A DNA stretch of 31,954 bases, taken from IMG/VR virus record IMGVR_UViG_3300032221_000024, positions 1 through 31,954 of that record. One strand, written 5' to 3'. A program made the position numbers and the translations under genes. The first letter of the stretch is position 1. Each line of letters starts with the position of its first letter. The stretch is from a virus (taxonomy: Duplodnaviria > Caudoviricetes). Below, in pieces: positions 1 to 31,954 of the stretch. The notes below the pieces were generated by a model. It did no database searches. It had not been told where the DNA came from and saw nothing but the letters and a program-made list of their open reading frames with translations.

Positions 1-123
1 TAAGGTTTGAGCATAACGGTAAACTTTGCGACTTTGCTGGAAACGTTACAAATGCAGTAATAAAATTAATTTAGTGTTTTTTTGGGTTTATGTTTTGTAG
101 TAAAGCCTTGTCCAATCGGGCAA
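1..123. repeat. Terminal direct repeat, copy 1 (identical to 31832-31954); indicates a circularly closed phage contig
   Basis: TAAGGTTTGAGCATAACGG...CCAATCGGGCAA occurs at both ends; the 31654..31905 ORF ends inside it. Confidence 0.95.
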
Positions 124-133
124 GGTTTTTTTT
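105..133 (+). terminator. Intrinsic terminator ending the early/replication arm
   Basis: GCCTTGTCC-AATC-GGGCAAGGT stem-loop followed by a T run. Confidence 0.8.
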
Positions 134-134
134 A

Positions 135-142
135 TAACTTTG
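135..142 (+). promoter_or_regulatory. Bacteroidota-type -7 promoter box
   Basis: TAACTTTG matches TAnnTTTG, 14 nt upstream of ATG 157. Confidence 0.6.
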
Positions 143-156
143 GAAAAATTAGAAAT

Positions 157-717
157 ATGAAAATAAACGAATTAGGTTACTGGGAAACAACCGACGCAAC
201 CGGACACATTCACGACCGCAGTCTAGCCAATGCGCTTACCCAATATCTTTTGGACAATGGAATTAAAACAGTTGTCGATTTTGGTTGTGGAATGGGTGAT
301 TATGCCAAGGCGTTTAAGGCTGCTAATTTGGCCGTTGAGGCGTTCGATGGCAACCCGAATACGGAAACGCTATCGGAGGGAATTGGACGCGTCCTAGACC
401 TCTCAAAACCTTTCTATTTAAAAAAGAAGTTTGACGCGGTCCTGTCTTTAGAAGTTGGCGAGCATATACCAGCCGAGTTTGAGGACGTTTTTATTAGCAA
501 CATTACTAAGCACGCGAAAAATACGCTGATTATTTCTTGGGCAGTTGAAGGCCAAGGCGGAAGCGGACACGTTAATTGCAGAAACAACGACTACATTATT
601 GGCCAAATAACAGAACGCGGCTTTAAATACAACGAAAAGGCAAGCAATGAACTAAGAAAGGCGGCAACGAACGCGTCTTGGTTTAGTTACACTTTGCTCG
701 TTTTTGATAAGGTCTAG
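157..717 (+). CDS. Class I SAM-dependent methyltransferase (small-molecule/glycan type)
   Basis: VVDFGCGMG motif I, acidic residue at end of beta2 (EAFDG), FDAVLSLEVGEHI; ATG 157 preferred over TTG 82, which lies upstream of a terminator. Confidence 0.85.
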   Translation: MKINELGYWETTDATGHIHDRSLANALTQYLLDNGIKTVVDFGCGMGDYAKAFKAANLAVEAFDGNPNTETLSEGIGRVLDLSKPFYLKKKFDAVLSLEVGEHIPAEFEDVFISNITKHAKNTLIISWAVEGQGGSGHVNCRNNDYIIGQITERGFKYNEKASNELRKAATNASWFSYTLLVFDKV

Positions 718-737
718 CGTTCGCTGGACTTTTTTTT
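709..737 (+). terminator. Intrinsic terminator after the methyltransferase
   Basis: AAGGTCTAGC-GTTC-GCTGGACTTT followed by a T run. Confidence 0.7.
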
Positions 738-768
738 ATCTTTACTTGGATAAACAAATATTTGCAAG

Positions 769-1029
769 ATGGCAAACGGACACGGAGGAGCAAGACCCGG
801 AGGAGGTCGACGACCAAAAGCGGACGAAATTAAAATTATAGAGCAAATGGATGCGATTGCCGTCCCAGAGGACGCTTGGAAAGCGCTTTGGAACCGTTGT
901 AAAGACGGCGACATTCAGGCAATAAAGACTTGGTTAAATTACCGCTTTGGAATGCCTAAGCAACAGATTGACGTTACTACGCAAGGCGACAAGGTAACTC
1001 CGCCAATAGAATGGCTTAAAGGCAAGTAA
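769..1029 (+). CDS. Putative terminase small subunit
   Basis: N-terminal GHGGARPGGGRRPK motif; immediately upstream of TerL with TAATG overlap. Confidence 0.65.
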   Translation: MANGHGGARPGGGRRPKADEIKIIEQMDAIAVPEDAWKALWNRCKDGDIQAIKTWLNYRFGMPKQQIDVTTQGDKVTPPIEWLKGK

Positions 1030-2243
1030 TGGAGGCAATCAAATTGTTGGATAAATACCAACCGCTTTTTTATGAGCAACCGGAAACGCGTTATTATCTA
1101 GTAACTGGCGGGCGTGGTTCTGGTAAGTCTTGGACGTTGTCTATGTTTTTGCTTAACCTGACTTACGAGGAAGGCCACGTTATACTTTTTACCAGATGGA
1201 CGCTAACGAGTGCGTTTATTTCGATTATTCCGGAATTCATTGACAAAATCGAGTTAATGAATAAGGAGGGAGATTTTGAAATTACCCAAAGCGAAATTAT
1301 TAACAAGGTAACCGGCTCAAAAATCCTATTTAGAGGCATAAAAACCAGCCAAGGCACGGCAACCGCTAACCTCAAATCAATTGCTGGAGTAACTACTTGG
1401 TTACTAGACGAAGCCGAGGAATTGGTTGACGAGGATATTTTTGACCGCATAGACTTATCAGTTAGGGCCGTAGATAAGCCAAACCGCGTTTTGTTGGTAA
1501 TGAATCCAGCAACAAAAGAGCATTGGGTTTATAAACGTTTCTTTGAGGATTACGGCGTTAATTCTGGTTTTATAGGACTTAAAAACGATTGTACTTACAT
1601 CCATACGACCTATTTAGACAACATAGACAACCTTAACCCGACAGTTATAAACCGATTTGAGGCAATGCGCCAACGGAATCCAACCAAGTACAACCACATT
1701 GTTATGGGCGCCTGGATGGATAAAGCAGAGGGCGTTATTTTTGAAAACTGGAAAATTGGGAATTTTGATACGTCCTTACCTTTTGGTTTTGGGATGGACT
1801 TTGGTTTTAGCATTGATCCAACGACATTGGTAAAGGTAGCCGTCGACGAAGACAACGGCCTAATTTACTGCGATGAATGTTTTGCCGAGGTTGGCCTTAC
1901 AACCAGCGACATAGCCAAGCGCATTGGCAAACACTGCCAGCCTAACGAAATGATTGTTGCAGATAGTGCCGAGCCAAGGCTAATAAACGAGGTTTACAAC
2001 TTAGGTTTTAATATCAAACCTTGCACTAAAGGGCCAGACTCAGTAAGGTACGGAATTAAGAAAATGCAAGACTACCAGATTGTCGTAACCGCTGAAAGCA
2101 AGACGATTATAAAAGAGTTGAATAATTACATTTGGAGCGACAAACGAAGTGATACGCCTCGGGACGATTACAACCATACAATCGATGCGATTAGGTACGC
2201 GTTTGATAAATTAACGAATACCAATGATTTTTGGCACGTTTAG
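1029..2243 (+). CDS. terL: Terminase large subunit (PBSX/SPP1-like)
   Basis: Walker A GGRGSGKS, Walker B WLLDEAEE, MNP coupling motif, nuclease GMDFGFSIDP...ADSAEP...NHTIDAIRYA. Confidence 0.95.
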   Translation: MEAIKLLDKYQPLFYEQPETRYYLVTGGRGSGKSWTLSMFLLNLTYEEGHVILFTRWTLTSAFISIIPEFIDKIELMNKEGDFEITQSEIINKVTGSKILFRGIKTSQGTATANLKSIAGVTTWLLDEAEELVDEDIFDRIDLSVRAVDKPNRVLLVMNPATKEHWVYKRFFEDYGVNSGFIGLKNDCTYIHTTYLDNIDNLNPTVINRFEAMRQRNPTKYNHIVMGAWMDKAEGVIFENWKIGNFDTSLPFGFGMDFGFSIDPTTLVKVAVDEDNGLIYCDECFAEVGLTTSDIAKRIGKHCQPNEMIVADSAEPRLINEVYNLGFNIKPCTKGPDSVRYGIKKMQDYQIVVTAESKTIIKELNNYIWSDKRSDTPRDDYNHTIDAIRYAFDKLTNTNDFWHV

Positions 2244-2274
2244 GTTATCCAATGATTTTTTTATATTAATATCC

Positions 2275-2296
2275 TATTTTTACAAAAAAAGACGCA
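2275..2296 (+). promoter_or_regulatory. 22-bp element upstream of portal, identical to 5053-5074
   Basis: TATTTTTACAAAAAAAGACGCA. Confidence 0.65.
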
Positions 2297-2300
2297 CGGA

Positions 2301-3680
2301 ATGAATTACATCGACCGCATCAAATCCCTAGTTGGACTTAATAAAAAGGACGCAACATATTTAAACGCCGTTTTCCCTTACTTGGGTAACAACGTAATCT
2401 GGACCGCGCCAACAACGCAAAACTTTGTCGAAAAAGGTCTTTACCTTAACTCCGACCTTTACTCGATTATTAACCTAATCGTTAACAAGTTGTCAGCGGC
2501 TCCGCTTATTACTTACGAAATAACAGACGAAAAGGCTTTTAAATATTACAAGGCAATGAGCGGAACAATGCCAAACTCTGGCGCCAAATGGTCCGCTGAA
2601 AAATTGCGAACTAAGGCAATGGAAGAGGTTAATATTCCTGAATTAGACCGATTGCTAAAAAAGCCAAACGAATTCCAAACGTGGGACCTCTGGTTAAAAG
2701 AAATTGCAGCCTTTAGATTAATTACTGGGAATGCTTATATGTACGGCGCAAGACGTGGAGACCAACCTAACGCGCCAATTATTGCGCTTTATTCTTTGCC
2801 GTCTCAGTATATGGAAATTATTTCTGGCGGACTAAACCAACCTATTAAGGAGTATCGTTTAACTTACAACGGTTACGAGCGCATCGATGCCAAAAATGTT
2901 GGACACTTAAAGAATTTTAATATTAGTTACCAGGCTGGCACGGCAAACCATCTTTATGGCGCCTCACCTTTACGCTCCGCGGTTCGTGATCTAACCACGT
3001 CAAACGATGGAAAGCAAGCGCTTTTAAGTATGCTCCAAAATATGGGAGCGCGTGGTATACTAACGGGAGACGGAAGCGTTAACATTACACGCGAGCAAGC
3101 GCAAGGCTTAAAAGAGGATTACGCGCACAATTACCAAGGATCAAACAGAGCGGGCGACGTAATCATTACGCCAGCCAAATTGTCTTGGGTGCAGATGGGA
3201 ATGAATGCCGTTGATATGTCTATTATCGACACGCAAAAAGTAATTTTACGCTCTTTGTGCCGCGTTTACGGCGTCGATGCAAAACTACTTGGTGATACTG
3301 AGGCAAGCACGTTTAATAATACCGAGACGGCTTACAAGGCCCTAATTAATAACGTTGTGCGTCCGTTGCACGTTGAGATCAGAGACGTACTAAACAACTG
3401 GCTTTTGCCAAGTTACGGCAAAAACAACTACTTTGTCGATTTCGATTATATGGCCTATCCGGAAATGCAAGACGATATGGACAAACTTGTTCAGCAATTG
3501 TCTGCGGCTTACTGGTTAACGCCTAACGAGAAACGTACGGCAATGAATTACGGAGTTTACGAGAATGAGTTAATGAATAAGCCATTTATTCCACAGGGTT
3601 TAATGACCTTGGACGAATACGGCGCGCAACCAGTTGACAACATAGACAACGTGGGAGACTATGCCGAAACCAACGCGTAA
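2301..3680 (+). CDS. Portal protein (HK97 family)
   Basis: LLKKPNEFQT, LITGNAY, YGASPL, LCRVYGV..KLLG, STFNNTE, LTPNEKR motifs; follows TerL. Confidence 0.93.
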   Translation: MNYIDRIKSLVGLNKKDATYLNAVFPYLGNNVIWTAPTTQNFVEKGLYLNSDLYSIINLIVNKLSAAPLITYEITDEKAFKYYKAMSGTMPNSGAKWSAEKLRTKAMEEVNIPELDRLLKKPNEFQTWDLWLKEIAAFRLITGNAYMYGARRGDQPNAPIIALYSLPSQYMEIISGGLNQPIKEYRLTYNGYERIDAKNVGHLKNFNISYQAGTANHLYGASPLRSAVRDLTTSNDGKQALLSMLQNMGARGILTGDGSVNITREQAQGLKEDYAHNYQGSNRAGDVIITPAKLSWVQMGMNAVDMSIIDTQKVILRSLCRVYGVDAKLLGDTEASTFNNTETAYKALINNVVRPLHVEIRDVLNNWLLPSYGKNNYFVDFDYMAYPEMQDDMDKLVQQLSAAYWLTPNEKRTAMNYGVYENELMNKPFIPQGLMTLDEYGAQPVDNIDNVGDYAETNA

Positions 3681-4446
3681 GGAAATTGCTTTAGCCAATC
3701 AATTAGATGCTTTGCAAAGGCGTTACGAGAGGCGATACGAAAAGCAGATTTATACGGCTTTAAAGAAGCAATTAAAGCCTTATTTGGACGCTATTAAAGA
3801 GGCGCCAGGGAATATAAACGAGTTCGACCTAATTAGTCCAGCGCCATTGGCTGACGTTTTAGAGGACCTTTACGTTACCGCTGGCGTTGCGTATGCGGAC
3901 GCAATGTATAACGCAATACAACCGCCAACAAAAGCAACTAAAGAAGCGTTACGCGCTGGATGGCGTGACTTTATGCGACGCTTTGCCGTGGTTAATATAA
4001 CCGGTTTACTGCTAGACATTAATAAAACCTCGCGAGACATTATCCAGAGAATAGTTACTATTGGTTTACGGGATGGCAAAGGGGTTCCAGACATTGCGCG
4101 GACAATAGAGCAAAGCGTTGGCGCCATATTTACCAACCGATCCAAATTGATTGCACGGACTGAAATGGTAAAGGCAACCAACACCGCGGCAATGCAATCG
4201 TCCGCTACCTCGGATTTTATGTACGAAAAGAAATGGCTACCAGCCAGCGACCAACGTACTCGTCCGGATCACTTGGCAATGCTTAATTCTCAATGGATTC
4301 CTTTCGACGCAAAGTTTAGCGTTGGTGGCGTTCAGATGGACCGACCAGGCGACCCAAGCGCGCCAGCCTCTCAAGTATGTAATTGCCGCTGCAAGGTTGT
4401 ATTTAGATTAATGCGAGACGTTGACGGCTTACCGATTCGTAAATGA
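3661..4446 (+). CDS. Minor head/head morphogenesis protein (Mu gpF/SPP1 gp7 family)
   Basis: RSKLIARTE, KKWL...DQRTRPDH, PGDP...CNCRC. Confidence 0.9.
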   Translation: MPKPTRKEIALANQLDALQRRYERRYEKQIYTALKKQLKPYLDAIKEAPGNINEFDLISPAPLADVLEDLYVTAGVAYADAMYNAIQPPTKATKEALRAGWRDFMRRFAVVNITGLLLDINKTSRDIIQRIVTIGLRDGKGVPDIARTIEQSVGAIFTNRSKLIARTEMVKATNTAAMQSSATSDFMYEKKWLPASDQRTRPDHLAMLNSQWIPFDAKFSVGGVQMDRPGDPSAPASQVCNCRCKVVFRLMRDVDGLPIRK

Positions 4447-5021
4447 TTGCAAAGGTTATTAATTTGGATTCACGCCGTGATAAATGGCGCGCGTGCGAAA
4501 TGGAGTTGGGGCCGCACTTTGAACTTGAGCGCGTTTCCGCAATACGCCACGAATGGGGATGGGTTGGACTAGCCAAAACATTTAATAAAATATTTGCAGA
4601 AGCCGAGGGCGACGTTTTAATTTTTGAAGACGACGCAACATATAGAGGATGGGTAACTAATCTTTTAAACGCAATTAAGGATTTACCGGAAGGCTGGGAA
4701 ATGTTAATGCTTGGCGCAAATATTAAGGATCAAAGGATTGACAGGATAAACAACACGTTGGCCAGAACGTACGGCGCCTGGACAACTCACGGCATTTACT
4801 ATTCTCACAAACTTTGCAAAGAGTTATCAAACCTAGAGTTTAGCGTTCCAATAGACGAATACTTTAGGACTGTTGTACATCCACGCGGCAACAGTTACGT
4901 CGTTTACCCGTTCCTAAGTTACCAGCGTCCAAGCGAGTCAGATATAGAAGGCGGCTTTAAAGATTACACTAATTTATTTTATCAATCCGAGGAAAGAGTT
5001 GGCTATTTTGTAAACCAGTAA
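4443..5021 (+). CDS. Glycosyltransferase, GT25-like (GT-A fold)
   Basis: VINLDSRRDKW N-terminus, LIFEDDA motif, PIDEYF, QRPSESDI; ATGA overlap with gp7. Confidence 0.8.
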   Translation: MIAKVINLDSRRDKWRACEMELGPHFELERVSAIRHEWGWVGLAKTFNKIFAEAEGDVLIFEDDATYRGWVTNLLNAIKDLPEGWEMLMLGANIKDQRIDRINNTLARTYGAWTTHGIYYSHKLCKELSNLEFSVPIDEYFRTVVHPRGNSYVVYPFLSYQRPSESDIEGGFKDYTNLFYQSEERVGYFVNQ

Positions 5022-5029
5022 TTTATTGG

Positions 5030-5074
5030 TTTGCTTTTTTTTTTAACCCTTTTATTTTTACAAAAAAAGACGCA
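5030..5074 (+). promoter_or_regulatory. Candidate promoter for the protease/capsid operon
   Basis: TTTG-N19-TATTTTTA, whose last 8 nt begin the 22-bp element shared with the portal leader. Confidence 0.6.
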
Positions 5075-5788
5075 ATGATTTACAAGAATATAAGCAGCGG
5101 AATTATTGAAGACGTTGACGACGTTAAAGGAATCGTTACCGGTTACTTTTCCGCGTTTAATAACATTGACTCGGACGGCGACGTTATCGTTTCTGGCGCA
5201 TATAAAAAGACCGTAGCGGAAAACGGGCCAATGGGACGCAACCGCATTATGCACTTGCTCCAACATAATCCTCTTATGCCATTGGCTAAACCAATGGAAT
5301 TAATCGAAGACGCTAAAGGATTGCGTTTTGTTTCTAAAATTACAGAGACCAGTTACGGCAAAGACGTAATTAAACTTTATGCTGAGGGCGTATTTAATGA
5401 GCATAGCGTTGGATTTGAAATTGTAAAGAGCGACAATAAAGCCGGTTACCGAGAAATTAGAGAAATTAAACTTTGGGAAGGTTCGACTGTTACTTGGGGA
5501 GCCAATGCTAACACACCAATCGAATCGATGAAGTCTTGGGATAAGCCAAAAAGCGAAGATATGATTGCAAAAATGTGCAACCTTATCCGCAAAGGCGATT
5601 TAACTGACGAAAGTTTAATAACTTTGGAAATTGCATTAAAGCAAATCGAACAACATTTAAAGTCCTTGCATTTAGACCCAGTTACGCAAAAGGAATCCGG
5701 CGCAAGTCAATTCATAATTGAGCAAGACCCGAGTTTGGCAATGGCTTTAGAGTTTGAATATTTACCTAAACTTAAAAAATTTATTTAA
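5075..5788 (+). CDS. Prohead maturation protease (HK97 family)
   Basis: GYFSAFNNIDSDGD, LLQHN (His), EHSVGF (Ser), LWEGSTVTWGAN. Confidence 0.93.
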   Translation: MIYKNISSGIIEDVDDVKGIVTGYFSAFNNIDSDGDVIVSGAYKKTVAENGPMGRNRIMHLLQHNPLMPLAKPMELIEDAKGLRFVSKITETSYGKDVIKLYAEGVFNEHSVGFEIVKSDNKAGYREIREIKLWEGSTVTWGANANTPIESMKSWDKPKSEDMIAKMCNLIRKGDLTDESLITLEIALKQIEQHLKSLHLDPVTQKESGASQFIIEQDPSLAMALEFEYLPKLKKFI

Positions 5789-5795
5789 CAACAAA

Positions 5796-6998
5796 ATGGA
5801 AGCAATTAAATCACAATTGGACTCTGTATTGGCTAAATTGGAAGGAAACGAAGCGTTGATTTCCGACGTAAAGTCAATGAAAGAAGCGGGCGAGGAATTC
5901 AGAAAGAATTTGACTCAAGAAACCGCAAAACTAAACGAAAAAGCAACTGCGCTACAGGCTCAACTTGACCAAGTAGACGCAAGAACGCAAGCGGGTTTCG
6001 CAAGCGCACAAAAAGGCTATTCTTTTTCTAGCGAACTAGAGAAAGCATTTGCCTCTGACGCTTTCGGAAACTACAAGAGCGGAAACGCTAACAAGGTAAA
6101 GTTGGACCTTGAATTGAAAGGCGGAGATATGACAGTAGGAAACGCTTATACTGGCGAAGTTATCCCAGCGGACCGCGTTCCAGATTTGAAGTTTACTCCA
6201 AACAGAAAAGTAAACGTTCGTCAATTGTTGCCAGTTGGACAAACCTCTAGCAACCTTATCCGTTTCGTACGCGAGAGCGCTTACGATAACGCTGCAACTC
6301 CAACCGCTCAGGGTTCTCCAAAGCCTCAATCTGATTTCGATTTGACCGCAGTAGATCGTTCTATCCGTACAATCCCTACTTTTATGAGATTGACTAAGGA
6401 AATGTTGGACGATACTCCAGGCTTGATTGCTTACCTTTCTAGCCGTGCGCCAAGCAAACTTTTGAACGTTGAAGATACCCAAATTCTTTACGGGTCTGGA
6501 ATCGGTCAAAACTTGCACGGTTTCGCAACAGATGGCTCCGCATATACCAACGTTTCTTTTGGTACTACCATCAACAGATTCGACGTTCTAGCGGCTGCGG
6601 TTGTTCAAACAACTAAGAATGAGTATAGCCCTAACGCTATTATGATTAACCCAACCGACTACTTGAGACTTGTTTCTACAAAAGAAACTGCTGGCGCCTA
6701 TGTGTTGCCGTCTTATGTTTCAATGTCTGGAGGTCAAATGTTCATTATGGGCGTTCCAGTTTACGCAATTAATGGCGTTGTTGCTGGCGATTTCTTCGTT
6801 GGAGATTTGGCGCTTGGTTCTCAGTTGTTCGTACGTCAGGGCATTACGCTTGAATTCTTTGAGCAAGATGCTGACAACGTAACTAAAAACTTTGTAACTG
6901 TACGCGTTGAGGAAAGAATTGCACTTGCAGTTTACACTTCTCAGTCAATCGTTTACGGATCATTTGCTGCGGCTCTTGCTTCCGGTTCTGGTAACTAA
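5796..6998 (+). CDS. Major capsid protein (HK97 fold) with N-terminal coiled-coil delta domain
   Basis: LTKEMLDD, EDTQILYGSG, MINPTDY, IMGVPV, FFVGD, VTVRVEER; ATG 5796 preceded by ACAAA. Confidence 0.95.
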   Translation: MEAIKSQLDSVLAKLEGNEALISDVKSMKEAGEEFRKNLTQETAKLNEKATALQAQLDQVDARTQAGFASAQKGYSFSSELEKAFASDAFGNYKSGNANKVKLDLELKGGDMTVGNAYTGEVIPADRVPDLKFTPNRKVNVRQLLPVGQTSSNLIRFVRESAYDNAATPTAQGSPKPQSDFDLTAVDRSIRTIPTFMRLTKEMLDDTPGLIAYLSSRAPSKLLNVEDTQILYGSGIGQNLHGFATDGSAYTNVSFGTTINRFDVLAAAVVQTTKNEYSPNAIMINPTDYLRLVSTKETAGAYVLPSYVSMSGGQMFIMGVPVYAINGVVAGDFFVGDLALGSQLFVRQGITLEFFEQDADNVTKNFVTVRVEERIALAVYTSQSIVYGSFAAALASGSGN

Positions 6999-7026
6999 TT
7001 TCATAGGTTAGTTTTAGTTGAAAATT

Positions 7027-7053
7027 CCCGCACAATTTTGTGCGGGTTTTTTT
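7027..7053 (+). terminator. Intrinsic terminator after the capsid gene
   Basis: CCCGCACAA/TTGTGCGGG inverted repeat followed by T7. Confidence 0.9.
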
Positions 7054-7100
7054 ATTTATTTAAAAATCAATAGGTTTACTAAAACCAAAGCAAAAAATTT

Positions 7101-8087
7101 ATGAATGTAGTTTTTTTTGTACACGCGTGGGCGGGAACGCATAACTCGGGCGCCGAGTGGACAGTTCAGCACTACGCCAAATTTTTGCATCAAAAGGGAT
7201 GCAGCATCGAGGTAATTTTACCAGAAAACCAGATTTATCCAGACGGCGAAAAGTTTGCGTTTATAAAATTTATAACCGGCTATTATTCCAATGAGTTTTT
7301 TTTAGCGCTCAGTAATGCCGACGTTGTCTTTACCCATTTAGATAATACAGGCGTTGCAATTAATTGGGCAAGGCATTTTAAAAAGCATTTGATTTTCCTT
7401 AGCCACAACGACCACGATTATAGAATTGTGCGAGCAAGGCAAGCCAATATTTCGGTCGTTTATAACAACAAAGCAAACGAGAAAAACGTAGGCGGTGGTC
7501 CTTATCCTAACCCGTCAATTGTTTGCAAACCTCCGATTTTCCCAGACGACGTAAAATATAACCGCAAGCACGGGCAGAACGTTACGCTTATTAATTGCAA
7601 CGAAAACAAAGGAGGCAAAATACTGGTGGAACTTGCCAAGCGATTGCCTAAAATTAAATTTCTTGGTGTGCTAGGTAGTTACGGCGAGCAGATAATTGAC
7701 GACACTTATAAAAATTTAAAGTACGTTCCGCAAACGCCTGACATTCATTTGATTTATGGCAAATCAAACATTGTTTTGATGCCAAGCGATTACGAGAGTT
7801 ATGGACGTGTAGCGTTAGAGGCTGCGATTAATCGGTTACCAGTTATTTGCACGCCAACAGACGGCTTAAAAGAATGCCTTGGGGCCGCTGGCCTTTACTT
7901 TGACCGCGACGACCTAGACGGAATGGCTAAGAAAATTGAGGAATTAATGACAGACGAAATTCTTTACGACTTTCACCAAAACATTATGCGCAACTTGGCA
8001 GACGAACGGCTAAAATACCAAGACCAAGAATTGGAAGCATTTTATACCTTTATCGTTGACAAAGCAAAACGAGATTATAATGAGTGA
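7101..8087 (+). CDS. Glycosyltransferase, GT4-like (GT-B fold)
   Basis: SGAE N-terminal loop, NKGG, LMPSDYESYGRVALEAA (EX7E), LPVI....GLKE. Confidence 0.9.
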   Translation: MNVVFFVHAWAGTHNSGAEWTVQHYAKFLHQKGCSIEVILPENQIYPDGEKFAFIKFITGYYSNEFFLALSNADVVFTHLDNTGVAINWARHFKKHLIFLSHNDHDYRIVRARQANISVVYNNKANEKNVGGGPYPNPSIVCKPPIFPDDVKYNRKHGQNVTLINCNENKGGKILVELAKRLPKIKFLGVLGSYGEQIIDDTYKNLKYVPQTPDIHLIYGKSNIVLMPSDYESYGRVALEAAINRLPVICTPTDGLKECLGAAGLYFDRDDLDGMAKKIEELMTDEILYDFHQNIMRNLADERLKYQDQELEAFYTFIVDKAKRDYNE

Positions 8088-8667
8088 TTTACTTTATACA
8101 CCTAGCAACGGATCATTTACTGGCTATTCCGTACAACTAGCAACTGGCGCAGTTACTGAGCCAATTACATTGCAAGAAGCAAAAGATTACGCGAGAATCG
8201 ACGGCTTTAGCGAGGACGCATTAATTACTAGCCTAATAACAATGGCGCGCACACATTGCGAGTCGTATACTGGTAAATGCATTGTCCCTAAGACCGTAAC
8301 TATTACCTCGTTTACTTACCCATATCAATTCCAAATGCCTTACGGTCCGCTAACAAACGAGTTAAATATTAGTAAATGCGTAACGCTAGACCAAAACGGC
8401 GTTGAAACGCCATTAACTTACCAGGTAAACGCTGGCTTGTTTCCAAAACTTGTAATTCTTGGCGGCGCTCAAAGTTACAAGTTTAAGTTGGTTTATACCG
8501 CTGGCTTTGGGGTTGTTCCAGAGGATATTAAACTAGCCATTAAAATGATGGTAAACACGCTTTACGAACGCCGCGAGGACTTTAGCGATTTACAGGCCAT
8601 TGAGTCGCCTTTAGGTGTTAAAGCCTTGTTAATGCCATATAAAACTTATAACTGGTTTGGAGCGTGA
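8080..8667 (+). CDS. Head-tail connector/adaptor (gp6-like)
   Basis: EPITLQEAKDYARID..EDALI; YTAGF..VPEDIKLAIKMMV..LYERRE. Confidence 0.88.
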   Translation: MSDLLYTPSNGSFTGYSVQLATGAVTEPITLQEAKDYARIDGFSEDALITSLITMARTHCESYTGKCIVPKTVTITSFTYPYQFQMPYGPLTNELNISKCVTLDQNGVETPLTYQVNAGLFPKLVILGGAQSYKFKLVYTAGFGVVPEDIKLAIKMMVNTLYERREDFSDLQAIESPLGVKALLMPYKTYNWFGA

Positions 8668-9005
8668 GGACTAATAAGGAAATTAAAGCGGGCGATTTGC
8701 GGGAACGCATTTCGTTTTTAAATTCAAACCTTAGCGCAGACGGTTACGGCGGTTTTTATTCCGCGCCTGGTTTAGTTTATACTTGTTGGGCCAAAGTAAC
8801 CAACTTGTCCGGACGTCGTCAAAATTCCGAGGATCAAATGGTTATAAAAAACCAATGGGAAATAATTATAAGAGACAATCCTTTAGTTACACTTAGTAAG
8901 TCGATGCATATAACTTATGCTGGTCAAACGTTTATAATCGACTCATTCATTGACGCGCTAGAATATGACCGAATGATTAGAATTATAGCAATGGAAAGGG
9001 AATAA
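8664..9005 (+). CDS. Head closure / head-tail joining protein (SPP1 gp16-like)
   Basis: AGDLRERISF...DGYGG...CWAKV pattern; position. Confidence 0.85.
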   Translation: MRTNKEIKAGDLRERISFLNSNLSADGYGGFYSAPGLVYTCWAKVTNLSGRRQNSEDQMVIKNQWEIIIRDNPLVTLSKSMHITYAGQTFIIDSFIDALEYDRMIRIIAMERE

Positions 9006-9448
9006 TGTTAAGTATCGAATTTAATAAGCAAAGTTTAAACGCGTTTTACAAGTATTTAAAAGACTTGGAGGGCCAGGTTGCGGACTATGTTCGAGCGGAA
9101 ATAGAGGACTCGATGCTTTCAATTGAGACGGACGCGGCAAGCGACGTGCCAGTTGATACCGGAGCGCTAAAAAATAGCATACAATCAACGCCAATAAAGG
9201 CAACTAAAAACCAGATTACTGGAGGCGTGGAGGTTGGCGCTGAGTATTCGCCTTATATTGAGTTTGGAACTGGCAGCCGTGTAAAAGTACCTAACGAATT
9301 AAGCGATTTCGCGGCTCAGTACAAAGGTGCTGGAATTAAGGAAGTCAATTTACCAGCACGACCTTTCTTTTATCCGGCGGTATGGAAGCAACGCCAAGAA
9401 TTGCCGAAAAATATTGAGCGAACGTTAAAAAAATTATTTGAAAAATGA
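9005..9448 (+). CDS. HK97 gp10-like neck protein
   Basis: PVDTGALKNSI, YSPYIEFGT, PARPFFYPA. Confidence 0.88.
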   Translation: MLSIEFNKQSLNAFYKYLKDLEGQVADYVRAEIEDSMLSIETDAASDVPVDTGALKNSIQSTPIKATKNQITGGVEVGAEYSPYIEFGTGSRVKVPNELSDFAAQYKGAGIKEVNLPARPFFYPAVWKQRQELPKNIERTLKKLFEK

Positions 9449-9876
9449 GAAATATTAAAGCATTTGTTCGCAAGGCTTACTGGCAAGCGCTAAACAATAC
9501 GATTACTTATAAGGGGCAACCGGTCCCTTGTTACGATACTTTTGCGCCTGATAACGCGCCTTTTCCTTATATTTTAATTGGAAACCAGACGCAAGCGGAC
9601 GACAAAGACAACCAGCAATATAATTACGTTACTACAATCGTTTTGGACGTGGTTACGGCGTCGATTGCTCCCTATGGTAGGTTAGACGCGGATAGCATAG
9701 CCGACTCAATACTGCAAGCCGTTTGCCTTTATCCAGAAAACTATTTGCTGCTAGACGTCGGCAAAATTGTAACCGCTAAACTTATCCAGCAAACTAGCCT
9801 TTCAAGTATTACCGACACTAACGTTGTACATCGGGAAATTTTAACGATTGAAAATTGGATTGATGGGCAAGGTTAA
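9445..9876 (+). CDS. Tail terminator/completion protein (DUF3168-like)
   Basis: VPCYD..P...FPYILIG pattern; position after gp10. Confidence 0.75.
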   Translation: MRNIKAFVRKAYWQALNNTITYKGQPVPCYDTFAPDNAPFPYILIGNQTQADDKDNQQYNYVTTIVLDVVTASIAPYGRLDADSIADSILQAVCLYPENYLLLDVGKIVTAKLIQQTSLSSITDTNVVHREILTIENWIDGQG

Positions 9877-10327
9877 TGGATCAACGCTTTTCGTAATTGT
9901 TGGCGAGCAAATAATTGCCAAGTCAAAGGCTTACCAACTTAGCGTTGAAATGGAAAAATTGGACTCTGTTTCCAACGCTAACGGAATGTTTACCGACCAT
10001 ATAAGCAAAATAGGGTCTTGGTCTTTATCGTCCGATGCGCTAACTATTTACGACGGCTATTCCTATGGCGACCTTTACGAGGTGTTTAAAAACAGGCAAC
10101 GCGTTTGGTTGTCAATTGGCGCCGAGACGGATTACACTTTACTAGGTTTGGCAATGGTCGAATCGTTGACGAATTCCGCAGAAATGGAAAACGTTGCGAG
10201 TTACTCGATAAATTTTCGCGGTGTTGGTGAGTTGTATCAATCAACTTTGCCAGCCGAGCGTTTTATTGTTGACGAATTATTCGAAAAAATTATTGATCAA
10301 GACTCGAATTATTTGATTTATACTTGA
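9863..10327 (+). CDS. Tail tube protein paralog
   Basis: Aligns by eye with 10551..10973 (GKVNG/GKFNG, DHI...SWSLSSD/DHI...DWSVSTD, AEMENVASYSINFRG.G/AEMEAAVTYSVEFTG.G). Confidence 0.75.
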   Translation: MGKVNGSTLFVIVGEQIIAKSKAYQLSVEMEKLDSVSNANGMFTDHISKIGSWSLSSDALTIYDGYSYGDLYEVFKNRQRVWLSIGAETDYTLLGLAMVESLTNSAEMENVASYSINFRGVGELYQSTLPAERFIVDELFEKIIDQDSNYLIYT

Positions 10328-10482
10328 TGGCAGATATTACCAAATGCAAACCGCAGCGCTGCAAATTAAAAAGCCTTTGCTTGCGCTACACAACACCGCC
10401 AACGGATTGGCAGCCATATTTTACAAAAGAGCCAAGCGAGCCGTGCGGGACTAAATGCGAAATGTTTAAGCCAAATAATTAA
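10327..10482 (+). CDS. Small Cys-rich protein (51 aa), not in ORF track
   Basis: MADITKCKPQRCKLKSLCLRYTTPPTDWQPYFTKEPSEPCGTKCEMFKPNN; TGATG coupling to upstream gene. Confidence 0.65.
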   Translation: MADITKCKPQRCKLKSLCLRYTTPPTDWQPYFTKEPSEPCGTKCEMFKPNN

Positions 10483-10489
10483 TTATAGG

Positions 10490-10520
10490 TTTGCATTTAT
10501 TTAAAGACCTTTTATTTTTA
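10490..10520 (+). promoter_or_regulatory. Candidate promoter for the major tail operon
   Basis: TTTG-N19-TATTTTTA, same architecture as 5030-5060. Confidence 0.6.
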
Positions 10521-10550
10521 AAAAAAAAATCGAATTAAACGCTCAAAAAT

Positions 10551-10973
10551 ATGGCTACAACTGGCAAATTTAACGGCACGCTCCTAAACGTTTACCTTGA
10601 TAACGTTATGATTGGCTGCGCAACATCTTCTGAATTATCCGTAAACGTTGACCTTGCAGATGCAACTTGCAAAGACGACGGAGGTTGGGCAGATCACATT
10701 GCTGGCCTACGCGATTGGTCAGTTTCAACTGACGGCTTGGTTGCATTTGACGATACCAACAACGTTGGCGACATTTACACGCTTTTGAGCGGTCGTACTG
10801 TTGTTGCTTTGAAATTTACTACCAATGTAACTGGAGACTTGGTATTTTACGGAAACGCAAGCGTTGCATCTATTAGCGTCAGCGCTGAAATGGAAGCCGC
10901 AGTAACTTACTCCGTAGAATTTACCGGAAAAGGTCCTTTACTTAAAGCAACCGTAGTACCAGCAAGTACTTAA
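10551..10973 (+). CDS. Major tail (tube) protein
   Basis: DATCKDDGGWADHIAGLRDWSVS, TYSVEFTGKGPL; upstream of chaperones and tape measure. Confidence 0.88.
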   Translation: MATTGKFNGTLLNVYLDNVMIGCATSSELSVNVDLADATCKDDGGWADHIAGLRDWSVSTDGLVAFDDTNNVGDIYTLLSGRTVVALKFTTNVTGDLVFYGNASVASISVSAEMEAAVTYSVEFTGKGPLLKATVVPAST

Positions 10974-10992
10974 TTTTTGCTAACTTGCCCGT

Positions 10993-11358
10993 ATGAACTA
11001 CACAGGCAGAACAACAGTTAAAATAAATGGTGGCGCCTATCCTCTTAAATTTGGGATGGGCGCCTTAATCCATTTTAGCGAAACGCTCGGTTATGACGTC
11101 CAAGCGACGATTGAGCAACTAACAACGCCAGGCGTTGCACAAATTAAATCAATTGCAAAGTTTGTCTTTTCGGCTCTTTATGTGGAGGCGATTTACAAAG
11201 ACAAAGAATTGGATTTAACTTACGACGATATTTTGGACTGGGTCGATATGACCAGTCCGGAGGAACTTGGCAAGGTGATGCAAACTATTATGTTTGGCTT
11301 ATCGGCAATTACTAAAGTAGACGTTCCAGAGCAAGAAGGCGGCTCAAAAAAAAAATAA
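10993..11358 (+). CDS. Tail assembly chaperone (gpG-like)
   Basis: INGGAYPLKFGMGAL; ends in an A10 slippery run; between tail tube and tape measure genes. Confidence 0.85.
   Translation: MNYTGRTTVKINGGAYPLKFGMGALIHFSETLGYDVQATIEQLTTPGVAQIKSIAKFVFSALYVEAIYKDKELDLTYDDILDWVDMTSPEELGKVMQTIMFGLSAITKVDVPEQEGGSKKK
11346..11355 (+). other. Programmed -1 frameshift slippery site
   Basis: TCA AAA AAA AAA TAA; the -1 frame stays open (ITFNEVWHYAIGELGLDP...) to 11717. Confidence 0.8.
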
Positions 11359-11717
11359 CATTTAACGAGGTTTGGCATTATGCAATCGGGGAGTTGGGAC
11401 TTGATCCTAACTCCTTTTATTTTATGTCTTTTGCAGAATACCAGTCGATTGCTTACGGCCATCAAATGCGCGAAAGCAAACAGGAAAATTTGTTTAGATC
11501 ACTTTGGGTGCAGTTAAACAACGTTAACGTTACCAAGAAAGGCGACCTAATTCGTAAGCCTGAAAAGTTCTGGAAGATTCCGCTATTGGATGCCAAGCCG
11601 GTTAAAATTCCAACCAAAGCCGAGGTCGCTAAGGCATACGAAATTGGACTACAATGGCAAACGCTTAAATTTGAGGAAGAGGCCAACTTTGATACGATAA
11701 CTAATAAAATACAATGA
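11355..11717 (+). CDS. gpT-like extension of the G-T chaperone (reached by -1 frameshift)
   Basis: LGLDPNSFYFMSFAEY matches the typical gpT pattern; lacks a good own start; ATGA overlap with the tape measure gene. Confidence 0.8.
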   Translation: MTFNEVWHYAIGELGLDPNSFYFMSFAEYQSIAYGHQMRESKQENLFRSLWVQLNNVNVTKKGDLIRKPEKFWKIPLLDAKPVKIPTKAEVAKAYEIGLQWQTLKFEEEANFDTITNKIQ

Positions 11718-13669
11718 GCGCTAAATTAAACGTTGATATAGTCGCGCAACTAAAGGAGTTTAACAAGTCGATGACTGAGTTAAAATCTGAGGTTAACGAC
11801 GTAAACAAAAGTATAAGCCAAAGCAACGACGAAACGGTTAAGTCTACTAAGAAAATGGGCAGCGCCTTTTCTGAGGTTGGCAAAACAATGGCGGCGGTTT
11901 TCACGGTTGATTTGTTAGTAAATCTTGGCAAAAAAATCCTAGATACTACAGTTGAATTCCAAAAAATGGAGGCGGTTTTAACGACCGCTCTAGGTAGCAA
12001 TTCAGCGGCAAAGGCTGCGATGGACCAAATCGTAAATTTTGCAAGTAGCACGCCTTTCCAAGTAAATGAGTTAACCGATGCGTTTGTAAAATTGTCCAAC
12101 CGTGGATTTATTCCAACGATGGACGAAATGCGCAGAATGGGTGACCTTGCAAGTTCTGTAGGCAAATCTTTTGACCAGTTAACCGAAGCAATTCTTGACG
12201 CGCAAAGCGGTGAGTTTGAGCGTTTAAAGGAGTTTGGAATTAAAGCATCGGCGCAAGGAGACGTTGTACAATTCACTTTTAAAGGAATTACAACCGAGGT
12301 ACAAAAATCCGATAAAGCAATACAAGAATATTTATTGGGCCTTGGTAATTTGGAAGGCGTTGCTGGATCAATGGAGGCTATTTCCAAGACGACAGGCGGC
12401 CAGATTTCAAACTTAGAGGATAATATAACCCAACTATTTAAAAACATTGGAGACAGTTCTAGCGGCTTTATAAATTGGTTTATTAAGGACCTAAATAACG
12501 TCATTTCGACAATGCGCAATTTTGGCGAGGTTGTCGAGTTAATGAACCCATTTAAAACGCTTTCTGAATCCTCAGAGGAGGCACGGACTTATCTTTTAAA
12601 GGTTAACGATTCAACTGACGATTTACAAAGAACAATTAAAGACGTTGCAAGTGAATTTGATAATTTAGACGTCGCTACGTTAGAGGCTGGCACGTCGCAA
12701 ACTCGTTTCTTAAACGAAATGATTCGCTTAGGCCATACAGTTGAAGATTCAAAAGCATTATTCCAGACGTACGTTAAACTAAGAAAAGAGCAAGCGTCCT
12801 CTGAGGCAATGCTTGCAACTTCTACGTCGGCAACAACTGCAGCAACTAAGCAAAACACTGCGGAAGTAGAAAAGCAAGCGGCGGCAAGACAAAGAGCGCA
12901 CGAACAAAGAATTAAGCAACTAAGAAAAGAAGCCGAAGAATTTCTTAAAAACCAAGACGCGACTCTTAAAAAGGTTGGAAGTCGAGACGCATTTGGTGGG
13001 CAGCCTACGGACGTATCTAAGCAAGTAACTCCGGAGCGTTTGGCAATGATTCAAAACGCATCGTCTAGCATTTTGGCAATGAATAAGCAAATCGCTGCAA
13101 CGATGCCAGGTATTATAATACCAGAAGACGCAATTGAAAGGCTTAACTTGGCGGCTGCGGCTCAAAGCCAAATGGCTTACGAGACTCAATTGGTAGCGCA
13201 AAATATGAATGCCGCTTTAATGGTTGGCGATATGTTTGGCCAGGCGCTTGGGCAACTTGCAGAGACTGGAAAAATTAGTTTCCAAGGCATTTTTGACGCG
13301 TTGAAACAAATGGTTTTAAGGTTTGCGGCTGCTATTGCCGCAGCGATAACGTTAAACATTTTAACCGGTGGCGCGGTAATGTCTGCGGGTAAAGCCGCTG
13401 GCGCCAAAAGTGGTTTTGGAGCGCTTTTAAAAGGCGGTTCTAGTTTGGGAATCGGAGGTTTAACACCTTTCGCCAACGGCGGTATTGTCAGCGGCCCTAC
13501 TCCAGCCTTGGTGGGTGAATATACCGGTGCGCGTACAAATCCAGAAGTAATTGCTCCTTTGTCAAAGTTGCAAAATATGATGGGCGGAAACGTTACCTTT
13601 ACAATTAGCGGCGACAACTTAGTTGGAACGCTAAACAGAGCAAACAAAACACGGGCGAGAAAATTCTAA
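11714..13669 (+). CDS. Tape measure protein
   Basis: Ala-rich helical protein; FASSTPFQVNELTDAF tape-measure domain; C-terminal FANGGIVSGPT..LVGE...PEVIAPL. Confidence 0.93.
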   Translation: MSAKLNVDIVAQLKEFNKSMTELKSEVNDVNKSISQSNDETVKSTKKMGSAFSEVGKTMAAVFTVDLLVNLGKKILDTTVEFQKMEAVLTTALGSNSAAKAAMDQIVNFASSTPFQVNELTDAFVKLSNRGFIPTMDEMRRMGDLASSVGKSFDQLTEAILDAQSGEFERLKEFGIKASAQGDVVQFTFKGITTEVQKSDKAIQEYLLGLGNLEGVAGSMEAISKTTGGQISNLEDNITQLFKNIGDSSSGFINWFIKDLNNVISTMRNFGEVVELMNPFKTLSESSEEARTYLLKVNDSTDDLQRTIKDVASEFDNLDVATLEAGTSQTRFLNEMIRLGHTVEDSKALFQTYVKLRKEQASSEAMLATSTSATTAATKQNTAEVEKQAAARQRAHEQRIKQLRKEAEEFLKNQDATLKKVGSRDAFGGQPTDVSKQVTPERLAMIQNASSSILAMNKQIAATMPGIIIPEDAIERLNLAAAAQSQMAYETQLVAQNMNAALMVGDMFGQALGQLAETGKISFQGIFDALKQMVLRFAAAIAAAITLNILTGGAVMSAGKAAGAKSGFGALLKGGSSLGIGGLTPFANGGIVSGPTPALVGEYTGARTNPEVIAPLSKLQNMMGGNVTFTISGDNLVGTLNRANKTRARKF

Positions 13670-13672
13670 AAA

Positions 13673-16600
13673 ATGGCATACGGTCTAAAATACACAATAC
13701 CTTTTAAAGATATTGACGACTATTCCAACGTCGTAGAAATTTACCAAGATGGCTTTGTTGGATCAGTTACGGAACTAATTGCAACAGACGTACCAGCGAC
13801 GCACACATACGAGCGCGAAGACAACGAGGACATTACGTCCAGCATTATGTCGGCAACGCTTACCGTTTCTTTTTATTCGACTGACGTTACCGATTTTAGA
13901 AATTTCTTTAGTTACTCAGACCGGGAGTTTTTGGTTATTCACAAATTCCAAGGCGACGTTGTATTTAAAGGCTACCTATTAAACGATATTACTGGCGAGC
14001 CATTCCAGGACCCGCCTTACCCGGTTGTCGTAACTGCGACCGACGGCTTGGCTCAGTTAAAAGAAATTACTTTAACAGGCCCAAGCGTAGACACAGATTT
14101 AGGCGAGTTAATCTTTTACCAACTTAATACGCTAGACCTCGAACTGGATTTTGAAATTTGTAACGACCTTTACGAGGGCCTTGTTATGGATAACACCAAG
14201 TCCATTTTTGCGCAAACAGTTGGCGAGAATTTGTTAGTGCAAGAGTTTACGTTTGACGAATTAGGCATTAACGCTTTTGATTTTTTGCTGGAGATTTGCA
14301 AAACGATGGGTTGGGTATTGTTTCAGCGCAATGGCCGTTGGATTATTCAGCGCGCAATATCTAGAAACATTGACTCGACAACTATTTACGTTCACGACTG
14401 GAACACCTACGCAGTAAAGGAAAGTTACCAAAATAACGCGGTCGATTCCGCAGAAACGTGGTATTTAAAAAGTATTACGGCTAATCCTTATAGAGGCATA
14501 GCATACGGCAACGGAAAATTTGTAGCGGTATCAAACGGCTCGTTTAGCATTATGCATTCAAATGACGGCGTAACGTGGACAAGCGCAACCGTTGGCTCTT
14601 TTGGTTTATCGGACGTGGTTTATGCAAACGGCAAATTTGTTGCGGTTGGCGGTGAGTTATCCGGAAGCACGTTAATAACTAATATTCAGGTTTCAACCGA
14701 TGGCGTAACCTGGACAAGGTACACGCCAAGTTTTCAAATACAATTAAAGGCCATAACATACGGCAACGGCTTGTTTGTTGCAGTTGCTAATAGTGGCGCA
14801 GTTAATCGTTTGGCAACGTCGACAGACGGCATAAACTGGACACAACGAACGCCAGCGGCTAATAATGATTGGCAATCTGTTGCGTATGGGAACGGTAAAT
14901 TTGTTGCTATTTCTAGCAATGGAACCAACCGCACAATGTATTCGACCGATGGCATTAACTGGACAGGAATAGCAGTAACACCAAACTCCAACAGCATTAT
15001 TTTTGCCGACGGAAAATTTACAACTGGTAAAAATTACTCAACTGACGGCATAACGTGGACAAATTCAACGCTGGAATTTTCTCCTTTTGGTATTGCTTAC
15101 GGCAATGGCTTATTTGTCGCGGTTGGTCAATCTTTAAGCAATAGAATAGCAATTAGCACGGACGGCATAACGTGGCAATTGGTAGTTGCGCCAGCATTAA
15201 CAACGTGGACTTGCGTAGAATATGGCGAGAGTAAATTTGTGGCTTTGGCCGACGATGGCGCTAATAGAATAATGGTTAGTTATTCCAATGAAGGCAACAC
15301 GCCAGAAGTAATTGGAGATCAAGACGGCGTTAATACAAAGTGGATTCCGGTAAGCGCTGACCAATTATTGCAATACCAAAGACCAATTAAAAAACTGACG
15401 TTAACGCAAGGCGATTTAGGCCAGTCAATTATAACAAATGGCGAATCGTTTAACGAGGACAGTTGGTTTTTGGAAGGTCCTTACAAGCCTTACGACTGGA
15501 CAATTACGCCAGACGAAGACACGCCTATAATTCAAATATTTCCTAACAACATACCACAAGCAACCGGATACGACGACGAGCAAGGAGTTAGTTGGGATAT
15601 TAGATTTATGCCTAACGGCGAGGAAACTGACCAGCCAATTACTTCAAAACCCGTTTTCTTAGACTTTGCTGGCTTGTCTTTGGACTTGGAAGTTGATATT
15701 GATTACTTGACCGCTGCCAGCGCTATGGCAATAGCAGTAAAGCACGTCGATTCCAGCGGGACTGACCGCTATTTAGGTACTACTTTAGTGGGTTCGTTTA
15801 ACCTTTTGCAATGGGATGAAACCTATAATACTTTCGTATTCTATTCTACTAAAGACAATGACAAAAGAAAGTTTAAACTCACCTCTTTTGTGTTGCCAAC
15901 GGCTGGCTTTTTGTCAGTTGAGTTAAAATACTTTGGACCAACTGGTAGCGCAGTAGTTACTGGCGTTAAAATTATCCCAATATTTGAAGGCAAAAGAAAT
16001 CCTAGCAGCGTGGACAAAGTTTACGAGACCGCGCGCGCGTATACGAGCATACGTAAAGACGATTTAACGTTTAGCGATCTATGCATTACCGCTTCAAAAA
16101 ACTGGCTAAAAATTGGAGAATTGCCAGCAATTGTTTTCGTTGAGAAATCATTGGCTGCAACCCCTAACATTATCCAAGTGCCAAGCGGCGCGGTTACCCA
16201 GGTTAATAGATTAACGGATACACTTGGCGCCAATACGCTAGACTTTACCGGAGGCGTTGTAAATGGTCAATACCAGCGGCAATTTGTTGCGGCGTCTGGC
16301 TTTACTATTGATTCGACCTTTGTATTGGTTTCTAGTTTGTCCGGAGTTCCGCCAATTGGGACGGCAATTTTGCCGATTGTTACGACAATTAGCAGCACGC
16401 AAAGAAATTTAACCGTAACATTTACAAATTACGATTACACAGGCGAGGCAAACGTACAATTGCAAGTTTTCTTGAAAGATAGCAACGGCAATAATTACCA
16501 GACGTCGACTTTTCTTTTGCAAGTCAATGCTAACGGGACAATTACCTACGCGCAAACCAATATATCGTTTGAAAACCAAGCGCTTTTGGGCGGTTATTCG

Positions 16601-16849
16601 CCTACTTTGCGCGATTGTTACGCTCGTAATGTGTTGACTATTTACAACGCTTTGAGTTATCGTTTAGAGGGGTCATTTAGACGCAAAGGCGAGACAATAG
16701 GCAACGCTTATTTACCGGTTTCGCTTAATTATTCTGGTTATACTACGGTGCGAATGCAAGTAATTGGCTGGGAGTACGATTTTGCAACGCGCGTTGCGCG
16801 CATTACCTTTGGACAAGTACCTACGGCTTACGTTTACCCAATTTCCTAA
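13673..16849 (+). CDS. Large minor tail/tail-tip protein with inserted repeat (beta-propeller-like) domain
   Basis: Directly after tape measure; VTATDGLAQLK hub-like motif; seven YGNGxFVAV-type repeats. Confidence 0.75.
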   Translation: MAYGLKYTIPFKDIDDYSNVVEIYQDGFVGSVTELIATDVPATHTYEREDNEDITSSIMSATLTVSFYSTDVTDFRNFFSYSDREFLVIHKFQGDVVFKGYLLNDITGEPFQDPPYPVVVTATDGLAQLKEITLTGPSVDTDLGELIFYQLNTLDLELDFEICNDLYEGLVMDNTKSIFAQTVGENLLVQEFTFDELGINAFDFLLEICKTMGWVLFQRNGRWIIQRAISRNIDSTTIYVHDWNTYAVKESYQNNAVDSAETWYLKSITANPYRGIAYGNGKFVAVSNGSFSIMHSNDGVTWTSATVGSFGLSDVVYANGKFVAVGGELSGSTLITNIQVSTDGVTWTRYTPSFQIQLKAITYGNGLFVAVANSGAVNRLATSTDGINWTQRTPAANNDWQSVAYGNGKFVAISSNGTNRTMYSTDGINWTGIAVTPNSNSIIFADGKFTTGKNYSTDGITWTNSTLEFSPFGIAYGNGLFVAVGQSLSNRIAISTDGITWQLVVAPALTTWTCVEYGESKFVALADDGANRIMVSYSNEGNTPEVIGDQDGVNTKWIPVSADQLLQYQRPIKKLTLTQGDLGQSIITNGESFNEDSWFLEGPYKPYDWTITPDEDTPIIQIFPNNIPQATGYDDEQGVSWDIRFMPNGEETDQPITSKPVFLDFAGLSLDLEVDIDYLTAASAMAIAVKHVDSSGTDRYLGTTLVGSFNLLQWDETYNTFVFYSTKDNDKRKFKLTSFVLPTAGFLSVELKYFGPTGSAVVTGVKIIPIFEGKRNPSSVDKVYETARAYTSIRKDDLTFSDLCITASKNWLKIGELPAIVFVEKSLAATPNIIQVPSGAVTQVNRLTDTLGANTLDFTGGVVNGQYQRQFVAASGFTIDSTFVLVSSLSGVPPIGTAILPIVTTISSTQRNLTVTFTNYDYTGEANVQLQVFLKDSNGNNYQTSTFLLQVNANGTITYAQTNISFENQALLGGYSPTLRDCYARNVLTIYNALSYRLEGSFRRKGETIGNAYLPVSLNYSGYTTVRMQVIGWEYDFATRVARITFGQVPTAYVYPIS

Positions 16850-16851
16850 AG

Positions 16852-19800
16852 ATGGCAAATAGACGATTTATAGATTTTCCGATTGCAACAACTGTTGGCG
16901 ATTCCGATATTATACTAATCTGGCAAAGCGGCGTAAATAAACAGACGACAAAGGCCACATTTTTAAGCGGTTTACCTGAGAATTTAGACGAATTAAACGA
17001 CGTTGCGATTAGCGGTTTGACCAATGGGCAAATTTTGCGTTATGACTCGGTTACTGGTAAATGGGAAAACACCGACCAGGGCAATTTGGACTTGAACGAT
17101 TTAAACGACGTTTCGATTGTTTCGCCAAGTAACGGCCAGGTTTTGGTTTATAATTCCTCAACAAGTAAATGGGAAAACTCCAGCGGCGGTTTTGTGCCTT
17201 ATACTGGAGCCGTAACAACTGTTAACCTTGGAGCGCAAACAATACAGGCTGGCCAATTTGTAAAGGCTGGAGGTACGTCTTCGCAATTCTTAAAGGCGGA
17301 CGGCTCGATTGATTCTACGGCCTACGGGACTGGATCAGTAACCTCTGTAGGTTTAACTATGCCATCGGCTTTTAACGTTGCAAATAGTCCAGTAACAACG
17401 GCTGGAACGCTTGCCGTAACTGGCGCTGGAACGGTTGCGCAATACATTCGAGGCGACGGCTCTTTGGCCGATTTCCCAGAGTCTAGCGGTGGGGGTTCGT
17501 CAGTTAGTTACTATTTAAATGGCTCTGTTAATCAAGGAACAATTGGCGGCGTTGCTTATCGAGAATTAAGCAAGGTTCCCATTTTGGGAGCTGGAACGGA
17601 TTTCACAATTAACTCAGACGGCTACATTGCATCGTTTTTAACAGATGCTGGCGACCCAAATTTATTGGAGATTCCTGGCGGTAACTGGAACTTTGAAACC
17701 TACTTTAGCGCGTCAAGTGGTGGCGGTTCGCCTACGTTTTACGTTGAACTTTACAAGGTAAATTCAGGCGGAACGGCTACTTTAATAGCGTCTAGCAGTT
17801 CGGCGCCTGAGTTAATTGCATTTGGAACAAATATAACCGCTTATTTCTCTAGCCTTGCAGTACCTACAACGACTTTGGCTTTAACGGATAGGTTGGCGGT
17901 TCGCTATTACGTTACGCATTCAGGTCGTACAATTACGATGCATACTGAAAATAACCATTTATGCCAGATTATAACCACGTTTACAACTGGTTTAACGGCT
18001 TTAAATGGGTTAACGGCTCAAGTGCAAAACTTTGCGACTGGGACAACTGGAACGGACTTTAACATTGCAAGCGCAACGGCAACGCATACGTTTAACTTGC
18101 CTACTGCAAGCGCTACAAATAGAGGCGCATTAAGTTCAGCGGATTGGACTACCTTTAACAATAAGCAGAACGCTTTAACTAACCCAGTAACTGGAACTGG
18201 AGCGGCTGGAAGAGTTGCCTATTGGAACGGCTCCGGAACTATTACCTCGGATTCTCTTTTTCAATGGAATGACTTTTCTAAAAGGCTTGGAATAGGTCGA
18301 ACTCCAACGGTTTCCTTAGACGTTGAAGGTGCTGGCTTTTTTTCTGGTACTGTTACGGCTTCGTCAATTATAAAAAGCGGTGGAACGTCTAGCCAATACC
18401 TAATGGCAGACGGCTCAGTTTCTACTTTAACCAACCCAGTCACGGGAACAGGCACGACTAACTACTTGCCTAAGTTTACGGGAGCAAGCACGATTGGGAA
18501 CTCCCAAGTTTTTGACAATGGGACTGGAGTTGGTATTGGGATAAATAGTCCTAGCAACAAATTAGACGTTTTAGGCTCTGCTGCTAGTCCAAACTTAGTA
18601 GGGACAAATGCATACGCTAGATTTTATCAAAGTGGAGGATATGCAAACGTAACTATTGGCGCGTTAGCGTCTGGCTCATTTGCTGGCTGGATTCAAACAA
18701 GCGATGGCGTTGGAACCGCATTACCGTTAAGTTTACAACCAAGCGGAGGCAACCTCCTAGTCGGCACAACCACAGACAACGGAGCGAGGTTGCAGGTTAG
18801 TGGGACGAGTACGTTCAGCGATATAGCAACATTTAACAACGGAACAAATAGTACAAATGGAATTAAAGTAGTTTCGACTCTATCAAGTTCATTATTTACA
18901 GGAGGTATTGAATTTATAAGAACAACCGTTGCTGGTGGTTCTAAGGTTCAGCCATTAAGAGATGCCGCTATTGGTGGAGTAGGTCTAAACTTTTTAGTTA
19001 CAGCGAACAACACGGCAGAGGTTAACGCTACTTATACCTCCGCAATGACTATTTTAAACAACGGAAACGTTGGGATTGGTACGGCGAGTCCGATAGAAAG
19101 GCTACACGTTGAAACCTCAAACGAATACCAAATAACTTGGGCAAGAACTGGCGCTGGTAAACGTTGGGCAATTGGAACGGACACGGCTGGTTTTTATTTT
19201 AACAACCGTACGGACTCAGTTTTGCCATTATATATAACTAACGGCGGCAACGTTGGGATTGGTACGGCTAGTCCGGGTCAACTTTTGCATTTGTATACTA
19301 ATCTTGCAACTTCCAGTGGTGTAGGTACTGCTTTGCAAATTACAAGCGATGGTGCTGGTGGAGATAATGCTTGGATTGGCGTAAATAAAGGAACGGGTAA
19401 TGGACTGGAATTTTCTGTTGAAAATAGAGATATTATTTTTAACACAAGTGCAACTACTCCTTTTGGAGGCTCCGAACGAATGCGAATCACATCAGGCGGC
19501 AACCTCCTAGTCGGCACAACCACAGACAACGGAGCAAGGTTGCAGGTTAGTGGCACGTTGACAGCAAGCAGTACAACATTAACGGCTTCTGCAAATACTT
19601 ATGCTGGTGGGTCTTTAAAATTAACTTCTTTTACTGGAGGTACAAACATTTTTTTAACTAGTGTTAGCGGACTTTTTGCTTTATCAAATGGAGGAGGTGC
19701 TGACCATTTATTAATAGCCTCCACAGGTGCCGCGACATTTAGCAGTAACCAAAACGCGACTAGTACATACACAATTCAAAATACAGATACAACTAATACA

Positions 19801-20604
19801 AGTTCTAGGTTAAAACTAGATTTAATTAGCGGAAACTCTGCATTATCAATTGTATCAATACACAACGACCATAATTATATAGCCTCAGTAACTGGCAAAG
19901 ATTTGTATTTCCAACAAAGTTTTGGAGGGACTACAAATATGATTATTAAAAGCAGCGGCAACGTGGGGATTGGGACAAGTTCGCCGAGTGGTAAATTGCA
20001 TTTGTCTAGTACTGGTGATACTTATTTAGTAATGACAGGTGGGGCTAGTCCAAGAACATACTCTTGGCTAGTCGATGCAACTAATTTAAGATTGTTTAGT
20101 GGAGTTGGAGATACTACATTACTTACCATAGCCTCTACAGGCGCGGCTACCTTTTCAAGTAGTGTGACGGCTGCAACAGATGTAACATTAAACAATGGAA
20201 CCTTATTTGTATCGGCAGGAAGTGGAACAAGTTATTCTGGTAGACTTTCAACCGCTTACATTTTTCCATACATAACCACATACTTAGATAGTTTTGCTGG
20301 TTCTGGATGGGAAGGGCGTTTGCAATTTAGAACAAATAGTGCTGGTGGGGCAATGAATACCCAAATGACTATTCTAAACAACGGCAACGTGCTGATTGGA
20401 ACGACAACGGACGCTGGCGATAAACTTAGAGTAAATGGCAATACCTTTACCAATACAATTATGACTTGGAACCCCGAAAACGACAATAGGTCTGGAGTTG
20501 CTTGGCGACTAGGTGCTGCAAGTATTGGCGCCGTTACACCAAACAGAAGATTGCGAGTAAATGTTGGCGGAGTTGAATATTACATAGGAGCAATAGAAGT
20601 ATAA
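16852..20604 (+). CDS. Tail fibre / receptor-binding protein, modular
   Basis: 1250 aa, G/T/S-rich; LxDLNDV...NGQxLxY..KWEN twice; several GNVGIGT/GNLLVGT repeats. Confidence 0.85.
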   Translation: MANRRFIDFPIATTVGDSDIILIWQSGVNKQTTKATFLSGLPENLDELNDVAISGLTNGQILRYDSVTGKWENTDQGNLDLNDLNDVSIVSPSNGQVLVYNSSTSKWENSSGGFVPYTGAVTTVNLGAQTIQAGQFVKAGGTSSQFLKADGSIDSTAYGTGSVTSVGLTMPSAFNVANSPVTTAGTLAVTGAGTVAQYIRGDGSLADFPESSGGGSSVSYYLNGSVNQGTIGGVAYRELSKVPILGAGTDFTINSDGYIASFLTDAGDPNLLEIPGGNWNFETYFSASSGGGSPTFYVELYKVNSGGTATLIASSSSAPELIAFGTNITAYFSSLAVPTTTLALTDRLAVRYYVTHSGRTITMHTENNHLCQIITTFTTGLTALNGLTAQVQNFATGTTGTDFNIASATATHTFNLPTASATNRGALSSADWTTFNNKQNALTNPVTGTGAAGRVAYWNGSGTITSDSLFQWNDFSKRLGIGRTPTVSLDVEGAGFFSGTVTASSIIKSGGTSSQYLMADGSVSTLTNPVTGTGTTNYLPKFTGASTIGNSQVFDNGTGVGIGINSPSNKLDVLGSAASPNLVGTNAYARFYQSGGYANVTIGALASGSFAGWIQTSDGVGTALPLSLQPSGGNLLVGTTTDNGARLQVSGTSTFSDIATFNNGTNSTNGIKVVSTLSSSLFTGGIEFIRTTVAGGSKVQPLRDAAIGGVGLNFLVTANNTAEVNATYTSAMTILNNGNVGIGTASPIERLHVETSNEYQITWARTGAGKRWAIGTDTAGFYFNNRTDSVLPLYITNGGNVGIGTASPGQLLHLYTNLATSSGVGTALQITSDGAGGDNAWIGVNKGTGNGLEFSVENRDIIFNTSATTPFGGSERMRITSGGNLLVGTTTDNGARLQVSGTLTASSTTLTASANTYAGGSLKLTSFTGGTNIFLTSVSGLFALSNGGGADHLLIASTGAATFSSNQNATSTYTIQNTDTTNTSSRLKLDLISGNSALSIVSIHNDHNYIASVTGKDLYFQQSFGGTTNMIIKSSGNVGIGTSSPSGKLHLSSTGDTYLVMTGGASPRTYSWLVDATNLRLFSGVGDTTLLTIASTGAATFSSSVTAATDVTLNNGTLFVSAGSGTSYSGRLSTAYIFPYITTYLDSFAGSGWEGRLQFRTNSAGGAMNTQMTILNNGNVLIGTTTDAGDKLRVNGNTFTNTIMTWNPENDNRSGVAWRLGAASIGAVTPNRRLRVNVGGVEYYIGAIEV
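18748..19553 (+). repeat. 56-bp direct repeat (18748-18803 and 19498-19553, one mismatch) in tail fibre gene
   Basis: GGCAACCTCCTAGTCGGCACAACCACAGACAACGGAGC(G/A)AGGTTGCAGGTTAGTGG. Confidence 0.9.
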
Positions 20605-20623
20605 ACTAAAAAAAAATAAAAAA

Positions 20624-20905
20624 ATGAAATCAATTGAACCAGTAACCGCGTGGAAAAATGGCGAGCAATTAGAGGCTAATTTGCTAAATGCCTACATTAT
20701 TAACGACAACCTTGCAACGTCTTGCTCTTTCTACTATTCGCTAAATACTAGCGGAGACGGAACAGAGGCAATGCCTTTGGTATTGGGCCAAGTCGTTGCC
20801 GAGGGAAATTTAACAATGAGCGGCGAGGATTATATTGCTTGGGATAATTCAAACGAGCAAGCGTATCAGTATATTGCCGAAAAATTAAACCTAACCCTAA
20901 TTTAA
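20624..20905 (+). CDS. Hypothetical protein, probably tail-fibre associated
   Basis: Position after fibre; A-rich leader; YIAWD....AYQYIAEKLNLTL C-terminus. Confidence 0.6.
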   Translation: MKSIEPVTAWKNGEQLEANLLNAYIINDNLATSCSFYYSLNTSGDGTEAMPLVLGQVVAEGNLTMSGEDYIAWDNSNEQAYQYIAEKLNLTLI

Positions 20906-20909
20906 ATTT

Positions 20910-21197
20910 ATGATTGTCAACCTAGCAATTGCCTTAACTGACATCGAAGGCAAAGAAATTACCAACGAGAATGGCGACCAAATGTTTTTGAGCAAAATGG
21001 TCGGAAACGCTTTGTTTAGCGCTGAAGAAAAAGACGACCCGATTCGACTTTACGAGTTGGCTAAGAAAATTTACTATTCTGAGGGCGACATTGAACTAAG
21101 CAAAAGCGACGCCGATTTGATTAAGGAAAAGGTCAAGGCCAAAGGCTTTACTGTGCTTGTTTTGGGGCCGCTTTACGAGGCTTTAAAGGAAAAGTAA
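20910..21197 (+). CDS. Hypothetical protein, possible tail-fibre assembly protein
   Basis: Last gene before the terminator; small helical protein. Confidence 0.55.
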   Translation: MIVNLAIALTDIEGKEITNENGDQMFLSKMVGNALFSAEEKDDPIRLYELAKKIYYSEGDIELSKSDADLIKEKVKAKGFTVLVLGPLYEALKEK

Positions 21198-21222
21198 TGG
21201 TAAACCACCACCTTAAATTTAG

Positions 21223-21245
21223 AGGGCTAGAAATAGCCCTTTTTT
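21223..21245 (+). terminator. Intrinsic terminator ending the tail operon
   Basis: AGGGCTA-GAAA-TAGCCCT followed by T5. Confidence 0.88.
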
Positions 21246-21263
21246 ATTTGGTTTAAAATGCCT

Positions 21264-21271
21264 TATTTTTG
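21264..21271 (+). promoter_or_regulatory. Candidate -7 box for the lysis region
   Basis: TATTTTTG just after the terminator, upstream of ATG 21294. Confidence 0.45.
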
Positions 21272-21293
21272 ATAAACGAATTAATTAAATGCA

Positions 21294-21503
21294 ATGCACC
21301 ACATACCTCCTTTTGAACAAGTATTAGGCTTAGGCATAATTGGCACGCTTGCCTCAATTATTGATATGAACGAAAGCCTTAAATTTCTTATTCTGCTTTT
21401 AACGTTTGTCGGTTTGGTTGTGAAGTTGTGGGAACAAATCAAAAAAAGCGAATTTTTTCTAAAGGATATCCAAGGCATTTGGAAAAAAATATTTAAGAAG
21501 TAA
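21294..21503 (+). CDS. Holin-like membrane protein
   Basis: Two hydrophobic segments and a basic C-terminus; start of the lysis region. Confidence 0.55.
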   Translation: MHHIPPFEQVLGLGIIGTLASIIDMNESLKFLILLLTFVGLVVKLWEQIKKSEFFLKDIQGIWKKIFKK

Positions 21504-21625
21504 TGGCAAAAGCGGTAAGCGTACAAAAAGCGTCTTCATTCGGCAAGCGAAGACACGGCAAAGCAAAAAAATCCTATTCCAAAAGTGAGCAAAAGCCAAA
21601 GAAATATCGTGGACAAGGACGTTAA
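21503..21625 (+). CDS. Small basic protein (40 aa) ending KKYRGQGR, not in ORF track
   Basis: MAKAVSVQKASSFGKRRHGKAKKSYSKSEQKPKKYRGQGR; TAATG coupling. Confidence 0.7.
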   Translation: MAKAVSVQKASSFGKRRHGKAKKSYSKSEQKPKKYRGQGR

Positions 21626-21764
21626 AAGTAATCGAATCCGCTTGGGAATCTGGGCGGGTTTTTTAATTATAGTTGGAGGCGTTGCCGCTTTCTTTTTACC
21701 GGAGCATTCCGTTTCGGCTTTCTTTGACTTGCTAAAAACAATTATAACCAGCCTACTCTTATAA
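21609..21764 (+). CDS. Small membrane protein (51 aa, GTG start), holin/antiholin candidate, not in ORF track
   Basis: MDKDVKSNRIRLGIWAGFLIIVGGVAAFFLPEHSVSAFFDLLKTIITSLLL; TAATG coupling to next gene. Confidence 0.6.
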   Translation: MDKDVKSNRIRLGIWAGFLIIVGGVAAFFLPEHSVSAFFDLLKTIITSLLL

Positions 21765-22645
21765 TGGAGTTAACCAAAATAGCACGAAACGTGCATACAA
21801 TCGCCCTAACAAAGGACGAAAATCGATTGGCTTTACTTAGCGACGTTCACTGGGACAATCCAAAATGCGACCGCAAAATGCTAAAGGCTCATTTGGAATA
21901 TTGCAAAGAAAATCAAATACCGATATTTATAAACGGCGATTTCTTTTGTTTAATGCAAGGCAAGTACGACCCACGGCGAAACAAAAAAGATATTTTGCCA
22001 GAGCATAATAAGGCCAATTATATAGATGCGGTAATTGAAACCGCAGTTGAATGGTGGTCGCCTTACGCTCATTTATTAACCGTTATCGGATACGGAAACC
22101 ACGAAACGGCAATTATTAAAAACCTAGAGACTGATCCGCTCCAGCGCTTTGTCGATTTGCTCAATTACACGAACAAAACAAACGTGCAAACCGGAGGTTA
22201 TGGCGGTTGGTTATTGCTTAAATATTCAATCTGGGAAAATACCCATATGAGCAAAAATATTAAGTATTTCCACGGCTCAGGAGGTGGGGGTATTGTTACA
22301 AAGGGCGCGATTAATTTAACTCGTGCGCTCGAAATGTATGAAAATATGGACGTTTTTTTAATGGGCCATATTCACGAAAACGCAAGCCGTAACGACGTGC
22401 GCGAGACAATGGAATACAACCCAGGAAAGCGCGTTTACGAATACGTCCACAAACAAATTCACCTTGCAATTACTGGAAGTTATAAGGAGGAATACCAAGA
22501 CGGGGCCTTTGGCTGGCACGTTGAACGTGGTGCGCCCGTTAAACCAGTTGGCGGTCGAATACTAACGCTAAACGTAACTAGAGAACGCGGCCAAAATGGA
22601 CAGAGTTATGAGTTATTAATTGATAGTTGTAAATTTCCGTTATGA
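21764..22645 (+). CDS. Calcineurin-like metallophosphoesterase
   Basis: SDVHW, INGDFF, GNHE, FHG, MGHIH metal-binding motifs. Confidence 0.88.
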   Translation: MELTKIARNVHTIALTKDENRLALLSDVHWDNPKCDRKMLKAHLEYCKENQIPIFINGDFFCLMQGKYDPRRNKKDILPEHNKANYIDAVIETAVEWWSPYAHLLTVIGYGNHETAIIKNLETDPLQRFVDLLNYTNKTNVQTGGYGGWLLLKYSIWENTHMSKNIKYFHGSGGGGIVTKGAINLTRALEMYENMDVFLMGHIHENASRNDVRETMEYNPGKRVYEYVHKQIHLAITGSYKEEYQDGAFGWHVERGAPVKPVGGRILTLNVTRERGQNGQSYELLIDSCKFPL

Positions 22646-23019
22646 AACTTTCGACCAATTTCGACCTTAAAGAGTTTGCAAGCGCTGACGGAAAAGAGCC
22701 AAGCGCAGAAGTGTTAAAAAACCTTACTGAGTTGGCCAAGAATTTAGAAGTATTGCGAAGCCATTTAAAGGCGCCTATTCACGTTACTAGCGGTTACCGA
22801 TCTAAAGAGCATAACGCAAAGATTGGCGGCGCTTTAAAATCGTTTCACGTCTTGGGAATGGCGGCGGACATCCAAGTTAAAGGAATGAAGCCGGAACAAG
22901 TTGCAAAGGCAATTGAGTTGCTAATTGCTGACGGCAAAATGCTAGAGGGCGGAATTGGTATTTACAGAACGTGGACGCATTACGACGTTAGACGTACAAA
23001 AGCACGGTGGACAAAATGA
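22642..23019 (+). CDS. Peptidase M15 family endolysin
   Basis: VTSGYRS..HN, SFHVLGMAADI, WTHYDVR zinc ligands. Confidence 0.88.
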   Translation: MKLSTNFDLKEFASADGKEPSAEVLKNLTELAKNLEVLRSHLKAPIHVTSGYRSKEHNAKIGGALKSFHVLGMAADIQVKGMKPEQVAKAIELLIADGKMLEGGIGIYRTWTHYDVRRTKARWTK

Positions 23020-23237
23020 AAGCAAGTTTAGAATTTAATTTACCAGAGGAAAATTACGAATATTTGAACGCAACGAATGGCACTAAATACCGCTCTGTTT
23101 TGTGGGATTTGGATCAATGGATGCGGGCCAAGTTAAAGTTTGAGGAATTATCGGACGGCCAATACGACGCAATAAAGGAAACGCGGGACCAGTTGCGCGC
23201 CTTATTACAGAACGAAAATATAGACATTTACGAATGA
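23016..23237 (+). CDS. Hypothetical protein
   Basis: ATGA-coupled on both sides; MKASLEFNLPEE. Confidence 0.65.
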   Translation: MKASLEFNLPEENYEYLNATNGTKYRSVLWDLDQWMRAKLKFEELSDGQYDAIKETRDQLRALLQNENIDIYE

Positions 23238-23782
23238 GAGAGTTATTAGACAACGAGCGAATTAGGATTGCGACAATTTCGTTTTTAATTGGCGTTGTCT
23301 TGACTTTTGTAGTTTTCCCAAAACCAGAGTTTGAGACGGTTTACAAAACGAAAACTGAGCGATTAACCGATACTCTATACATCACGTCGATTGATACGGT
23401 TTACATTCCAAAAACTAAGATTAAAACGCAAGTTTTACGCGACACAGTGCTAATCGATTTTAAGCCACAAATAAGCCAGTTTAACGCGACTTTTCCTTTT
23501 GACTATGGAAGTACTAAGGTGAGCGGTGAAGTACTCGGAGAAGTGCTAAAAATGACCGCTACGAACGATTATAAATTACCGGTGGTAACTAATACGATAA
23601 CCGAGACAAAAACAGAGACAATTATACAAAAGCCTAAAGGTATTTATCTGGGGGGTGGGGTTAATTCTTTGTTGCAACCTAGCGCAAATGTTTCCTATTT
23701 GGACAACAAGTATTTATTTACTTACCAATTCCAGCCTTTGCAAGGCATTCACCAAATCGGCGTTTCTAAAAAGTTATTTTAG
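23234..23782 (+). CDS. Membrane-anchored protein, spanin-like candidate
   Basis: N-terminal TM helix, DT(L/V)Y repeats, beta-rich C-terminus ending in F; lysis-region position. Confidence 0.5.
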   Translation: MRELLDNERIRIATISFLIGVVLTFVVFPKPEFETVYKTKTERLTDTLYITSIDTVYIPKTKIKTQVLRDTVLIDFKPQISQFNATFPFDYGSTKVSGEVLGEVLKMTATNDYKLPVVTNTITETKTETIIQKPKGIYLGGGVNSLLQPSANVSYLDNKYLFTYQFQPLQGIHQIGVSKKLF

Positions 23783-23923
23783 GTTTGTTACCTTTTTAAA
23801 TAAATTTGTAACAATTGGCGACGATTCAAAGGTAAAAAACTGCAAAATTTACCCTCGTTAATCGGATTATTTCCGATAACGTTAAACATTTTTTACAAAA
23901 CGCGCCAAATTGTAAACTATGTT

Positions 23924-24238
23924 TTACAAATTTTTAACGCTTTTCCATTTATGAGTCCCGTCTAGTTCGTCGTAATTACGTTTTGAATTTTCAATTACTT
24001 TTAATAAAACAAGGTAACCGATTAGATCATTGACAACGTCTTCGTCGTCTTTTTCCAATGATCCGTTTTTAATCCGCTTTAACTTGTCATCTATCCGGAC
24101 AAATAGCGCTTGCTCTGGCGACAATTGACTAAACACGCCAAGCGGCTCGAGCGCTGAGTTGCCGTACTTTTGATTTTTGGCAATTAATAAATCTTTAATT
24201 TCGTCCAAAACCGACTTTACTTGTTCGCTGAATTGCAT
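23924..24238 (-). CDS. DUF1599 / nucleotide-modification-associated domain 1 protein
   Basis: KNQKYGNS...RIDDKLKRI...DLIGYLVL. Confidence 0.75.
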   Translation of the reverse strand: MQFSEQVKSVLDEIKDLLIAKNQKYGNSALEPLGVFSQLSPEQALFVRIDDKLKRIKNGSLEKDDEDVVNDLIGYLVLLKVIENSKRNYDELDGTHKWKSVKNL

Positions 24239-24322
24239 TACCCGTGTATTTTTAAAAACTCATTCCATCAAATTACAAGCAAGGCAAAGATTAGCGCCAG
24301 GCCAACGACGATAAACCAACTT

Positions 24323-24571
24323 TTAAATCTTTGCATAAACAGACTTAAATGAAGTAAACTTTTCGCCTTTTAAATATTGAGACGTTTTAAATTTGGATCG
24401 GCCTTTTTTTATCAGCAATCCATCGGTAAACAAAACGTAAAATTCGTTTTCAGCAAACACCTCGTTAAACTCTAAATATTCCCAATACCATTCCGCTGGC
24501 TTGCGATTTTCGTCAATTACCCGCACGGCATTGCCATAGTTAAACGGATTTAAAACCTGGTTTTCTTCCAT
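24323..24571 (-). CDS. Hypothetical protein
   Basis: ATG 24571 with A-rich leader; divergent from the early operon. Confidence 0.6.
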   Translation of the reverse strand: MEENQVLNPFNYGNAVRVIDENRKPAEWYWEYLEFNEVFAENEFYVLFTDGLLIKKGRSKFKTSQYLKGEKFTSFKSVYAKI

Positions 24572-24651
24572 TTTTATTTGCAAGTTATAATCAATTTAAA
24601 TGAGACTGCGACAAAACTTGTCGATTAGTTGAAAAAAAAGTAAACAATATT

Positions 24652-24681
24652 TTTGTTTTTAATTTAAACCTTTTATTTTTG
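24652..24681 (+). promoter_or_regulatory. Bacteroidota-type promoter for the early operon
   Basis: TTTG-N18-TATTTTTG. Confidence 0.7.
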
Positions 24682-24710
24682 GTCTAGTTATTCACTTAAA
24701 CACTAACCCA

Positions 24711-24977
24711 ATGAATTACGACGAGCAAAATTATTACGACCAAGAAGTACAATTTGAGTACGAAGGACGAACGTACTATTGGCAAGGCGACTACACAGTT
24801 ACCAACTGGGGAGACGACGAAAGCGAATGCGCGCCAGCATATGGCGAGGTCGAGGTATCTATTGACCACACGGCAAGCATTTCCTACAACGACGAAATAA
24901 CCGACGAAGTAATTGAGGTAAAGCCAAGGCCAAGTTTATTGGCAGAATTAGAAATTGAAATTGAACGAAACCTTTAA
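24711..24977 (+). CDS. Small acidic hypothetical protein
   Basis: 88 aa, about 23 D/E versus 4 K/R by hand count. Confidence 0.7.
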   Translation: MNYDEQNYYDQEVQFEYEGRTYYWQGDYTVTNWGDDESECAPAYGEVEVSIDHTASISYNDEITDEVIEVKPRPSLLAELEIEIERNL

Positions 24978-24989
24978 AACTAAACACCT

Positions 24990-25532
24990 ATGAAAGAATT
25001 AGTAAAAATCCAGGCGGAATTGAAAGCGCCTAAGAATCAATTTAACTCTTTTGGAAAGTATAAATACCGATCTTGCGAGGATATCCTAGAGGCCGTTAAA
25101 CCTTTGCTGCTAAAATACGAATGCACGCTAACACTACACGACGAAGTTAAAGAAGTCGGCGGCTTGGTATTTATCGAGGCAACGGCCAGCATTCAAAAAG
25201 ATTTAGAGGGCCGCACGGTTACTGCTCAGGCTGGAATTGATATTAACCGCAAAGGAATGGACGTAGGGCAGTCATTTGGAGCGTCCTCTAGTTACGCTCG
25301 AAAATATGCGCTTTCAGGCCTACTACTTATAGAGGATAGCCACTTGGACCCAGACGCAAGTAACGACCACACGCCAAAGCAACCGGTTAAAGTTGCGCCT
25401 ACAGAGGAGCAATTTGCTTACATTGTTCGCTATTTAAATGGAACGGACGCGCAACGCAAACAAGCGCTTGAGGCAATGGCCAAGTACAATTTTAACAGAG
25501 ATCAAAAGGACACTTTAGACGGCTTAATATAA
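24990..25532 (+). CDS. erf: ERF family single-strand annealing protein
   Basis: KAPKNQFNSFGKYKYRSCEDI; QSFGASSSYARKYAL...D.D. Confidence 0.9.
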   Translation: MKELVKIQAELKAPKNQFNSFGKYKYRSCEDILEAVKPLLLKYECTLTLHDEVKEVGGLVFIEATASIQKDLEGRTVTAQAGIDINRKGMDVGQSFGASSSYARKYALSGLLLIEDSHLDPDASNDHTPKQPVKVAPTEEQFAYIVRYLNGTDAQRKQALEAMAKYNFNRDQKDTLDGLI

Positions 25533-26017
25533 TGGCAAATTTATACGAAATAACAAGGGACGCGCTCGAATTAGCGTCCCTATTGGAAACTGAGGAACTA
25601 ACGCCAGAATTAGAGGCAGCGCTAGTAATTAATCAAGAGCAATTGCAAGCCAAGGCTGGAAATTATGCCAAGGTAATCGCCAACATCCAGAGCGATGCGG
25701 ACGCAATCGATAACGAAATAAAGCGTTTAAAAGCAATGAAAGAAAGCAAAGAGCGAGCGATTGACAGATTAAAAAGCGCGGTTAAAAACGCAATGCTGGT
25801 TAGCAATATCGAAAAAATAGAGTCGCCTTTATTTAAACTAAGCATTCGCAAAAGCGAGGCGGTGGAAGTTGACATTGTGGAGGCTTTGCCAGGTGCTTTT
25901 ATAAACGTTAAAAACGTCGTAACCGCTGACAAAGTAGCAATTAAAGAGGCTATTAAACGCGGCGAATACGTTACTGGCGCCAGACTAATCGAAAACTTTA
26001 ACCTCCAAATAAAATGA
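25532..26017 (+). CDS. Siphovirus Gp157 family protein
   Basis: LYEIT N-terminus, coiled coil IDNEIKRL, DKVAIKEAIKRGEYVTGARL. Confidence 0.85.
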   Translation: MANLYEITRDALELASLLETEELTPELEAALVINQEQLQAKAGNYAKVIANIQSDADAIDNEIKRLKAMKESKERAIDRLKSAVKNAMLVSNIEKIESPLFKLSIRKSEAVEVDIVEALPGAFINVKNVVTADKVAIKEAIKRGEYVTGARLIENFNLQIK

Positions 26018-26220
26018 AACAAACCGCAGTCGACTGGCTTTTTGAGCAACTATGGGAAAAGTCAAAAGATAAATTTGAGTGGAATAGTGTTTTAAAACAA
26101 GCCAAAGAATATGAAAAAAAACAAGTAAAACACGCTTTTGAGATTGGTTTTATTTGCAATTCTTTAGGATGGGATTTTATAAAAGTTTTTAACAAATATT
26201 TTAAACAAAACTACAAATGA
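26014..26220 (+). CDS. Hypothetical protein
   Basis: MKQTAVDWL...QAKEYEKKQ; ATGA coupling. Confidence 0.7.
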   Translation: MKQTAVDWLFEQLWEKSKDKFEWNSVLKQAKEYEKKQVKHAFEIGFICNSLGWDFIKVFNKYFKQNYK

Positions 26221-26354
26221 AATACTTAGGCAAAGAAATACAAAGACCAAACGACCTTGCGCCAAAAGGCGTTAGGTCAACTTATCAAACTGAAAAACTA
26301 ACTTTTAACGAAACATTTGAGCGTTTATGGCTGCTAAGAAATTTGAAAAAATAG
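26217..26354 (+). CDS. Small hypothetical protein (45 aa), not in ORF track
   Basis: ATGA-coupled; fills the gap to 26327. Confidence 0.5.
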   Translation: MKYLGKEIQRPNDLAPKGVRSTYQTEKLTFNETFERLWLLRNLKK

Positions 26355-26668
26355 GCGTTATGGTGCGCGACTTGTATCTTGACGGATACACTAAAACCAG
26401 TATTAGCCAAGCGCTAGGTTTAACAGTCAATCAAGTAGGCTATATACTTTACACTTTGCTAAAACTGCACGTTAAAGCGCCGCGAAAAATGAGCAGCACA
26501 AACCTTGTCGAGTCGATGCCTAAACACCTAGTTAACCGAGTAATTACTTTGGCATCGTGGGGATATAATAATAAAGAAATTGCCGAGGACACGCGCTTGC
26601 CTTATAACCGCGTTCACGTTCTGGTCAAAGAGGCAACTCATAAAGATTTAATAAAAAAATTAGTTTAA
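26327..26668 (+). CDS. Tandem helix-turn-helix protein
   Basis: LYLDGYTKTSISQALGLTVNQVGYIL and LASWGYNNKEIAEDTRLPYNRVHVLV. Confidence 0.7.
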   Translation: MAAKKFEKIGVMVRDLYLDGYTKTSISQALGLTVNQVGYILYTLLKLHVKAPRKMSSTNLVESMPKHLVNRVITLASWGYNNKEIAEDTRLPYNRVHVLVKEATHKDLIKKLV

Positions 26669-26672
26669 ATAT

Positions 26673-26702
26673 TTTGCTATTCTTATTTATTGTTTAGATT
26701 TG
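26673..26702 (+). promoter_or_regulatory. Bacteroidota-type promoter
   Basis: TTTG-N18-TAGATTTG. Confidence 0.7.
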
Positions 26703-26725
26703 CTAAACATTTAACCAAAACACCT

Positions 26726-26827
26726 ATGAAAAAAGCAATTAAGATTACCGGAAAAATCCTTTACACAATTCTAGCCTTTGCGCCAATATTTGCGCTTGGC
26801 TACTTACTAGGACTAAAACTACTTTAA
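26726..26827 (+). CDS. 33-aa single-TM peptide, not in ORF track
   Basis: MKKAIKITGKILYTILAFAPIFALGYLLGLKLL; leader AAACACCTATGAAA also precedes erf. Confidence 0.6.
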   Translation: MKKAIKITGKILYTILAFAPIFALGYLLGLKLL

Positions 26828-26831
26828 ACCT

Positions 26832-27122
26832 ATGGAAACTTTTAAAATTAAAACTATGCAAGTCGTTAACTCAGAATTTGAGTTACCGCAGTACTTTAAA
26901 GTTGGGGACCTTAATTTTATTAAGGTACTAAATGACCAAATGCATTTGCACGTTAGCAAACAAGACTGGGCCGCTGATCTTTACCCAGATATCAAGTTAA
27001 AGCCAAATAAAGTTTTATATTGGTTTGAGGCCTACACTTGGGAGGAAATAACAGAGGACGAATTTTTAACCGCTTACTTTGAGACAAAATATTTAATCGA
27101 AAAAACCGCTATAATCTTATGA
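26832..27122 (+). CDS. Hypothetical protein
   Basis: ORF in operon, ATGA-coupled downstream. Confidence 0.65.
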   Translation: METFKIKTMQVVNSEFELPQYFKVGDLNFIKVLNDQMHLHVSKQDWAADLYPDIKLKPNKVLYWFEAYTWEEITEDEFLTAYFETKYLIEKTAIIL

Positions 27123-27322
27123 AACCAGAAAGTCAAAACGCACTAATTAAAGGCTGGCTATTAAACGGCTATTCTATTACGCCAATGGAGGCGCTTAATA
27201 TGTTTGGTTGTTTCCGCTTATCCGCTCGCATTGCGTGCCTACGCGAGGAAGGTATGCCCGTGGTTACCGATATGGTAACTATTAACGACAAACGCGTTGC
27301 ACGTTATTATTTACAAAAATGA
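27119..27322 (+). CDS. Winged-helix DNA-binding protein
   Basis: ITPMEALNMFGCFRLSARIACLREEG...VARYYL. Confidence 0.75.
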   Translation: MKPESQNALIKGWLLNGYSITPMEALNMFGCFRLSARIACLREEGMPVVTDMVTINDKRVARYYLQK

Positions 27323-27447
27323 GAAGCAAGTATATTTTAAAGGTCAGCGCTGGTGAGTACCGCGCAGACTCTTTGTTTAAGTTAATTGTGGAGGTGCTAA
27401 GGCATCGTTTTTATCACCTAAAAAAGGACGGCAAATGGATGGATTAA
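27319..27447 (+). CDS. Small hypothetical protein (42 aa), not in ORF track
   Basis: MRSKYILKVSAGEYRADSLFKLIVEVLRHRFYHLKKDGKWMD; ATGA-coupled. Confidence 0.55.
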   Translation: MRSKYILKVSAGEYRADSLFKLIVEVLRHRFYHLKKDGKWMD

Positions 27448-27809
27448 CAAAAGAGCAAATCGTTCAAGAGTTGCAATTTAGGGCAACTCAGAAATATCTA
27501 ATTTACTTGGCGCTCCAGGAGATTATGCTAGACAATTACGAAGACTGCACGTTTTTAAAGCATTACGACCACGACCTAACGGTTAAGCATAAAAACATTA
27601 TAAACTCGTTACAACGCAACGCAACAAAGGCATTTAAGTTTTTGGAGGGTTACGACGAAGGCGAGGCAACTATTAAGCAGTTTCACGATTTCGTCAAGTT
27701 GTTTGAGCGCATTCACGAATCTATTGACTGGGGTGGCTCAGTATATACCGACTGCTTGGCAGCCGTTGAACAAATTATTAACGATTATGAGAAGGCCAAT
27801 ACTAACTGA
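27435..27809 (+). CDS. Hypothetical protein
   Basis: 124-aa ORF in operon. Confidence 0.65.
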   Translation: MDGLTKEQIVQELQFRATQKYLIYLALQEIMLDNYEDCTFLKHYDHDLTVKHKNIINSLQRNATKAFKFLEGYDEGEATIKQFHDFVKLFERIHESIDWGGSVYTDCLAAVEQIINDYEKANTN

Positions 27810-27936
27810 AGACGAAAAGCAACTGATCTTTGAAATGTGGCAAGACAGAACGCCAACCAAGGTAATTGCTATTAAGTTAAACCGGACTTACGCTTGCATT
27901 TATTTTCAACTAAAGAAAAGGTATTTAGTTGGATAA
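27787..27936 (+). CDS. Small HTH protein
   Basis: LTEDEKQLIFEMW....TKVIAIKLNRTYACIY; ATG 27787 preferred over TTG 27703. Confidence 0.65.
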   Translation: MRRPILTEDEKQLIFEMWQDRTPTKVIAIKLNRTYACIYFQLKKRYLVG

Positions 27937-27956
27937 TTTTAAAAGCGTTATATTTG
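27929..27956 (+). promoter_or_regulatory. Promoter for the replication operon
   Basis: TTG-N17-TATATTTG; near-identical to 31414-31441. Confidence 0.7.
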
Positions 27957-27960
27957 ATAA

Positions 27961-28049
27961 ATGAAACATCCAAGAGGTCGGAGCCTTGAATGTTTCATAG
28001 GTGAAAACCAACCAGGCCCATCGACTCCGACACGATAGGGCCTTTTTTT
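27961..28049 (+). ncRNA. Candidate structured cis-regulatory RNA leader (kissing loops plus terminator)
   Basis: Three hairpins; loop GTCGGAG (27977-27983) is complementary to loop CTCCGAC (28025-28031); GAAA tetraloop; last stem runs into a U tract. Confidence 0.7.
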
Positions 28050-28056
28050 ATTTCTT

Positions 28057-28785
28057 ATGCAAGGCAAAAAATCATTTGTTCTATATACCGACCAAAGAGA
28101 GGTATTTGAGGAACTAACCGACGAAGACGCTGGAAAGTTGATTAAGCATATTTTTGCCTACGTCAACGACGAAAACCCAGAAACAAACGACAAACTTTTA
28201 AAGGTTGCTTTTTTACCAATTAAGACCCAGTTAAAAAGGGATTTGGTAGTTTGGGACGAAAAGAAACAACAACGCGCTGAGGCTGGACGTAAGGGAGGTC
28301 TAGCAAAGGCTAGCAATGCTAGCGAAGTCCTAGCAAAACCTAGCAATGCTAAGCAAAACCTAGCAAACGTGGCTGTTAATGTAAATGGTAATGTTAATGT
28401 AAATGATAATGTTAATGTAAATGGTAATGTAATAAATAAAGAAAGCGCTAACGCACTTTTTTCTTTGGATGATATCTTTAATGATTTTAATAAAGAAAAG
28501 CCTTTAAAGCGTCCGTACTTTGAGCGAATGAGCGCAGTACATTCAACAGATACAGAAACAATTAAAAGCCATTTTAAAAAATGGGCCATAATTAAAGAAG
28601 GCGAATCAATGACAATTGCAAAAGCAGAAAACTCCTTTAACCTTTATTTGTCAAATAATTTAAAAAGTAATTTTAAGGCTTCAGAGAAAAAAGAAACTTA
28701 CAACGTATTTGAGGAAATCTGGCAAGACATTCAAAAAGAAAAAGAACAATTAAAAAACCAAAACAATGACGGAGACAATTATTAA
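28057..28785 (+). CDS. Putative replication initiator (DUF6291-like N-terminus)
   Basis: KKSFVLY...LTDEDAGKLIKHIFAY; RAEAGRKGG linker; internal DNA repeats. Confidence 0.7.
   Translation: MQGKKSFVLYTDQREVFEELTDEDAGKLIKHIFAYVNDENPETNDKLLKVAFLPIKTQLKRDLVVWDEKKQQRAEAGRKGGLAKASNASEVLAKPSNAKQNLANVAVNVNGNVNVNDNVNVNGNVINKESANALFSLDDIFNDFNKEKPLKRPYFERMSAVHSTDTETIKSHFKKWAIIKEGESMTIAKAENSFNLYLSNNLKSNFKASEKKETYNVFEEIWQDIQKEKEQLKNQNNDGDNY
28300..28432. repeat. Iteron-like array plus AT-rich repeats; candidate replication origin
   Basis: CTAGC at 28300, 28310, 28319, 28330, 28340, 28360, then tandem AATGTA/AATGTT/AATGGT/AATGAT units. Confidence 0.65.
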
Positions 28786-29395
28786 ACACCTAAGAAAAAT
28801 GGAGTTCGTTTGCGGACTTAAGCAGTTTAAAGAATACAAAAAAGAGGAAGCGACCGAGTTAATTAACTGCCTAAATGATCTATTTAAAAAATTTGGCTGG
28901 ATGACCGAGGAAAGAGTAGACTACATTTTACAGGCTGGAATGCGGGGCCAATACGGCGACTTTTACCACGTTAATGAAAAGACGGTTAACGGCTGGATTA
29001 ACCAGTATTACCAGCATCACCAAAGCCAAATCGTTATGGAAATCCAAAACCTCCACAACAAAGACCGAGAACAATCCCCAGAGGAAATTGCGCACTGGAA
29101 TGAAATCGGAAAGCAGACGTTTAAAGACAACTACCAGCACGCAAAAGAAACTGGGACTTGCAGACACTTAGCAGAGTGGGGAGTTTATTGGTTTAACCGA
29201 TTCCAAGAAAAAGGCATTTTAAAACCTTGGTTGTTTAACGTTGAGGAAATCGAGCAAGACGTTCGCAAAGAATTGCGGTTAACTAGCAGATACGTTGAAG
29301 AGTCAACAGTTGGCGCCAAAACAAAAAATAAGATTTGGAAATTGTTTATTTTGGATTCGATTAAAGAGAATAAAAAACTCGACGAAATTATATGA
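28766..29395 (+). CDS. Hypothetical protein downstream of initiator (possible replication accessory)
   Basis: 209-aa ORF overlapping the initiator end; no P-loop seen. Confidence 0.6.
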   Translation: MTETIIKHLRKMEFVCGLKQFKEYKKEEATELINCLNDLFKKFGWMTEERVDYILQAGMRGQYGDFYHVNEKTVNGWINQYYQHHQSQIVMEIQNLHNKDREQSPEEIAHWNEIGKQTFKDNYQHAKETGTCRHLAEWGVYWFNRFQEKGILKPWLFNVEEIEQDVRKELRLTSRYVEESTVGAKTKNKIWKLFILDSIKENKKLDEII

Positions 29396-30600
29396 GGCAC
29401 GGCTCTCTTTTTTCTGGTATTGGCGGCTTTGACCTAGCCTCTGAGTGGATGGGTTGGGAAAACGTTTTCCATTGCGAATGGAACGAATTTGGACAGAAAG
29501 TATTAAAACATTATTGGCCTAAAGCAATTACATACAATGACATTACCAAAACAGACTTCACTATTCACAGAGGATCAATCGACATTATTACAGGAGGATT
29601 CCCTTGCCAACCCTACTCAATGGCTGGAAAACGACTCGGAAAAGAAGACGAGCGCCATCTTTGGCCAGAAATGCGTCGAGCAATTCGAGAAATTCGACCG
29701 ACCTGGGTCGTGGGCGAAAACGTTTTCGGCCTTGTTAATTGGAATGGAGGGATGGTCTTCGAAGAGGTGCAGGCTGATTTGGAGGCTGAAGGGTACGAAG
29801 TACAAGCGTTTGTTCTTCCTGCTGCAAGCGTCAACGCGCCACACAAAAGGGAACGAATCTGGATTGTTGCTCACTCCAAATCTTGTACAGATAGCGGAAA
29901 CTCCAGAGAAGTATCAAGAGAGGCAAAAGAAGAGGACAGAGAATGGACTGAATCAAGCACCTCATCCAAACAACAAATACAACTGCCTACTGAGCCAAGT
30001 ACTTTATTCGGGAATGTTACCAACTCCAACTGCAGTACAGAGAGACCATCCAGAGAGAGTGGAGGAATTAAAGAAAACTGGAGCAGAAACAATTCACAGT
30101 CGGAAAAATGGAGAATTAAGGCCGAACTCGATAATAGATTATATGAATTTTCACAATATGCTTCCGACTCCGAACTCAAGGGATTACAAAGATGCTCAGA
30201 GTCCAGAGAAATACGAAGCGAGAAAGGAGAAATGCGCGGAAAAAGGAATAAACTTGCAACTCAGTTTACCTCAATATCTAACGAATCAAATTTTGCCCAC
30301 TCCAACAACTCACGACTCAAAGCATTCTCAATTCAAAAGCCCGAGTTGGCAGAGGAGAATAGATCAACATCACCTAGCGGAAACAGTTCTAGATTCATTT
30401 GTGGAGGATTACGATGGGAAACCTTCCCAATTAGCGCCCCAATTTGTGATGGAAATGATGGGATTTCCGCCAGATTGGACGGCATTACCTTTTCTAAATG
30501 GCGAAACGAATCAATCAAAGCCGGAGGAAACGCAATCGTCCCTCAAGTAGTGCATCAAATATTTAAAGCAATCGAACAATACAACAACTTAAACAAATAA
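29392..30600 (+). CDS. DNA (cytosine-5) methyltransferase, alpha-like polypeptide (motifs I-VIII and X)
   Basis: SLFSGIGG (I), GGFPCQ (IV), ENV (VI), HKRERIW (VIII), GGNAIVPQV (X); motif IX absent from this frame. Confidence 0.9.
   Translation: MRHGSLFSGIGGFDLASEWMGWENVFHCEWNEFGQKVLKHYWPKAITYNDITKTDFTIHRGSIDIITGGFPCQPYSMAGKRLGKEDERHLWPEMRRAIREIRPTWVVGENVFGLVNWNGGMVFEEVQADLEAEGYEVQAFVLPAASVNAPHKRERIWIVAHSKSCTDSGNSREVSREAKEEDREWTESSTSSKQQIQLPTEPSTLFGNVTNSNCSTERPSRESGGIKENWSRNNSQSEKWRIKAELDNRLYEFSQYASDSELKGLQRCSESREIRSEKGEMRGKRNKLATQFTSISNESNFAHSNNSRLKAFSIQKPELAEENRSTSPSGNSSRFICGGLRWETFPISAPICDGNDGISARLDGITFSKWRNESIKAGGNAIVPQVVHQIFKAIEQYNNLNK
29537..30550 (+). CDS. Nested +1-frame ORF: beta-like methyltransferase polypeptide (target-recognition modules plus motif IX)
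   Basis: 337 codons without a stop; four (L)PTP/LTP modules; QLAPQFVMEMMGFPPDWT resembles motif IX. Confidence 0.75.
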   Translation: MTLPKQTSLFTEDQSTLLQEDSLANPTQWLENDSEKKTSAIFGQKCVEQFEKFDRPGSWAKTFSALLIGMEGWSSKRCRLIWRLKGTKYKRLFFLLQASTRHTKGNESGLLLTPNLVQIAETPEKYQERQKKRTENGLNQAPHPNNKYNCLLSQVLYSGMLPTPTAVQRDHPERVEELKKTGAETIHSRKNGELRPNSIIDYMNFHNMLPTPNSRDYKDAQSPEKYEARKEKCAEKGINLQLSLPQYLTNQILPTPTTHDSKHSQFKSPSWQRRIDQHHLAETVLDSFVEDYDGKPSQLAPQFVMEMMGFPPDWTALPFLNGETNQSKPEETQSSLK

Positions 30601-30605
30601 AAAAA

Positions 30606-30905
30606 ATGGAAGCAATTTACGCTGGAACTGCAAAGATAGTTCCAACCAAATTTGGAGAAATGACTAAGGTGAGTTTTAACAGAACGGACCTAGAGAAAAT
30701 GGTTAAATTCCTAAACGAAAACGATACTGAGTGGATTAACTTGGTGATTAAAGAGAAAAAGGAAAAGCAACCTGGCAAGCCAACGCATTACTTGCAAGTC
30801 GATGACTGGAAACCGACCGCGGTAAAGGAAAAAAACGAGTTTGTTTCAGCAGTTTTTAAAAAGCAAATGAATCAAGAATATGAAAAAGAGACTTTGCCTT
30901 TTTAA
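30606..30905 (+). CDS. Possible SSB-like protein
   Basis: Beta-rich core; C-terminal tail ending ETLPF. Confidence 0.45.
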   Translation: MEAIYAGTAKIVPTKFGEMTKVSFNRTDLEKMVKFLNENDTEWINLVIKEKKEKQPGKPTHYLQVDDWKPTAVKEKNEFVSAVFKKQMNQEYEKETLPF

Positions 30906-31056
30906 GCCAAGCCAAGAAAATCTATTTAGCATCGTTAACACGGTGCTAAGTGTTTTCGCTTTAATGCATTTTAAAATGCCGTTTGGCTTTTTGTTTATGG
31001 TCTTGGTTGCATTGTTTACAATTGCAATGGATCAAGTTTACAAAGCCTGTAAATGA
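30880..31056 (+). CDS. Small membrane protein (58 aa), not in ORF track
   Basis: Two hydrophobic stretches; ATGA-coupled to RusA. Confidence 0.5.
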   Translation: MKKRLCLFKPSQENLFSIVNTVLSVFALMHFKMPFGFLFMVLVALFTIAMDQVYKACK

Positions 31057-31394
31057 TTAGTTTTAAACTAAACGAAAAGCCTTTAAGCGTAAACCTAGCC
31101 TGGCAAGGGAAGCGCTTTAAATCGCCAGCATATAAGAGTTATCAGGAGGCAATGCTTTTATTAATGCCAAAGGCTAAGATTGACGCAGAGCAAATGCTTA
31201 GGATTGAGTTTTTTTTCGGCTTTAGCAACAAGGCAAGCGACCTCGATAACCCGGTAAAACTCCTTTTGGATATTGCGCAAAAAAAGTACGGCTTTAACGA
31301 CAAAAACGTTTTTGAGTTGAACGTCCGCAAATGCATTGTAAAGAAAGGCGAGGAATTTATACAAATGGGAATTTACCCTTTATTACCTTTTTAA
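31053..31394 (+). CDS. rusA: RusA-like Holliday junction resolvase
   Basis: PLSVN, SDLDNPVKLLLD, NDKNV. Confidence 0.8.
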   Translation: MISFKLNEKPLSVNLAWQGKRFKSPAYKSYQEAMLLLMPKAKIDAEQMLRIEFFFGFSNKASDLDNPVKLLLDIAQKKYGFNDKNVFELNVRKCIVKKGEEFIQMGIYPLLPF

Positions 31395-31413
31395 ACAAAT
31401 TATCTGTTTTTGA

Positions 31414-31441
31414 TTGGATAATTATTTAAAAGTTATATTTG
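31414..31441 (+). promoter_or_regulatory. Bacteroidota-type promoter
   Basis: TTG-N17-TATATTTG. Confidence 0.7.
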
Positions 31442-31457
31442 CAGAAACAACAACAAA

Positions 31458-31661
31458 ATGAGTTTAGAAGAGGGTCGACTAATTAGACAAGCACGAAAGC
31501 GCAGCGGATTTACGCAAATAGATTTAGCGGATAAAATTGGGATTAGTTTCCAGCCTATTAACAGAATAGAGAATGGATTTGAAAGCGTTTCCCTACACAA
31601 CTTGCGGCTTATTTGCGAGGCTATTGGATTAGAGGTAATAATTCAGAATAAGAATGCCTAA
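31458..31661 (+). CDS. XRE/Cro-family HTH regulator
   Basis: IRQARKRSGFTQIDLADKIGISFQPINRIENG...SLHNLRLICEAIG. Confidence 0.88.
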   Translation: MSLEEGRLIRQARKRSGFTQIDLADKIGISFQPINRIENGFESVSLHNLRLICEAIGLEVIIQNKNA

Positions 31662-31905
31662 AGGATTGCCGAAAAGTAAATTAGATTATTCGCTGGAGAT
31701 TCGTTACCGCTTACGGGATGGCAATTGGAGCGAGTGGAATAACAAAGGCAAAGGATGCTTTACTAGCATTGAAGTTGTGCAGCGTCAAATTAGACTGATT
31801 GCCGCGGCTTACCAAGGTCGAGAAAAAGAGGTAAGGTTTGAGCATAACGGTAAACTTTGCGACTTTGCTGGAAACGTTACAAATGCAGTAATAAAATTAA
31901 TTTAG
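31654..31905 (+). CDS. Hypothetical protein
   Basis: 83-aa ORF overlapping the XRE gene end; followed by the terminator in the terminal repeat. Confidence 0.65.
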   Translation: MPKGLPKSKLDYSLEIRYRLRDGNWSEWNNKGKGCFTSIEVVQRQIRLIAAAYQGREKEVRFEHNGKLCDFAGNVTNAVIKLI

Positions 31906-31954
31906 TGTTTTTTTGGGTTTATGTTTTGTAGTAAAGCCTTGTCCAATCGGGCAA
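31832..31954. repeat. Terminal direct repeat, copy 2
   Basis: Identical to 1-123. Confidence 0.95.

Follow-up and report, generated by a model that had tools for sequence, protein, structure and literature searches.

A conserved leader RNA with complementary hairpin loops precedes phage replication genes and likely acts by transcription attenuation

A leader of about 90 nt in which the loops of two hairpins are complementary lies directly before a likely replication initiator gene in the phage genome analyzed here (IMG/VR record IMGVR_UViG_3300032221_000024; the window is a complete 32-kb genome of 31,954 nucleotides with direct terminal repeats at its ends). Comparison of related loci strongly supports the conclusion that this leader is a conserved cis-regulatory RNA placed before replication genes. 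On this comparative evidence, it is a real and widespread phage RNA without an Rfam family, and kissing-loop transcription attenuation of the predicted kind is likely. The leader recurs in Elemovirus, Lillamyvirus, Harrekavirus, and Baltivirus and in many uncultured freshwater phages, before unrelated initiators. A first-pass annotation of this DNA had read the element as a cis-regulatory RNA, or a processed small RNA, gating the replication genes. The conserved cis RNA was borne out by covariation and position, but gating at the level of transcription is suggested by the architecture and by the likeness to guanidine-IV RNAs. How lytic phages of Bacteroidota time or limit their replication genes has been little studied, and the leader would extend the kissing-loop antitermination of guanidine-IV to a setting that has no known ligand and a variable code.

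Anatomy of the leader and its genome setting

The leader, on the plus strand throughout, follows a -7 box of the Bacteroidota sigma-A type TAnnTTTG (TATATTTG, 27949 to 27956), which is conserved before homologous leaders and predicts a promoter. Since the corresponding box in Flavobacterium sits at -12 to -5 in the accessible part of the published account (PMC9723704), transcription is predicted to start at 27961, the first base of P1. The 5' hairpin P1 (27961 to 27998) presents the purine-rich kissing strand, and homologues keep a 5' hairpin of varying sequence and length. Its loop X, GUCGGAG (27977 to 27983), is a 7-nt code of the form GUnnnAG that covaries with its partner, X'. P2 (28000 to 28009) is the weak linker hairpin of one subclass. 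P3 (28014 to 28043) is a stable, G+C-rich, terminator-type hairpin, conserved before the U tract of a predicted intrinsic terminator (28043 to 28049) on the sense strand; its loop carries X', CUCCGAC (28025 to 28031), the exact 7-nt complement of X, 41 nt downstream of it. The ATG of the initiator gene lies at 28057, 7 nt beyond the U tract. The complementarity, the distance to the ATG, and the coordinates and pairings of the box, the three hairpins, and the U tract were all present in the sequence as first annotated.

Folding of 27955 to 28060 gave -30.9 kcal/mol (z = -3.34), a value reached by 1 of 200 shuffled sequences. The separate hairpins were calculated at -12.5 (P1), -1.4 (P2), and -13.8 (P3) kcal/mol, and the 7-bp duplex of X with X' was calculated at -10.7 kcal/mol, versus the -13.8 of P3. 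In the minimum free energy structure the P1 loop is closed internally; the form with the loop open (-11.9 kcal/mol) is only 0.6 kcal/mol dearer. P3, with its 9-nt loop and a bulge, was not listed by a consensus terminator scanner whose rule is a loop of 3 to 8 nt. A descriptor consisting of the box, a hairpin, complementary loops, a terminator, and a U run found exactly one site in the 32-kb genome and 1 match in 20 Markov resamples.

Two other features of the first-pass annotation were located but proved incidental to the leader. The 25-codon open reading frame that spans the element (27961 to 28038) is present, but it is not a conserved leader part: of 32 leaders, 14 have an AUG among their first 14 nt, opening frames of 10, 15, 25, 48, or 58 codons in varying register, and the open reading frame is absent from the other 18, which rules out a leader-peptide role. 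Similarly, P2 is where it had been placed, but a GNRA loop like its own occurs in only 2 of the 78 homologues with a P2, so importance of the GNRA loop was also ruled out.

The gene directly after the leader (28057 to 28785, plus strand) encodes a DUF6291 protein (Pfam PF19808). This protein is likely the replication initiator, because annotated relatives are called "replication protein" and adjoin primase, helicase, or helicase loader genes and because the gene contains an origin-like array (28300 to 28433, plus strand) of seven iteron-like repeats phased at about 10 bp, followed by A/T-rich 6-mer repeats. The layout of this array is one that we take to resemble the lambda-O type. The DUF6291 protein matched no PDB entry by sequence or by fold, and its predicted fold was of low confidence (pTM 0.33). 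Upstream and downstream, the order of genes in the genome is head, tail, and lysis genes, ERF, gp157, the DUF6291 gene, a C5 methylase gene, and a RusA-like gene. No tyrosine integrase was found in the 32 kb. The host is inferred to belong to the Bacteroidota, given the TAnnTTTG box and the existence of relatives infecting Flavobacteriaceae.

Several other features of the genome were observed. A second TATATTTG box precedes a Cro/CI-type helix-turn-helix (HTH) gene (31458 to 31661) and has no kissing leader; the run upstream of it (31399 to 31441) is shared with the leader promoter (27916 to 27956), which suggests a common promoter class. A 49-amino-acid HTH-like open reading frame (27787 to 27936, plus strand) with a weak HTH_23 match stops just before the leader promoter; its 3' end is conserved in close relatives, and it is a candidate regulator. 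Any transcripts arriving from upstream of the leader promoter would meet the same predicted terminator. A methyltransferase gene and two glycosyltransferase genes lie amid the packaging and head genes (82 to 717, 4443 to 5021, and 7101 to 8087), and the C5 methylase gene (29392 to 30600, plus strand) contains a nested 337-codon open reading frame in another frame (29537 to 30550, plus strand) without a Pfam hit.

Conservation and covariation of the leader

The first-pass annotation had proposed that the regions upstream of homologous initiator genes be compared. Loci of 80 DUF6291 relatives were collected by protein, with no selection on RNA; 7 of these were dropped as lacking upstream DNA or the gene start, although two of the dropped loci (L005 and L007) still show the 3' part of the leader. 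Among close relatives, the complementary-loop leader stood directly before the ATG in all 37 loci with enough upstream DNA, and it lay within 1.2 kb in 16 of 36 distant loci and was lacking from the other 20, whose upstream flank was checked to 1.2 kb. The leader was likewise present at 59 of 70 loci of Lin1244_N (a synonym of DUF4373), 8 of the 11 misses beginning inside the gene. For a third initiator family, it was present at 49 of 80. What is kept is the design, that is, the -7 promoter box, a hairpin, a terminator hairpin with a complementary loop, a U tract, and the start codon, the last about 13 nt past P3 on average. As the descriptor demands complementarity, the noncircular figures are the fraction of protein-anchored loci with a leader and the covariation tests; a scripted descriptor was used because the covariance model from a MAFFT alignment had 10 pairs only and little reach.

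In 7 of 10 annotated phage records examined, the replication operon begins with the leader; these records are those of the cultured phages elemoA_7-9A, 11b, lillamy9-1, Harreka_1, phi19:3, phi13:2, and JQ. The elemo leader was detected with a relaxed descriptor only, and that of JQ, owing to its variant box, was identified by visual inspection. No leader was detected in the 30 kb examined from Riemerella phage PJA1, nor in 12 kb from a Porphyromonas phage and 10 kb from a gut phage contig. A TATATTTG box in PJA1 introduces a different long leader (L549:25540-25715); distant segments of this leader form an inverted repeat, and a U tract precedes a start codon. The first genes after the leader encode DUF6291, Lin1244_N, HTH_36, a methylase, HNH, BT4734-like proteins, and small uncharacterized products; since the first gene varies this widely, the leader is tied to the position and not to one protein. 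There was never more than one copy per locus. In one Bacteroidota metagenome-assembled genome (MAG) contig, from a phage with a CI-like repressor, the leader lies inside an early operon about 5.5 kb upstream of the initiator. An unannotated protein family of about 70 amino acids often lies between leader and initiator (13 loci, e.g., L469:14252-14464, L470:7780-7989, L480, L504, L508, L541, and L558). It has no homologue in this 32-kb genome, which rules out here a shared trans-acting small protein from that family.

Of 91 protein-anchored or cultured leaders, 90 have X and X' 40 to 48 nt apart (36 to 57 being allowed), although a long P1 accompanies a short P3 and vice versa. The P3 loop consists of 1 unpaired and 7 pairing bases in 87 of 137 unique leaders, and the P1 loop consists of 0 or 1 unpaired and 7 pairing bases in 98; by sequence, both loops are in kissing format with closing stems. 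P2 was called in 78 of the 137, and a two-hairpin class has an A/U-rich single strand in its place. Stems have no sequence in common across leader classes. T-rich sequence follows P3 in 120 of 135 leaders, a count partly required by the descriptor, versus A-rich sequence before P3 in 20. The sense strand folds better than the antisense strand in 112 of 137 leaders, and this asymmetry makes a DNA-level inverted repeat less likely.

Covariation was assessed with a pattern that leaves one pair free, and matches were split by a structure test that ignores that pair. The pattern found 120 viral loci, 91 of them unique and 87 of those complementary. All 70 structured viral matches and 44 of 45 structured metagenome matches were complementary, as were 17 of 21, 29 of 66, and 27 of 113 unstructured matches from viruses, metagenomes, and genomes, respectively. 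In cellular genomes, complementarity was at the 25% expected by chance (29 of 116 matches); two of the 116 are real, both in phage-like contigs of Bacteroidota MAGs. Across 401 Bacteroidota genomes the pattern matched 341 times, less than once per genome and, on visual comparison, no more often than a reversed-pattern control. A second class, in which the pyrimidine strand occupies the first loop, was complementary in 40 of 49 unique matches, versus about 4% by chance. Lack of loop complementarity or covariation in homologous leaders was what the first-pass annotation had said would speak against the element, and both were present.

At least 11 GU-led 7-mer codes occur across the leaders, six of them common among close freshwater relatives; the swapped class shows only three within its search pattern. 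Strong conservation is seen for the outer pairs (GU..AG with CU..AC) and for an unpaired A before X', in part because of how the set was built. When terminator loops were set against the 5' regions of leaders with a different code, a match of at least 7 bases was found in 33 of 7,504 pairs. Related leaders are not independent, the 126 of the forward class falling into 28 clusters at 80% identity. Natural orthogonal codes could become transcription-control parts for Bacteroidota. In the swapped class (L473 to L548), the first loop is larger and the code is followed by a conserved A/U tail, which the search pattern itself includes; the terminator hairpin carries a purine-rich internal loop (3x3 or 4x3) that might introduce a kink.

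Proposed mechanism and alternatives

From the complementarity, spacing, loop format, and position of the leader, we propose a cis-acting kissing-loop antiterminator or attenuator that meters transcription of the replication operon, with the kiss blocking completion of the terminator. We regard this reading as moderately probable, and it was chosen because the layout matches that of guanidine-IV and a geometric model agrees in part. Host polymerase would start at 27961, as judged from the -7 box, and P1 would fold first. X' would emerge about 42 nt later, the top of P3 would fold, and X and X' could kiss while the linker was slack. Further zipping of P3 would consume the linker and put the kiss under strain, setting the kiss and full P3 in competition. 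If the kiss held, transcription would continue into the operon, and access to the start codon would improve as well; if the kiss failed, an RNA of about 90 nt would be released. The outcome would be metered or delayed expression of the initiator and helicase. The direction of the switch, with the kiss giving read-through, is taken by analogy from guanidine-IV only. The mechanism is directly testable, since cultured phage-host pairs carry the leader.

In a simple 120-degree model with full P3, the linker could not span the distance in 44 of the 78 three-hairpin leaders, and the kiss could coexist with the full terminator in the other 34; with only the top 4 bp of P3 formed, the linker was too short in none of the 78. 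The geometry for steric competition is therefore marginal, and this crude model agrees with it in part. Further observations weigh against the antiterminator. Complementarity to X reaches the 3' arm of P3 in 57 of 137 leaders only and is wholly absent there in 80, the total stopping at 7 to 9 bp; 20 of the 36 distant DUF6291 loci had no leader in the 1.2 kb of flank checked; and the comparison turned up no signal by which the switch could be regulated. Of seven sequencing runs screened for transcripts, none contained more than 7% of the sequence words searched; the four compared in detail consisted of contigs, three of them probably from DNA, and no contig piece among those listed covered the leader from end to end.

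Two alternatives are built upon the same cis switch. In the first, which is possible but unlikely, the leader would sense its own abundance in trans: X' of terminated copies of about 90 nt would pair with X on newly made transcripts, which would prevent the kiss in cis and cause termination. Such action is attractive because the terminator loop of the released RNA would be exposed, formatted as a ready kissing loop, and because codes differ among near-identical leaders, in 10 of 80 nearest-neighbor links with 90% or higher identity outside the code. The diversity of codes fits as well, and no conserved antisense promoter of the -7 box type was found that could supply another competitor: an antisense -7 box occurred in 12 of the 135 leaders tested, fewer than the 25 among 135 control stretches. 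There is also a precedent in the P4 CI RNA, a same-strand RNA that, in the available part of the source, causes premature termination of replication genes (PMC4825925). For the central three pairs of the code, 15 of 240 sites differ, compared with 27 of 1,824 in stems, but these pairs were picked post hoc and were masked in the distance; for all seven pairs the excess was not significant (15/560, P = 0.07; P = 0.25 and 0.55 at looser cutoffs). Moreover, the codes are few and recur in unrelated leaders, with only three within the search pattern of the swapped class; the trans complex could not extend, because complementarity stops at 7 to 9 bp; and this genome has no tyrosine integrase. If the trans reading were true, one 90-nt element would provide replication feedback or copy number control together with code-specific exclusion of relatives, and Bacteroidota phages would need neither a repressor protein nor an antisense gene for such feedback.

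The second alternative, which we consider improbable, is that a metabolite, an ion, or a phage protein stabilizes the kissing junction, as guanidine does in guanidine-IV. The shared architecture and the conserved outer pairs and unpaired A (again partly a product of set construction) are consistent with a ligand, as is the purine-rich internal loop retained in P3 of the swapped class. Against this, variation affects the central pairs, the stems, the linker, and even which loop comes first, whereas the surroundings of the guanidine-IV kiss are highly conserved, and the recurrent 70-amino-acid neighbor, as a candidate protein, has no homologue here.

It is about as doubtful that the kiss coexists with a finished terminator and reinforces termination, locks a stable small RNA, or acts mainly on translation of the first gene. 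The kissing format of both loops with their closing stems, the linker that is long enough in 34 of 78 leaders, and the short distance from P3 to the start codon would all suit such a role. It is harder to reconcile with a leader that occurs once per locus, at the head of or within a replication or early operon in the cases examined, whose stems share no sequence across classes and which has no code-matched target within 2.5 kb. In this search, covering 135 leaders, there was no excess of a leader's own X or X' outside the two loops and hence no third copy of the code. Neither did the P3 loop pair preferentially with its own initiation region (-3.5 kcal/mol, versus -3.3 kcal/mol for the loops of other leaders). 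Shine-Dalgarno mimicry by the code was also set aside, AGGAG or UGAGA being present in some codes and absent from most. Finally, the reading as a plain leaky terminator whose 7-nt match arose by chance, as the chance-level complementarity in cellular genomes (29/116) might suggest, is very improbable and is refuted for the leader family by the covariation of structured (70/70 and 44/45) and swapped-class (40/49) matches over many codes, two loop orders, and seven cultured phages and by the scarcity of matches between different codes (33/7,504).

Relation to known systems and to catalogued RNAs

The closest layout among the systems compared is that of guanidine-IV (the mepA motif) and Gd4v, in which, in the accessible parts of the reports, two hairpins are joined by a loop-loop pseudoknot and the 3' hairpin is an intrinsic terminator (PMC9788692, PMC11611296). 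In guanidine-IV, the loops kiss while the RNA is still being made and thereby impede the finishing of the terminator; as the terminator stem lengthens, the linker becomes shorter (PMC11611296, PMC9788692). As in guanidine-IV, the loop of the 5' hairpin pairs with that of the terminator hairpin, in the leader by covariation. In contrast, the kissing sequence of the leader varies in the middle of the code and can swap order (at least 11 codes plus the swapped class), guanidine-IV precedes transporters whereas the leader precedes phage replication genes, and no ligand is known for the leader. The variability of the kissing sequence excludes the leader from guanidine-IV, and the guanidine-IV covariance models of Rfam gave no hit at gathering score and none among hits to E = 10.

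The P4 CI RNA and the pseudoknot of ColIb-P9 are functional analogues of the leader by our comparison, although neither shares the features that would make it a member. Like the leader, the former has same-strand complementary segments (seqA and seqC) before replication genes and acts by premature termination, but the source, as far as available, describes three sites, seqA, seqB, and seqC (PMC4825925), whereas the leader has two, with no third target and only 7 to 9 bp. Unlike P4, most carriers of the leader are phages not known to lysogenize, though one contig has a CI-like repressor. In the IncI-alpha/IncB rep pseudoknot (ColIb-P9 repZ), a hairpin loop pairs in cis downstream and switches the initiator on, and a competitor of the loop switches it off; the accessible account describes translational control with a leader peptide and the Inc antisense RNA, the pseudoknot opening a Shine-Dalgarno site (PMC4705826). 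The comparison with IncI/IncB plasmids made in the first-pass annotation therefore fits loosely but fails in its particulars, as the partner in the leader is a terminator loop and not a ribosome-binding site and neither a leader peptide frame nor an antisense -7 box is conserved. The plasmids pT181 and pIP501 attenuate rep through an antisense RNA, with a terminator in the initiator leader and a countertranscript that is needed. They differ from the leader, for which no conserved antisense promoter was found in the -7 box test.

The first-pass annotation could match the element to no named family, and this stood when Rfam was searched: nothing in the window reached gathering score, only weak unrelated hits lay near the leader, and no family fits it. 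In seven other loci, Rfam matched only tRNA and DUF805b, both away from the leader, the DUF805b motif lying at L469:12781-12815 in Flavobacterium phage lillamy9-1.

Parts of the leader may have been catalogued before. The accessible portion of Fremin et al. (2023) includes the candidate RNAs DNAVirus_187, DNAVirus_704, and DNAVirus_4859, freshwater phage structures of 49, 69, and 106 nt that sit no more than 25 bp upstream of DUF4373, DUF1376, HTH_36, or Phage_rep_O genes; all three were scored there as having no terminator (PMC10690425). Compared by their supplement rows alone, these candidates may be this leader motif or pieces of it. The available main text of that report does not use the word "kissing" and mentions a pseudoknot for gp32 only (PMC10690425). 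Within the open-access literature, to which the search was confined, subscription journals lying outside its scope, no paper describing the leader was found. Non-coding RNAs of phage phi38:1 are mentioned in the accessible part of one further report (PMC5335546).
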